Shown piece by piece: positions 1-64,000 of a stretch of 64,000 nt of DNA; within the stretch, counting starts at the first letter, position 1; the number at the start of each line of letters is the position of its first letter. The notes under the pieces are model-generated. The model did no database searches and was not told where the DNA came from. It saw nothing but the letters and a program-made list of their open reading frames with translations. A program made the translations under genes and the position numbers. Source of the DNA: an uncultured Chloroflexia bacterium (GTDB lineage: Bacteria; Chloroflexota; Limnocylindria; Limnocylindrales; CSP1-4); NCBI GenBank assembly GCA_963788685.1, contig CAWBHP010000001.1, positions 48,661 through 112,660 on the forward strand, written 5' to 3'.

Positions 1-33
1 CTGTCCGTGAAGGAGTACAGCGAGGAAGGCTGA
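1..33 (+). CDS. 3' end of an upstream CDS (partial)
   Basis: Frame 1 reads LSVKEYSEEG then TGA at 31-33; too short to identify. Confidence 0.35.
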   Translation: MSVKEYSEEG

Positions 34-884
34 TCGGCACGCATGCGAGCGTCCACCGACCGAACATCAATGGAGCGCGAGGCAGAAACTCGCGGAGAGG
101 TTCTATCACCGTGGGTCAGATCTGGCGGGATAGCGTCTGGCCAACTTCATCCCAGCCTGACTAATAGAACCCGCCCCGGTCGCGGCTCGCCTCGCCGTCA
201 CGACGGAAGCGAGGCCCCCCGGCGCCCCTGTCACGCCGGGGAAACGGCTGGAGCGCCGGAGGGGCCTCCCCTGCCGAAACGACACCCCAACCCCGCCGTT
301 AGGCAGGTATGTGCCCACTGGCAACGCCGTCCAAGTGCGCCTGCCACGGATCGCGCTGTCTGCAAGTTCTGGTGCAAGGTTGGATTCGTACGGTATCGCC
401 AACGGACTACCGTGAGACGTCGCTCGTCGAGGGTTGGGGGGCCCGCGCCTGCGCACCTCTCCGGGAGTCCGTTCTTAGTTGCGATGCCGGTCGCCGTCCG
501 TCTCGCCGTGACCCGCCCGATCCCCGGAGCCCACGGGAACGCGTCGGGCAGGCCCAGCGCGGGCCCAGGAGGGGGCCGGGCCGCGCCAGGGATGCCCTTG
601 GGTAAGTCGGACCGCCAGTATCCAGCCGCGATCGGGATTCCGTGAGGATGCAATTGCGCCGATCGGAATGGGGCGCTCGCGCGCTCAACCGCATCAATAC
701 GTTTAGCGGCCACGTCGCGCGAGCCAAATTTCCCCGATCACAACGACGGCAAGCAGCGCCACCCACAAGAGACTCGGCCCAAGAGCGACATCCACGCCCA
801 CGAGGATACGCCCGGTCGCGCTACCTCGGCCGAGAGGTGGTGTAGCCAAGAGAATCACTCACGATGTGAGCTATGGTTCCCTGG

Positions 885-1553
885 ATGAACGAGAAGAGAA
901 CGACGGCTCGAGCCTTACACGACGCTGACGGAGTCGAGGACTGGCGGGTCCTGTTCTCGGGCGCACACGCCTACTTCCGTGTCAGGTCGTTCGAGCATGG
1001 CGCCAGGTTCGTGGCGGCAATCGCCGAGGTTGCCGAGGCCGTTGGCCACTTCCCCGACGTTGACCTGCGGCCGGAGGGAGTGACTGTCCGCACAGCCTCC
1101 GGAGAGTACGGGGCCTTGAGCCAGCGCGATGTCGAGCTGGCCCGCCGGATCTCGGTCGAGGCTCGGAGGTTGCAGGTCGAGCCAGACCCCTCCCAGGTCC
1201 AGGTGATCGGCATCGCCGTGGCGCAGGATGCCGGCAGCGATGTTGGTCCTTTCTGGGCCGCCGTACTCGGGTACAAGAGCCTCGGCGCGGATGAGGACGT
1301 AGTCGATCGACACAGACGCAATCCACACGTCTCGTTCCAACGCCTGCGCCCTCCCAAGCCTGGCCGCGGCCGTACGCACATAGACGTCAGCGTGCCCGCG
1401 GATCAGGCGGAGGCAAGAGTCGCGGCGGCTCTCGCGGCGGGCGGACGCCTGGCCGATGAGACACACGCGCCCCACTGGTGGACGCTCGCTTCGCCCGAGA
1501 ACCACGGCGTCGACATCGCGGCCTGGCCGGATTTCGAAGACGGCGACAGCTAA
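885..1553 (+). CDS. Pterin-4a-carbinolamine dehydratase-like / VOC (glyoxalase-like) fusion protein
   Basis: N-terminal GHFPDVDL...LSQRDVELARRIS (Pterin_4a type); C-terminal FWAAVLGY...RTHIDV...AGG...WWTLASPE (glyoxalase_6 type); TATGGT -10 lies 7 nt before ATG885. Confidence 0.85.
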   Translation: MNEKRTTARALHDADGVEDWRVLFSGAHAYFRVRSFEHGARFVAAIAEVAEAVGHFPDVDLRPEGVTVRTASGEYGALSQRDVELARRISVEARRLQVEPDPSQVQVIGIAVAQDAGSDVGPFWAAVLGYKSLGADEDVVDRHRRNPHVSFQRLRPPKPGRGRTHIDVSVPADQAEARVAAALAAGGRLADETHAPHWWTLASPENHGVDIAAWPDFEDGDS

Positions 1554-1603
1554 CGACGGTCGGACACCCGGGCCGCTGGGCCGGGCAAGGTGCCGGAACG
1601 TCG

Positions 1604-1641
1604 AATGGCCTCCGGGCGATCAACGCTCCGGAGGCCATTTT
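1604..1641. terminator. Hairpin between the convergent VOC gene and tRNA-Pro
   Basis: AATGGCCTCCGG...CCGGAGGCCATT inverted repeat with a T-run on the + side. Confidence 0.7.
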
Positions 1642-1653
1642 GTGCGGGGATTC

Positions 1654-1730
1654 TGGTCGGGGCGGCCGGATTTGAACCGACGACCACCAGTCCCCCAGAC
1701 TGGTGCGCTACCAGACTGCGCCACGCCCCG
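1654..1730 (-). tRNA. tRNA-Pro (GGG)
   Basis: Reverse complement CGGGGCGTGGCGCAGTCTGGTAGCGCACCAGTCTGGGGGACTGGTGGTCGTCGGTTCAAATCCGGCCGCCCCGACCA; cloverleaf, encoded CCA, TAGACT -10 upstream. Confidence 0.97.
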
Positions 1731-1767
1731 ACAGGCCGCCCAGTCTAGCACCCGCCTCCGCGCGCCC

Positions 1768-2391
1768 TCAGGGCCGACGAAACTCGATCCGCCGCTCTGT
1801 GCCGGCCAGGAGCCGCTGGATGTTGTCGATGTGGAAGAGCCAGATCAGCCCGGCCGCACCGATCGCGTAGCCCGCGTAGACCAGCGGCAGCTGGAACATG
1901 GCGACCGTGACGATGATCACGACCGCAGCAAACGCCGTCGCGGTCAGGGACGCCACGGACGAGTAGCGGGTCGTGAACAGCACGAGGGCGAACACCGGGA
2001 TCGTCAGCAGCGCGGCGAGCGGGTGCAGGACGATCAGGCCGCCGAAGCCGGGCGCGATCCCGCGGCCGCCGGAGAAGTTGATGAATGGCGAGCGGCTGTG
2101 GCCGACGATCGCGGCCAGCGCGGCGAGGATCTGCAGCCCGAGCCCGCCCCCGACAACGAACGCGATCACGACGGCGACGATCCCCTTGAGCACGTCGAGG
2201 AGCCCGGAGGCGGCGGCGGCCCGCGGGCCGAGCGCCCGCATGACGTTCGCGCCGCCTGTCCGGCCGCTGCCGATCGTCCGCGGATCGGTTCCGCCGGTCA
2301 GCCGCGCGATGACCACGCCCCAGGGAATGCCGCCGATCACGTAGGCCGCCACGATGACGAGGGCGTCGACCACGGCTTCCTGGATTGTCAT
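1768..2391 (-). CDS. plsY: Glycerol-3-phosphate acyltransferase PlsY
   Basis: GSGRTGGANVMR, DVLKG, GH..SPF..GGRGIA and HIDNIQRLLAGTE motifs. Confidence 0.95.
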   Translation of the reverse strand: MTIQEAVVDALVIVAAYVIGGIPWGVVIARLTGGTDPRTIGSGRTGGANVMRALGPRAAAASGLLDVLKGIVAVVIAFVVGGGLGLQILAALAAIVGHSRSPFINFSGGRGIAPGFGGLIVLHPLAALLTIPVFALVLFTTRYSSVASLTATAFAAVVIIVTVAMFQLPLVYAGYAIGAAGLIWLFHIDNIQRLLAGTERRIEFRRP

Positions 2392-2446
2392 CGGTCGCGA
2401 GTATACCGACGGGGAATCGGCCGAATCGGACTGTCCCGGGAGCTGG

Positions 2447-3485
2447 CTAGCGCGGCTCTCGGCCTCCGACGGCCTCGACCAGCCGATCCGGCCTGCCCCT
2501 GAACCACGTCCGCCGCTCGGGATCCGCCAGGACCTCTTCCACGAGCTCCGTCAGGCGGCGGTTCACGGGAGCCGCCCCGCCCAGGCCTTCGGCCGCGCGG
2601 GCGACCGCGCCGTTCAGCCACTGGACCTCGGACGGCCCGGTCCCCGAATTGGCGTGGATGCGCAGCGAAGGGTCCTTGCGGCCGCGGGCTCCGCCGACGA
2701 TGCGTCGCATGATCGGCCGGGCGATGGCCGCCGGGAACCGGACGCCGAAGGCCAGGAGCGGAACGTTGGCTCCCGGAAGCGCGACCGGCCGCAGCCCCAG
2801 GCGTCGCATCACGGCCAGCGCCTCGAGGATCTGGCGGCGCTCGATCCCGAACGCTGCCGGGTGCCCGTAGATCTCGGCCGGCGACATGTCCAGGATCGCG
2901 CTCGAGGCGTTGCCGACGAGGTTCGCGACCAGCTTCGACCACTTCATCGCGGCCGGATCGGCGACGCGTCCGGTCCGGAGTCCTGCCGTGGCGATGGCCG
3001 CGAGGAGCGTCGTCGGTGAGCTCGTCCACGCCGCGGGCTGGCCGGCGCGAGCGCGACGCCGCCGTTGTTCAGCCTGGCCACCGTTCCGTCCGCCCGTCAG
3101 TTCGACCGAGGCGGTCACGGAGCCCGCGATCAGCCCGCCCTCCGGCCGCGCTTCGGCGACGATCTCCTCGGCGCCGACGCCGTTGAGGACGGTCAGGGCC
3201 GGTGCCGCCGGCCACGCCGCGCACGAGGCCGCCGCGTCGGCCAGGTCGAACGCTTTGACGGCGAACACGATGACCTCGGGCGGGGCATCGAGCGCGTCAG
3301 GCGTCGCGATCTCCGTGACGTCAGCGCTGGCCGCCTTGCCATCCGGCCCGGTCGACCGTGACCGTCGCCCGGCGCGGCGGCCCCTCCAGTCGCCGGCGCA
3401 CGATCGCCACGTCCCGGCCACCGGCCGCAAGGGCCCAGGCCATGAGCGTCCCGACCGCTCCGCCACCGACGACGAGGTCGGTCAT
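2447..3485 (-). CDS. Ketopantoate reductase (PanE/ApbA) family protein, frameshifted
   Basis: VVGGGAVG Rossmann start, FAVKAFD, LNGVG, WSKLVAN and PSL...SEVQWLNGAV motifs spread over several frames. Confidence 0.8.
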
Positions 3486-4809
3486 CCAGTGGCCGCGGCG
3501 GGCTCCCCGGCCGCGTCGGCCAAGGCGTAGGCCGCCGCCAGGATCTCGATCGGGTGCTTCACCGGCCGATCCGTGGCTACGCTCGATCTGCCAGCGGCAC
3601 GTCTCCGAGTCGCAGGCCGCCCGGGCCGAGTCGGTGGCACGGACGCGCCGGAAGAGCGGGTCGCCGACGGCCATCGCGATGTCGTACTTCTCCTTCTTCA
3701 GCCCGTACGTCCCGGCGACCCCGCAGCAATCGTGGTCCATGTCGATCGGCGCTGAGGCCGGGCACGAGGGCGAACAGGTCGAGGGCCGGCAGCCCGATCC
3801 CGTGGCTGCGGAGCTGGCACGGCGCATGGTACGGCAACGTCTCGTCGAGACGACCGAAGCCCGTGTCGAGGCGGCCCTGCTCGTGGAGGTCGAGGAGGAA
3901 CTCGCAGATGTCCCAGGTCGCGCCGGCCACGGCGTGGGCATCGTCGTCGTCGACGTCGAGCATCTCGCGGTATTCGGCCTTGAGGGTGTGGGTGCAGGAC
4001 GTCGAGGTGCCGACGATCCGGTAGCCGCGTCGGGCGTAGTCGGCGAAGACCCCGAGGTTGCGCCGCGCCTTGCCCCGGGCGCGGCTGTACAGCCCGTTGC
4101 TGATGAACGGCAGGCCGCAGCAGACCTGCTCCGGGGCGATCGTCTCGAAGCCGTTGCGGCGCAGGACGTCGATTGCCGCAAACGCGACGTGCGGCTCGTA
4201 GTAGTTCGCCGCGCAGCCGTGGAAGCAGGACGACGGCCCGATCCGGCGGCGGCTCCGTGCGGCCGGCCGCGCGGCGCTCGCGGCGAGCCGCGACCGGAGC
4301 GTCCGGCCGGCGAAGACGGGCAGCGGCGCCCGCCGATGGATGCCGATCGTCCACTCGATCAGCGGTCCTGATGAGCCGGTTGCGCAGCGTCCAGTTGGCG
4401 AGCGGCGCGAACGCGACGCCCGAGCCGGCCGACGAGATCGGTCTGGCCGAGCAGCCAGTCGCGGAACCGGGGCCGATGGCCGGCCTTCATCTCGGCCCGC
4501 GCCCGGCTGTTCATCTCGGCGATCTTCACGTCGGCCGGGCAGGCGGTCGTGCACATCCCGCAGCCGGAGCAATAGTCGACGGTCGCATCGGGTGAGCGCG
4601 AGGACGGGCGTCGATGGACCCTGCGGCGGCAGCAGCGTCGCGACGCGGAAGCGCTGCGCCTGGGGGCCGACGTACTTCGGGCCGGGGAAGAGGTCCGTCA
4701 CCCGGGCGACCGGGCAGACCGTGTTGCAGACGTTGCACTTGAGGCATTCGTCGGCCGACAGCGCCACCTCGCCGAACGAGGCCTCGTGGACGATCTCCTG
4801 GATCGTCAT
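3482..4809 (-). CDS. glpC: Anaerobic glycerol-3-phosphate dehydrogenase subunit C, frameshifted
   Basis: CLKCNVCNTVCP...FPGPKYVGP, CTTACP, FHGC, CCGLP, YHAPCQL, CCGVAGTYGLKKE. Confidence 0.9.
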
Positions 4810-6173
4810 CGGGCTGCCCCGGCCTTCTGGCGTTCGGCGCGGGGCTTCGTGGCCGGCTTGGCCGCGAACATCGCCGCGGCGCGCCGTCCGCTGGCGACCG
4901 CAACGCCGTCGCCGCAGCGCTCCGAGAGGTAATGCTGGCCGGCGAGCAGGCTCCCGACGATCGCCACGTTGTCGAACGCGACCCTGCCGCGGCCGTCGAC
5001 CGGGTGGAGCTCCGCGTCGGTCCGGATGCCCGGCGGCCTCGAGCGGATGGCCGGCCGGATCGAACGGATCGTCCGCCAGCCACTCCCCGACCGGCGGGGC
5101 CTCGACGGGCAGGCCGAGGAGCGGCTCCACGAGCGTTCCGTCGGCCCTGCCGATGAGCCCGCCGCCGGCAATCCCGCCCGTCGCCAGGACGAGGCCGCCA
5201 GTCCGGAACACGCGATCGCGCGCCGCGGCGGCGACCGTGACCGACGGTGACCCGTCGGCCCGCAGTCTCGATCCGGACCACCTCCTCCCCCACCGAGATC
5301 CTGCCGCCGCGCCGGCGAAGCGCCGCGCGGAGCGCCTCGAACAGGCGCAGGCCGGGCACGCTCGGCGGGATCAGCGGCACCTCGAACGGGATGAGCGGCA
5401 GCGACCGCGACGCGTCGTCGAACGCGGCGGCGTGGTCGGCCAGCCCGAGGACGGCAGGGAGGCGCGATCCGGCCGGGCGCGCCACCGCGCCCTCGCAGCG
5501 CGGCCGCGATCGCGGCGAACGCGTCCGCGCGCCACGACGGATCGTCGAACAGCCGGGCGAGGTGGAGCGCCGTCAGGTTTCGCCGGCCGGCGATGTCAGG
5601 CAGCTCCACGACGAGCGCCTCGACCGACGCGGGCCGGTCTCTTGCGCGCGGCGACCGGCCCCAGACCGACGGGCGCTCGAGGCTTGCGGCGATCGCGCCC
5701 GGCCAGAAGTCCTTGAAGCCGGCGGGGCCACAGATGACGAGCCGCTCGTCGGGCCTCCAGGGCCGGAGGGCCGCCGCCTGGGCGGTGGGCAGCGTGCCGG
5801 CCCGCCGCGTCGCGCCGATCGCAGTCGGGACTGGTCGAAGCGGCTCGTCGAGGTCGCCGAGGTAGGTCAGACCCTCCGCGGCGAGGATCCCGCGCAGCCA
5901 ATCGATCGCCGGCGCCAACGTCACGTCCAAGGAACGCGTACGGGTGTCCCGGCATCGACGCAAGCTGGGCGATGCCCTCGGCGGCCGTGGCGCTGCCCGG
6001 CGGGCGCGGCGACGTCGAGGCCGCCCGACGTCCAGTGGGTCGCCGCGTGGCCGCGGGCGACGACGTCGACGCGCGCGCCCGCGTCGGCCAGGGCGATCGC
6101 GGCCGTCATGCCCGGCCAGGCCCGCGCCGACGACGACGACGTCAGACGACGGCACGGTCGGCCTCGTGCTCAT
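4806..6173 (-). CDS. glpB: Anaerobic glycerol-3-phosphate dehydrogenase subunit B, frameshifted
   Basis: DVVVVGAGLAG, PPSVPGLRL, VLATGG..GGGL, CGDGVAVASG. Confidence 0.9.
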   Translation of the reverse strand: MSTRPTVPSSDVVVVGAGLAGHDGRDRPGRRGRARRRRRPRPRGDPLDVGRPRRRRARRAAPRPPRASPSLRRCRDTRTRSLDVTLAPAIDWLRGILAAEGLTYLGDLDEPLRPVPTAIGATRRAGTLPTAQAAALRPWRPDERLVICGPAGFKDFWPGAIAASLERPSVWGRSPRARDRPASVEALVVELPDIAGRRNLTALHLARLFDDPSWRADAFAAIAAALRGRGGAPGRIAPPCRPRAGRPRRRVRRRVAVAAAHPVRGAADPAERARPAPVRGAPRGASPARRQDLGGGGGGPDRDCGPTGHRRSRSPPRRAIACSGLAASSWRRAGLPAAGSSAGPTERSWSRSSACPSRPRRSGSGWRTIRSIRPAIRSRPPGIRTDAELHPVDGRGRVAFDNVAIVGSLLAGQHYLSERCGDGVAVASGRRAAAMFAAKPATKPRAERQKAGAAR

Positions 6174-7754
6174 CCGCGAGCGCGCCGATCCCCAGCACCC
6201 CGGAGTACAGGCCGGCGACGAGCCACAGCTCCTGCAGCTGGCGGCCCCAGGCGATCGGTCGGGTGCCGCGATACCGCTCGGCCAGGAAGTCGAGGAGGAT
6301 CCGATCGACCGGCCTCGGGCGGAAGACCCGCGGCGACGGCCTCCCGCTCGGCGATCACGCCGGCGGCCCGGAACGTGCAGAACCCGCCCTGGCACGGCCC
6401 CATGCCCAGCCGAGTGCCGCGCCGGACGTCGTCGAGGCTAGCACGGCCAGCGCTCGTCGAGGAAGTCGTCGAGCGCCGACGCGGGTCACGAGCTCGCACT
6501 CGCAGATGAGATCGGCATCGCCGCCGCCCCGTGCCTCGTGCTCCGCCAGCCGGTGGCCAAGCCAGTAGGTCTGGCCGATCGCCCTGGCCGGGCAGGACCG
6601 CCTCGGCGGTCGTCGAGCGCTCGGTCACGCCGAGCTTTGCCGCGACGAGGTCGGCGGTCTCCTCGGCCATGAGCCGGTACGTCGTCAGCTTGCCGCCGAC
6701 AATCGAGACGAAGTTCGCAACGCCGTCTCGCGGTCCGTGATCGATGACGACGTGCGATCTCGAGATCTCCCGGCCGTCGTCTGCCGCCCCGCCGCTCGAC
6801 GCTTCATCCTGGTAGAGCGGTCGCACACCGGCGTACGCCCGGAGAAGCCGCATCCGGCGCAGGTCCGGGAAGAGCTTGGTGCCCTCGACCATCAGCTCCT
6901 CGACCTCGTCTCGGCCGATGCCGTAGTGGTCGGGGTCGTCGACCGTCATCTCGGTCGTGCCGAGGATCGCGACCGAGTGGACCGGGACCATGATGTCGCC
7001 ATCGCCCGGCGGGTGGCAGCGGTTCACGACCGTGTCGGTCATCCGCTGGTTGAAGATCAGCATCGTGCCCTTGCCCGGGGCCATCGCGAGCTCGACGCCG
7101 GCCAGCCCAGCGACGATCCCGGCCCAGGCGCCCGCCGCCGACACGACGGCCTTCGGGGCGATCCGGCTGACCGTGCCGCTCCGTTCGTCGGCGATGTCCA
7201 CGGTCGCGATCTCGTCGCCGATCCGCTCCATCGCAACGACCCGCTGGTACGGCCGAGCCTCGGAGCCACGGTTCACGGCATCGCGCCACGTTGGCGGCGA
7301 TCAGCTGCCACGGCTCGACGGCGGCGTCCGGGACGTGGAACGCACGTCGGATCGCTGGGTTGAGGGCGGGCTCGCGCCGGAGGAGGCTCGCGACGGGCGC
7401 TCCTCGCACGGAACGCCGGCGGCGACGCAGGCCGCCGCGAACCGGTCCGGGTAGTCCTCCGGGTCGTCGGGCGTCGCGACGAACCAGCCGCCGGTGTCCT
7501 CGATGCAGGCCGGGGCGATCCGCCGCAGAACGCGATTCTCGAGCGATGCACTCGCGAGCCGCCAGCGGATCCTTGACGACGTAGCGGCCGCCGGAGTGGA
7601 GCAGGCCGTGGTACCGGCCACTCGTGCCGGTCCCGAGGTCGCCCTTCTCCACGAGGAGGCAACGCAGGCCGCGGCGGGCCAGGTCGCGGACGATGCCCGC
7701 TCCGGTGGCGCCGCCGCCGATGATGAGGACGTCGACGGCCTCGACGGCCGTCAT
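6170..7754 (-). CDS. glpA: Anaerobic glycerol-3-phosphate dehydrogenase subunit A, frameshifted
   Basis: IIGGGATGAG, GTSGRYHGLLHSGGRY, YAGVRPL, GGKLTTYRLMAE, TRLGMGPCQGGFC. Confidence 0.93.
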
Positions 7755-7820
7755 GGCTCAGGGGCGACGGCGTGCTGAGGGGCCACGCCGTCGCCGTTGG
7801 TGAATCGCTCCGATCGCCGG

Positions 7821-9345
7821 TCAGGCCGGGACGGGCTCACGGGCCTCGGACTCGACCCAGTCGAAGGTCCGCGTCACGGCCTTCTTCCAGAGCTTGTAGT
7901 CGCGCTCGCGAGTCGCGTCGTCCATCGACGGCGTCCACTCCTTGTCCTTGGCCCAGTTCGCCCGAAGGTCTTCCACCGCGTCCCAGAAGCCGACCGCCAG
8001 GCCGGCGGCATAGGCGGCCCCGAGGGCCGTCGTCTCGGCGACCTTCGGCCGGATGACCGGGCACGTTGAGGACGTCCGACTGGAACTGCATGAGCAGCTC
8101 GTTGTAGACCATCCCGCCGTCGACCTTGAGCGCCGTCAGCGCGACGCCGGAATCGGCGTTCATCGCGTCGAGCACCTCGCGGGTCTGCCAGGCGGTCGCC
8201 TCGAGCGTGGCCCGGGCGATGTGGCCCTTGTTGACGTAGCGGGTCAGGCCGGCGATCACGCCTCGGGCGTCGTTCTTCCAGTACGGAGCGAACAGGCCCG
8301 AGAACGCGGGGACGAAGTAGACGCCGCCGTTGTCCTCGACGGTCGCGGCCAGCTTCTCGACGTCGGCCGAGGTGTTGATCAGCCCGAGGTTGTCGCGGAG
8401 CCACTGGACGAGGGCGCCGGTGATCGCGATCGAGCCCTCGAGGGCGTAGACCGCCGGCTCCTTGCCGATCTTGTAGCCGACGGTCGTCAGGAGGCCCTGC
8501 TTGGACTGGACCGCCTTCGTCCCGGTGTTGAGGAGCATGAAGTTGCCGGTGCCGTACGTGTTCTTCGCTTCACCCGGCGGAGAAGCACGTCTGGCCGAAC
8601 AGGGCGGCCTGCTGGTCGCCGAGGTCGCCCGCGATCGGGATGCCGGTCAGGTCGCCGACGCCCTTGCCGTAGACGTCGCTCGACGACCGGATGCTCGGCA
8701 GCATCGACCGCGGGATGCCCATGAGCCGGAGGATCTCGTCGTCCCAGTCGAGGGTCTCGAGATTCATCAGCATCGTCCGGCTGGCGTTCGTCACGTCGGT
8801 GACGTGGACGCCGCCCTCGATGCCGCCTGTGAGATTCCAGATGCACCAGGTGTCGATATTGCCGAAGAGCAGGTCTCCGGCGTCGGCCTTCTCCCGGGCG
8901 CCGTCGACGTTGTCGAGGATCCATTTCACCTTCGGGCCGGAGAAGTAGGTCGCCAGCGGCAACCCGACCTTGGCCCGGAGCCGGTCCTGGCCGCCGTCCT
9001 TGGCGAACTCGTTGACGATCCCGTCGGTCCGGGTGTCCTGCCAGACGATGGCGTTGAAGACCGGCTTGCCCGTCTTGCGGTTCCAGACGACCGCCGTCTC
9101 GCGCTGGTTGGTGATGCCGACGGCGGCAAGGTCGGATCCCTTGATCCCGACCTTGCCGAGCGCGCCCTGATGACCTCGGCGCTGCGCGACCAGATCTCGA
9201 GCGGATCGTGCTCCACCCAGCCTGGCTTCGGGTAGATCTGCTCGTGCTCCTTCTGATCGATCCCGACCACCTGACCGCTGTGGTCGAAGATCATGAACCG
9301 GGTGCTCGTCGTCCCCTGATCGAGCGCTCCAACGTAGTCCGCCAT
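7821..9345 (-). CDS. glpK: Glycerol kinase, frameshifted
   Basis: [59 protein letters not shown]. Confidence 0.95.
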
Positions 9346-9391
9346 GTGCACGCTCCTTCCGTGCTCGACTTGTGTTCGATCCCCTGTTTGC

Positions 9392-10136
9392 CTACGAGCA
9401 GTCGGAGACTTGGCCATGAATTCGTAAGGTTGTAGACGACCGCTGCGAGGGCCCCACCGACGAGCGGCCCGACGACCGGGATCCACGAGTAACTCCAATC
9501 CGAATCCCGCTTCCCGGCGATCGGCAGGAGGAAGTGGGCGATCCGCGGCCCGAGGTCACGGGCGGGATTGATCGCGTACCCGGTCGTCCCGCCTAGCGCC
9601 AGACCGATCACGAGGACAAGGAACGCGACCGGCAGCGCGCCAAGCGCCGCCAGACCTTCGGCCGGGCCCGATTGTTCGCGAACGCGAAGATCGACGAACA
9701 CGAGGACGAACGTCCCGATGATCTCGCTCACGAAGTTCCACGGTCGTGCTGCGAATCGCCGGCCCGGTGCTGAAGACGGCGAGCTTGAGGTCGGCGTCCT
9801 CCGTCTCCTCCCAGTGCGGGTAGTAGTGGAGGAAGACAAGGACCGCGCCGATGAACGCGCCGACCATCTCGCCAGCACGTAGACGGGGACCTCCGCCCAT
9901 GGTGTGCGCCGTTGATGGCCAGGCCGAGCGTCACGGCCGGGTTGAGGTGGGCGCCGCTGATCGGGCCGGCGATGATCACGCCGGCGAAGACGGCGAACGC
10001 CCATGCCGTCGTGATGACGATCCAGCCGGAGTTCTGGGCCTTCGACCTCGAGAGGAGGACGCCTGCCACGACGCCGTCGCCAAGCAGGATCAGCGCTCCC
10101 GGTCCCGAGGACCTCCGCCAGGAACTTCTCAACCAT
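9392..10136 (-). CDS. glpF: Glycerol uptake facilitator (aquaglyceroporin), frameshifted; 3' end approximate
   Basis: [10 protein letters not shown] and [16 protein letters not shown] motifs. Confidence 0.92.
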
Positions 10137-10218
10137 GTTCCTCTCCTTCCCTGCCAGCCGGCGGCGACCTGCTGCCGGCACCTCTCTCCACTTGCGCTCG
10201 GGAGCCAACGAAGGCAAC

Positions 10219-10259
10219 AAAAAAGTCCGCGCCTCGACACGACTGCCGAAGCGGGACTT
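10219..10259 (-). terminator. Intrinsic terminator in the glpF leader (probable GlpP antitermination target)
   Basis: Minus strand AGTCCCGCTTCGGCA-GTCG-TGTCGAGGCGCGGACT followed by a T-run, lying between the promoter and the glpF start. Confidence 0.8.
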
Positions 10260-10291
10260 GTCGAATCATTGTCCCGAGTGAGGGCTCAACC

Positions 10292-10321
10292 GTTGTACTC
10301 CCGCTGTCAAGCGGTTGTCAA
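10292..10321 (-). promoter_or_regulatory. Sigma70-type promoter for glpFK-glpABC
   Basis: TTGACA(10321-10316)-N18-TACAAC(10297-10292); a second TTGACA lies 11 bp downstream of the first. Confidence 0.6.
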
Positions 10322-10329
10322 GACGATGA

Positions 10330-10916
10330 TCAGCCGGGGACGAGCGAGGCCTCAACCTGGGCGGCAAGCCTGGCCGCGATCGCCGGTCGGACGACGATGG
10401 CATCGGCCAGGGCCATGCATGCCCGCGCATCCTCGACGTCGTCGATCAGGCCGTACGCGACGATCGGTCGCGGGCAGGTCGGCCAGCTCATCGGGCCGGA
10501 GGTGGACGATGACGAGCCCGGGTGACAGCACGCGAGCCGACCCCGGCGGTCCGGGGATGGCTTTCCAGCGAGCGGGCCATCCCGGTCGAGTCGTAGCCGA
10601 AGACGTGGACGAGCCCGAGATGCCCCCGATCGGCTGCACGCGCGGCAAGCTGCGGGCGACGGGTCAGGACGACCCGGACCCCGAGACGCGTGGTCACGAA
10701 GTCGACGGCCGCGTCATCGCTGCCGAGCCCGGCGACACTGTCGATGTCGACCGCGAGCGGCGGGCAATCGGACGATGCCCGATGGACGAGCGCCGCCAGG
10801 TCCGTGTCGCGGACGAGAACGCCGGCGTCGAGGCCAGGCGGCGGGTACACGGGATGGCGCCCGTCGCTCGCGATGAACAGAGCCGGAAGCTGAACCGGGC
10901 TCGTCTCAGTTGACAT
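10330..10916 (-). CDS. Divergent GlpP-like antiterminator paralogue, one frameshift
   Basis: AVDIDSVAGLGSDDAAVDFV...VVLTRR...HVFGYDS...SPG...PIVAYGLI is colinear with the neighbouring GlpP. Confidence 0.7.
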
Positions 10917-11496
10917 CGAAGCCCCACAGTGCCTGCGAGCTCGTCGTGACCCCGAGCGCGCCGGCCGACAGCGCTGCCCCGACGTCGGCCTGGGTCCGGA
11001 TGAACCCACCGGCCAGGATGGGTACCTCGAACCTGGGCAGCAGCCCGATGACCGACGGCAGGATGACGCCGGGCAGGATCTCGACGATGTCCGGCGCCGA
11101 CCGGCCGATGGCCGCCACGGCGGTATCGAGCTGGCTGCGCCGAACGAGGAGCAGCCGGAGGATCGCCGTCATGCCCTCGTGACGGATGGCCGGCATCAGC
11201 TGGCCATGCGAGCTGATGACCGCGTCGACGCCCGATTTGGCGAGCCAGCCGATGCTCGATCGGTCGGCTCGCAGGCCACCGACCAGGTCCACGTGGACGG
11301 CGACGAGCTTGCCCGCGTCGTGGATCTGGCGGACGTCGTGAGCGATCGCGAGGCCGTTGCCGCGGAGGATGAAGACGACCGGCGCCCGGCTGACGATGGC
11401 GGCGCCGAGGTTCTCCTCGGCCGTGATCGCCGCGCAGCACGGATCGGCGGCGACTCGGGCGATGAATGCCTCGGCGTCCGGCGGGGTGTACGACAC
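10906..11496 (-). CDS. glpP: Glycerol-3-phosphate-responsive antiterminator GlpP
   Basis: VHVDLVGGL, DAVISS, PDIVEILPG, PILAGGFIRT, AGALGVTTSSQALW; GTG start with GAGGGG RBS. Confidence 0.92.
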   Translation of the reverse strand: MSYTPPDAEAFIARVAADPCCAAITAEENLGAAIVSRAPVVFILRGNGLAIAHDVRQIHDAGKLVAVHVDLVGGLRADRSSIGWLAKSGVDAVISSHGQLMPAIRHEGMTAILRLLLVRRSQLDTAVAAIGRSAPDIVEILPGVILPSVIGLLPRFEVPILAGGFIRTQADVGAALSAGALGVTTSSQALWGFDVN

Positions 11497-11580
11497 GTCC
11501 CGTCCCCTCTGAGGTTGCGCGCGCCCGTTGAGGATAGGGCCGTAGCCCATCTTCCTCAACCCCGGCGACGCCGCACGGCG

Positions 11581-13178
11581 TCAGCGCTTCGGGCGCTTGC
11601 TCCCGGCGGCGGTGCGGCGTGCCGGTGCGGCCGGCCTCGAGCGCCGCCGCGGCAGCTTGACGGACTCGCGGTCGCGGAACACGAGCTTGATCGGCGTCCC
11701 GTGGAATCCGAAGGCGTCGCGAATCTGGTTCTCGAGGTAGCGCCGATACGAGAAGTGGATCGAGGCCGCGTCGTTGGCGAAGAAGACGAACGTCGGCGGC
11801 GCAACCGCGGCCTGCGTCCCGTAGAAGATCTTCGGGCGGCGGTTCTTGACGACCGGCGGGACCTGGCGCTCGATCGCGGTCCGGATGACGCGGTTCAGTT
11901 CTGCGGTGGAGATGCGCTTCCGACGCTCGCCCCAGATGTCGACGGCCATCTCGAGGACCTTGCCCGACGCGCTGGCCGGTCTTCGCACTGATCGAGACGA
12001 GCGGCGCGAAATCGAGGAACGGGACCTCGTTGTGGATCCACTCGACGTACTGCTCGAACGTCTTGTCGGTCTTGTCCTCGACGAGGTCCCACTTGTTGAC
12101 CGCGATGACGAGGCCCTTGCCCTCATCGACGACGTAGCCCGCGACATGGGCGTCCTGGGCCGTCAGGCCCTCGACCGCGTCGATCACGAGGACGGCGACG
12201 TCGGCCCGGCCGATCGCCTTCATCGATCGGAGCGTCGAGAACCGCTCGGCGGCGGGTCCGCCGGCGACCTTGCCCCGGCGCTTGATCCCGGCGGTGTCGA
12301 TCAGGACGATCTCGCTCCGGCCCCAGGCGAGTGTCGTGTCGATCGAGTCGCGGGTCGTCCCGGGCACCTCGGAGACGATCGCCCGGTCCTCGCCGAGGAG
12401 CGAGTTCAGGAGCGACGACTTGCCGACGTTCGGCCGGCCGACGAAGGCGATCGCCGCGGGCTGCTCATCGTCCGACGCGGCGATCGCGGCATCCCAGCGG
12501 GCGGCCGCGGCGGGGTCGATGCCGGGATCGGCATCGGTCTCGTCGAGGTCCTCTTCCTCCTCACCGACGACGAACGGCTCGAGGCGGCCCGGCGGCGACC
12601 TCCTTGGCCCACGCCTCGGCCTCGTTCTCCTTCGCCTTTCGGGCGATCTCCTGCTCGGACTCCGGCGGCAGCGCCCAGACGATCGCGTCGAGCAGGTCGC
12701 CCGTGCCGCGGCCGTGCGACGCGGAGATCGCGTACGTCTCCTCCCAGCCGAGCGAGTAGAACTCCGCGGCATCGGCCTCGCGCTGGGTGTTGTCGGTCTT
12801 GTTCACCGCGACGATGATCGGCTTCGTGGCCCGTCGGAGGAGCGCCGCGGCCTCCTCGTCGGCCGGCGTGATGCCGGTCACCGCATCGACGAGGAACAGG
12901 ATGACGTCGGCCTCGCGGATCGCCAGGCGGGCCTGCTCCTGGACCTTGAGCTCGATCGGGTCGGCCGGGTCGACCTCCAGGCCGCCGGTGTCGACGATGA
13001 TGAAGCGGCGGCCGTTCCAGTCGGCGTCGCCGTACATCCGGTCACGGGTCGTCCGGGCGCGGTCCTCGACGATCGCCTGGCGCCGCCCGACGATGCGGTT
13101 GAAGAGCGTGGATTTCCCGACGTTGGGTCGTCCCACGACGGCGACCACAGGCAAGCCGGCGAGGCTCGAGGATGCCAC
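11581..13178 (-). CDS. der: Ribosome biogenesis GTPase Der, frameshifted
   Basis: Two G domains (GRPNVGKS twice, DTGG/DTAG, NKTD/NKWD) and a KH-like C-terminus YRRYLENQIR. Confidence 0.95.
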
Positions 13179-13183
13179 GGGAG

Positions 13184-14173
13184 CTACGCGGCGCCGTGGG
13201 TCTGGGTCGCGCCTTCGTTGTGCACGAATTTCGGGAGCGAGCTCGTCCGGCCGGCTGGTGTCGCCGCGCCGGCGAGGGCCTCGCGAGCCAGTTCGGCGGC
13301 CCGTTTGGCGACCTTCGGCGAGCCCCCGATCTCCAACACCCGCTCCGCGACGTCGCGGAGGTCCTCGATCGGGGTCGACGTGCCGCCGGTCACGCCGACG
13401 ACCTTCTTGCCGTCGAAGACGCTCGCGTCGTCGAGATCGGCCGCGTGCTCGATCTGGATCGCCGGCGTCCCGACGATGCCGCAGAGCCGCGTCAGCTCCT
13501 TCGTGTTCGCGCTCGAACGGCCACCGACGACGACCATGAGATCGACTTCGCGGGCCGCCTCGACCGTGTCTTCCTGGCGCCGGATCGTCACGGGACAGAC
13601 GGTGTTGACGATCTTGAGCTCATGGCTCCGGCCGACCATGAACGCGGCGAGCTTCTCGAACTTCCACGGCGGCTGGGTCGACTGCGAGATGAGGGCCATC
13701 CGCTTCTTGCGGGGGACCTTCGCCTCCCACTCCTCTTCCTCGTCGACGACGATCGCGTCGGGGGCGAAGCCGAGGAGGCCGACGACCTCGGGGTGCTTCG
13801 GAGTGCCGAGCAGGACGATCGTGTAGCCCTCGTCGACGAGCCGGAGAAGCTCCTTCTGCTCCTGGATGACCCAGGTGCAGGTCCCGTCGATGACCTCCAG
13901 GCCGCGGGCGTTGGCCCGCTCCATGACGTCCGGCCGGACGCCATGGGCCCGGATCACGACCGCCGCGCCGTGATCGACGTCGTCGAGCGTCTCGACGGTC
14001 CGGATGCCCATCGCCTGGAGATCCGTGACGACGCCCTCGTTGTGAACGACCTGGCCGAGGGTATGCGTCAGCTTGCCGGCTGCCGACGACTCCTTGGCCT
14101 TGTCGATCGCCTCGCGCACGCCGTAGCAGAAGCCGGTGCGCTTCGCGATCTTGATCGTTTCAACGGTTCCCAT
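13184..14173 (-). CDS. ispH: 4-hydroxy-3-methylbut-2-enyl diphosphate reductase
   Basis: GFCYGV, VHN, IRAHG, DGTC, NTVC, GGRSSANT, GTSTP. Confidence 0.96.
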   Translation of the reverse strand: MGTVETIKIAKRTGFCYGVREAIDKAKESSAAGKLTHTLGQVVHNEGVVTDLQAMGIRTVETLDDVDHGAAVVIRAHGVRPDVMERANARGLEVIDGTCTWVIQEQKELLRLVDEGYTIVLLGTPKHPEVVGLLGFAPDAIVVDEEEEWEAKVPRKKRMALISQSTQPPWKFEKLAAFMVGRSHELKIVNTVCPVTIRRQEDTVEAAREVDLMVVVGGRSSANTKELTRLCGIVGTPAIQIEHAADLDDASVFDGKKVVGVTGGTSTPIEDLRDVAERVLEIGGSPKVAKRAAELAREALAGAATPAGRTSSLPKFVHNEGATQTHGAA

Positions 14174-14489
14174 GTCAGGTCAAGTATCGCCTGCCCCCTG
14201 CGGGCCATCTCGGCCGCGTTGGCACACCGCGGGCTCGAGAGCGACCCGAGATACCGCCGCTGTTACGGCAGGCGTACCAAGGCGCGATCGGTAGGCAGGC
14301 CGGGGCCCCCAAAACGGGCGTCCATTGGCATCCGTTACGCCTGGCACATTAGCGGCTGAGGGGACGACGCGTCGTACTGTAGCCGTAGGTCACCCAGGAT
14401 CGGGTCTGGACCCGCCAAGAGCGCCGTGATTACCGCGACCTCGAGCGGCAGATAGCCATCCAGTGTCTTATCCCTGCCCACGTCCGGAC

Positions 14490-15194
14490 CTACGGCACGC
14501 TTGAGCCGTAGACGCCGCGGTGGCGCGGCGGCAGCTCGGCGGCGATCCGGCGCATGATCAGGTCCGTCGCGGCGGCCTTGGCCGCCTTGCGGTCGAGGCC
14601 TTCGGGCAGCTCGTCGGCCGGCCGGAATGGGCGCCCGACCCGCATCGTGGCGTGGCCACCGGGACGAGGCAGCAGCCGGCCCTTCGGCCAGACTCGGTCC
14701 GTATCGGCGATCCCGATCGGGACGATCGGCGCACCCGTTCGGAGCGCGAGCATCGCGAGGCCGTCTTTCGGCTTCTGGAGCTCGCCAGTCGGGCTGCGCG
14801 TGCCTTCCGGGAAGATCATGAGGACGTGGCCCTCGTTGAGGACCCGTTCGGCCGTCCGGAACGCGTCGACGTCGGCGGATCCGCGATCGACCGGATGGAC
14901 GCCGCCGTTGCGGGACACCCAGCCGACGACCGGCCAGTCGAACATCTCCTTCTTGCCGAGCCAGTGGATCCGCCGGCCGAGCCGCTTCGTCAGCCACGCC
15001 CCGAGGATCACCGCGTCGGCGTTCGAGATGTGATTGGCCGCGAGGATGACCGGACCCTCGTCGGGGATCTCGTCGACCGCCCCTTCGACGCGGACCCGGG
15101 TGATGCTCCGGGCAATCGTTCGCGCCCCGAACGCGATCGTTCGGATGAGGGGCGTGAGGTGACCCTCGAGCGGCCGTTGTGCGTCCTCGCTCAC
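14490..15194 (-). CDS. plsC: 1-acyl-sn-glycerol-3-phosphate acyltransferase
   Basis: NHISNAD and IFPEGTRS motifs. Confidence 0.92.
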   Translation of the reverse strand: MSEDAQRPLEGHLTPLIRTIAFGARTIARSITRVRVEGAVDEIPDEGPVILAANHISNADAVILGAWLTKRLGRRIHWLGKKEMFDWPVVGWVSRNGGVHPVDRGSADVDAFRTAERVLNEGHVLMIFPEGTRSPTGELQKPKDGLAMLALRTGAPIVPIGIADTDRVWPKGRLLPRPGGHATMRVGRPFRPADELPEGLDRKAAKAAATDLIMRRIAAELPPRHRGVYGSSVP

Positions 15195-15913
15195 GACTGG
15201 CCCACTCGCGGCATGGCGGCACGCCGCTCCGCGTCGCGGATCGCCGTCACGACGGCTGCGACCGTGTCCTCGAATTCGTTGCCGTCGGTGACGATGTGGA
15301 TGGCGTCCTCGGCCGGCCGGAGCGGGGCAACCGTGCGGTTGCGGTCCAGGTCATCGCGCCGGCGAAGCTGCGCGAGGATGAAGCGCGCCTCCGGGCTGTC
15401 CGGGGCGAGACCGCGTTCCTCTGCGCGCCGGCGAGCCCGTTCCTCGGCCGACGCGTCGAGGAAGATCTTGAGGTCCGCATCGGGCAGGACGACCGTCCCG
15501 ATGTCGCGGCCGGCCATGATGATCCCGCCGGGCTCCCCAGCCAGCGCGCGCTGCCGCTCGAGCAGGGCCTCGCGGAGCTCCGGGACGCGCGACACCGCGG
15601 AGACTGCCTCGTCGACGATGGGCGTGTGGACGGCCTCGGTCACGTCCTCGCCGTCCACCGTCACGTGGGCGAGGCGGCCGTTCTCATCGGGGACGAGCTC
15701 GATCTCGGACGTGAGGGCGACGAGCGGCGCCGGATTGCCGGCGGCCGGTACGCCGCGCCGCAGCGCGAGCCAGGTCGCCGCCCGGTAGAGGAGGCCCGTG
15801 TCGCAGAAGCGATAGCCAAGCTCGACGGCCGCCGCGGCGCCGACGCTGCTCTTGCCCGATGAGGCCGGCCCGTCGAGAGCGACGACGAGCTGCGGACCGA
15901 TGGACAGACTCAC
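15191..15913 (-). CDS. cmk: Cytidylate kinase
   Basis: DGPASSGKS, DTGLLYRA, GRDIGTVVLPDA. Confidence 0.96.
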   Translation of the reverse strand: MSLSIGPQLVVALDGPASSGKSSVGAAAAVELGYRFCDTGLLYRAATWLALRRGVPAAGNPAPLVALTSEIELVPDENGRLAHVTVDGEDVTEAVHTPIVDEAVSAVSRVPELREALLERQRALAGEPGGIIMAGRDIGTVVLPDADLKIFLDASAEERARRRAEERGLAPDSPEARFILAQLRRRDDLDRNRTVAPLRPAEDAIHIVTDGNEFEDTVAAVVTAIRDAERRAAMPRVGQS

Positions 15914-15969
15914 ACCGCCGAGGATAGCCGAGCGGCCGGGCGCCGAACGACGAGCCGGAAGCCAGGCCC

Positions 15970-16779
15970 CTAGCGCCGCGGCCGCGGCTTGGGCGCCTCG
16001 TCGCGCGACCTGCCGGCACCGGAGCCGAGCCCGCGGACCTCCGGGGCCTTGAGTGGCCGCGTCCGCCCGCTTCGCAGGCCGTCGATCCGGACGGGACCGA
16101 TCCGGACGCGGACGAGACGGTCGATCGGGACGCCGACGGCGGCGAACATCCGGCGAAGCTGGCGCTTCCAGCCCTGGCGCAGGGTCGCGCGGTACCAGTG
16201 CAGGTCGCCCGGGCTGGGGTCGAGGAGGTCAACGAGCTTTTGTCTCTCGACGTCGGTCATCGTTCGGAGATGGAAGAGCGTCGCGAGGCCCTCATCGAGC
16301 GCGATCCCAGTCTCGAGAGCGCGGCGTTGGTCGCCGTCGAGCGGCGCGCTGACCCCGATCGCGTACTCCCGCTCAACCCCGAACCGCGGGTGAAGGACCC
16401 GCTCCGACCAGGCCCCGTCGTTGGTCAGGATCAAGAGCCCCTCGGAGTCCAGGTCGAGCCGCCCGACCGGATACAGGCGAGCGCCGTCCGGCACGAGCGC
16501 GGTCGGCAGGAGGTCGATGACGGTTGTTGCGGCGTGCCGGTCCCGCGTGGTCGAAGTCACGCCCCCGGGCTTGTGCAGGAGCAGGTACGTGGTGCGGGCC
16601 GCCGATCCGATCGGCAGGCCGTCGACTTCGATGACGGCCGCATCGGCCTCGACCTGCTGGCCGATCGTTGCTCGCCGGCCATCGACCGTCACCCGCCCCG
16701 CCGCGATCAGGTCCTCACTGGCTCGGCGGCTGGCGACGCCCGCGGCGGCGAGGACCTTCTGGAGACGCTCGGGCGGCAT
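15970..16779 (-). CDS. rluB: rRNA pseudouridine synthase (RluB/RsuA family)
   Basis: ERLQKVLA..GVASRR S4 domain; PVGRLD..SEGL catalytic motif; position after scpB. Confidence 0.88.
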   Translation of the reverse strand: MPPERLQKVLAAAGVASRRASEDLIAAGRVTVDGRRATIGQQVEADAAVIEVDGLPIGSAARTTYLLLHKPGGVTSTTRDRHAATTVIDLLPTALVPDGARLYPVGRLDLDSEGLLILTNDGAWSERVLHPRFGVEREYAIGVSAPLDGDQRRALETGIALDEGLATLFHLRTMTDVERQKLVDLLDPSPGDLHWYRATLRQGWKRQLRRMFAAVGVPIDRLVRVRIGPVRIDGLRSGRTRPLKAPEVRGLGSGAGRSRDEAPKPRPRR

Positions 16780-17424
16780 CAGTCAGGCTCTGGGGCGGCC
16801 GCATCGGGAGCCTGGGCCAGCCCCCGCTCGCTCGCCACGGCGACGCCGCCCTCCTCGGCCAGCCGCGCCGCGACGTCAACGTCGAGCGGCTGGCAGCTCG
16901 TCCAGGCTCGTCAGGCCGAATCGCTCCAGGAAGTCGAATCCCGTCCCGTAGAGGAACGGCCGCCCCGGCGCATCCGACCGGCCGAGCTCGACGACGAGGC
17001 GGCGGTGTAGCAGCGACCGGATCGTGTAGTCCGAATCGACGCCTCGGATTCGCTCGATCGCCGACTTCGCGACCGGCTGGCGATAGGCGACGATCGCGAG
17101 CGTCTCCAGCGACGCCGGCGAGAGGTGGATCGCGTCAGCGCCGACGTAACGAGCGATCAGCGCGCCGGCCTCCGGCGCGGTCGCGAGCTCGACCCGGTCG
17201 CCGGCCAGGACAAGGCGGATCCCGCGCCGCCCGAGCGACACCTCGAGGTCGCCGAGGCGGGCATCGACCGTCGCCTGATCGACGCTCGCCAGCGCCGCGA
17301 TCTCGCGGCGGGCCAGGGGCCGCTCGGCGACGAACAGAAGGGCCTCAAGCTGCGCTTCGGTGAGCTCTGCGGGGGCGCTGTCCAGTTCGGGCGCGTCGGG
17401 TGCGTCGGCGAGTTCGTCGGTCAC
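16779..17424 (-). CDS. scpB: SMC-Scp complex subunit ScpB, frameshift near C-terminus
   Basis: LEALLF, LETLAIVAYRQP, IRGVDS, PGRPFLYGT...FGL.SLDELP. Confidence 0.95.
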
Positions 17425-18302
17425 GAGAACGACTCCAGGCGCTCGTCGAGCGGCTCGTCCACGGCCGCTGCCCCGGTCGTGCGCTCGTCGGGGGTCGTCG
17501 CCCGGGCGACGATCGGGCCCCACGGCTCGTCCTGGGTGACCACGATCTCGCGCCGCTTCATCAGCTCGAGCATCGCCAGGAACGTGATCGCGACCACGAC
17601 GCGGTCGCGGACGCCGCGCAGCAGCTCCTGGAGAATCACGGTGCCGGCGCCCGCGTCGCGGATCGCTGCCCGGATCATGTCGGCCCGCTCGGTCATCGTG
17701 ATCACCCGCGGCACGACCTCGGGCGGCAGCTCCGGTGGGAGCGCGAGCCGGGCGAGGCCGTCGAGGGCCGTGACGAGGAGGTCGGTGCTGAGCGGTGGCG
17801 CATCGCTGGGTCGCGCGCCGGCGAGCCCGGCCGCCGCGGCAGCCGCGGGTTCCCGCCGGAAGAGCCCATTCCGGAAATGCGCCTCTTCGAGGAGCCGCGC
17901 CCCGGCGTCCCGGTAGGCGCGGTAAAGCAGGAGGCGGGCGCGCAGCTCGGCCTCGGGGTCTGGCTCCTCCTCCGGCAGGACGCCTGCCGGCAGCTCGACG
18001 TGGCGCGGCAGCATCGCCCGGCTCTTGATGAGGATGAGCTGGCTCGCGACGGCGACGAACGAGCTGACGTTCCCGAGCCGGTCGTCGTCGAGCGAGGCGA
18101 GGGCGTCGAGATAGGCCTCGGCGAGGTCGCCGAGCGGCACCGTCAACACGTCGAGCTGGCGAGCTTCGATCAGCGCCAGGAGAAGCGCGAGCGGCCCGGC
18201 GAAGTCAGGCAGCTGGACGTGGGTCACGGTGGCGTCGGGCCGGCGACCCTCGCCGAACGCGACCGACGTGCGGCCGATCGGCGACGCGGCCTCTGCGGCC
18301 AT
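17421..18302 (-). CDS. scpA: Kleisin ScpA
   Basis: FAGPLALLLALI, LILIKSRAMLP, TFLAMLELMK. Confidence 0.95.
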   Translation of the reverse strand: MAAEAASPIGRTSVAFGEGRRPDATVTHVQLPDFAGPLALLLALIEARQLDVLTVPLGDLAEAYLDALASLDDDRLGNVSSFVAVASQLILIKSRAMLPRHVELPAGVLPEEEPDPEAELRARLLLYRAYRDAGARLLEEAHFRNGLFRREPAAAAAAGLAGARPSDAPPLSTDLLVTALDGLARLALPPELPPEVVPRVITMTERADMIRAAIRDAGAGTVILQELLRGVRDRVVVAITFLAMLELMKRREIVVTQDEPWGPIVARATTPDERTTGAAAVDEPLDERLESFS

Positions 18303-18800
18303 CAGTTCGCCTCGTCCGCCAGGCGCAGCCGCTCGCCGGCGTCACCGTCCCGTGGCGCGTCCTGGTGCCGGATCAGCTCCACCGTCCGTGGCGAGCAGCC
18401 CGCGGCCGCCGCGAGACGCGCCGAAGCCTCGGCGTGGTCCTGGAGCCGGGTCAGGGCGTCGCGGAATCCCGGCAGTGCTCCCGGCGACGCGCCAGATCCA
18501 GCGCCCGTATTCCTGGCCGAGCGAATACGCGACGCGGGGCCAGAGGCCCGTGTCGCCCTTGCCGGCGTCGTGGAGGAGCCCGGCGAGCAGCAGCTCCTCG
18601 TCGAGCTGCCCTTCTGCCCGGAGCGTGGCGACGACGTCGAGCCCATGGCGGCGGTCGGCGACGTGCATGGAGTCGAACAGGGCTAGCTGGGGCGGGCTCA
18701 GCCAGTCGTCCAGGCCCGCACGCTCGCGTGCGTCGACCCGGGCGCGCTGATGCGCGCGGAACTGGCGGACCTTAGATCCCCAGAAGGACGCGAGCGACAT
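18302..18800 (-). CDS. HD-domain protein, frameshifted
   Basis: DRRHGLDV, AGLLHDAGK, DHAE.SA, LIRHQD, LRLADE. Confidence 0.8.
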
Positions 18801-19408
18801 TCGTGATCAGCGCTGCCGAGCAGGCCGGGACGAGGGAGACGATGACCGCGATGAGGATGATGAACCCGTACTGCTGAAGGACCGGGCGCCATTGCCAGGC
18901 CTGCTGCGGCGACATGAACCGGAACAGCAGGTTCGAGCCGTCGAGCGGCGGGATCGGGATCATGTTGAAGACCGCCAACGCCGACGTTGTAGACGACGAA
19001 GCTGAGGAGGCAGCTCGAAGACGCAGGGGCGGAACGCGGCATTCGCCGGTCGTATCGAGGACCCGGAACACGACGGCGCGCGATGCTGGCCATGATCGAG
19101 GTTCGAAGCCGGCCCGGCGAGGGCGACGAGGACCTCGCCGTTGCGGCGATCGCGGAGCATCGACGGGTTGACCGGCGTCGGCTTCGCCCAGCCGAACAGC
19201 AGCCCGCCCGGCAGGAGGGCGGTGATCACGAGGAACAGCCCGCCGATCGGGTCGAAATGGACGACGGGATTGAGCGTCAGCCGGCCGAACATCTTGGCCG
19301 TCCCGTCCCCGAGCCGGTACGCGACGAGGGCGTGGGAGAACTCGTGGACCGGGAACGCCACGAGCAGGAAGATCGCGATCAGGATGATCGTGCTGGAGTC
19401 GATGGCAC
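18772..19408 (-). CDS. Site-2 protease (peptidase M50), frameshifted
   Basis: HEFSH, GRLTLNP, ALAGPASN, FNMIPIPPLDG. Confidence 0.9.
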
Positions 19409-19488
19409 GGGTGCCTCAGGAACGGTGGCGGGGACGCGCTAATCCTACCCGGGCCGCCGGTCCGCGCCGCGGGCCGCCGCGCCGTCGA

Positions 19489-20225
19489 TCAGAGGCGCCG
19501 GAGGATGTCCGCCTTCTTGGCCTCGTACTCCTCCGGGCTGATCGCGCCGCGATCGCGGAGGTCGGCGAGGCTGGCGAGCGTGCGAGTCAGCTCGTCGGGC
19601 GTCATCTCGGTCCGCCGCGCCGCCTCGGACGGTGGGGCAGCGCTCGGCGCCGGCGCAGGGCCGGATGCCGGTCCGGTCGGGGCCCGCAGCGGCGGCGACG
19701 GCAGCGGCCGCGCCCCGGACAGCTCGAGCTCGAGCTCGTGCTTCGCCTCGAGCATCGCCCGCTTGAAGCCGTCCGCATCCTTCAGCATCCGGAGCCGCGA
19801 GATCCCCGACTCGGACGCGGTCAGGATGTCGAGATCGCCGAAGCCGAAGATCCGCCCGAAGATCGACTGGGTCAGGACCGCGTCGTTGATCTTCTCGAGC
19901 GAGCTGTCGACGAGCTGCTTGTTGAGGACGCCTTCCATCTGCAGCACCCGCCGCGTCGTGACGACGAACTCCTCGTTCACCCAGCGAAGGATCTGCCAGC
20001 CGAGGTAGGCAAGCCCGCCGACCACGAGGGCGAGGACGACCAGCCCGATGATCGCGATCGAAGTGCCCCGCTCGTCCTCGCGGCCGCTCGAAGAATGAGC
20101 AGCAGGATCGCGGCGACGATCGCCAGGATCCCGTACCGCGCGTCGGCGACGAGCACGAACCAGTGCTGGTGTTCGCGCCGCAGCACCCGTTCCCCGGACG
20201 CAAGCTTGCCGTCGATGTAGGGCAT
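19489..20225 (-). CDS. Membrane protein with bacterial PH (bPH_2) and SHOCT domains, frameshifted
   Basis: Two TM helices; VTTRRV...GRIFGFGDL; C-terminal LADLRDRGAISPEEYEAKKADIL. Confidence 0.85.
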
Positions 20226-20243
20226 TCGGGCGCGTGCCTCCAC

Positions 20244-21158
20244 TCAGGCCCGCGGGTGAGCGCGAGCGTAGACCTCTCGGACCCGTTCTCCGGTCAGGTG
20301 CGTGTACAGCTGGGTCGTGCTGATACTCGCATGTCCAAGCAACTCCTGAACGATGCGCAGGTCGGCCCCACCCTCGAGCAGGTGGGTGGCGAACGAGTGG
20401 CGCAGCGTGTGGGGGCTGATCCGATCGCTCAGCCCGGCCGTCCGGGCGGCGGCCTTGACGATGCCGAACCCCTGCTGCCGGGCGAGGCGTCGGCCGCGGT
20501 CGCCGATGAACAGCGGGCCGCCACGGTCCGGCGACACGTGACCGATCGCGAGCAGCGCCGGGCGGCCCTCCGTCAGCCACCGGTTCAGCCAATCGAGCGC
20601 CACGTCGCCGACCGGGACGAGCCGCTCCCGGTCGCCCTTGCCGATGACCCGCACGAATGCGCCGTCGACCGACAGCTGCTCGACGTCGAGCCCGAGCGCC
20701 TCGCTGATCCGCAACCCGGCCGCGTAGAGGAGCTCGAGGAGCGCCCGCCCGCGGAGGTCCGGGGCGGCCTCGAGGAGCCGGTCGACCTCGTCGATCGTCA
20801 GCGTCTCCGGCAGCAGCCGCGGCTGGCGCGGCAGATCGATGTGCTGCGCGACGTCGACGCGGATCAGCCCCTCACCGAACGCGAAGCGGTAGAAGCCGCG
20901 GATGCTCGCGGCGCGGCGGCGGAGCGACGTCGGGGCAAGTCCCGGATCGTGGGGCCGGCCGCGGCGGGTCCGCGCCGCTAGGTAGCGGAGGGCCGCATCG
21001 GGCGTCCGGTCCCACTCCGAGGCACTGCCCCGGGCGGAGGCGAAGTCGTCGAGATCGCCGCGGTAGGCGCGGATCGTCGCCGGCGAGAGGCCGCGCTCGG
21101 CCCGCAGGTACGTCAGGAAGTCGGCGACGGCGCGGTCGAGCGTTGTCGGGCTCGGCAC
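20244..21158 (-). CDS. xerD: Tyrosine recombinase XerD
   Basis: GLRISE, GKGDRERLVP, HTLRHSFATHLLEGGADLR, LLGHASISTTQLYTH; housekeeping context. Confidence 0.9.
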   Translation of the reverse strand: MPSPTTLDRAVADFLTYLRAERGLSPATIRAYRGDLDDFASARGSASEWDRTPDAALRYLAARTRRGRPHDPGLAPTSLRRRAASIRGFYRFAFGEGLIRVDVAQHIDLPRQPRLLPETLTIDEVDRLLEAAPDLRGRALLELLYAAGLRISEALGLDVEQLSVDGAFVRVIGKGDRERLVPVGDVALDWLNRWLTEGRPALLAIGHVSPDRGGPLFIGDRGRRLARQQGFGIVKAAARTAGLSDRISPHTLRHSFATHLLEGGADLRIVQELLGHASISTTQLYTHLTGERVREVYARAHPRA

Positions 21159-21166
21159 GTCAGGCG

Positions 21167-22868
21167 TCAGCCGCGCGTCGCGGTCGCCGCACGCCAGCCC
21201 TCCGCCCGGTCGAGCAGCTCACCCGCGGACGCAAGCGCGGTCGAACCGCCGCCCGACCCGGCCAGCATCTGGGCCAGCTCCGCGATCCGACCATCACGAT
21301 CCAGCGCCGCCACCTCGGTCACGGTCCGGCCGTCACGCTCCCGTTTCGTGATCTGGAAGTGGGCGTCGGCGTGGGCGGCGATCTGCGGCAGGTGGGTCAC
21401 GCACAGCACCTGGTGGCGGCGAGCGAGCGTCCAGAGGCTTCGCCCGATCGGGTCGGCGCTGCGGCCCCCGATGCCGGTGTCGACCTCGTCGAAGACAAGC
21501 GTCGGTGTCTCGTCCGCCGCAGCGAGGACCTGCTTGATCGCCAGGGCGACGCGGCTCATCTCGCCGCCCGAGGCAATCTTCGCGAGCGGGCGCGGCGGCT
21601 CGCCGGAGTTGGGTGCGAGGCGGTACACGACTTCGTCGATGCCCGATCCGTCGAAGGCGACCGCGTCGCCGCCGATCTCGACCGCCGGCTCGTCACGGCC
21701 CGCCGGGCGCCGGCCGAGGACCACCTCGAAGACCTCCGCTGCGAAGCCGAGCTCCTCGAGCACGCTGCCCACCTCGTCGGTCAGGGCGCGGGCAGCCTCC
21801 GTTCGGGCTCGTGAGAGCTCCTCGGCGGCGACGGCCACGGCGACCAGCAATCGCGCCTGCTCCGCCTGTCGTGTTGCCCGCTCCACGTCCAGGGTTCGCG
21901 AGTCGCTCCGCCTCAGCCGCGGCCCGCTCGCCGTGGGCGATGACCGCCGCCTCGTCGTCACCGTAGCGTCGCTCCAGGCCGAAGATGATCGAGAGCCGCT
22001 CCTCGAGCCGCGCCAGCTCGGACGGGTCGTGGTCGACCGCCTCCGACAGCTCGCGAGCGGTCGACGCGACGTCCGCGATGTCCGCCTCGAGCCCCTCGAG
22101 CCGTTCGGCCAGCGGCTCGAAACGCGCGTCCAGCCGGGCGAGGGCCCGGGCCTCGCGCAGGGCGATCGCCACGGATTCCCGGGCGCCGCCGTCTTCCGCG
22201 ATGAGAGCGTCGTGGAGCGTCGACGAGCTTCGGGCGATCGCCTCGCCGTGCTGGGCGGCCTCGAGGCGGCCGCGAATCTCCGCGGCCTCGCCGGGTCGCA
22301 GACCCGCAGCCGCGATCTCGGTCGCCTCGTGCTCGCTCAGCTCGAGCCGCCGGGCAAGCTCGCGCGGGTCGAGTTCGAGCTCGGCGAGGGCCGCCCGGTT
22401 CGCCCGCCAGCGATCGACGGCTTCGGCCATGGCGCCGCGCAGCGCGGCGTGGCCACCGAACGCGTCGAGCAGGTCGCGTTGCCAGCGCTCGTCGAGCAGC
22501 CGCTGCTGATCGTGCTGGCCGTGGATCTCGACCAGCGCCCCCGCAACGTCCGCCAGACGCGCCGCGGTCACCGGCTCGTCGTCGAGCCGGGCAGTCGATC
22601 GGCCGCTGACCGCGACTTCCCGGACGGCGATCAGCGGCTCCGGGACGCGGTCGAAGAGCGCCGTGACCCGGGCCGTCTCCGCCCCGTGCCGGACGAGCGT
22701 CGTGTCGGCCCGGGCACCCGTCGCCAGTCCCAGGGCGTCGATGAGGAGGCTCTTGCCCGCGCCCGTCTCGCCGGTGAAGACGTTCAGGCCGGGAGCGAGC
22801 TCGAGGCGCAGCCGCTCGATCAGGGCGAGGTCGGCGACGGAGATCTCGAGGAGCCGGCCGGCGCTCAC
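21167..22868 (-). CDS. recN: DNA repair protein RecN, frameshifted
   Basis: TGETGAGKS, EIHGQHD, ASGGEMSR, VFDEVDTG, VTHLPQ. Confidence 0.95.
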
Positions 22869-23710
22869 GATGGCAACAGTTCGACCTTGTGCCGGAACAG
22901 ATCCCAGAACGGTTGGGCCCCCTTCGGCTCGACGAGGCGGATCGGGCGGTCGAGCGCCCTGACCTCGACGACGTCACCGACGGCGATCGGGATGTCCTCG
23001 CGGCCGTCGATGCTGACGAGCGCCTCGTGGGCGTCGACGACGCGGCAGCGCACGATCTGCTTCGGGCCCACGACGACCGATCGGATCGCGGACAGGTACC
23101 CAGCGATCGGGGTCACGATGAGGTTCCGGCTCAGCGGGTCGACGACCGGGCCGCCTGCGCTGAACGAATAGCCCGTCGAACCGGTCGGGCTGGACACGAC
23201 GAGGCCGTCGGCGATGAACGTCGCCAGGTGCGACGGCCCGATCGCGACATCGAGGCGGCAGACGCGGGCGAGCGCACCACGGGCGACGACGACGTCATTG
23301 AGGGCGTGGTGCGGCGGCCCGGTCGCCTCGCGGCCGGCGGGCAGGATCCGGGCCTGCAGCGCCATCCGCTCGTCGATCGTGTACTCGCCCGCGACGAGCT
23401 TCCCAAGGACGGCCTCGAGCTCCGTCGCCTCCGCCTTCGACAAGAAGCCGACCTTGCCGAGGTTGATTCCGAGCAGCGGCACGTCGACCTCGATGACGGC
23501 CCGGGCCGCTCGCAGGAACGTGCCGTCACCGCCAAGGACGACGAGGATATCGGTGGTCTTCAGCTGGCTGACGACCGCATCGAAATCCTGGGCCTGGGCG
23601 GCCCAGTGGTCGATGCCGCGCATCGTGCACCAGCCCGCGGCCCGTTCGCGGACCTCGACCGCGGCCTCGTTCGTCGGGTTGTAGGCGAAGCCGATCCGAG
23701 CGACGCTCAT
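22865..23710 (-). CDS. nadK: NAD+ kinase
   Basis: LGGDGTFL, LND, DGLVVSSPTGSTGYSFSAGGP. Confidence 0.96.
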   Translation of the reverse strand: MSVARIGFAYNPTNEAAVEVRERAAGWCTMRGIDHWAAQAQDFDAVVSQLKTTDILVVLGGDGTFLRAARAVIEVDVPLLGINLGKVGFLSKAEATELEAVLGKLVAGEYTIDERMALQARILPAGREATGPPHHALNDVVVARGALARVCRLDVAIGPSHLATFIADGLVVSSPTGSTGYSFSAGGPVVDPLSRNLIVTPIAGYLSAIRSVVVGPKQIVRCRVVDAHEALVSIDGREDIPIAVGDVVEVRALDRPIRLVEPKGAQPFWDLFRHKVELLPS

Positions 23711-24531
23711 GCCGCGGTTACCTCGCGGATCAGGTCGTCAATCTCGGCACAGGAAGGGCCTGACTGGAAGTGGACAAGGAATTCGCGATTGCCCTCCGGC
23801 CCGAGGATCGGCGAGGCGATCACGGCGCGAGCGCCCAGGCCCAGCCTCCCGGCGACCGCAACGACCCGCTCGAGCACCTCTCGGTGGACCGCCGGGTCCC
23901 TGACGACGCCGTGGTCCGTCCTGCCCCGGCCGGCCTCGAACTGCGGCTTGACGAGAGCGACGATCGGAGCATCGGCGCCGGGTTGGAGCGTCGACGCGAC
24001 CGGTCCCAGGACCAGCGCGAGCGAGATGAACGAGACGTCGATGACGGCGAGGCTCACCGGTTCCGGCAACGAGTCCGGACCGAGTGTTCGGGCGTTCGTG
24101 CGCTCCATCGAAACGACCCGCTCGTCGCGGCGCAGCGTTTCGGCTAGCTGGCCCCGACCGACATCGACGGCGTACACCCGACGCGCGCCGCGCTGAAGGA
24201 GCACATCCGTGAAGCCACCGGTCGATGCCCCGGCGTCCAGGCAGACGCGACCGGCCGGGTCGATCCCGAAGGCGTCCAGCGCCGCCACGAGCTTGTGGCC
24301 GCCTCGACTGACATAGGGGTCCCGTTCCGTGAGCGCCAGCGGCGTCGTTGCGTCGACGAGGTCGCCCGCCTTGCGGTCGAGGCGTGCCCCGTCGCCCTCC
24401 CCCACCCTGACCCGACCAGCGAGCACGAGCGCCTGGGCCTTCGCCCTGGTGTCGGCAAGGCCCCGCTCTACGATGAGCTGGTCCAGGCGCTGCCGGGCCG
24501 GCTTTTGGGGCGGCGTGGAGGTCGGGCTCAC
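23707..24531 (-). CDS. tlyA: TlyA family rRNA 2'-O-methyltransferase
   Basis: YVSRGGHKL, DAGASTGGFTD, DVSFISL, LVKPQFE, GPEGNREF. Confidence 0.95.
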   Translation of the reverse strand: MSPTSTPPQKPARQRLDQLIVERGLADTRAKAQALVLAGRVRVGEGDGARLDRKAGDLVDATTPLALTERDPYVSRGGHKLVAALDAFGIDPAGRVCLDAGASTGGFTDVLLQRGARRVYAVDVGRGQLAETLRRDERVVSMERTNARTLGPDSLPEPVSLAVIDVSFISLALVLGPVASTLQPGADAPIVALVKPQFEAGRGRTDHGVVRDPAVHREVLERVVAVAGRLGLGARAVIASPILGPEGNREFLVHFQSGPSCAEIDDLIREVTAA

Positions 24532-24581
24532 CCGACTATCGTGGCACAGCCCGCTTCACCGCGGCTCACCGAGTGTTGCCG

Positions 24582-26624
24582 CTACCCCGCGGCCACGGGC
24601 CGGATCGGAGGAGCCCCCGGCGCCGCGACTCCGAGCGACGCGAGAGTCTCGCGAACCTGGGCCGCGAGGCCGGCCGCGTCGAGCCGAAGCATTCGTCGCA
24701 GGTCGGAAACGGAGCCGTGATCGACGAACCGGCCCCCTGGGATGCCGATGATCCTGACCCGCACGTCGCGCAGGGCGTCGTCCGTCAGTCGGGCTTCCTC
24801 GATCGCCTCGAGGATCCCGGAGCCGAAGCCGCCCGTCTCGACGCTCTCCTCGAAGGTCACGACGAGCTTCTTGCCGCGCGCCTGGTCCAGGATGAGGTCG
24901 CGATCGAGCGGCTTTGCAAAACGAGCGTTGATCACGCCGATCGACCAGCCGTCGAAGGCTGAGCGCATCGGCTGCTTCGATGGCGCGGGCGACGATCGGG
25001 CCGAACCCGACGAAGAGCAGGTCACTCCCTTCCCGCAGGACCTCGCCGCGCCCGATCGGCAGGATCTCCGGTTCGACCGCTGCCAGGCCGAACCCCGGGT
25101 CGCGCGGATAGTGGAGGGCGAACGGGTGGTCCTGGGCGAGCGCCGTCCGGAGGAGCGACCGCAGTTCCTGCTCGTCCTTCGGCGACGCGATGACGAGATT
25201 CGGAAGCTGCCGCTGGGCGGGGATCGTGAACATGCCCTGGTGGCTCGTCCCGTCCTCCCCGACCAGCCCCGCGCGATCGACCGCGAGCAGGACCGGCTGG
25301 TCGTTCTGGCACACGTCGTGAACCGTCTGGTCGAACGCTCGTTGAAGGAACGTCGAGTAGAGCGCAACGACGGGCCGCATCCCGCCCATCGCCAGGCCGG
25401 TTGCCAGCGCCATCGAATGCTGCTCGGCGATCCCGACGTCGACGAACCGCTCCGGGTAGGCCGCCTGGAACTTCGACATACCGGTCCCGGTCGGCATGCC
25501 CGGCGGTGATCCCGACGATCCGGCGGTCGGTCCGGGCAAGCTCGATCAGCTCGGCCGCGAAGACTGCCGTGTAGTTCGGCGTGCTTGTTCGGCGTCGGGA
25601 CGGCGGTCGGCGGGGCGGCGTCGTCGGCCATCGACTCGGTCGGCATCGCCCGGCTCGCGGGCGCGATGGCGGCAGGTTCGGCGGCGCCGTTGCCGTTGTT
25701 CGATGGTGGGACGGCCATCGGCGGCAGCGCAGCGCCGTGGAACCCGACCTGGTCGGTTTCGGCCGGCGTGAACCCATGGCCCTTCTGGGTCCGGACATGG
25801 ACGATGACCGGGCCCTTCAGCTCGAGCGCCTGGCTGAATGTCGAGAGCAGGGCCCGGATGTCGTGACCCGGCACGAGCCCGATGTACGTGATGCCGAGGT
25901 CTTCGAACAGCTGGCCCGGCTGGACGAAATTGACGACCGACGCACGGAGGCGCTGGCTCAGCTCGCGAACCGTCGGCCCGATCACGGGGATCCGGCCGAC
26001 GAGCTCGTCGTACGCGGTCTTGCTCGACTGCCAGGTCCCCGACAGCTTGATCTGGCTGAGGTACTTCGACAGGCCGCCGACGGTGGGGCTGATCGACATC
26101 TCGTTGTCGTTGAGGACGATGAGCAGCTGGGTCTTGCGCTGGCCGATGTCGTTGAGCGCCTCGAGGCTGAGGCCGCTCGTGATCGCCGCGTCACCGACGA
26201 CGACGGCGATCCGTTCGAGGCCGTGACGCAGGTCGCGGGCGGTCGCAAGCCCCTGGCCGATCGACAGCCCGGTGCCGGCATGGCCGCCGTCGAAGACGTC
26301 GTGCTCCGACTCGGAGCGCCGCGGGAAGCCGCCCACGCCGCCGACGGACCGCAGCGTCCCGAACCGCTCGAAGCGGCCGGTCAGCAGCTTGTGCGGGTAG
26401 GCCTGGTGGCCGGTGTCCCAGACGATCCGGTCGCGCGGCGACTCCAGGAGGCGATGGAGCGCGATCGTCATCTCGACGACCCCGAGCGAGCTGCCGAGGT
26501 GGCCGCCGGTCGTGGCGACGGTCGCGATGATCGTCTCGCGGATCTCGGCGGCGAGCTGCTCGAGCTGAGCCTGGGTCAGGCCGCGAAGGTCGGCCGGACC
26601 GTGGAGCGTCGGGAGGATCGGCAC
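24582..26624 (-). CDS. dxs: 1-deoxy-D-xylulose-5-phosphate synthase, frameshifted
   Basis: GGHLGSSLG, WDTGHQAYPHK, GD..ITSGL..EALN, LNDNEMSI, DVGIAEQH, DRAGLVGEDGTSHQG. Confidence 0.96.
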   Translation of the reverse strand: MPILPTLHGPADLRGLTQAQLEQLAAEIRETIIATVATTGGHLGSSLGVVEMTIALHRLLESPRDRIVWDTGHQAYPHKLLTGRFERFGTLRSVGGVGGFPRRSESEHDVFDGGHAGTGLSIGQGLATARDLRHGLERIAVVVGDAAITSGLSLEALNDIGQRKTQLLIVLNDNEMSISPTVGGLSKYLSQIKLSGTWQSSKTAYDELVGRIPVIGPTVRELSQRLRASVVNFVQPGQLFEDLGITYIGLVPGHDIRALLSTFSQALELKGPVIVHVRTQKGHGFTPAETDQVGFHGAALPPMAVPPSNNGNGAAEPAAIAPASRAMPTESMADDAAPPTAVPTPNKHAELHGSLRGRADRACPDRPPDRRDHRRACRPGPVCRSSRRPTRSGSSTSGSPSSIRWRWQPAWRWAGCGPSLRSTRRSFNERSTRRFTTCARTTSRSCSRSIARGWSGRTGRATRACSRSPPSGSFRISSSRRRRTSRNCGRSSGRRSPRTTRSPSTIRATRGSAWQRSNRRSCRSGAARSCGKGVTCSSSGSARSSPAPSKQPMRSAFDGWSIGVINARFAKPLDRDLILDQARGKKLVVTFEESVETGGFGSGILEAIEEARLTDDALRDVRVRIIGIPGGRFVDHGSVSDLRRMLRLDAAGLAAQVRETLASLGVAAPGAPPIRPVAAG

Positions 26625-26702
26625 GCGGGGCTTGCTCCTGAGGTTTGGTCAGTTCTGTCCACGGCATATTGACACTGATCGGGAACGATGCATCGTGGCG
26701 GG

Positions 26703-28085
26703 GTGACGAACGTGCATGCGCTGCGTGGTCTGGAGCGGATCACGGGGACGGTCATCGGGCCGGATCATGACGGCTACGACGCTGCGCGACAGACCTTCAA
26801 CGGGACAATCGATCGGCGACCGGCGACGATCGTTCAATGTCGCTCGACGGCGGACGTGGTCGCGGCCGTCCAGGCCGCGCGCAGCGCGGGGCTCCCGATC
26901 GCGATCCGTGGCGGCGGCCACTCTGTCGCCGGCCATGCGGTTGCCGACGGCGCGCTCGTCGTGGACCTGCGCGAGATGCGCCGCGTGGAGGTCGATCCCG
27001 AGCGCCGGATCGCGCGCGCCCAGGGCGGGGCGCTGTGGGAGGACGTGGACCTCGCAACCACCGCGCATGGCCTCGCGACCACGGGTGGGACGTTCGGCGA
27101 CACGGGGATCGGCGGGCTGACGCTCACCGGTGGGATCGGCTTCCTCATGGGAACGTTCGGGCTGACCTGTGACAACCTGGTCCGGGCCGAGGTCGTCACC
27201 GCCGATGGGTCGGTCGTCATCGCGGGCGAGGACGGCGACCCTGAGCTGCTCTGGGCACTCCGCGGCGGCGGCGGCAACTTCGGTGTCGTCACGGAGTTCG
27301 AGTTCGCCGTTCATCCGCTTGGGCCGATCCAGTCGGGCGACATCACCGTCCCGCTCGAGCACGCCAGGACGGGGCTGGCGGCCGTTGCCGATCTCGCACG
27401 GCAGGCTCCGCCCGAGCTCGTGCTGTTCGTGGGCGGCCCGACGTTCGAAAAGGTCGATGGCATCGAGCCCGATCCGGCGACTGCCCCGCCGGTGTTCCGA
27501 ATCACCGTCATCTACCAGGGAACGAATGAGGCCGCGGAGCGTGCGATCCGGTCTCTGCGCGCCGTTCCAGGGGCGTCGGGTGACATCAACCCGAGCACCT
27601 ACCTCGAGATCCAGGCAAGCAGCGGGATCCTGCCGTTCGGCCTGCGGCATTACTGGAAGGGCCACTTCGTTCGGGACCTGGACGCGGCTGCGATCGATGC
27701 GGTGGCAACTGCCTTCGAGACGAGCCCGCCCGGCATGTCGTTCATGCTCCTCGAGGCGATCACGGGGCGTGCCCGATCCGAGCCCGCCGGCGGTGCGGCG
27801 TTCGGGCAGCGTGAGGCGCGCTGGAACGTCTCCGCGATCGCCATCTGGGAGGATCCGTCAGAAGACAGCTCGATGATCGCCTGGGCGCGGCAGGTCGTGG
27901 ACTCACTCGGACCGTCGTCGTTCAGCGGCGCCGGTTACGGCAACTACGCGATGGACGAACCGGCGGATCGGGTCCGCGCGGCCTTCGGGCCGGAGCGGTT
28001 CGACCGACTGGCAAAGGTCAAGCGCCGCTACGACCCCGACAACTTGTTCCGCTTCAACCACAACATCCCGCCGGCGGCCGAATAG
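26703..28085 (+). CDS. FAD-binding oxidoreductase (berberine-bridge / 6-hydroxy-D-nicotine oxidase-like)
   Basis: IRGGGHS, LTLTGGIG, WALRGGGGNFGVVT, RLAKVKRRYDPDNLF; start codon uncertain. Confidence 0.9.
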   Translation: MTNVHALRGLERITGTVIGPDHDGYDAARQTFNGTIDRRPATIVQCRSTADVVAAVQAARSAGLPIAIRGGGHSVAGHAVADGALVVDLREMRRVEVDPERRIARAQGGALWEDVDLATTAHGLATTGGTFGDTGIGGLTLTGGIGFLMGTFGLTCDNLVRAEVVTADGSVVIAGEDGDPELLWALRGGGGNFGVVTEFEFAVHPLGPIQSGDITVPLEHARTGLAAVADLARQAPPELVLFVGGPTFEKVDGIEPDPATAPPVFRITVIYQGTNEAAERAIRSLRAVPGASGDINPSTYLEIQASSGILPFGLRHYWKGHFVRDLDAAAIDAVATAFETSPPGMSFMLLEAITGRARSEPAGGAAFGQREARWNVSAIAIWEDPSEDSSMIAWARQVVDSLGPSSFSGAGYGNYAMDEPADRVRAAFGPERFDRLAKVKRRYDPDNLFRFNHNIPPAAE

Positions 28086-28119
28086 GCGTCCCGCCGGCTA
28101 GCGGGTCAATCCGACCCGG

Positions 28120-28641
28120 CTAGGAACACGCGAAGAGCCTTGTAACGGCGGCGATCCACGCGAACACGCCAATCGCTCCGACGACGACCAGCACGACGAT
28201 GTCGCGCCGAGGTTGATACTCGATCGAGGCCTCGCGCCCAATCCAAGCGCCGACGATCGCCGCGATTCCGGCGATGACCAGGAACCAGCCCGCGATGGCG
28301 GCCAGAGCCACCGCGGCCCAAATGTTCGCTGAACATGAGCCATCGACGACGAAGATCGCGGCGATCGGACCCGCTACCGCTCCTGCCGTGATTGCGACCA
28401 CCGCATCGCGCCTACGCAACACGGAACCGGCGAAGCCCGGGATGATGATCACCGGAGCCATGAGGATCAGAGCACTCGGATCGAAGAGGGGCAGGTCGAC
28501 ATCGAGGAAGGTCCCGATGAGAGCGAGACCAGCCGCGATCCCGGCGGCACCGAAGCCGGCGAGCATGCCGACGGCGATTCGCCCGCCGCGACTCGGGGTC
28601 GACGGCCCAGCGTCCGACGGGTGAGTGGGGTCCTCGCTCAT
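28120..28641 (-). CDS. Hypothetical multi-pass membrane protein
   Basis: About five hydrophobic segments; lies directly downstream of xseB. Confidence 0.6.
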   Translation of the reverse strand: MSEDPTHPSDAGPSTPSRGGRIAVGMLAGFGAAGIAAGLALIGTFLDVDLPLFDPSALILMAPVIIIPGFAGSVLRRRDAVVAITAGAVAGPIAAIFVVDGSCSANIWAAVALAAIAGWFLVIAGIAAIVGAWIGREASIEYQPRRDIVVLVVVGAIGVFAWIAAVTRLFACS

Positions 28642-28648
28642 CAGGTGG

Positions 28649-28930
28649 CTAGGTCCCGTCGGCGGCCTCGTCCACACTGGGCAGGTCGCGCGCCTCGAGG
28701 CCGCCGCCCGGCCGCGTCAGCAGCTGCTTGACCCTGAGCTCCGCGTCGTTGAGGAGCCGCTCGCAGTGCCGCTGGAGGGCGACCGCGCGTTCGGTCCGGG
28801 CGATCGTCTCCTCGAGCGCGAGCCCACCGGCCTCCAGCTCCTCGATCGCCTGCCGGAGCTCGGTGAAGGCGGCATCGAACGGAAGTGCGGCGATCTGGGC
28901 GTCGATCGTGTCAGCCTGGTCGGTCGTCAC
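28649..28930 (-). CDS. xseB: Exodeoxyribonuclease VII small subunit
   Basis: FDAAFTEL..AIEELE.G.LALEE...CERLLNDAELRV. Confidence 0.88.
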   Translation of the reverse strand: MTTDQADTIDAQIAALPFDAAFTELRQAIEELEAGGLALEETIARTERAVALQRHCERLLNDAELRVKQLLTRPGGGLEARDLPSVDEAADGT

Positions 28931-29081
28931 GCGGCTCCTCGTCGGGCTCAAGTTCGTCGCTTTCGTCGCGCTCATCGCGCTCCGTCCAGCGGGTGAGCCG
29001 GGGTGCGACGAGCATACCAAGGCCGATCCCCACGACGGCCACGAACGCGACCAGCACGATGAACGCGACGAGTTCCGTCAC
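28911..29081 (-). CDS. Small single-pass membrane protein (56 aa) with acidic tail
   Basis: GTG overlaps the xseA stop (GTGA); MTELVAFIVLVAFVAVVGIGLGMLVAPRL...DERDESDELEPDEE. Confidence 0.6.
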   Translation of the reverse strand: MTELVAFIVLVAFVAVVGIGLGMLVAPRLTRWTERDERDESDELEPDEEPRDDRPG

Positions 29082-30471
29082 CCGGGCGTGTCGACCGTCG
29101 CGCCAATCTCGCCCTCGGCCACGCGAAGCGTGAGCGGCGTGGCGGGCGGCGCCTCGCCCGGGGAGCGGACGATCGCGCCATCTGCCGTGCGTCGAACGAT
29201 CGCGTAGCCGCGTTCGAGCGTCCGCTGCGGATCGAGGACGGCGAGGGCAGCGGTGGCGGCGTCGAGATCGGAGCGCGCCCGGCGCAGTGCGTGCCGTGGC
29301 GAGCTGGGGCAGGGCGGCGGCGACCGTGTCGAGGGCAACCCGACGCCGACCGAGCGCTCCGTCGACCGCCCGGACGCCCCGGTCCAGCAACAGCCCGACC
29401 CGTTCGCGCGACGCCGCGAGCTGGGCCAGCGGGTCGAGCCTGGCGAGGGCCCGCCGCTCCGCGTCGAGGTCGCGGCGGAGGGTCGCCGAGGTGCCCGCCC
29501 GCCGCCGACGCGATCCGCTCGCTCGCCCGTCGGAACGCCTTCTCCCACTCGCCCCGGTCCGGCACAACGAGCTCCGCGGCCGCGGACGGCGTCGGCGCGC
29601 GGACGTCCGCGGCGAAGTCGGCGAGCGTGACGTCGACCTCATGGCCGACGCCGCAGACCACGGGCACGCTGTGGGCGACGACGGCCCGGACGACTCGCTC
29701 GTCGTTGAACGACCACAGGTCCTCGAGACTGCCGCCGCCGCGGGCCAGGATCGTCACCTGCGGAGCGTCCTCGGGCCGCCCTTCGCGCCGGCTCTGCTCG
29801 ATCCAGCGCTCCAGTCGGCGGAACGCGGCGACGATGCTCGCCGGCGCCTCATCGCCCTGGACCTTGCAGGCGACGAGCACGACCTGGGTCAGCGGCCAGC
29901 GGCGCGCGAGCACGTGGCCGATGTCGCGCCAGACGACTCCTGTCGGGCTGGTGATGACGGCGATCGTCGTCGGGCGAGGCGGGAGGGGGCGCTTCCTGGC
30001 GGTGTCGAACAGGCCCTCCTGGGTCAGGCGCGCCTTGAGCGCCTCGAAGCGCAGCGTCAGGTCGCCGAAGCCCGCCGGCTGGATCAATTCGACGTAGAGC
30101 TGGAGCGCTCCCTGCGGCTCGAACAGGTCGACCCGGCCATGGGCGACGATGCGGAGCCCGGCCTGGGGCTGGAACGCCGACCGGACGCGCTCGTCGCGGA
30201 ACCAGACGCACTGGAGGGCGTTGCGCTCGTCCTTGAGCGTGAAATAGGCGTGCCCGGCCGAGCTGACGGTCACCCGGCCGACTTCGCCCTCGACCCAGAC
30301 GTCGCGGAGCCCCTCGTGCGCCCGGATCGCGTCGCGAACGGCCTTGGTGACCTCGCTGACTCCCAGGATCCGGAGCCCGAACGTCCCGGGCGGGGCCGGT
30401 ACGGGGCCCGCCGCGTCGATCGTGTCGTCCCAGGGTGGAAGGAGCCCCTCGGGTCGCTCAGAACCGCTCAT
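29078..30471 (-). CDS. xseA: Exodeoxyribonuclease VII large subunit, frameshifted
   Basis: VWVEGEV, GHAYFTLKD, ARGGGSLEDLWSFNDE, GVGHEVD, RAPTPSAAAE, LERGYAIV. Confidence 0.95.
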
Positions 30472-30504
30472 CCGCACATCATCGCCGGTCCATGAGTAGT
30501 CGCG

Positions 30505-30668
30505 TGGTCCGGCTGGCGGACCAACGGGCGGAGGAGCGTGCGAATTTGGGGCCCTGAGCACCCGTCGTCCGCCGCTTGGTCCGGCTGGCGGACCAATTCG
30601 CGGAGGAGCGCCCCGGTTGGAGGCCAGTGGAGACCTCCGTTCGCCGCTTGGTCCGGCTGGCGGACCAA
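30505..30668. repeat. Array of three palindromic REP-like units with a 72-bp period
   Basis: TGGTCCGGCTGGCGGACCAA at 30505, 30577 and 30649. Confidence 0.9.
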
Positions 30669-30685
30669 GACTCGAGGTTTCGCGC

Positions 30686-31243
30686 TCAGACCCGGGTCTG
30701 GTACTCCCCTGTCCGGGTGTCGACCCGGATCGTGTCGCCTTCGTTGACGAAGATCGGGACGGTCACGACCAGCCCCGTTTCGGTCGTCGCCGGCTTGCGG
30801 GCACCGCTCTGGGTGTCTCCGGCGAAGCCCGGCTCGGTCTCGGTCACCTGGAGGTCGACGGTCACCGGCAGCTCGACGCCGATCGTCTCGCCCTGGTAGC
30901 TCGTCCGATCGAGCGTCATCCCGTCCTTCATGTACTGGGCTGCCTCACCGAGCTGGGCCGACGACAGCACGAACTGGTCATACGTGTCGTTGTCCATGAA
31001 GTGGAAGTCGTCGGCGTCGCGGTAGAGGAACTGGACCGGGCGCTTCTCCATCGAGGCGCGCGGCCACTTCGTCCCGGCCTGGAACGACCGCTCGACCGTC
31101 TGGCCGCGCTTGATGTTGCGGAGCGTGATCCGCACCTGGGCCGAGCCCCGGCCCATCTTGATGTGGTGGTAGTCGAGGATCTGCCAGAGCTCGCCGTCGA
31201 GCTCGATGGCCACACCCTTGCGCAATTCGCCTGTGCTGATCAT
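30686..31243 (-). CDS. efp: Elongation factor P
   Basis: ISTGELRKG, QFLY, FMDNDTYDQ, TEPGFAGDT, ETGLVVTVPIFVNEGD..RVDTRTGEY..R. Confidence 0.97.
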   Translation of the reverse strand: MISTGELRKGVAIELDGELWQILDYHHIKMGRGSAQVRITLRNIKRGQTVERSFQAGTKWPRASMEKRPVQFLYRDADDFHFMDNDTYDQFVLSSAQLGEAAQYMKDGMTLDRTSYQGETIGVELPVTVDLQVTETEPGFAGDTQSGARKPATTETGLVVTVPIFVNEGDTIRVDTRTGEYQTRV

Positions 31244-31537
31244 GTCGGTGGTGGGCTCCTGGATCGACGCCGATGGTCGCGGAGCCGCCGATTGTAGCCG
31301 ACGGGCGCCGCGGCGAAGGGCGACACGGAGCGATCTGCCCACCGACGCCTGACCCTCGGAATCGTCGGGTCAACATCCGGTGCGCCGAGGCAACGCGGGC
31401 GGGGCGATCCCGTCGTGTGGACTTGGCAGGGCATCGACAGGACGGCGATACTTCGCGTTCCACGGGGGATGTTGTCGGCGGCTTGCGTCCATCCGCCGAC
31501 GGGGAGGGCCGGGCGCCAGTGCATGGAGGAGCACCGA

Positions 31538-33112
31538 ATGTCGCAACGATCCCGAAGAGTCGTGTTCGGCTCAATCGTGATCCTGATTGCCACGATGGCC
31601 TGGGCACCGGCTGTCGTGGCCGCACCGCCGACACAGCAGATCTGCGCGTCGCGCACCAACGACAACATCAAGAAGCTGCTCGAGTGCGTGACGCTCGAGG
31701 GAGTCCGCGAGCACCAGGCCGCGCTCCAGGAGATCGCCGACGACAATGGCGGGACTCGGGCGGCGGGCACGCCGGGCTACGAGGAGAGCGTCGACTACGT
31801 CGTCGAGCGGATGACGGCCGCCGGCTACAACGTCTCGCTCAACAGCTTCCCGTTCGTCTTCGTCCCGCCGTCCACGCTCGAGCAGTTGACGCCAGTGGCG
31901 GCCACGTACGAGACCGGGGCGTTTACCGGATCCGCTTCCGGAGAGGTCACCGCCGCGGTCGTGCCGATCGACATCAACCTCGTCCCGCCGCGCGCGAACA
32001 CGAGTGGGTGCCAAGGAGCGTTCACCGAAGCGTTCGTTGGCGCCCCGCTCGTTGCGGATCCTGGCGGTGTCGACGACTTCGCCGGCCTCCCGGCCGGGGC
32101 GATCGCGCTGATCCAGCGCGGCGGCTGCAGCTTCGCCCTCAAGGCGTTCAACGCCAATGCTGCTGGTGCCGGCGGCGTCATCATCTTCAACCAGGGTGAC
32201 ACGCCGCTGCGCGAAGCCCTCATCGTGGGTACTGCGGTGCCACCTCCGCCTTCCCCACCCGCGCTCACCATCCCCGTCGTCGGCGGGTCGTTCGCCAACG
32301 GCGTGGCCCTCGCCGCACCGGGCTCGACCGCACACATCAACGTCCCACCGGCGCAGAACATCACGCTCAATAACGTGCTGGCGGAGTCGAAAGGCGGCAA
32401 TGCCAACAATGTCGTGATGGCCGGCGCTCACCTCGACTCGGTCCTCGCCGGACCCGGGATCAACGACAACGGCTCCGGCTCGGCCGCGATCCTCGAGATC
32501 GCCGAGCAGATGGCGAAGGTCAAGCCCCGCAACAAGCTCCGCTTCGCGTGGTGGGGCGCGGAGGAGGCCGGCCTCGTCGGCTCCACCGCCTACGTGAACG
32601 GCCTGAGCCAGGCGGAGCGGGACAAGATCGCCCTCTACCTCAACTTCGACATGGTCGGTTCGCCGAACCACGTCTTCTTCATCTACGACGGTGACAACTC
32701 CGATGGCGTCGGCTCACCGGCGGGCCCCCCGGGCTCAGCGCAGATCGAGAAGACCTTCGAGCGGTACTTCGACAGCGTCGGCGAGCCGTTCAAGGGGACC
32801 GACTTCTCCGGCCGGTCTGACTACGGCCCGTTCATCGCGAACGGCATCCCGTCGGGCGGACTGTTCACCGGCGCCGAGGGCATCAAGACTGCCGAGGAGG
32901 CCGCGATCTGGGGTGGCACGGCAGGCCAGCAGTACGACCCCTGCTACCACCTCGCCTGCGACACGTATGCCAATAACAACGACCACGCACTCGCCGTGAA
33001 CTCGGACGGCGTGGCGTATGCCACGCTCCAGTACGCGATGAACACGTCGGACGTCAACGGCGTCCGTGGCAAGGGCAACTTCAAGCTACCGCCCTTCCTG
33101 CCGGTGCAGTAG
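31538..33112 (+). CDS. Secreted M28 aminopeptidase with PA domain
   Basis: Signal peptide; IALIQRGGCSF (PA domain); GAHLDSV, GINDNGSGS, GAEEAGL, YLNFDM, RSDY, CYH; GGAGGAG RBS. Confidence 0.93.
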   Translation: MSQRSRRVVFGSIVILIATMAWAPAVVAAPPTQQICASRTNDNIKKLLECVTLEGVREHQAALQEIADDNGGTRAAGTPGYEESVDYVVERMTAAGYNVSLNSFPFVFVPPSTLEQLTPVAATYETGAFTGSASGEVTAAVVPIDINLVPPRANTSGCQGAFTEAFVGAPLVADPGGVDDFAGLPAGAIALIQRGGCSFALKAFNANAAGAGGVIIFNQGDTPLREALIVGTAVPPPPSPPALTIPVVGGSFANGVALAAPGSTAHINVPPAQNITLNNVLAESKGGNANNVVMAGAHLDSVLAGPGINDNGSGSAAILEIAEQMAKVKPRNKLRFAWWGAEEAGLVGSTAYVNGLSQAERDKIALYLNFDMVGSPNHVFFIYDGDNSDGVGSPAGPPGSAQIEKTFERYFDSVGEPFKGTDFSGRSDYGPFIANGIPSGGLFTGAEGIKTAEEAAIWGGTAGQQYDPCYHLACDTYANNNDHALAVNSDGVAYATLQYAMNTSDVNGVRGKGNFKLPPFLPVQ

Positions 33113-33123
33113 GCGGTCAAAGC

Positions 33124-33160
33124 GAGAGGCCCCGTCGGGACAACCGGCGGGGCCTTTCTT
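33124..33160. terminator. Terminator between convergent peptidase genes
   Basis: AGGCCCCGTCGG...CCGGCGGGGCCT followed by TTCTT. Confidence 0.75.
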
Positions 33161-34343
33161 CATTCGTTCGGCAATGCGCCGACGATGAGCGGCTCGCGCG
33201 GGAAGAGCGTCAGGCGCTCGACCTTGCCGGCGCTTGCGTCGAGGAACACGAGATCCTCGATCCGAACGCCCGTCTCGCCCTCGAGGTAGATCCCGGGTTC
33301 GACCGAGAAGACCGTCGGCGACGGCAGTCGGGCATCCGTCGCCGAGCGACTGAGCGACGGTCGTTCGTGGGTCGCGAGCCCGATCCCGTGACCCAGGCCG
33401 TGACCGAACGCCGGCCAGCGGCCGTCTGCCTCGATCAGCTCCCGGGCCAGGGCGTCGAGGTCACGCCCTGACGGCAGCTCCAGCTCCGCCCCGATCGTCG
33501 CCTCGAGCTGCGCGATCGCCGCGGCCTGTGCTGCGGCCACGAGCTTGTACACCGCGGCGTCACGCTCCGATGGCTCGCCGACGAAGAGCGTCCGCGTCAT
33601 GTCGCTCCGATACCCGGCGACCTGCGCCCCGAAATCGAAGAGCACCACGGAGCCGTTCGTCAGCGGTGCCTCCCCGGGCGATCCATGCGGCAGGGCTGCC
33701 TGCGGGCCTGCGAGACAGGTCGGGTCGAAGGCGACGGCCTCCGCGCCGCCCGTCCGGAGGAGCCACTCCAGCTCGAGCGCGAGAGCGGCCTCGGTGCGCG
33801 CCCGGCTTGATCCGTGGCAGGAGCGACGCGAGCGCACGATCGGCGACCGCGCACGCGGCCGCAATCCGCTCGACCTCGGCCGCCTCCTTGATCTCGCGAT
33901 CCGCCTCGATCCAGCCTTCGACCGGGACGAGCTCGACGCCCGGTGCCGCCTCCTCCAGCCGGCGCCAGAGCGCGTGAGATACGAACCCCGCCTCGACGGC
34001 CACCCGCTTGGCACCGACAGATGCCGCGAGCGACGCCCACTTCTCCGGCAGGTCGTAGCCCGCGTCCTCGATCCGAGCGCCCTTCGCCTCCCGCCCGGCC
34101 TGGATCGTGTAGCGCGAGTCGGCGAGGACGACGACCTCGCTCGCCACCGACGAGGAACTGGCCGGAGTGGCCCGCGACCTTCTCCTCGCCCTCCCCCAGC
34201 ACGAAGCCGGTGAGGTAGCGCGTGTTCTCGCGGCGGACGCCGAAGTAGGCCTCGACGTTGTGCGCGGCGAACCTCGCCCGAAGGCGGCGCGAGCCGCGCC
34301 GGCCGAGCGGCCCGGTCCGCTTCGGCCCAGCGGGCGTGATCAT
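33160..34343 (-). CDS. Xaa-Pro aminopeptidase (M24), frameshifted
   Basis: ALPHG, DFGA...YRSDMTRT, HGLGHGIGL..HE, VEPGIY, GVRIED; typical efp neighbour. Confidence 0.92.
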
Positions 34344-34401
34344 CGGCCGTCGGTGGTGCCGCGAAGTCAGCAGGGATCGGCAGCGCGGCTGTCTTCCGCC
34401 A

Positions 34402-35772
34402 TCAGTAGCCGAACTCCTCGCGGTTGGCATCGTGCTCCGCCTGGTTCCTCGCGAAGGCGTGGCCGTCGGATCCGTCGTTCTTCGCCAGGAAGAAGACGTA
34501 GCCCTCCTTCGTGTCGGGAGCGAGCGCGGCGTCGATCGAGGCGAGGGTCGGCGTGCAGATCGGGCCAGGGATGGGCCCCTCGGTCTGATAGGTCTGGTAG
34601 CCCTGGAGGTCCTCGGGCAGGGTGATCTCCGCCATGCCGATGTCCTTCGGGACAGCCCAGAAGAGATACTCGCGCCAGCTCTCGAAGTCCGTCTCAGCGA
34701 GCTTCACGGTGTCGTAGCGCATAGATGACGGTCGGGTCCGCCTGGAGCAGCCGGTGCCCGAGCTTCCCGTCGAGGCGGTTCTGGTAGACGCCCGCGATCA
34801 GCGCCCGTTCGTCGTCGAGGATCGCCTCCCGCTCGACGAGCGACGCCAGCGACAACACCTCGCGGAACGTCATCCCGCGCTCGGCCGGAACGTTCATCCG
34901 GCCCTCGATCGCGGTCTGGAAGCGATCGAGCATGAGCCGAACCAGCTCCTCGCCCGTCGTGTCGGGCAGGACGCGGTACGTCGCCGGCCAGAGGTAGCCC
35001 TGGAGCGAGGCGCCGTCCGGGAGCTCCAGCCATTCGTAGTCGGCGAGCAGCTCGGGGGTCGGCTTCGACGCGAGGTCGTAGAACTCGCGCGGATCCATCT
35101 TCAGCCCATCGATCGTCTGGAGGAGGGCCGTCACCTGCTCGAGCCGAAGGCCGGTCCGAAGCTTGATCTCGACGTACGGGATCGCCGGCGGCGCCAGGAG
35201 CGCGGTGACGATCTCATCGGGCGTCATCGACCGGCGGAGGATGAACTCGCCCGACTTGAGCTTGGCGGTGAGGTCGCGCTGGACGGCGATGTAGACGAAT
35301 GCGCGGCGGTCCTTGACGAAGCCCTCTTCCTCGAGCTTCGCGCCGATCGTCGTGGCGCTCTCGCCTGAGCCGATGACGAAGGCCACTTGCTCGGTGTCAT
35401 CCGATGCCGGATCCGTGAGCTTCTTGCCGAGGTCCTCCCGTACGAGGTCGGCGACGAACGGCACGCCGAGGGCGCCGGGGCTATCGGCTGCCCAGCCGAT
35501 CACGGCGCCCCGGACCACGGGTCGCAGAACCGTGACCAGCGCCGCCAGCACGATCGCGGCAAGGATCAGGGCGAACAGCAGGAACCTGAGCAGGCCACCG
35601 TGCCCGCCACCGCCGCCGCCGCGCCGCGCCGCCCGTATCCCCCGCCGTTCGATCCGTGGCCGTTACCCGGTGGCCGCCGGTACTCCGGCTCCCACGCCTC
35701 CTCGCGCGCTTCCTCGGCGATCGGGTGGGCCTGCCGTGCGTCCCGGGGGCGTCCGCCGGAGCGGAGGGTCAT
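34402..35772 (-). CDS. mltG: Endolytic transglycosylase MltG, frameshifted
   Basis: LQGYLWPATY, LASLVERE, IAGVYQNRL, LQADPTV, YQTY...GPIPGPICTP. Confidence 0.92.
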
Positions 35773-36317
35773 CGTGTGGTCTCCATGTCGTCGTCAGTGG
35801 TTGTTCCCCCGTCCGCCAGGTTCGCCGGGTTCGCGTGGCTCGCTGGGTCCGCGTGATTTGCGCTCGCCGCGTTCGCCGCGCGGGCATCGAGCTCATCCTG
35901 GAGGATGATCGCCGCCGCTTCGCGATCGACCCGGCCACGGTGGGCGTCGCGCTGAGTCCTGCTCGGTGGGCCGCCCGAGCGTCCCCGCTTCATCGGGCCG
36001 ACGCGCGCCTCGGCGAGGTGGCTCGACAGGCGCTCGTCGCGCAGGGTAATTGTGACGCCAACGAGCGGTTCGAGCGCAGCCACCCAGTCGCGGGTGATCT
36101 CGGCCTGCGTTCCTGACGCGCCGGACGCGTGAAGCGGCAACCCGACGACGAGCTCGTCCGCGTCCTGCTCGATCGCGACCCGGGCGATCGCGGCCGCGTC
36201 CTGGGCCGGCGTCGAACGGCGAAGGGTGACGAGCGCCGTCGCCATTCCTCCGTCGCGATCCGCCACCGCCAGCCCGATCCGCCGCTCGCCGAGATCCGCC
36301 CCCAGAATCCGCGTCAC
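35769..36317 (-). CDS. ruvX: RuvX/YqgF family nuclease
   Basis: LGADLGERRIGLAVAD, VVGLP, DERLSS, VDREAAAIILQ. Confidence 0.93.
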   Translation of the reverse strand: MTRILGADLGERRIGLAVADRDGGMATALVTLRRSTPAQDAAAIARVAIEQDADELVVGLPLHASGASGTQAEITRDWVAALEPLVGVTITLRDERLSSHLAEARVGPMKRGRSGGPPSRTQRDAHRGRVDREAAAIILQDELDARAANAASANHADPASHANPANLADGGTTTDDDMETTR

Positions 36318-38209
36318 GGGGCCGGGCTTGCGACCGGCAGGCCACTCGTGGCCGGATCGGGCGCGGTGGATGGTTTTGCGGTGACGGTAGGCCGAGGCGA
36401 GGCAGGGGGCCGCACCGACGCGGGCGGCGACGGCGACCCGTCAGGCGACCCGTCCGACTGCCCGACGATCTCGATCGTGACCCGCGACTCGATGCCGGGG
36501 ATCGTGGTGACCCACTCGGGCCACGGGGTGATCACGACATCGCCGAACTGGCCGAGGATTGAGCGCCCCTCGTCGACAGTCCGACCCTTGATCGCGGCAA
36601 GCAACTCTGCCGGGTCGAGGATCGCGACGCGTTGCGCCCTGGCGGTCACCGGGAACGAGACCTCGCCGCCCGTCACGGTCGGATCGCCGGGCGTGATCTC
36701 GACGGAGCCCTCGACGAGGCGGTGGTCCGCGCCGACGTTCGAGAGGAGCCGCGTCTCAGCGATGCTCATGACCGGCGAGGCATCGACAGCGATCACCGTT
36801 CCGCGCGCGGTTAGTTCGAGATCGAACGTCGCGACCTCCTTGCCGACGAGCGTGGCCGGATCCACCGTCGGCGTCGAATCGCCCAGTTCCGCCGTCTCGG
36901 CGAAGACCGTGGCGTTCGCCGGGGCGCCCGCGCCATCGGCGAGCGCGGCCTCGAACGCGTCGGCGAGTTTCGCCTGGAGGGCAACCATGGCGGCGTCGAT
37001 ATCCTCCTGGCCGATCCGTGGGAACTCCTCGTGGACCCCGCCTGCCGTCGGGTTGGGGTTCCGGACCGTGGTCAGCTGCGGGTCCTCGTCGCGCGGCACA
37101 ACCTTGATCGCGTTGGTCGGGACGTTGCCCGCCGTGCCGGCCTTCACCGCGACGACACTGACCGACTTGGACGATGGCCGGATCTCGATCGGCGTCCCGA
37201 AGATCACCTCCGCCTTCGGCAGCGTGATCGTCGCCCTCGTCGCGAAGGCGATGCCGCCTTCGGTCGAGACGATGCTCCCCTTGGCGATCGTGTTCTCGGC
37301 CCCCGAGTTGTAGCTCTGGAACACGACCTCGCCGGCGGCTTGTTCCTCCTCGACCCGCTTGTCGGTGGAGCTGAACGTGTCCGACGCGGAGACCGGCACG
37401 TCCAGGCGCTGAGCGGGGACGAGATTCTCCGCGGCGTTCGGCGAGGTGATGTCCGGGTCCGCCCGGACGACGAGGGCGATCGGGCCGATGCTCTCAGGGC
37501 GGGGCGTGACCACGATCTCGGCTGACGGCAGGAAGAGGAACGCCCCGACACCGGCCACGACGAGGACGAGGACGGCGGCGGCGGCCGTGACGAGGATCGG
37601 GGCGCCGATCCGTGGCATCGACCGGCTCCTGACGACGGCGATGCGACTGGGGGCCGACGGGATTGCCGACGACGATGGCGACGGAGAACGCGGCAGGGCA
37701 GGGCTTGCGACAGCGATCGTCGGAGCCGGTGTCAGGGGCAGCGTCGCCTGCTCGGCCGCGACTTGCTTCGCGGCCTTTCGGCGGGATGTGGCGGCGGAAG
37801 CAGCCGGACTCGCGCTGGCAGCGCCCGTGGCGATTGCCGTAGCGGCGGGCACGGCCGCCGCCGCGGATGCTGCTAGCGGCGCCTGTTCGTTGGTCGTCGC
37901 GCTCGCGCCGTCGGAGCCCGAACCGCCTGAGGTCCCAGCGGCTGATTCCCACTCCGCGACGCTCGAGAAAACCGGCAGACCGGCCGAGGCCGCGAGAGCC
38001 CGCGTCGCAGGATCGGTCGCGACGATCGACAGCCGCCGATTGTTGACCATGGCCTCGCGCGACAGCAGGCGGAAGTTCATTCGCGACGTGGCGATCCGCG
38101 AGCCGTACGGCACGACGAGGGCGACCTTCGTGGCCTCGGACCCGCGGATGCGGGCGGCCGCGGAGGTGATTTCGTCGTCGACGTCGAGATAGACGGTGCC
38201 GGTCGCCAT
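36314..38209 (-). CDS. Bitopic membrane protein with an N-terminal alpha/beta domain and an extracellular baseplate-J-like region
   Basis: YLDVDDEITS N-terminal domain, Ala/Pro/Ser linker, one TM helix (LVLVVAGVGAFLFLP), then AAGEVVF..TIAKGSIVST..F.T...VVAVKAGTAGNV...VRNPNPTAGG. Confidence 0.75.
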   Translation of the reverse strand: MATGTVYLDVDDEITSAAARIRGSEATKVALVVPYGSRIATSRMNFRLLSREAMVNNRRLSIVATDPATRALAASAGLPVFSSVAEWESAAGTSGGSGSDGASATTNEQAPLAASAAAAVPAATAIATGAASASPAASAATSRRKAAKQVAAEQATLPLTPAPTIAVASPALPRSPSPSSSAIPSAPSRIAVVRSRSMPRIGAPILVTAAAAVLVLVVAGVGAFLFLPSAEIVVTPRPESIGPIALVVRADPDITSPNAAENLVPAQRLDVPVSASDTFSSTDKRVEEEQAAGEVVFQSYNSGAENTIAKGSIVSTEGGIAFATRATITLPKAEVIFGTPIEIRPSSKSVSVVAVKAGTAGNVPTNAIKVVPRDEDPQLTTVRNPNPTAGGVHEEFPRIGQEDIDAAMVALQAKLADAFEAALADGAGAPANATVFAETAELGDSTPTVDPATLVGKEVATFDLELTARGTVIAVDASPVMSIAETRLLSNVGADHRLVEGSVEITPGDPTVTGGEVSFPVTARAQRVAILDPAELLAAIKGRTVDEGRSILGQFGDVVITPWPEWVTTIPGIESRVTIEIVGQSDGSPDGSPSPPASVRPPASPRPTVTAKPSTAPDPATSGLPVASPAP

Positions 38210-38219
38210 CGAGGCCAGA

Positions 38220-39482
38220 CTAGACCTTCATCGCCCGGAGGACCCGACGTAGGGCGGCATCGAGCGGATCTTCGGTCGTCTGGAGCTCGATCGCCTGGTA
38301 GGCAAGGCCGAGCGGCGTCACGTCCTGCTGGTCGACGAGGAGGTTCGTCGCATCGGAGATCGTCTCGATCTGGTCAGGGGCCATCACGACGACCTCCGGC
38401 GGCCGGGCGAACGAGAGGCGCTTCCAGAACCGCTCGCTGGCGATCGCTTCACGGATCTCCGGGAGTCTCGAGCCACCGCCGCAGATGTAGATCCGACTCG
38501 GCAGCAGATCGCCGCCGCCGAGCTCCTCCATGACGAGCTCAACTCCCGCTGCCCAGACCTCGACGTCGTCGGCGACGATCTTGGCGATCTCGTCGCGTCG
38601 CTCGACGCTGATGCCCCGGGCGTAGTCGACCTTCAGCGATTCGGCACGCGGGAACGGGAGATCGAGCCGATCAGCCAGGGACTTCGTGAAGGCGCGCCCG
38701 CCGAGCGCGAACATCCGCGTGCCCTCGATGCCGCCGGATCGGACCAGGGCGACATCGGTCGTCCCGCCGCCCACGTCGACGAACAGGGCACCGGCCTGGC
38801 GGATCGACTCGGAGCCGAGGACGCGGGCGACGGCGTACGGCTCGGCCACAACCTCGAGCAGCTCGAGATCCAGCTGCGACGTGACGCTCTGCAGGGCGCC
38901 GAGGTGGACGAGCGGGGCGAACGCGTTGAAGATCCCGATCTTCACGTGGCGTCCCTGGAACCCGACCGGGTTCGTCAGCGCGTAGCCGTCGATCGCGGCC
39001 CCGACGACGGCGGCGTGGACGAGCCGGACGTCGACATTCGGGAGGCCGGTCTCCCACGTGATCGAGCGCTCGGCCTCCCGGAGGGCTTCACGTTGGACGA
39101 AGTCGATGAGCTTCTGGAGCTCGGACTCGCTGATCGGCTGGTCCGGCTTCTTGCGCTCCTGGCTGTGGGTCGTCGTGAAGCCCTTGACGAGCTCGCCGGC
39201 GATCCCGACGACGACCTGGGTCGGCCGGAAGCCGGCCATCTCCTCGGCCTCCTGAAGGGCGACCGCGCAGTTGTCGACAACCGCAGCAATGTCGGCGACC
39301 GTGCCGGACTGCATGTGGCTGAGGCCCTGGCGCTTCCGCCCGACGCCGCGGACCGTGCCATGGCCGTCGGTGCCGATCTCGAAGACAAGCGCCTTGGCGA
39401 ACTCGGTCCCGATGTCGAGCGCTGTGCAGATCGCGAGCGACTCGCCGCCGTCCCGCTGGAGGATCTTCCGCCAGAAGGCCAT
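38220..39482 (-). CDS. FtsA-like actin-family ATPase (orphan paralogue)
   Basis: ALDIGT, IDGY..TNPVGFQG (1C subdomain), EPYAVA, VDVGGGTTD, CGGGSRL. Confidence 0.9.
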   Translation of the reverse strand: MAFWRKILQRDGGESLAICTALDIGTEFAKALVFEIGTDGHGTVRGVGRKRQGLSHMQSGTVADIAAVVDNCAVALQEAEEMAGFRPTQVVVGIAGELVKGFTTTHSQERKKPDQPISESELQKLIDFVQREALREAERSITWETGLPNVDVRLVHAAVVGAAIDGYALTNPVGFQGRHVKIGIFNAFAPLVHLGALQSVTSQLDLELLEVVAEPYAVARVLGSESIRQAGALFVDVGGGTTDVALVRSGGIEGTRMFALGGRAFTKSLADRLDLPFPRAESLKVDYARGISVERRDEIAKIVADDVEVWAAGVELVMEELGGGDLLPSRIYICGGGSRLPEIREAIASERFWKRLSFARPPEVVVMAPDQIETISDATNLLVDQQDVTPLGLAYQAIELQTTEDPLDAALRRVLRAMKV

Positions 39483-40124
39483 TCAGATCAGTCCGGGATC
39501 GGGCAGCCTGCCCAATGCCAAATAGCGCCAGAGTCGGACCATGAACACGATCGCGAAAATCGTCAGCACCTGAGCGTACGAGAACCACGATTGCGCGCCA
39601 ACGACGTTCGGGCCTTCGCCCACCAACAGCAGCGCCATCGCGAGAAGACTGCCGGCTCCCCCAAGTTGTCCTGCCCAGCCAATCCGCCGCAGCCTGACAT
39701 CCATCCCCGAGACGATGCCGCCGGCAATGATGAGCCATAGACCGAAGCCGACATTTGCGCTGACGAAGACCGGGACGTCGAGAAGGCTCACATCGGCGCC
39801 CGCCAGCGTCAAAGCATTTGACGCGATGACGACGGACGCTCCCAAGCCGCCCGCGGCCAATGCGACCAGAGCGCGGCGCGGTTTCTCTTCTTGAAGCCAC
39901 CCGTGGATGCCGACGACGGTTGCCAGCTCCGCCAGCGCGCGTATGGCCTCGGACACAAGGAAGGTCGGCCGTGACAGCCGCTCTTCGACTGTTCCAGTGC
40001 CCGCCAAGACGGCAGCAATCTGGAGCAGGATTGCGAGCGCGGCGATGAGAGCCGTCCAGCCCGCGACTTTGCGGGATCGTGCGTGGGCGACGATGTTGTC
40101 GTCACGAGTCGGGGAAAGCTCCAT
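39483..40124 (-). CDS. Hypothetical multi-pass membrane protein
   Basis: About six hydrophobic segments; less GC-biased than neighbours. Confidence 0.7.
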   Translation of the reverse strand: MELSPTRDDNIVAHARSRKVAGWTALIAALAILLQIAAVLAGTGTVEERLSRPTFLVSEAIRALAELATVVGIHGWLQEEKPRRALVALAAGGLGASVVIASNALTLAGADVSLLDVPVFVSANVGFGLWLIIAGGIVSGMDVRLRRIGWAGQLGGAGSLLAMALLLVGEGPNVVGAQSWFSYAQVLTIFAIVFMVRLWRYLALGRLPDPGLI

Positions 40125-40128
40125 TCGC

Positions 40129-40710
40129 TCAGGCGTTCCAATCGGGAACGACGAGGTCGCCGGTCACGAGCCGGGTGCCGAGGACCACGAAGAATGTCGT
40201 CGATGCGCCGAGAAGCAACCCGCCCCCGAGCGCCGAGAGCGGATGTCGTTCGTTGCCGGCGGCGAAGCCGTACCCGACGGCGACGAACCCGATGCCTGAC
40301 CCGATTGCCAGCCAGGCGAGCGCACCCTCCAGGGCTGTATTTCCAGCGAGAAGGCCGCTGGCGATGTACCACAGCCCGATCACCGCTCCACACAGCAGGA
40401 CCCATTTCTTGGTTTGCTCGTACGTCACCCGCCGGGCGACGAGTAGCGCCTGGAGCGCGGCCACGGCCAGCATCGCGCCGATCCCGATCGCCGCTACGGG
40501 CAGGACGACCGTCGTCACCGTCTCGCTCTCGAGCGTCGCTACGAGCAAAGCAACGGGGATCATCGCCAGCATCAGGACGACGCTGCTCGCATCGTTCAGC
40601 CGGCCCCACTCCCCGCCTCGCGAGAAGAAGAGGACGAGCGTCACGGCACCAACGACGGTCGCCGCCGCCGCGACGAGCGCACTCCAGCCCGCAGCGACCT
40701 CCGGCGTCAC
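40129..40710 (-). CDS. Hypothetical multi-pass membrane protein
   Basis: About six hydrophobic segments; GTG overlaps the alaS stop. Confidence 0.75.
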   Translation of the reverse strand: MTPEVAAGWSALVAAAATVVGAVTLVLFFSRGGEWGRLNDASSVVLMLAMIPVALLVATLESETVTTVVLPVAAIGIGAMLAVAALQALLVARRVTYEQTKKWVLLCGAVIGLWYIASGLLAGNTALEGALAWLAIGSGIGFVAVGYGFAAGNERHPLSALGGGLLLGASTTFFVVLGTRLVTGDLVVPDWNA

Positions 40711-43469
40711 GCCGGGCTTCCGACCGTTCGCGTCACCGTGGCTTCGATCGCGGCGAGTGCATCGGGCAGCCCTTCCCGGCGCGAGCCCTTGCCCTGGGCC
40801 ATTTCGGGTCGACCGCCACCCCGGCCGTCGATCGCGGCGACGGCCTCACGCACGAGGTCTCCCGCCGAGATTCCGCGACCGACGAGGTCGTCGCTGACCG
40901 TCACGAAGATCTGCGGCTCGTCCGCGTCCAGGCCGAGGGCGATGACGCCCGAGTCGAACACTCCGCGGACGTCCTTGGCGGCGGCCTTCAGCGCGTCGAT
41001 CGATTCGTATGGCCCGGCGAAGCTCACGAGGCTCACGCCTGGGGCTACCTCCTGGGAGGCCGCGGCGAGCTCGCCCGGCTTCGGCAGCCCCGCTCCCCCG
41101 CCCGCCTTCAGCCGACGCCGCGTCTCGCGGAGTTCGTCCTGGAGCGCCCGGATTCGATCGGGAAGGGCCTCGGCCGACTGGGCACCGGCTGTATCCGTGG
41201 CGGCTTCGAGCGTCGCGAGCCGCGCGTCGAGCCAGGCGTCCGCCCCGGCGCCCGTGAGGGCCTCGATCCGGCGCATCCCCGAGCCGATCGACCGCTCGCC
41301 GGTGATGACGAAGCCGCCGATCTGGCCGGTCGCGCGGCAATGCGTCCCGCCGCACAGCTCGTGGCTGTAGCCCTCGACCCGGACCGTTCGGACGGTTTCG
41401 CCGTACTTCTCGTCGAAGAACGCGTCGGCCCCGGAAGCGATGGCCTCCTGCATCGTCATGAAGCTGGGAGTGACGGTTCGGTCATCGCGGATGACCCGCC
41501 GCACCTCCGCCTCGATCGCCGCCAGCTCGTTCCGTTCCAGTCCGCGGTCCAGGGGGAAGTCGAACCGGAGGTAGTCCGGGGTCACGAGCGAGCCCGCCTG
41601 GCGTGCGCCCTCCCCGACGACGTTGCGAAGCGCCCGGTGCAGCAGGTGCGTTCCCGTGTGGTTGCGCATGGTGTGGGCGCGCCGCTCAGCGTCGACGACG
41701 GCATCAACCGTCTCGCCGACCCGCAGCCGCCCGTGAAGCGTCCCGCGATGGACGATCAGCCCACCGAGCGGCCGCTGGGTGTCGCTTACGGCGAACAACG
41801 GCGACCCGCCTCCGGCCTCTCGTAGCTCGCCGCGGTCGCCGATCTGGCCGCCACCCTCCGCATAGAACGGCGTCCGATCGAGCACGACCTCGGCCTCGCC
41901 CTGGCCGGTCAGCTCGTCGAACTCGATGCCGTCACGGACGATCGCGACGACCCGGCCCTGCGACTCCGTGCCCTCGTAGCCCAGGAACTGCGTGTCGCCG
42001 GCTCGAGCGTGGATCGCTCCGTAGAGAGCCGCCGTCTCGGCCTGCTTCGACAACTCTGCCTTCTTGCCGCTCCTGCTCCGCTCGCGCTGTTCGGCGAGAG
42101 CGGACTCGAACCCGTCGCGGTCGACCCGGACCCCGTACTCGGCCGCCAGCTCGACCGTCAGGTCGAACGGGAATCCGAACGTGTCGTGGAGCTTGAAGGC
42201 GACGTCGCCCGGCAGGATCGGGGCGTCCGGCGGCAGGTCCTCCGCCCGACGTCCGACCGTCCGCTCGGTGGCCGCGATCCCGGCGAGAGCCTCCTCGAGC
42301 AGCTTCGTGCCCGCGTCGAGCGTCCGGCCGAACTGCGCCTCTTCCCGCCCGATCGCCGCAAGGACCTCGTCCCGGCGCTCGAGCAGGTGCGGGTAGGCGT
42401 CGGCCATCGTGTCGATGACGACCGTGGCGGTCTCCGCCATGAACGGCTCGCGCCGCCCGAGCAGCCTGCCGTGGCGGACCGCGCGGCGAAGGATCCGGCG
42501 AAGGACGTAGCCGCGGCCCTCGTTCGACGGCAGGACGCCGTCAGCGACGAGGAACGTCACGGCCCGGGAGTGGTCCGCGATCACCTGGTAGCTGAAGCGC
42601 TCGGCCTCGAAGGCGTCGGGGTCGTGGCCCAGCAGCTCCCGCATCCGGGCGTGGATCGGCTGGAAGATGTCGATGTCGTAGTTCGTCGGGACCTGCTGCA
42701 GAACGCTGGCCAGGCGTTCGAGGCCAAGGCCTGTGTCGACACTCGTGAACGGCAGCGGGTGGCGGCCGTCCGGCCGCTGGTCGAATTCCATGAAGACCAG
42801 ATTCCAGATCTCCAGCCAGCGGGGGCACGTCTCGCTGTGGTCAGGTATGCAGTGCGGCCCCTCCGAGAATTGCTCGCCGCGGTCGAAGTGGATCTCGCTG
42901 CACGGCCCGCACGGGCCCGTCTCGGCCATCCGCCAGAAGTTCTTGTCGTCGCCGGCGTCGACGTTGCCCCACTTCGCCATCCGCTCCGGGGGCAGCCCGA
43001 TCTCGTCGCGCCAGACGTTCCAGGCGACCTCGTCATCGGTGTAGGTCGTCGCGGCCAGCCGTTCCGGCGGGATTCCGAGATCCGTGGTCAGGAAACCCCA
43101 CGCCCACTGGATCGCGTCGCGCTTGAAGTAGTCGCCGAAGCTCCAGTTGCCGAGCATCTCGAACAACGTGTGATGGCGCGGCGTCCTGCCGACCTCCTCG
43201 AAATCGTTGTGCTTGCCGGCGACCCGCAGGACGCGCTGGTAGTCGGCCGCCCGGTTGTACGAGCGCTTCTCGGCGCCGGTGAAGACATCCTTGAACTGGA
43301 CCATGCCCGAGTTCGTGAAGAGGAGCGTCTGGTCACCCGCCGGAACGAGGCTCGCGCTGGGCACGATCGTGTGACCGCGTTCCTCGAAATACTCGAGAAA
43401 CCGCCTGCGGATCTCGGCCGAGGACAGCGGCTTGATCCTTGCGTCGTGGGTGACGGGCGGACTCGGCAT
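40707..43469 (-). CDS. alaS: Alanine--tRNA ligase
   Basis: LLFTNSGMVQFK, HHTLFEMLGNWSFGDYFK, GPCGPCSEI, NHTGTHLL, ELCGGTH, GGGRPEMAQG. Confidence 0.98.
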   Translation of the reverse strand: MPSPPVTHDARIKPLSSAEIRRRFLEYFEERGHTIVPSASLVPAGDQTLLFTNSGMVQFKDVFTGAEKRSYNRAADYQRVLRVAGKHNDFEEVGRTPRHHTLFEMLGNWSFGDYFKRDAIQWAWGFLTTDLGIPPERLAATTYTDDEVAWNVWRDEIGLPPERMAKWGNVDAGDDKNFWRMAETGPCGPCSEIHFDRGEQFSEGPHCIPDHSETCPRWLEIWNLVFMEFDQRPDGRHPLPFTSVDTGLGLERLASVLQQVPTNYDIDIFQPIHARMRELLGHDPDAFEAERFSYQVIADHSRAVTFLVADGVLPSNEGRGYVLRRILRRAVRHGRLLGRREPFMAETATVVIDTMADAYPHLLERRDEVLAAIGREEAQFGRTLDAGTKLLEEALAGIAATERTVGRRAEDLPPDAPILPGDVAFKLHDTFGFPFDLTVELAAEYGVRVDRDGFESALAEQRERSRSGKKAELSKQAETAALYGAIHARAGDTQFLGYEGTESQGRVVAIVRDGIEFDELTGQGEAEVVLDRTPFYAEGGGQIGDRGELREAGGGSPLFAVSDTQRPLGGLIVHRGTLHGRLRVGETVDAVVDAERRAHTMRNHTGTHLLHRALRNVVGEGARQAGSLVTPDYLRFDFPLDRGLERNELAAIEAEVRRVIRDDRTVTPSFMTMQEAIASGADAFFDEKYGETVRTVRVEGYSHELCGGTHCRATGQIGGFVITGERSIGSGMRRIEALTGAGADAWLDARLATLEAATDTAGAQSAEALPDRIRALQDELRETRRRLKAGGGAGLPKPGELAAASQEVAPGVSLVSFAGPYESIDALKAAAKDVRGVFDSGVIALGLDADEPQIFVTVSDDLVGRGISAGDLVREAVAAIDGRGGGRPEMAQGKGSRREGLPDALAAIEATVTRTVGSPA

Positions 43470-43583
43470 CGGCCGCAATGGTACCGAACGGGCGATCTAC
43501 GGACCGGGGCGTCTCCGGCCGACCGGGCCGATCGTTCCACCGCGCCTGCTACAGTCCGGCCACGACCGTCCCTGGGAGCTCCG

Positions 43584-43946
43584 ATGCCCGTCGTCGCGAA
43601 CGTTCTCGTCCTGGCCGTGGCCGCGATCCACGTCTACATCCTCGTCCTCGAGATGTTCCTGTGGCGGACCGAGCGGGGTCGCCGGTCGTTCGGCACCGAC
43701 CAGGCATTCGCCGACCAGTCCGCGACGCTCGCCGCGAACCAGGGCCTCTACAACGGGATCCTGGCCGCGGGCCTCGCCTGGGGCGTGATCGCGCCTGATC
43801 CCGTGGGTTTCCAGGTGAAGCTGTTCTTCCTCGCGGCGGTTGCCATCGCCGGCATCTACGGCGCGGCGACCGTCAATCGGCGGATCCTGTTCGTCCAGAC
43901 CGTGCCCGCGGTCATCGCCCTCGCCGCGGTGCTGCTCGCGCGCTAG
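43584..43946 (+). CDS. DUF1304 family membrane protein
   Basis: VAAIHVYILVLEMFLW...LAANQGLYNG...AGIYGAAT..ILFVQTVPA. Confidence 0.88.
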   Translation: MPVVANVLVLAVAAIHVYILVLEMFLWRTERGRRSFGTDQAFADQSATLAANQGLYNGILAAGLAWGVIAPDPVGFQVKLFFLAAVAIAGIYGAATVNRRILFVQTVPAVIALAAVLLAR

Positions 43947-43962
43947 GCCCTGCCGCGGCCGA

Positions 43963-45835
43963 TCAGGTGACCGGAAGAAGCTCCACCAGGGACACCGACG
44001 GCATCGGCAGGTTGAAGTCGAACGTGAGCCGGCCGTCGCCGGCGACCGAAACCTCGTGCTCAGGCTCGAGCTCGTCGAGCTTGTCGGCGGCCCGCAGGCG
44101 CTCCCACGCGGCTTTGTCGGGCCAGTCGCCGCCGCTCTCCCAGTGCGCTGCGATGTTCGAGTGGCTCGCGTCGACCCGGCGGTGCCGTACTCCGAATGGC
44201 ACCCGGCGCAAGCCCCTCGACGGTGAGCTGGATCGTCGCGATCGAGGAGGCTGTCGCCGTCGGCCTTCGTCTGATCGATCGTCCCGTTCCAGAGCGCGAT
44301 CGCAACGCGACCGTCGGCGTCGCGTCGAGGCCCACGCCTCGACGAGCCCGCCGGCCCCATCGCCGTCCATCGTCGGCCGGCAGCTCCCGCTCGCCCAGCA
44401 TCTCGAGGACACGCGATCGCCCAGAAACGGGGCTTGCGCAGGTTGCCGATCGTCAGCAGGCCGAAACCGCCATGGAAGAGTCGCTCGGGCTACGCCGAGC
44501 TCGACGAAGTGGTCCGAGGCGACCCAGTAGGCAAGCGACTCGAGGCGACCGGCGGCCGAGCGCATGCCGCGGGCAACGAGCGGCGCGGCCCAGACGCTGT
44601 CGTTGATCGGCGAGCCGTGGGTCGGCGAGACGCCCCACTCGGTCCACCACAACGGGATGTCCGGCTCGTCCGAAACGCGAGCGGCGATCGGGCGGAGGTC
44701 GAGCGGTGGGAGGCCGTACGTGTGGGTCGAGAGGAAGTCGAGCGGCACGTCGGCCTCCGCGACGTGAGTCCAGGAGGTCGTCGACCCAGCCGACGGCCGC
44801 GGTCGCCGGACCGCCGACCCGCAACGTCGGATCGACCGACCTGACCGCCCGGACCGATCGCGTCGTACAGGTCGAAGTAGGCGGCCTCGTCCGCCGACCA
44901 GAAGACCCGCAGGTTCGGTTCGTTCCAGACCTCGAACGCCCAGCTCCGCACCTCGTCCTGGCCGAACCGGTCGATGAGGTGCGCGGACGAGCCGGCGACG
45001 AGCGTCCGACCAGCGCCCCATGTCGCGCGGCGGCGAGATGATCCCGACGTAGTCGAAGACGGACTGCGTCCGGGTCCGACGGCGAGATCCCGGGGCATGA
45101 ACGACAGCTCGATGACCGGCCGCAGCCCGGTGGCGAGCAGCCGATCGAGAACGGCGTCGACCCGCTCGAAATCGTGGATCGGCTGGCCGTCACGCTCGCG
45201 GTAGACGCCGAGGACTGTCGTGGAAGATCGCGTGGGCGCGGACCATCTGCGGCCCCGAGCTCGCGCGCGGACGATCCGGAACGCCTCGGTCAGCTCGTCG
45301 CCGACGTGATGGCCGCCCGGCCCCTCGCCTCGGAGCAGGAGGGCGAGATGCTCGGAGCCGATGATCGGGCGCCACGGACGCTCGACGGGCCCGCCGTCGG
45401 CAGCCGGCATCGACCTGCGACGCTCACCGCGGCATCGGCCGCCCGCCGTGGCCGCGAGCCCTCGGCCGGCGCCGACAACGGCCCGACCGGCGCGTCGATC
45501 GATGGCAGGGCCGGCGACCGCGTACCAGGCGACGGTCCCGGGCGTCGCCGGTCGTGTCGACGTACGGGCGGATGAGGGACGGCAAGCAGATCCCCGGCCC
45601 GGTGATCGATCGCGTGCCACGGCCCATCCGCGCTCGGCCGCGCGATGGACGAGATAGCCGGCGGCGCCCGTCGACCGGGCCGCCAGTCGACGGTCACCTG
45701 TCCGCGGCCGGACCTCGCCACGACGCCGTCGGGCGCCGGTAGCGTCGACGGCGGGCGCCGGGCCGGTTACGTTCTGCCTGGGCCCCGGCCTCCTCGAACC
45801 AGGCGATCCTGGCCGACGCGGCGCTCGGACGTCAC
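43963..45835 (-). CDS. GH39 family glycoside hydrolase, multiple frameshifts
   Basis: VRAHAIFHD, IELSFMP, FEVWNEPNL, DFLSTHTYG, WWTEW, YWVASDHF. Confidence 0.85.
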
Positions 45836-47371
45836 GCAGTGGAGGCCGGTCGGCCGCGGCGCGCGGCCCGGCGTTGAACGTTTCCATCCCGATGATCGGC
45901 TGGAGCACCTTGCGGACGGCCTTGGTCGCGAAGGCGTCACGCAGGACGTCGCCGGCAAGGGCGTTGCCGATCGCGGCCATGATGATCCCCTGGTCGAGCG
46001 ACAGGTAGAAGTTGGAGACCGTCCCGGTATCCACGTTGACCGAGTCGCGGAAGCCCCACTTGTCGTAGATGGCGAAGTCCGACTCGAGGTTGGCGAGGTT
46101 GTCCAACACCATGTCGGGCGCCCAGCGCAGGGCGAGGAACGCCGCGTGCGGGGTGACGACGCCGTCGGTGTAGGCGGATGGCGGCGGATCGGGCTGCGGT
46201 ACGCGGCCGGGCAGTCGCTCGAAGCCGCGGTCGACGAGGGTGTTGTCCTCGTTCGACGCGTAGCCGCTCGGGGTTCATGCCCGATCGCGTCGACGCCGTA
46301 CTCGCGGTAGCCGCCTTCGGGGATGTTCGCCGGCGAGAAGCCCCAGTAGCCGTACTCGGCCTCGACGAGGCCGTGGTGGATCTGGGCGGCGACCGTCAGC
46401 GGGTGGTTGACCGCCCAGCTCCGCGGGCCCCACTGCTCTTCGGGAACGAACAGCGGCCGGCATGAGCGCCTCGAACATGCTGCCGCCCCAGCCCGGGCAC
46501 GACGCGGAAGTCCTCGTACGGGTAGGCGCCCTCGAAGACGTTGACCCCGAGGTACGTCCGCGTGAAGCCGACCGGCCTCGTCTCGTGCCAGTTCCAGTCG
46601 CAGGTGTCCGGGAAGGTCCGCCAGGCGCCGAAGTACTCCTTGCGCCGGCAGCTCGCCCGTGGCGATCCCGATGTAACTGGCGATCCGGCTCTCGCTGACG
46701 ATCGTGTCGTAGCAGCACGGCGACGGCCCCGGTGCTCGGGCGCGTAGTGGAACGGCGATCCGGTTGACGTCGGGCCGGTAGTAGAACCCGAAGTCCATGC
46801 TGTCGAACAGGGCTCCGGGCGCGCTCTGCGACCTCGGGAACGGTGTTGGCGACGACCTGCATGGCGGTCGCGAGCCAGCCGTTGTCGACGGACGACAGGA
46901 TCGGCGACGAGCGGGTCGCCGGTCGGCGGCCAGACGGTGAGCTTCGCGCCGGTCGTGGTGGTCGTACCAGTTGAAGAACTGGCCGCTCGGCTCGATGTCG
47001 CTCCATCGTCTCGAGCGACTCGAGCGTCTCGTCCAGCCGGGCGACCGCCTCGTCATGATCGATGATCCCGAGACGCTCGGCGACGACCGTGCTCCACATG
47101 TACGCGCCGATGTTCGTCGTCGACGTCTGGACGCTCGCGGTGCCGTCGGCGCGCAGGCTGTCGGCCGGCAGCCCGGTCTCCTCGTCGGTCATCGCCACGA
47201 ACGCTGCCCAAGTGTCGCTCGGCGTAGCCCGAGGAGCGTTGCGCGCTGGGCCGGCGGTCAGGCCGCCCGAGCCGGCGGCGAAGGCCGTCGCCGGCGAGGA
47301 CGCGCGGCTGCGATGACGAGCGCGCTGAGGGCCGCGGTCAGGCGGCATGGAGATCTCCGGCGTTGGCGCAT
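45832..47371 (-). CDS. Probably secreted glycoamylase-domain (DUF3131; GH144/GH189-like) protein, multiple frameshifts
   Basis: GLPAD, TSTTNIG, FFNWYD, SSVDNGWL, SESRIASY, WGGSMFEALMP, YWGFSP, VVTPHA, WGFRDSV, LDQG. Confidence 0.8.
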
Positions 47372-47390
47372 GTCGAAACCTCGGCGGCGA

Positions 47391-48273
47391 TCAGCCCTTC
47401 AGGCCGGTCGTTGCAATGCCTTCGGTGATCCAGCGCTGGAACAGGACGAAGATGATCAGGACGGGCACGACGAGGACGACTGAGCCGGCCATGAGCATCC
47501 CGTGGTCGGCCTGGTATTGGCCGGTGGCGAACGTCGCCAGGGCGACAGGCAGCGTGTACATGTTGGGTTCCTGGGCCATCACCAGCGGATAGAGGAAGCT
47601 GTTCCAGCTGCCGAGGAACGTCAGGATCCCGAGCGTCGCCAGGACAGGCGCCGTGATCGGAAGGACGACCTGCCAGAAGATCCGCCAACTCGTTCGCCCC
47701 GTCGATCCGGGCCGCCTCGATGGAGCTCGTCCGGGATGCCGTAGCATGAACTGACGGGTGAGGAAGACCCCGAACGGCCCGACGAGGAACGGCAGGATCA
47801 GGCCCGGGTAGGTGTTCACGAGCCCGAGGTTTCGCATGAGGACGAAGTTCGGGATCAGCGTGATCCCGGCCGGGACCATGAGCGTCGCGAGGACGAGCCC
47901 CATGATCAATCGCTTGCCCCGCCATTGGAGCTTGGCGAGCGCGTAACCGAGCATCGGGCAGAAGAGGACGTTGCCGACGGTCACGACTAGCGCGACCACC
48001 GACGAGTTGAAGAAGAACCGCGGGAAGTCGAGCTGACTGGAAGAGCCGTTCGTAGTTGTCGGTCGTGGGAACGTTCGGCAGGAAGTTGGGCGGGCTGAGG
48101 AGGAATTCGGCCTTGGGCTTGAACGAGCCCAGCAGCATCCACAGGAACGGCCCGACCATGAGCAGGATCCCGACGATCAGCAGCAGAGTAGATCCACCAC
48201 ACGCGCGAAGAGCGCCTGCCAGCATCGCCGCCGCGGGATCGGCGCGGCTCGGTTTCGCCTGAATCGCCGTCAC
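47391..48273 (-). CDS. Carbohydrate ABC transporter permease, frameshifted
   Basis: GYALAK, EAARIDGA loop, WNSFLYPL, TLPVAL. Confidence 0.92.
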
Positions 48274-48286
48274 CGCGGGACCTCCA

Positions 48287-49232
48287 TCACGTCTCGCTCC
48301 GGAGGAACCTGAACTGGAGGAAGGCCACGATCGCGACGATGACGAAGAGGACGTAGGCGATCGCCGAGGCGTAGCCCTGGTGGAAGAACTCGAACCCCTG
48401 CTGGTACATGTACATCGTCACCGAGAGGGTTGCGTCGAGCGGACCACCGTCGGTCATCACGAACGGCTCCTCGAGCAGCTGGAGGTAGCCGATCGTCGTG
48501 ATCACGACCATGAAGAGGATCGTCGGGCGGAGCATCGGCAGGGTCACATAGCGAAAGGCCTGCCAGCGCCCGGCCCCGTCGATCGACGCGGCCTCATAGA
48601 GCGACACCGGGATCGCCTGCAGCCCGGCGACGAAGACGACCATCGCGAATCCGAGATTTCGCCAGACGGCCATCGCGATGATCGATGGCATCGCGAGCGT
48701 CGGACTCGCGAGCCACGCTCGGGCCATTGATCCCGATGTTCTGAAGCAGCATGTTGACCAGGCCAACATCCGGGTTGAGCAGGAACCGCCAGACGACCGC
48801 GATCGCCACGATGCTCGTGATCACCGGCAGGTAGTAGCCCACCCGGAAGGCGGTCCGGAATCTCGTGATTCCGCGGCTGAGCGCGCTCGCGATCAGCAGG
48901 CCGAGCACGAGGGTGAGCGGCACACCCACCACGACGAAGTAGACCGTGTTTCCGAGGGACTTCCAGAACTTCGGATCGGCCAGGAGGTCGATGTAGTTCT
49001 GGGGCCCGATGAATGTCGTCCCGATCGGATTCTGGAGGTCGCTCAGGCCGAAGCTCGTGAAGCTCAAGACGAGGGCGGCGAGGATCGGCAGCGCCAGAAA
49101 GACGCCGAACAGGATGACAAACGGGGCGGCGAACGCCCAGCCCGTCAGGTCATCACGCCAGCCGTGGCGTGGGGCGGCCGGGGCGCTGCCCCGGTCCGCT
49201 ACTTCACGCCGGACGAGCGCTGGAGCCGTCAT
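48287..49232 (-). CDS. Carbohydrate ABC transporter permease, frameshifted
   Basis: LYEAASIDGA, VTLPML, MTDGGP, GYASAIA. Confidence 0.92.
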
Positions 49233-49252
49233 CTCAGGTCGTCCCGATCGAC

Positions 49253-50557
49253 TCAGTTCGTCCCGATCGACTCCGCCTTCTGTTGCATCTCATCCGCGGC
49301 GGCCTGCGGGTCGAGATTGCCGGTCGTCATCTTCTCCAGGGCGTCGTTGATCGCGGACGAGAGCTCACTCCAGGTCGCGCTGACCGGCTGGGCCTTCGTG
49401 TCCTTGAGCTGCTCCCCGAACTTCGCGACGTTCGGGTCCGTCTTGACGGCCGACTCCTCCCAGCCCGACTGGACGGCGGGGAGGTCGCTCGAGGTCGTGT
49501 ACCACAGCGCCTGCGTCTTCGGGTCGGAGGTGAACTTGACGAACGCCCATGCGGCGTCCTTGTTCTGCGAGTTCTTGAAGACGACGAGGTTGCTGCCGCC
49601 AAGGAACGAGGTCCCTGAAGCCTGCTTCGGCATGGGCGCGATCGCCCACTTATCCTCGAAGCCCGCACCGCCGGCTTCCTTGACGCCGGTGAGATGCCAC
49701 GGCCCCGAGAAGAACATGGGGGTGTCGCCCGTGACGAATGGGGTTGCCGGGTCCGTACCCTCGGGGACGGTCGTCGGGGTCAGGCCCTCCTCGAAGAACG
49801 AGTTGTAGAACGTCAGCGCTTCGACTGCCTGGGGGCTGTTGAGTGTCGGCTTGCCGCTCGCATCGACGACGTCACCGCCGTTCGACCAGAGGAACGGGAA
49901 GTACTCCTGCCAGTTCTTCGTTCCGAGTCCGATCCCGTACTTCGAGCCGCCCTGTTCCTTCATCGCCTTCGCGGTTGCCTTCAGGTCATCCCATGTCGCC
50001 GGCGGCGAGGTGATGCCGGCCTTCTCGGCGATGTCGGTCCGGTAGTACAGGAGTCGGGTCTCGACGTACCAGGGCACGCCGGACACCACGCCGTCGATGA
50101 TGTTCGTATTCCACGCGCTCTCGAAATAGGCGCTTGGATCGATGTCCGCCGGGGCGGGTTCGAAGGCGCCGGTCGCCCCGAACTGGCCCATCATGTCCGT
50201 CCCCATCTGGCTGACGTCCGGCGTCGTGTTGCCGGCGATGGCCGTCTGGAGCTTCGCGACCGCCTGGCCCCAATCGACGGGCGTCACGTTGACCTTGACG
50301 CCCGGGTTCGCCGCCATGAATGCGTCCGCGAGGGCGCCGAGCTTGGTCCCCTCGGCACCCATCGCCCAGACAGTCAGCTCGCCGCTGAGGTCGCCGGCCG
50401 GGCTGCCGGCGGTAGACGCAGCCGGCTGGCTGCCGCCAGCGGCCGGTGACCCGCTCGCCCCGACAGCTCCACTCCCCTTGTTCGTGCCGCACGCCGCGAC
50501 GCCAAAGATCAGAACGAACGCGACGAACAGAACCGCCGCGCGTGAGGCGTATCGCAT
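49253..50557 (-). CDS. Sugar ABC transporter substrate-binding lipoprotein
   Basis: Lipobox VAAC; LTVWAMG, PDV, LYYRTD, PATWDDL, GPW, GGSNL; GGAGGAG RBS. Confidence 0.93.
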   Translation of the reverse strand: MRYASRAAVLFVAFVLIFGVAACGTNKGSGAVGASGSPAAGGSQPAASTAGSPAGDLSGELTVWAMGAEGTKLGALADAFMAANPGVKVNVTPVDWGQAVAKLQTAIAGNTTPDVSQMGTDMMGQFGATGAFEPAPADIDPSAYFESAWNTNIIDGVVSGVPWYVETRLLYYRTDIAEKAGITSPPATWDDLKATAKAMKEQGGSKYGIGLGTKNWQEYFPFLWSNGGDVVDASGKPTLNSPQAVEALTFYNSFFEEGLTPTTVPEGTDPATPFVTGDTPMFFSGPWHLTGVKEAGGAGFEDKWAIAPMPKQASGTSFLGGSNLVVFKNSQNKDAAWAFVKFTSDPKTQALWYTTSSDLPAVQSGWEESAVKTDPNVAKFGEQLKDTKAQPVSATWSELSSAINDALEKMTTGNLDPQAAADEMQQKAESIGTN

Positions 50558-50699
50558 CTGGGACTCCTCCATCGGCCAGAGACAGCGATCCGCGGCCTCG
50601 CCGACACCCGACGGTACTCGGGTCATCGGGCGCGACGAGAGGGGGTAATTGCGGTTCCGACTTGCAGGGGCGTTTCAGATGCGTTACAGCGACGGGCCA

Positions 50700-50933
50700 T
50701 GCCGCAGCTACATCCTGGGCGAGTTCACCGACGCGTCGATCACGCTCCTCAGCCTGGGCCGAGCTCGGGCCGACCTGCCGGCGCCTCTGCCAGATCGTCG
50801 AGCCGGCGATTGCGGCGCCGACGAGCGCTCCCAGGATCAGGCCCCGGGCGAACGTGGTCGCGCGCTGATCGTCGCCGGTCACGGCCTCGGCCGCCTGGCT
50901 GAGGCGTGCGATGAGGGAATCGTTGTCGCTCAC
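50700..50933 (-). CDS. Small single-TM protein; 3' end uncertain
   Basis: FARGLILGALVGAAIAG hydrophobic segment; GTG overlaps the upstream stop; no in-frame stop nearby, so an indel is likely. Confidence 0.5.
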
Positions 50934-51211
50934 GGGCCTGCCTTTCGGCGTGTCGGGCCGAGGATCGCGACGATCGAGACGAACGCGATCCCGACCCATG
51001 CCACCACAGATGCCGGTATGAGTCGGAAGTCGCCGATCCGGAGGATGTCGATCCCGAGACGGGCCCCGACTGCGTCGCCCGCCCACGCCCCGAGAACCGC
51101 GGCGACGAGGAGGAGCGGCAGCTGGCCGCCCGCAGAGCCGCGGACGAGGACGTACAGGCTGGTGTGAAAGATGCCGACGAGGAGAGCGAGGATCGGCGCG
51201 GGGCCGATCAT
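50930..51211 (-). CDS. Small 3-TM membrane protein
   Basis: [13 protein letters not shown]...LGAWAG...LRIGDF; coupled to the mnmA stop (TGATG). Confidence 0.7.
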   Translation of the reverse strand: MIGPAPILALLVGIFHTSLYVLVRGSAGGQLPLLLVAAVLGAWAGDAVGARLGIDILRIGDFRLIPASVVAWVGIAFVSIVAILGPTRRKAGP

Positions 51212-52347
51212 CAGGCGCTTGCCCGCAACTCGGGCGCATCGGCGCCGGGGCGGGCGATCCGGCCACCACCGAGGACGATCTCGCCGTCGTACAGGACGCA
51301 CGCCTGGCCGGGCGCGGCGGCCCAGACGGGCTCGTCGGTCTCGACGACCCAGCGACCGCCGCGGGCCGGTTCGGCCGGTGAGGCGGGGCGGATCGTGGCG
51401 GGGATCGGGGTCGCTCGGTGGCGGATCCGGGCCTCGGCGCGGAAGGTTCCGTCGGGAGCGGCCGGCGGGCCACCGGCAACGAAGCTGACTCGCTCGAGAG
51501 GAATCGTCGTTGTCTCGAGATCTTCTCGGCGGCCGAGCTGGATCGTGTTGCTGAGCGGATCGATGCGGCTGACGTAGCGCGGCTCGCCGAGCGCGACTCC
51601 GAGCCCCTGCCGCTGGCCGACCGTGTAGGCCGCCGATCCACGATGCTCCCCCACCCTGTCGCCGCCGACATCGAGCAGAGGCCCCGGCTCGGGCCGCCAG
51701 CCGGCTCGGTCGCGAAGCGCCTCGCGATAGTCGCCGCCGGGGACGAAGCAGATCTCCTGGCTCTCGGGCTTGTCGGCCGTCACGAGGTCGAGGGAGCGGG
51801 CGACCGATCGGACCTCCGGCTTCGTCAGCTCGCCCAGCGGGAATCGAGCGTGCTCAAGCTGGTCCTGGCGGAGCCCGTACAGGAAGTACGTCTGGTCCTT
51901 GTCGGCATCGCGGGCGCGGGCCAGGTGGACCGTGCCGTCGTCGCCGACGACCCGCCGCGCGTAGTGGCCGGTCGCCACCGCATCGCAGTCGTAGAGGTGG
52001 CGAGCCCGACCCAGCAGGGCCCCGAACTTGACGTACGTGTTGCAGTCGACGCAGGGACTCGGCGTCCGGCCGTCGAGGTACGCGTCGAGGAACGGCTGGA
52101 GCACCCCGGCATCGAACTCGCGCTCGAGGTTCATGACGTAGAACGGGATCCCGAGCTGACCGGCGACCCGCCGCGCGTCGTCCGCCGCGTCCAGCGAGCA
52201 GCAGCTCTTCTTGAACTCCGAGTACGAATCCGCGACGTCGTGGAGGCGCATCCAGACGCCGACGACGTCGTGGCCCTGCTCTTTGACGAGCGCGGCCGCG
52301 ACCGAGGAATCCACGCCCCCCGACATCGCCACGAGGATCCGGCTCAC
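51211..52347 (-). CDS. mnmA: tRNA 2-thiouridylase MnmA (CxxC+C type)
   Basis: [42 protein letters not shown]. Confidence 0.97.
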
Positions 52348-53528
52348 ACGCCCACGCCCTGGCCGAGCGGATCGGCCGCGACGGCCGCCGATCCCTGCCG
52401 CATCGACGCGATGACGCGCGGCACGACCTCGCAGGCCGTGTCGATCTCGGCGTCGGTCGTCGTCCGGCCGAGGGACAGGCGCAGCGCCCCGCGCGCCTCC
52501 TCGTCCGGGTAGCCCATCGCCGACAGGACGTGCGAGACCTCGGTCGAACCCGTCGTGCAGGCCGAGCCGACCGAACAGGCGATCCCCTCGAGGTCGAGCG
52601 ACAGAGTCACCGACGCGCCGTCGGTGTCCCGGGCGATGATCGAGAGGAGGCCCGGCAGGCGCTCCTTCGGATGGCCCGTCAGCTCGGCGCCCTCGACCGC
52701 GAGCACGGCCTGCTTGAGCCGATCGCGCTGGCGGCGGAGGCGCTTGACGGTTTCCGGTCGCTCCTCGCACGAGAGCTCATAGGCCGCCGCAAGTCCCACG
52801 GCGCCGGCGACGTTCTCCGTTCCCGCGCGGCGGTGCCGCTCCTGCTCGCCGCCCTGCTGCTGGGCGAGGATGTGCGTGCCGTGACGGAGGTAGAGGACCC
52901 CGACGCCCTTCGGGCCTTCGAACTTGTGGGCGGCGATCGAGAGCATGTCCACGCCCAGCGCTTCGACGTCGAGGTCGATGTACGGCGCGCCCTGGACGGC
53001 GTCGACGGCCATGAGGACGCCCTTGTGGGTATGCACCCGGCGGGCGATCTCGGCGATGCGCTGGACGGTCCCTACCTCGTTGTTCGCGAGCATCACCGAG
53101 ACGAGGATCGTCTTGTCGGTGATCGCCGCGTCCAGCTCGTTCGGGTCGATCCGCCCGTACCGGTCGACCGCCACCTCGACGACCTCGAAACCGAACCGCT
53201 CGAGGTACTTGAGGGTGTGGCTGACCGCGTGGTGCTCCACCGGCGACGTCACGATCCGGTGGCCGCGAGCCTTGCCCGCCCAGGCGGCGCCCTTGATCGC
53301 GAGGTTGTTGGCCTCGGTGCCACCCGACGTGAAGATGATCTCGCGCGGTTCGGCGTGGAGGCGGGTCGCGACACGCTCGTGGGCCTCGTCGAGGGCTGCC
53401 CGGGCCTTGCGACCGAACGCGTGCGCGGACGACGGATTCCCGAACTGCTCGGTCAGGAACGGGAGCATCGCGTCGAGCGCTTCGCGGCGCAGCGGCGTCG
53501 TGGCGGCGTGATCGAGGTAGATCGCCAT
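52344..53528 (-). CDS. iscS: Cysteine desulfurase (IscS/NifS type)
   Basis: [40 protein letters not shown]. Confidence 0.93.
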
Positions 53529-53551
53529 GGGCCGCGATTGTACGCCGCGTC

Positions 53552-53710
53552 GCTCCGCACGCCGCCGATCAGCTCGTTGTCGGCCCTCGACTGTTATGCC
53601 GATGACAGGCGCCCGCAATGCCTCCCTGCTGGGCGGGCACCCGACGGCAACCCGTCGTCGCGGAGACTTTGCGTTGAACCGATCCCTCGCAGCCGGTGAG
53701 CGGCGCGAGC
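53552..53710. ncRNA. Candidate structured RNA (6S-like rod)
   Basis: Complementary ends, internal GCCCGC/GCGGGC and TGCCG/CGGCA stems, unpaired central region; no credible ORF. Confidence 0.3.
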
Positions 53711-53712
53711 AT

Positions 53713-53746
53713 CACCCGGACGGCCGTTAGGCTGTCCGGGTGTCTT
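53713..53746 (+). terminator. Terminator-like hairpin overlapping the GNAT start region
   Basis: CACCCGGACGGCC-GTTA-GGCTGTCCGGGTG then TCTTT. Confidence 0.5.
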
Positions 53747-54284
53747 TGTCCGTGCCGCGGATCGTCGCCCAGACCGCTCGTCTGACGCTCCGCGAGCTCA
53801 CGCTCAACGACGTCGACGCGCTCCTGGAGGTCCTCGGGCGACCCGATCGCGATGGAGCACTATCCGGCGCCGAAGTCACGCGCCGAGACCGAGGGCTGGA
53901 TCGCCTGGGCCCGGGACAGCTATGAACTGCAACGGGTTCGGGCTGTGGGCGGTCGAGCGGACCGCCGACGGCGCGTTCCTCGGCGACTGTGGCCCGATGC
54001 TCCAGCCGGTCGAGGGCGAACTCGTGCCGGAGATCGGCTATCACATGGTCCGGCGCGAGTGGGGCCGCGGCTACGCGACCGAGGCCGCCACCGCCTGCCG
54101 GGAGCTGGTCCTCGGCGAGCTCGGGTTCGGGCGGGTCGTGTCGATCGTCGCCCCGGAGAACCTCGCCTCGCGCCGCGTCGCCGAGAAGGTCCACGACACG
54201 ATGCGCGAATTCACCTGGGAGAAGAGCGGCCGCCCGATGTGCCTGTTCGAGTCGCGCCGGCCGCCGGCGTTGCCGCTGGGATAA
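53740..54284 (+). CDS. GNAT (RimJ/RimL-type) N-acetyltransferase, frameshifted
   Basis: TARLTLREL, GFGLWAV, EIGY...WGRGYATEAA, PENLASRRVAEK. Confidence 0.88.
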
Positions 54285-54317
54285 CCATGCGCGGTCGATG
54301 CGCCGCTTGTCGGCGCT

Positions 54318-54491
54318 TGGTCCGGCTGGCGGACCAAAGGGCCAACGACGGCGGGCTCGCCGGTCGGTCGGTCCGGCTGGCGGACCAACGGGCGTACGGA
54401 GCGACGGCTCGCCGGTCGGTTGGTCCGGCCGGCGGACCAACGGGCCAACGGCGGCGGGCTCGCCGGTCGGTTGGTCCGGCTGGCGGACCAA
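54318..54491. repeat. Array of four palindromic REP-like units with a 51-52-bp period
   Basis: (T/C)GGTCCGGC(T/C)GGCGGACCAA at 54318, 54369, 54421 and 54472. Confidence 0.9.
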
Positions 54492-54525
54492 ACGGGGAAA
54501 CGGGGGCCCGGGCGGCGGCGGAGTC

Positions 54526-56463
54526 CTAGGCCTCGACGGCTCGGCTCAGGTCCTCCTGGCGGCCCTTCTCGCGGCGGCGGTCGTGCTCCGACAGCGCCCG
54601 CTTCCGGAGCCGGATGGAGGCCGGCGTGATCTCGACCAGCTCGTCGGCCGCGATGAACTCCAGCGCCGACTCGAGGGTGAGTGGCCGCGGCGGCGTGAGG
54701 CGCAGCGACTCGTCATGGGAGTGGGTCCGGATGTTCGTCAGCTGCTTGGTCTTCGTCGCGTTGACGTTCATGTCGCCCGATCGCGAGCACTCGCCGACGA
54801 TCATCCCCTCGTAGACCTCGACCCCCGCCCCGATGAACAGCTCGCCTCGCTCCTCGAGGTTGAACAGCCCGTACGCGTTGGACGTTCCGCTGCGATCCGC
54901 GACGAGGACGCCGTTCGTCCGATGCGTCACGTCGCCGGCCCACGGCCCGTAGCCCTCGCCGATCTGGTGGAGCAGCGCCGTCCCACGGGTGTCGGTCAGG
55001 AGCTGGCCGCGGTAGCCGATGAGCCCGCGGACCGGCAGCACGAACTCCATCCGGACGCGCCCGTCCGTATCGGTCGTCATCTGCTCGAGGCGGCCCTTGC
55101 GGTCGGCGAGCGCCTCCTGGACCGCGCCGATGTAGTCCGGCGGGATGTCGATCGTGATCCGCTCGTACGGCTCCTGGGTCTGGCCATCGACGGTCCGCAA
55201 CAGCACCTCCGGGCGAGAGGCGGTGATTTCGAACCCCTCGCGCCGCATCTGCTCGAGGAGCACGGCGAGCTGGAGCTCGCCCCGGCCGCGGACCTCGAAC
55301 GTGTCGCCGCTCTCGGTCGGGCGGACCTCGATCGAGACGTTGCCGAGCGTCTCGCGGTCGAGCCGGGCCTTGATCTGGCGCGACGTCACGTACTTGCCTT
55401 CGCGCCCCGAGAGCGGCGAGGTGTTCACCCCGAACGTCATGCTGAGCGTCGGGGCGTCCACGTCGAGGCGCGGCAGGGGCCGTGGGTCGGCCGGATCGGT
55501 CAGCGTGTCGCCGATCGTCACCTCCGGGCAGCCCCGCCACCGACACGATGTCGCCGGGTCCCGCCTCGGCGATGTCGATCCGCTCGATGCCGTGGGCCGT
55601 CTGGAGCGACGGTCACCGTGCCGTTGAGGGTGACGATCCGGCCCGGCTCGACGGTGCCGGCGGTGTCGTCGGCCTCCTCGCGCTGGACCATGATCCGCTG
55701 GCCGGTCCGGATCGTCCCGTTCCAGATCCGCCCGACCGCCATCCGCCCGACGTACTCGTTGGCCGACAGGTTCGTCACGAGCAGCTGGAGCGGGTGATCC
55801 GGGGTGTACGACGGCGGCGGCGTGACCTCGACGAGGATGTCGAGGAGCGGCCGGAGGTCGGAGCCGGGCTCATCGAGCTTCCTGGTCGCCGTCCCGAGCT
55901 TGGCGTTCGTGTAGACGACCGGGAACTCGATCTGATGCTCGTCGGCCCCCAGGTCCATGAACAGCTCGTAGACCTCGTCGAGGACCTCGGCGCGCGCGGG
56001 CGTCGGATCGGTCGATCTTGTTGAGGGCGACGACGACCGGCAGCCGCCGGGCCATGGCCTTCTGAAGGACGTAGCGGGTCTGGGGCAGCGGCCCCTCCGC
56101 GGCGTCAACGAGGAGCAGGACCGAGTCGACCATGAGCAGCGACCGTTCGACCTCGCCGCCGAAGTCGGCGTGGCCCGGCGTGTCGACGATGTTCAGCCGG
56201 ACGTCGCCGTGGTCGACGGTCGTCTGCTTGGCGAGGATCGTGATCCCCTTCTCGCGCTCGAGGTCGCCCGAATCCATCACCCGATCGACCACGGCCTCGT
56301 TCGAGCGGAAGGTCCCCGTCTGGCGGAGCATCGCGTCGACGAGCGTCGTCTTGCCGTGGTCCACGTGAGCGACGATGGCGATGTTCCGCAGATCGCTGCG
56401 GATCGCGAGGTTCGGGGCGGTGGGCACGGGCGGGCGGTTCTCCAAGGCTATCGGGTCGGCCAT
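54526..56463 (-). CDS. typA: Translational GTPase TypA/BipA, frameshifted
   Basis: [60 protein letters not shown]. Confidence 0.96.
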
Positions 56464-56523
56464 TCTCGCATGGATGTCGAGGCGCCTCCCCTGGCCTTAC
56501 CCGCCGGCTGCTAGCATCGACTC

Positions 56524-57247
56524 GTGACCGTCGCCGCGATCATCCTCGCCGCAAGTCCCGAATCGGCGCTCGCCGACGCCGACGGGATGCCGTCGGTTCG
56601 CCGGATCGCCGACGTCGCGTGGTCCGGCGGCGCGACACCGATCATCGTCGTCGCCCACGACCCGGAGGGCGCGGTCGCGACGGCCCTCGCCGGCAGCCCC
56701 GTGACCCTCGCGGAGCCGGCGCCGATGGAGATGGGCCCGGCCGGCCAGATGGTCCGCGGCATCGAGGTCGCGCTCGAGAGCCGTCCGCGAGACGAGCGGC
56801 GCCTTCATCTGGCCGTCGCGGATGGCGTGGGTCGGCCCTGAGACCGTGACCTCCATGATCGAGGCGCACGGGCCGGCTGCGGGTTCGCTCCTGACGCCCA
56901 CGTTCGACGGTCGAGCGGGGCTGGCCGGTCCTGTTGCCGCTCGAGGCCCTGCCGGCGCTGCGGGCCGTCGCGCCGGACCGGCATGCCCCCGACGATCCGC
57001 GGACGATCTCGTCGCCGCCGGCGTGCCCCAACGCCTCATCGCCCTCGGCGACCCGGGCACGACCCACGATCGCGAGACGCCGCGCGCCGAGCTGCCGCCG
57101 TACGACGGTCCGTCAGAGCCCGCCGGCGGCCACGTCCACGAGTGGGGCGCGATGATGGCCGACGAGCCCGACGACGGCCCGCTCGAGGGCCCGGCCCTCG
57201 CGCCGTACGGCCAGGCGGCCGCGCCCGACTCCGACCAGCCCGGCTAG
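56524..57247 (+). CDS. Degenerate MobA/MocA-like nucleotidyltransferase, frameshifted
   Basis: VAAIILAA start, IIVV, RGIE..L, PTFDGRAG.PVL; the signature loop is missing. Confidence 0.6.
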
Positions 57248-58226
57248 GGCTCCCGGGCCGCCGCGACCCGCGATCGGGCCCGTTGCCTTGCCGCCGGGCG
57301 GCCGCCGAGCGTCGCGACCGCGATCCCGCCGACCACGAGTCCAACTCCCGCGAGCTGGGTCGGCGACGGCGCTTCGCCGAGCAGGACCATCGACAGGCCG
57401 ACAGTTGCGACCGGCTGCGAGAGCAGGATCATCGAGGTGAGGACGGCCGGCAGCCGTGGCAGCGAGATCGAGATCAGGAGATAGCCGGCCGACTGCGACG
57501 TCAGCCCGAGCAGAGCGAGCCAGCCGAGGCTGGCCGGCGAAGGCAGGACGTCCAGGTCGGCGGTCACGAGCCCGAAGATCGCGGCGGTCGCCGCGGTCGA
57601 GGCCGTCGCGATCGCAACCGGTCCGGCCGGGCGGCGCAGGTCCGCGCCGCCGTGGCGGATCACGATGAGGTAGCCCGCGTAGCAGAGAGCCGTCCCGAAG
57701 CCGAGGACGACGCCCAGCACGGGATTGCTGCCGTACGCATTGCCGCCCAGGCCGGCGATCAGGGCCACGCCGGCGAGGACGATCGGCAGCGCCAGCAGCA
57801 CTGACCGGCTCGGCCGCTCGCCGAACAGCGCCCACGCCACGAGGCCGACGACGAGGACCTGGAGGTTACCGAGGACCGTCGCGAGGCCGGCCCCGACGTA
57901 CTCGATCGCGTGGTGCCACGTCGTGAGGTCGCCGGCGAAGAACACCCCCGCGATCGAGCGCGAGCCCGATGGTTCGGGCCGGCAGCGGACCGAAGCGACG
58001 CCGCTCCAGGTACGCGACGGCGACGAGCACCGGCAGCCCGAAGAGGCAGCGGAATACGGTTCCGGTCGTCGGCGTAACTTCGGCCCAGCGGTAGAAGATG
58101 CCCGAGAACGCGATGCACATCGCGCCGAGCAGGGCCGCGAGCCGGGGCCGGTTCGCGATCGCCTCGAGGGGCCCGGGCAGGGCCGTGGTCGCGAGCGGTC
58201 TGGAGCTGTCCGGAAGCGCCCGTCAC
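57244..58226 (-). CDS. DMT/EamA family transporter, frameshifted
   Basis: IAFSGIF, GAGLATVLGN, GERP, QPV..., LGE..S..QLAG. Confidence 0.88.
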
Positions 58227-60101
58227 GCCCCCGGGTTCCGGGGCCGGCGCTCCGACGAAGCCGAGACCGAGCTCGGCGAGTTGCTCGGGGTCGGGTGGCG
58301 ACGGGGCGTCGAGCATGAGGTCCGCTCCCGACTGCGTCTTCGGGAAGGCCATCACCTCGCGGATGTTCGTCTGGCGCGAGAAGAGCGCGGCCCAGCGGTC
58401 GATCCCGATCGCGATGCCGCCGTGCGGCGGCGGGCCGTAGTCGAAGGCCTCGAGCACCGCCCCGAACCGCTCCCGCATCTGCTCGAGGCTGTAGCCCTGC
58501 AGCCCGAAGCTCCGCTCGAGGAGGTCACGGCGCCAGATCCTGATCGAGCCACCGCCCAGCTCCCAGCCGTTCAGCACGACGTCGTACTGCATGGCGCGGG
58601 CACGGCCGGCGGGATCGTCCGGGCTCGGTGTCGCCGGATCGCCGGAGGCCGTGACGAGCAGGTCCTCGTCGTCAGGGACCACGCCGCTGAACGGGTTGTG
58701 CGTCGCGTCCCAGCGGCCACCATCGGGATCCCACTTGTACATCGGGAAGCGGTGGACCCAGCAATAGGCGAGGACGTCGGGATCCGCGAGCCCGAGCCGC
58801 CCGCCGAGCTCAACCCGGAGCCGGCCGAGGACCTCCGCCACGACGTCCGCCTTGTCGGCGACGACGAGGATGAGATCGCCCTCGTTGGCGCCCGTTTCGT
58901 CGACGATCGAGCGCGTCAGCTCCTCCGACAGGAACTTCGCGATAGGGCCCTTGATCTCGCCGCCGGCCTCGAGGGCGAGATACGCCAGGCCCTTCGCACC
59001 GAACCGCTTCGCTCGCTCGGTCAGCTCGTCGACCTCGCGCCGCGTCGCGCCGGCCATGCCCGGGGCGACGATCGCCTTGACCCGGCCGCCCGACGCCAAG
59101 GTCTCGTCGAACACCCGGAAGCCGGAGGCCGGCGCACCGCTCGGATCGACGAGGCGCGGCCCGAGATCCACGAGCTCCATCCCGAAGCGGATGTCGGGCT
59201 TGTCCGAGCCGAACCGGTCCATCGCCTCGTCGTACGTGAAGCGCGGAAACGGATCGTCGCGGATCGGCCGGTCGGGAACGGTCGCCCGCGAGACCTCGAT
59301 GATCATCCGCTCGACGAAGTCCATGACCGCGCCTTCGTCGACGAAGCTCATCTCGAGGTCGAGCTGGGTGAATTCGGGCTGGCGGTCGCCGCGGAGGTCC
59401 TCGTCCCGAAGGCACCGCGCGATCTGGAAGTAGCGGTCGATGCCCGCGACCATGAGGATCTGCTTGAGCTGCTGCGGGCTCTGGGGCAGCGCGTAGACGG
59501 TGCCGGGCTGGAGCCGGCTCGGGACGATGAAGTCCCGGGCGCCTTCTGGCGTGCTCTTGATGAGCAGCGGTGTCTCGACCTCGACGAACTCGTTGGCGTG
59601 GTGGACCTCGCGGATGGCCTGGACGAGACGGCTGCGCAGCAGGAGGCGCCGCTGCATCGGCTCGCGGCGGATGTCGAGGTAGCGGTACTTGAGCCGGAGC
59701 GACTCGTCGATCTGGGCGTTCGGCTCGTTCACCGGGAACGGTGGGGTCAGCGCCTCCGACAGGAGTGTCACGTCGGCCACACGCAACTCGATGTCGCCCG
59801 TCGGCAGCTTGGGGTTCTCCGTCCCGGCGAGGCGCTGCGCAACCTCGCCGTCGACGCTGATCACGAACTCCGTCCGGACCCGGCTGGCGACGGCGTGGGC
59901 GTCTGGTTGCTCAGTTCGGTCGACGACGACCTGGGTGATCCCGTGGCGGTCGCGGAGGTCGAGGAAGATGAGGTGACCGAGGTCCCGCCGGCGATGAACC
60001 CAGCCCGAAAGCTTGGCCGGCGAGCCCGCATCGGCCGCCCGCAGCTGGCCGCAGGTATGGGTGCGATAGGGCGTGGCGAGGCTCGGGCTGGCGTCGGTCA
60101 T
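58223..60101 (-). CDS. aspS: Aspartate--tRNA ligase; C-terminal indel causes apparent read-through
   Basis: RTHTCGQL, GWVHRRRDLG, STPEGARDF, YALPQSPQ, DRQPEFTQLD, GGGSIRI, PPHGGIA.G.DR, IREVMAFPK. Confidence 0.97.
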
Positions 60102-60138
60102 GGCCGGCGTATCGTACGGGAACGAGCCGCCGCTCGAC

Positions 60139-60975
60139 TCAGGGCCGCTCGTAGCGGCTTCGCGTGTCGGGCGGCGGATCCTCGGTGGGGCGCACCAGGC
60201 GCCGCCCGATTCGCCCGCCGACATTTGCTCCGAGCAATCCCGCCCCGATCGTTCCGAGGATGAGCGGCATGACCACCGCGAGTGGATGGAGCTTGGTGGC
60301 GAGGATCGCGGCGCCGACCGCGACAGCCGCGACGATGGCGGTCACGAGCTGGATGGCGACGACGACGGCCGGTGCTCGGAGCTGCTTGACCTGTCCTGCG
60401 ATCGCTTCGCCCAGTCCGGTCTCGCCCGCCGCATCGCGCCGGAGCCCGAGCCAGACGCCGCCGAGCGTGAACAGCACCACCCCGGCGAGACAGACGAACA
60501 GCCAGGGCTGAATCGCACCGTCATATCCCTGGTGGCGCCAGAACGTGATCTCCTCGCCCATCGCCCGCTGGCCGTTGGCCCAGAGGACAAGTGCCGCCGG
60601 ACCAAGGATGAGTGGCACACGTTTGATGAGCGGGTCCTTCGACTCGACCGCAGATCGGTTGAACGTGAGGACGCAGAGGACGACAGCGACGATGGCGATG
60701 AGAAAGCCGTCGGCGAATCCCGTCCAGCCCGTTCGGGTCAGGTCGCCCGGTCCACGGCTGCGCGCGGCCCACGGCAGGAACGACGTGACGATTGCGACGA
60801 TCGATCCGATCGCGATGAGCGCCCGCGGCGGGTCGCGGAGGAGGTCCGGCTCCGGCGGGAACTCTGCCGGCCTCGCCTCGAGGAGCCGGGCCACCGCCGG
60901 ATCGATGTCTCCACGCGCCCGTGCGCCGCCGCCCGAGGCGCTCGGGGCTCCTTCTGCCGGGGTCCGGTCGGTCAT
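60139..60975 (-). CDS. Hypothetical multi-pass membrane protein
   Basis: About six TM segments, SFLPW motif; has its own -10 box. Confidence 0.75.
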   Translation of the reverse strand: MTDRTPAEGAPSASGGGARARGDIDPAVARLLEARPAEFPPEPDLLRDPPRALIAIGSIVAIVTSFLPWAARSRGPGDLTRTGWTGFADGFLIAIVAVVLCVLTFNRSAVESKDPLIKRVPLILGPAALVLWANGQRAMGEEITFWRHQGYDGAIQPWLFVCLAGVVLFTLGGVWLGLRRDAAGETGLGEAIAGQVKQLRAPAVVVAIQLVTAIVAAVAVGAAILATKLHPLAVVMPLILGTIGAGLLGANVGGRIGRRLVRPTEDPPPDTRSRYERP

Positions 60976-61027
60976 GGCTCGCGTATCGTATCCGAGCGGA
61001 TTCGATCGATCGGGTAGGAGGAATTTG

Positions 61028-62256
61028 ATGGGCAGCGACGCGCGTCCGCGCGAGGTCGAGACCGTGGTGGTGGGTGCCGGTCAGGCCGGGACTGGTGATG
61101 AGCACATTCCTCCAGGCGGCCGGCCGCGAACACGTCCTCCTCGAACGGCGCGAGACGCTCGGGGGTGGGTGGCAGGATCGCTGGGACGCCTTCCGCCTCG
61201 TGACGCCGAACGCGGTCACGTCGTGGCCACAATTCCCCCACGAGGGGCCCGATCCGGGCGGCTTCATGTCGCGCGACGAGATCGTCGACAGAACCCGTCG
61301 CTACGCCGCCGCAATCTCGGCGCCGGTGGAGACGGGCACCGAGGTCCAGCGCCTCGAGAGCCGGCCCGAGGGCGGGTTCCGCCTCGTCACGAATCGCGGG
61401 TTCTTCGAGGCGGCCGAGGTCGTCGTCGCCACGGGTGGGTTCCACGTGCCGAGGATTCCGGTGTCGACGCTCGCCGACCGCCTCCTGCAGGTCCACTCCC
61501 ACAGGTACCGCAACGAGGCAGCCCTGCCGCCCGGTGCGGTGCTCGTCGTCGGCACGGGCCAGTCCGGCGTCCAGCTCGCCGAGGAGCTTCACGCTGCCGG
61601 ACGACGAGTGATCCTTTCCGTCGGCCATTGCGGCCGAGTGCCTCGTCGCTACCGCGGCAGAGACATCTTCCTCTGGCTTCTCGAAATGGACTCGCGCGGC
61701 ATGCTGCCAAGAATCGAACAGCTGCCCGACCCGAGACTGCGATTCGCCTGCAATCCCCACCTCTCCGGCCACGGCGGAGGTCACGAAACGAATCTGCCGC
61801 CAATTCGCGGCTGACGGAATCCGCCTCGTCGGTCGTTTCGAAGGGGCCGACGGAGAGCGAGTCCGGTTCGCACCCGACCTGGCGGCGAATCTGCGCTTTG
61901 CGGACTCGTTCTTCGACGACCGGATTCGAGCAGACGTAGACCGAATCATCGCGGAGGCCGGAATCGACGCACCGCCGGACGACCGCGAGCCGTTCTCGTA
62001 CGAGCCGCCTGAGGTCGTCGAGCTGGATCTCGCGGCCGAGGGGGTATCGACCGTGCTCTGGACGAGCGGCTACCGCCTCGACTTCAGCTGGATCGACCTG
62101 CCAATCCTCGATGAGCTCGGCGTTCCGCGCCAGAATCGAGGCGTGACGGATATCCCAGGCCTGACGTTCCTTGGGCTGCCATGGCAGTACAACCAGCGCT
62201 CAGCCACGATCTTCGGCGTGGCAAGGGACGCGACGCATCTCGCCGAACGGTGGTAA
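61028..62256 (+). CDS. Flavin-containing monooxygenase-like oxidoreductase, frameshifted
   Basis: VVGAGQAGL, WDAFRLVTPN, VVATGG, VLVVGTGQSG.QLAEEL, VLWTSGY. Confidence 0.88.
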
Positions 62257-62266
62257 TCGGGGCAAG

Positions 62267-62306
62267 AAAAAAACCGGGTCGGGCTCGACGAGCCTCGACC
62301 CGGTTT
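62267..62306 (-). terminator. Intrinsic terminator (probably bidirectional)
   Basis: A7-CCGGGTCG...CGACCCGG-TTT between convergent genes. Confidence 0.85.
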
Positions 62307-62317
62307 GGAGTCAGTGG

Positions 62318-63094
62318 TTAGCCGCCGTTCTTCTTGCCGTGGCTCTTTGCCTTGTCGGCGTGGTTCTTCGCCTTCTCAGCCTTGGCAGCGGCCTTTGCCG
62401 CGTCCCTGGCTGCGTGATCCTTCTTCGCCGCCTCACTGACGGCACCACCGTGGTTGCAGTTCTTGCCGCCAACGGCGTCCTTGTCCTGGGCCACCTTTGA
62501 GACGGCCTTGCCATGGGCGTTCTTGGCCAGGTCAACCGGCTCTTCGACGACCGGCTCTTCGACTTCGGGCACCGTCTCGCACACCGCGGGCTCCTCGGCG
62601 GGATCCTCGGTGTCCTCGACTGGCTCTTCTTCGGTCGGCTCGTCGCAGACAGGGTCGGCGACGACGACTGCCGGGTCCGCGTCCGCGTCGGCGTCGGCCT
62701 CGGTCTCGGTGGCGTCAGGCGTCACGCAGGCGTCGTCGCCGTGAGCGACCATGCTGACGTATCCGCCGTGGTTGCAGTTCTTGCCGCCGATGCGACCGCT
62801 CTGGGCCGCCTCGGATGTTGAGATGACGCCGTCGGAGTTCAGGTCGACGGCCGCCTCGGCCGCTGCAGCCGCATCTTCGTCTTCCACGACCTCGTCGTCG
62901 CAATCGTCGTCGATGCCGTCACCGTCGAGGTCCTCGAAGGTGAGAGTCGTGTCGACGACCGGCGGAACTACTTCGACTTCGGGGGTCGTGATCGCCGTGA
63001 CGAGGGCCGCGGCCGCCACCACGCCGCTGAGCGACAGGGCGAGAAGCACTGCCCCGCCTCCGGCCAGCCAGGTGGAACGCAGTCGTTTGAGCAT
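62318..63094 (-). CDS. Secreted acidic protein with EF-hand-like loops and repeated NHG motifs
   Basis: Signal peptide; DLDGDGIDDD and DLNSDGVIS; GGKNCNHGG.VS twice. Confidence 0.8.
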   Translation of the reverse strand: MLKRLRSTWLAGGGAVLLALSLSGVVAAAALVTAITTPEVEVVPPVVDTTLTFEDLDGDGIDDDCDDEVVEDEDAAAAAEAAVDLNSDGVISTSEAAQSGRIGGKNCNHGGYVSMVAHGDDACVTPDATETEADADADADPAVVVADPVCDEPTEEEPVEDTEDPAEEPAVCETVPEVEEPVVEEPVDLAKNAHGKAVSKVAQDKDAVGGKNCNHGGAVSEAAKKDHAARDAAKAAAKAEKAKNHADKAKSHGKKNGG

Positions 63095-63326
63095 CAGATA
63101 CAACGCCTCTTCTTCGCCCCGGACTGAATGAGTGCGATCCCGACGATGGCCGGGAGAGGGACTTGTCCCTGCCCAAAGTATCGCGGCCCGGGGCAACCCC
63201 GGCGACCCGTACGTTCTTCTCGGGCCGTTGCCCCTAACCCCATTGGTCAGGTGGTACGAACCGACGACCTGCGGAGCGGTACGGGGTACTGCGGATCGGT
63301 GCGACCGATCAACGGGACTTCGAATT

Positions 63327-64000
63327 CTACCCGTGGCGATGCGAAGAGGTCGCCCGCGAGAGTTCCCGCTCAAGGTCCTCGACACCGATGACGCGCTGGG
63401 TGCCGGCCTGCAGATCCCTCAGCTGAACCTGCCCGTCCGCAAGCTCGTCACCGAGGATGATCGCGAAATGGGCGCCCTCCTTCGAGGCCGCCTCGAGCTG
63501 CCGGCCGAGCTTGCGGTGGCCGAGGTCGGCGCGAACCGCCAGCCCCGCCCCTCGCAGATCCGTGGCGACGCGCAGCCGCTCGGCCGAGGCCGCGGGGTCG
63601 GCGCCGACGACGACCGCGACCGGCGCGGGCTCGGGTGGCGCGGCGACGCCCTCGGCCGCTAGTGCGAGCAGCACGCGATCGAGGCCAACGCCGAACCCGA
63701 TGCCGGGCGTCGGCCGCCCGCCGAGCAGTTCGACGAGCCCGTCGTAACGACCCCCGCCACCGAGAGCCGACTGCTGGCCGCCGCCGCTGTGCGGAAAGAA
63801 CTCGAAGGCGGTCCGCGTGTAGTAGTCCAGGCCCCGGACCAGGCCGGGATCCAGGGTGTAGCCGATCCCGAGCGCCGCGAGGTGGGCCCGGACGCCCGCG
63901 AAGTGTTCGGCGCACGCGTCGCACAGGTGGTCGGTGATCTTCGGTGCTGCGGCGTTCAGGTCGACCATCGCCGGATCCTTGGAGTCGAGCAGCCGCAGGA
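63327..64000 (-). CDS. hisS: Histidine--tRNA ligase (5' part outside window)
   Basis: LRLLDSK, LVRGLDYYTRT, GGGRYDGL, GFGVGLDR, anticodon-binding domain. Confidence 0.97.
   Translation of the reverse strand, partial: LRLLDSKDPAMVDLNAAAPKITDHLCDACAEHFAGVRAHLAALGIGYTLDPGLVRGLDYYTRTAFEFFPHSGGGQQSALGGGGRYDGLVELLGGRPTPGIGFGVGLDRVLLALAAEGVAAPPEPAPVAVVVGADPAASAERLRVATDLRGAGLAVRADLGHRKLGRQLEAASKEGAHFAIILGDELADGQVQLRDLQAGTQRVIGVEDLERELSRATSSHRHG

Follow-up and report, generated by a model that had tools for sequence, protein, structure and literature searches.

An FtsA-like ATPase and a baseplate-like bitopic protein encoded side by side in Chloroflexota: a possible cell-envelope module

Introduction

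Only a handful of bacterial actins have been assigned a role in the cell, namely MreB, FtsA, the ParM-like proteins, MamK, and, recently, FcmB. In RodZ, the bitopic protein of the MreB–RodZ system, a folded domain in the cytoplasm is connected through a disordered linker and a single transmembrane (TM) helix to an outer domain rich in beta structure, and FtsN of the FtsA–FtsN system possesses a short cytoplasmic tail and a SPOR domain. The baseplate wedge fold, which is relevant to the locus described here, is an oligomerizing scaffold in phages and not an enzyme. In filamentous cyanobacteria, a recently described extra actin and its membrane partner, FcmB and FcmC, affect cell shape, and FcmB is reported to derive from ParM-type plasmid actins (PMC12645912).

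Here, a stretch of 64,000 nt (the window) of contig CAWBHP010000001.1 from assembly GCA_963788685.1, a soil Chloroflexota genome, was analyzed with respect to a gene for an FtsA-like ATPase and the gene for a bitopic protein (the partner) directly downstream of it. No published description of the FtsA-like/partner pair was found in the literature searched, and the pair looks like an undescribed cell-envelope module.

Gene organization of the locus

The genes lie on the minus strand, as do all features for which window coordinates are given below, in the order alaS, two small membrane proteins, the FtsA-like ATPase, the partner, ruvX, and mltG, as determined from open reading frame (ORF) calls and HMMs. 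The string is tightly packed, with intergenic gaps of −4 to +10 bp. It begins with alaS (40707..43478), a 923-aa ORF that is the kept upstream neighbor in related loci. An earlier outline of the operon, made from the letters and ORFs alone (the sequence-only reading), missed the genes of two multi-pass membrane proteins of 213 and 193 aa (39483-40124 and 40129-40710), which separate alaS from the FtsA-like gene within the same tight string. These proteins are of unknown family, with zero matches in Pfam, NCBIfam, and PADLOC. In other loci, the FtsA-like gene is directly preceded by alaS with no membrane-protein genes between them; the two proteins are lineage-specific context outside the conserved module.

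The spacing given in the sequence-only reading for the center of the string was reproduced: 10 bp separate the FtsA-like stop codon from the ATG of the 631-aa partner, and the partner stop codon overlaps the start of ruvX by 4 nt (GTGA, −4). The ruvX gene (YqgF; 35769..36317) matches PF03652 with 98 bits and TIGR00250 with 74.5 bits. The overlap of its stop codon with mltG stands insofar as the ATG at 35772 is overlapped (ATGA, −4), but mltG (34402..35772) is not a single ORF here. It carries two frameshifts in this assembly, with YceG matches on two ORFs, and runs through three frames (35772 to ~35570, 35551-34694, and 34722-34402). The gene is single-frame in 58 of 62 relatives, and short-read contigs of relatives have one letter fewer at 34719 and either seven letters more or five letters fewer at 35618-35623; the frameshifts are probably assembly indels. 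The pepP and typA genes may likewise carry frameshifts in this assembly. The absence of ftsZ, dcw, pil, and phage genes from the window, as stated earlier, was borne out for the ORFs of ~20-60 kb, where the annotated ORFs comprise housekeeping genes and one Xer-type tyrosine recombinase.

At 70% GC, promoter and terminator scans were uninformative. Sequencing runs sharing sequence with the locus did so for at most 0.16 of the words, and no RNA run was among those listed. For two runs, the label as RNA is a guess; their contigs contain both genes as found in relatives, including one contig that spans the FtsA-like/partner junction, and provide no evidence of transcription.

The FtsA-like ATPase

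The FtsA-like gene (38220..39482) encodes a predicted actin-fold ATPase of 420 aa that matches PF14450 with 58 bits and TIGR01174 with 108 bits. The actin-homolog motifs pointed out in the sequence-only reading are present, intact, and conserved across 20 orthologs. They consist of the phosphate-1 motif LDIGTE (residues 22-27; 39402..39419), which is conserved in the ortholog alignment, the phosphate-2 motif FVDVGGGTTD (residues 234-243; 38754..38783), in which D236, G238, and T242 are invariant, and the adenosine motif ICGGGSRLPE (residues 333-342, with CGGGS at 334-338; 38457..38486), in which G335 and G336 are invariant. Judged from its sequence, the ATPase appears competent for nucleotide binding. 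Its C-terminal residues 407-420 (LDAALRRVLRAMKV; 38223..38264) form a predicted basic amphipathic helix with a net charge of +3 and the top hydrophobic moment of the protein (muH 0.68-0.73), and among the 20 FtsA-like orthologs, 19 reach a muH of 0.45 or more in this segment. This helix would target the ATPase to the membrane. With respect to subdomain 1C, the ATPase aligns collinearly with FtsA over residues 14-287 at the level of sequence alignment. PF02491 (SHS2_FTSA) was matched in five of the 20 orthologs, the window copy not being among them, and PF11104 (PilM_2) gave weak matches in 18 of the 20.

The question of a separate ftsA–ftsZ locus, raised by the sequence-only reading, was settled by a dcw cluster on contig 11 of the same genome, which carries ftsA (425 bits) and ftsZ (418 bits). 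This canonical ftsA adjoins ftsZ, ddl, and murG, and the window copy sits between alaS and ruvX. The possibility that the window copy is the only FtsA of the genome is ruled out by this locus on another contig. The two proteins share 22% identity, and the window copy falls below the equivalog cut-off of TIGR01174 (108.1 versus 175.85 bits). A sub-sample of 101 of the 301 Chloroflexota genomes surveyed was searched for canonical FtsA and pilM. In it, the TIGR01174 scores of the FtsA-like copies lie at 62-116 bits, and canonical FtsA exceeds the cut-off in 96 of the 101, some of which also bear an FtsA-like copy. In a tree with MreB as the outgroup and FtsA sequences from Chloroflexota only, the window copy is placed apart from canonical FtsA, in a clade of 20 FtsA-like sequences (SH-aLRT 100) that is separate from the clade of 31 canonical Chloroflexota FtsA sequences (SH-aLRT 99); the stems of the two clades measure 2.04 and 1.11 changes per site, respectively. 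The earlier view of the window copy as a second, divergent FtsA paralog agrees with its sub-cut-off score, its own clade, and the canonical copy on contig 11.

The closest solved structure to the ATPase is that of FtsA (7q6f, 94 bits). The MreB models TIGR00904 and NF010539 score 24.8 and 26.5 bits on the ATPase against cut-offs of 365.75 and 293, and the source genome holds two true MreB genes elsewhere. As far as sequence comparison can place it, the ATPase is a new subfamily within the FtsA branch of bacterial actins.

The bitopic partner

The partner (36314..38209; 631 aa) is a single-pass protein, as had been read from its sequence: one hydrophobic segment is found at ~203-229, and AF2 predicts a helix at 203-225. 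The cytoplasmic N-terminal alpha/beta domain (residues 1-92; 37934..38209) contains an acidic loop (DDE 11-13; D66) and is followed by a disordered Ala/Ser/Pro-rich linker (residues 93-202; 37604..37933), which was assigned from pLDDT values below 50 and composition and differs in length among partner orthologs. The single TM helix (residues 203-229; 37523..37603), with a Kyte-Doolittle maximum of 2.73, is oriented with the N terminus inside and has four K/R before it and one after it. The extracellular domain (residues 230-585; 36455..37522) is predicted with a pLDDT of ~90 and resembles the baseplate wedge J/gp6 in Foldseek. Its Baseplate_J beta-barrel core (residues 287-393; 37031..37351) holds most of the invariant residues (GNV 361-363, N384, and GG 390-391). 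The protein ends with a Pro/Ser/Ala-rich tail (residues 586-631; 36317..36454), which is disordered by the same two measures (pLDDT below 50 and composition).

PF04865 (Baseplate_J) exceeds its gathering threshold at residues 289-395 of the partner (28.1 versus 21.1 bits) and is found in 18 of 25 partner orthologs with a best E value of 1.7e-13. The partner also matches PHROG_6 (E 4.7e-10), and Foldseek aligns the ectodomain over ~340-420 columns with wedge proteins of phages, diffocin, and eCIS (E 1e-7 to 1e-4). The likeness to Baseplate_J noted earlier thus reflects real homology, as indicated by Pfam, PHROG_6, and the wedge-fold structural matches, and the ectodomain, as modeled, is a true homolog of the J/gp6 wedge protein of phage baseplates. 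At E≤1e-3, the partner family gathers 13,095 representative clusters. Invariant residues of the ectodomain are limited to Gly, Asn, Pro, and Ala, which do not constitute a catalytic set. Domain searches of the ectodomain gave no recognized wall-binding domain such as LysM, SPOR, or PASTA, which counts against a role at the wall. In the N-domain, Pfam STAS was matched in one of 20 orthologs (E 0.11), and the Z score of its STAS-fold match is in a range that possibly reflects a mere common arrangement; the domain may be STAS-like or PIN-like. A paralog from Ktedonobacteria combines this ectodomain with a Ser/Thr (Hanks-type) kinase on the cytoplasmic side; this fusion fixes the topology and shows the ectodomain in use as the outside module of a signaling protein.

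Distribution and conservation of the pair

FtsA-like orthologs occur in 92 of the 301 sampled genomes, spanning 12 GTDB families, and are separated from canonical FtsA by a clean gap in search score (at least 155 bits for the orthologs and at most 92 bits for canonical FtsA). The survey confirmed the suggested occurrence of the pair in Chloroflexota, and the pair is present in cultured Ktedonobacteria (Thermogemmatispora). The partner is encoded directly downstream on the same strand in all 90 ATPase-bearing genomes examined (63 from loci and 27 from coordinates, one of the latter being the unpublished genome G173), and the two genes are accordingly co-conserved. The partner itself is found in at least 133 of the 301 genomes, the ATPase is kept in about 60% of the sampled genomes that have the partner, and ~63 sampled genomes retain partner–ruvX–mltG without the FtsA-like ATPase. 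The order partner–ruvX–mltG is kept in loci with the ATPase (type A) and in 11 loci without it (type B), and the proposed link of the pair to ruvX–mltG is phylum-wide. The idea that the two genes form one module holds in one direction: in the genomes examined, the ATPase is always accompanied by the partner, but not the reverse. The ~63 ATPase-less genomes make the module partner-centered, and the ATPase is accessory to it and not obligatory. Since the conserved N-domain of the partner is still kept in these genomes, it has a function that is independent of this ATPase. Within a genus, identity amounts to 87% for the ATPase, 48% for the whole partner, and 84% for its N-domain; constraint on the ATPase thus greatly exceeds that on the partner as a whole.

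Beyond the survey, the best 80 loci from a search with the ATPase alignment were all Chloroflexota-type MAGs except for one 2-kb contig labeled Methylomirabilota. Language-model look-alikes point to Patescibacteria, and the occurrence of the pair there is only a lead.

Proposed role and alternative explanations

The favored explanation, given a little less than an even chance, is that the pair is a conserved two-gene envelope module within the alaS–ruvX–mltG string, in which the ATPase docks on and positions the partner and a filament state is coupled to envelope growth or remodeling. The module would have been inserted into the housekeeping string, with the partner as the putative core component and the ATPase as a putative accessory. 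The ATPase may reside on the inner face of the membrane via its C-terminal basic amphipathic helix and could polymerize. Docking on the cytoplasmic domain of the partner could then cluster or position the partner along the membrane. This clustering may organize the extracellular domains in a zone of the wall, or the ATPase may respond to the state of those domains, and the state of the cytoplasmic filament could thereby be coupled to cell-envelope growth or remodeling. Many sampled Chloroflexota families are without both genes, and ~63 genomes keep the partner and its N-domain without the ATPase, both of which count against the envelope-module reading. MltG is a glycan-strand terminase, and the products of alaS and ruvX act on tRNA and RNA. 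Because alaS and ruvX share the neighborhood, guilt by association with mltG is ambiguous, and this universal string of genes may do no more than offer a position that tolerates insertions.

Four rival explanations were considered. In an outside-in signaling role, which is considered unlikely, the ectodomain would sense a wall or surface cue and the STAS-like domain would relay it by partner switching to the ATPase, or to another target where the ATPase is absent, so that the ATPase would be a regulated output and no positioning scaffold. PknB-type kinases carry PASTA repeats, and the ectodomain–Hanks-type kinase fusion in the Ktedonobacteria paralog, comparable to this arrangement, speaks for such a role together with the conservation of the N-domain in genomes without the ATPase. 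However, the STAS match may be a common arrangement only, Pfam STAS is matched in just one of 20 orthologs, the locus contains no conserved kinase, phosphatase, or sigma-factor gene, and the very strong constraint on the ATPase would be no less expected for a polymer than for a switch. Another explanation, judged quite unlikely, holds that the two proteins are co-transcribed neighbors that do not bind each other, the ATPase working with other partners, for instance as a second FtsZ membrane anchor or with the canonical divisome, and the partner working separately with MltG or the wall. It draws on the partner-only genomes and the membership of the ATPase in the FtsA family at the superfamily level. 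Against it stand the invariable association of the ATPase with the partner (90/90 examined) across 12 families and deep divergence, the retention of canonical FtsA alongside (over the cut-off in 96/101), and the fact that the FtsA-like gene is never found in a dcw context. Genomes with the ATPase show higher conservation of P34, S42, R47, L48, and D66 in the N-domain, although this signal is weak, being based on 10 mutually related type B sequences.

A PilM–PilN-like platform in the inner membrane, belonging to a pilus or secretion system, is highly improbable, although an FtsA/PilM-type ATPase followed by a bitopic protein and the weak PilM_2 (PF11104) matches in 18 of 20 orthologs could be taken as signs of it. 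The ATPase scores 30.4 bits on the pilM model TIGR01175, below the cut-off of 133, pilM was detected at E≤1e-25 in none of the 101 sampled Chloroflexota, the loci contain no pilN, pilO, pilP, secretin, or ATPase genes of such a system, and the N-domain of the partner is a folded domain of 90 aa and no short PilN peptide. This platform was rejected. The probability that the locus is left over from the tail of a prophage or from a contractile injection system (CIS) is close to negligible, although Pfam Baseplate_J, PHROG_6, and structure comparison all link the partner to baseplate wedges. In the whole assembly, Baseplate_J is matched a single time; genes for the sheath, tube, spike, or further wedge proteins were found neither in the annotated ~20-60 kb of the window nor in related loci; and tblastn against 50,697 phage records gave no match at E≤1e-3. 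Moreover, the partner is membrane-anchored with its domain outside, and throughout the phylum its gene keeps the same position in a housekeeping operon. A prophage remnant is refuted as the current function by the lack of tail genes in the annotated ~20-60 kb, the fixed housekeeping locus, and the membrane anchor, and an ancient exaptation of the baseplate fold is possible.

The envelope-module explanation can be extended to a third actin-based envelope system beside MreB–RodZ and FtsA–FtsN, ancestral to Chloroflexota and Patescibacteria, in which an FtsA-like membrane filament would order an extracellular lattice or ring of the exapted baseplate-wedge fold. This system would be the main morphogenetic cytoskeleton where MreB is absent, as in Ktedonobacteria and possibly CPR bacteria. 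The extension is doubtful. According to one paper, Ktedonobacteria lack mreBCD. Apart from this extension, a distinct and strongly constrained FtsA-type lineage of a major soil phylum spans no fewer than 12 of the families sampled, cultured Ktedonobacteria included, and a phage baseplate fold is reused on the cell surface in an operon that also holds MltG. If the pair works together, it would offer a testable handle on the shaping or monitoring of the envelope in monoderm Chloroflexota and perhaps in ultra-small Patescibacteria. The analysis also corrects routine annotation, which at present labels these genes as "cell division protein FtsA", "rod shape-determining protein", or "baseplate J/gp47 family protein".

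Comparison with known systems

The partner shares the wedge fold with phage and CIS proteins such as P2 gpJ, Mu gp47, T4 gp6, and those of Afp/eCIS and diffocin. Unlike these, it is located in the cell membrane with the wedge domain outside and an additional cytoplasmic domain, it has no phage match at the BLAST level, and its gene is a chromosomal housekeeping gene that is vertically kept with no sheath, tube, or other wedge genes. With GlxA, the membrane-anchored copper oxidase of Streptomyces, only a beta-barrel domain is common, and the partner has no oxidase domain. FcmB–FcmC also pairs an actin with a membrane protein; in contrast, the ATPase described here is FtsA-type and the partner is unrelated to FcmC. 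The pair resembles PilM–PilN in gene order, with the ATPase followed by the bitopic protein, and in its weak PilM_2 matches, but differs in the score below the pilM cut-off, the absence of pilM from the 101 sampled Chloroflexota (0/101), and the lack of pilus genes nearby.

The features common with FtsA–FtsN are the placement of the ATPase in the FtsA branch by HMM and best solved relatives, its collinear alignment with FtsA through the region that bears subdomain 1C in FtsA, its predicted C-terminal amphipathic helix, and a single-pass membrane protein as the neighbor. In contrast to that system, the ATPase is below the FtsA cut-off, forms its own clade, is encoded away from dcw/ftsZ, and coexists with canonical FtsA, and the partner possesses a folded domain of 90 aa in the cytoplasm and an ectodomain resembling a baseplate protein. 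MreB–RodZ is a putative functional analog, in which a membrane actin homolog is combined with a bitopic protein of similar domain order, although the partner is unrelated to RodZ in sequence or fold and the MreB scores of the ATPase are 25-27 bits against cut-offs of 293-366. The arrangement of the FtsA-like ATPase and its partner is proposed to be analogous to those of MreB–RodZ and FtsA–FtsN.

Organization of the mltG gene string

In the window, whose G+C content is about 70%, seven minus-strand ORFs lie in tandem with successive gaps of -4, 4, 0, 10, -4, and -4 bp. They are alaS (40707-43478), the genes for a 193-aa (40129-40710) and a 213-aa (39483-40124) multi-pass membrane protein of no known family, the gene for the 420-aa FtsA-family protein (38220-39482; Pfam and NCBIfam matches), hereafter the ATPase, the gene for its 631-aa bitopic partner (36314-38209; Pfam match), ruvX (35769-36317; RuvX match in Pfam and NCBIfam), and mltG, which starts at ATG 35772 (region 34402-35772; YceG/MltG match in Pfam and NCBIfam). 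The sequence bears out two claims of the sequence-only reading, the 10-bp spacer between the ATPase and partner genes and the 4-nt overlaps of start and stop codons at two junctions (GTGA and ATGA). The two membrane-protein genes, whose starts and stops overlap or abut, sit between alaS and the ATPase gene, and a match to one of them was seen only in a near relative (locus L010). In the other loci, alaS lies immediately 5' of the ATPase gene without these two genes. The annotated surroundings (~20-60 kb of the window) are housekeeping genes, including xseAB, efp, dxs, NAD kinase, aspS, typA, an ABC transporter, and peptidases. The Xer-type tyrosine recombinase at 20244-21158 (minus strand; Phage_integrase and SAM-like N domain) lies among housekeeping genes and is probably XerC/D rather than the mark of a prophage.

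In this assembly, the N-terminal, middle, and C-terminal pieces of mltG occupy three different frames. Two further housekeeping genes are broken as well, the neighbor of mltG encoding a pepP-type M24 peptidase (33160-34147) and typA (54526-56108); each of the three is spread over two or three frames. The middle and C-terminal parts of mltG are contiguous in one frame in 58 of the 62 related loci holding both, and 18 gap openings occur in 3 kb between the window and a 93%-identical relative. In short-read contigs of relatives (two DNA runs), one letter is missing at 34719, exactly at the second mltG break, and at 35618-35623 such contigs have seven letters more or five fewer than the window, either of which restores the first break. 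The breaks are probably indel errors of the assembly; alternatively, mltG may be a recent pseudogene, as the short-read contigs represent relatives rather than this strain. The source assembly (3.36 Mb, 16 contigs) has a low completeness estimate of 64%, for which its probable richness in indels may also account.

A second, divergent FtsA paralog

The ATPase matches the Pfam family FtsA (PF14450) with 58 bits and scores 108 bits on TIGR01174 of NCBIfam, under the cut-off of 175.85. Among solved structures, it comes closest to FtsA chains (7q6f, 94 bits over profile positions 14-287); the match to PilM reaches 58 bits and is confined to the C-terminal half. The proposal that this FtsA-like protein is an orphan, separate from the canonical one, was borne out by the genome and by phylogeny. 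A canonical ftsA (425 bits) lies directly upstream of ftsZ (418 bits) at a separate locus, with ddl and murG as neighbors, on contig 11 of the same assembly, which also contains two true mreB genes. A quick maximum-likelihood tree was built from 53 sequences, with the MreBs of the genome as outgroup and canonical FtsA taken from Chloroflexota only; in it, 20 FtsA-like proteins form their own clade (SH-aLRT 100) and 31 canonical FtsA proteins form another (SH-aLRT 99), with stems of 2.04 and 1.11 changes per site, respectively. The ATPase shares 22% identity with the genome's own FtsA over residues 14-287. Of 101 sampled genomes, 96 have a canonical FtsA that passes the cut-off, among them those carrying the extra copy. 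With the ATPase, the genome has a second, divergent FtsA paralog, one that belongs to a distinct FtsA-type lineage.

The phosphate-1, phosphate-2, and adenosine motifs of the ATPase are conserved. Its last 14 residues (LDAALRRVLRAMKV) show the highest helical hydrophobic moment of the protein and a charge of +3, and 19 of 20 orthologs retain this amphipathic feature at muH >= 0.45; as in FtsA, the segment may form a helix that targets the protein to the membrane. A 1C/SHS2 insert is suggested by two observations, a collinear alignment and the presence of PF02491 in 5 of 20 orthologs.

Architecture of the partner

Baseplate_J is matched at partner residues 289-395 with 28.1 bits (cut-off 21.1). 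The AlphaFold2 model (17 sequences, mean pLDDT 76) consists of a confident alpha/beta domain (residues 1-92, the N-domain), a disordered stretch (93-202), a helix (203-225), a confident beta-rich region (229-585), and a disordered Pro/Ser tail. The lone hydrophobic segment and the positive-inside rule place the N terminus in the cytoplasm. This topology is fixed by a 920-aa paralog from Ktedonobacteria (L049:4845-7607, minus strand, contig 2 of genome G093; HMM), in which a Ser/Thr kinase domain (Pkinase, 141 bits) stands where the partner has its N-domain and is followed by the same TM and Baseplate_J portion, the ectodomain being homologous to that of the partner. Genome G093 also carries an ordinary ATPase-partner pair (L048). 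In loci L168-L172, L175-L177, L179-L185, and L188 of the Ktedonobacteria family f23 (best named match Thermogemmatispora argillosa, 98% identity), the partner reaches ~870-1020 aa through an extra ~250-350 residues between the N-domain and the TM/ectodomain, a stretch that matched no Pfam family in the one f23 partner scanned. In this family the partner measures ~900 aa and its linker is long. The invariant residues of the partner are Gly, Asn, Pro, and Ala inside the barrel, a set that would fit a scaffold or binding module more than an enzyme; no wall-binding domain was recognized in the protein.

Distribution and linkage

The partner family numbers 13,095 representative clusters at a threshold of E<=1e-3; 4,152 remain at E<=1e-30. 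Among 301 evenly chosen Chloroflexota genomes, the partner occurs in at least 133, a lower bound from a stricter first look, and FtsA-like orthologs occur in 92, from 12 GTDB families, with a clean score gap between these orthologs (down to 155 bits) and canonical FtsA (<=92 bits). Neither protein was found in the small Dehalococcoidia-like genomes (family f19) of the sample. The supposed co-conservation of the pair held throughout, the partner gene lying directly downstream on the same strand in 90 of 90 examined ATPase genomes. Of these cases, 63 were verified by running tblastn or an HMM on the loci themselves and 27 were judged from match coordinates; the latter include one unpublished genome (G173) and G249, in which the only match listed is to the ectodomain and lies 1.6 kb downstream, a distance that the long Ktedonobacteria form would produce. 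Left out of the 92 were G272, which is unpublished, and G084, whose gene is split across two short contigs. The partner occurs without an FtsA-like match in 63 sampled genomes, at a contig edge in two. Eleven partner-only loci show the order partner-ruvX-mltG (ruvX undetected in one), with alaS directly upstream in five. Because this order also exists without the ATPase, the invariant core is partner-ruvX-mltG, and the ATPase, where present, is always inserted immediately before the partner.

Within the genus, identity is 87% for the ATPase, 48% for the partner, and 84% for its N-domain; among the best 120 database matches to the ATPase, none falls below 90% identity, whereas partner proteins from contigs of matching length share ~50-60%. 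A 1,047-nt contig from a relative's copy (window 37924-38966) crosses the ATPase-partner junction; its library is labeled RNA-Seq, the kind being guessed, and it is no proof of a transcript.

In a language-model look-alike search with stored homologs as queries, the nearest FtsA-like clusters (~417 aa, scores 0.94-0.98) are commonest in Saccharimonadota, Peregrinibacteriota, Minisyncoccota, and WWE3, and the nearest "baseplate J/gp47" clusters (~542 aa, scores 0.91-0.92) in Saccharimonadota. These alignment-free matches outside the phylum are leads. The FtsA-like protein of a 2,057-bp contig labeled Candidatus Methylomirabilota (L060) shares 91% identity with that of the window; on so short a contig, the label is most likely a binning error and no sign of another phylum.

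Possible function and alternatives

An FtsA-type lineage is strictly co-located with a bitopic protein bearing a baseplate-wedge ectodomain in a conserved mltG operon. In a possible mechanism, the ATPase would be held at the membrane by its C-terminal helix and may dock on the cytoplasmic domain of the partner; it could thereby position the extracellular module, or respond to it, in envelope growth or remodeling. Three points speak against a strict two-part machine: the partner, with its conserved N-domain, is also found in genomes that lack the ATPase; no wall-binding domain is recognized; and the presence of alaS and ruvX in the same gene string makes guilt by association ambiguous. The two proteins might instead be non-interacting neighbors. 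Residues P34, S42, R47, L48, and D66 are more conserved in 61 N-domains from loci with the ATPase than in 10 from partner-only loci, which may weakly hint at a link to the ATPase, the latter set being small and its members related.

Outside-in signaling by the partner is a further rival, to which the kinase fusion of the Ktedonobacteria paralog and a possible STAS-like fold of the N-domain both point. A pilus platform is a weak candidate, and pilM was detected in 0 of 101 sampled genomes at E<=1e-25. A phage remnant as the present function is refuted; the partner gave no tblastn match at E<=1e-3 among 50,697 phage records, and Baseplate_J (PF04865) is matched once in the whole source assembly, by the partner itself.

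Comparison with known systems

A search of the accessible literature found no description of the ATPase-partner pair. Database names in use are "cell division protein FtsA," "cell division FtsA domain-containing protein," "rod shape-determining protein," "SHS2 domain-containing protein," and "baseplate J/gp47 family protein." As proposed, an ATPase docked on its partner would work in a manner similar to MreB-RodZ and FtsA-FtsN, although the pair is a member of neither system. The closest recent analog is the ParM-derived FcmB-FcmC of filamentous cyanobacteria (PMC12645912), and the pair follows a known pattern, that of an actin homolog with a bitopic partner.
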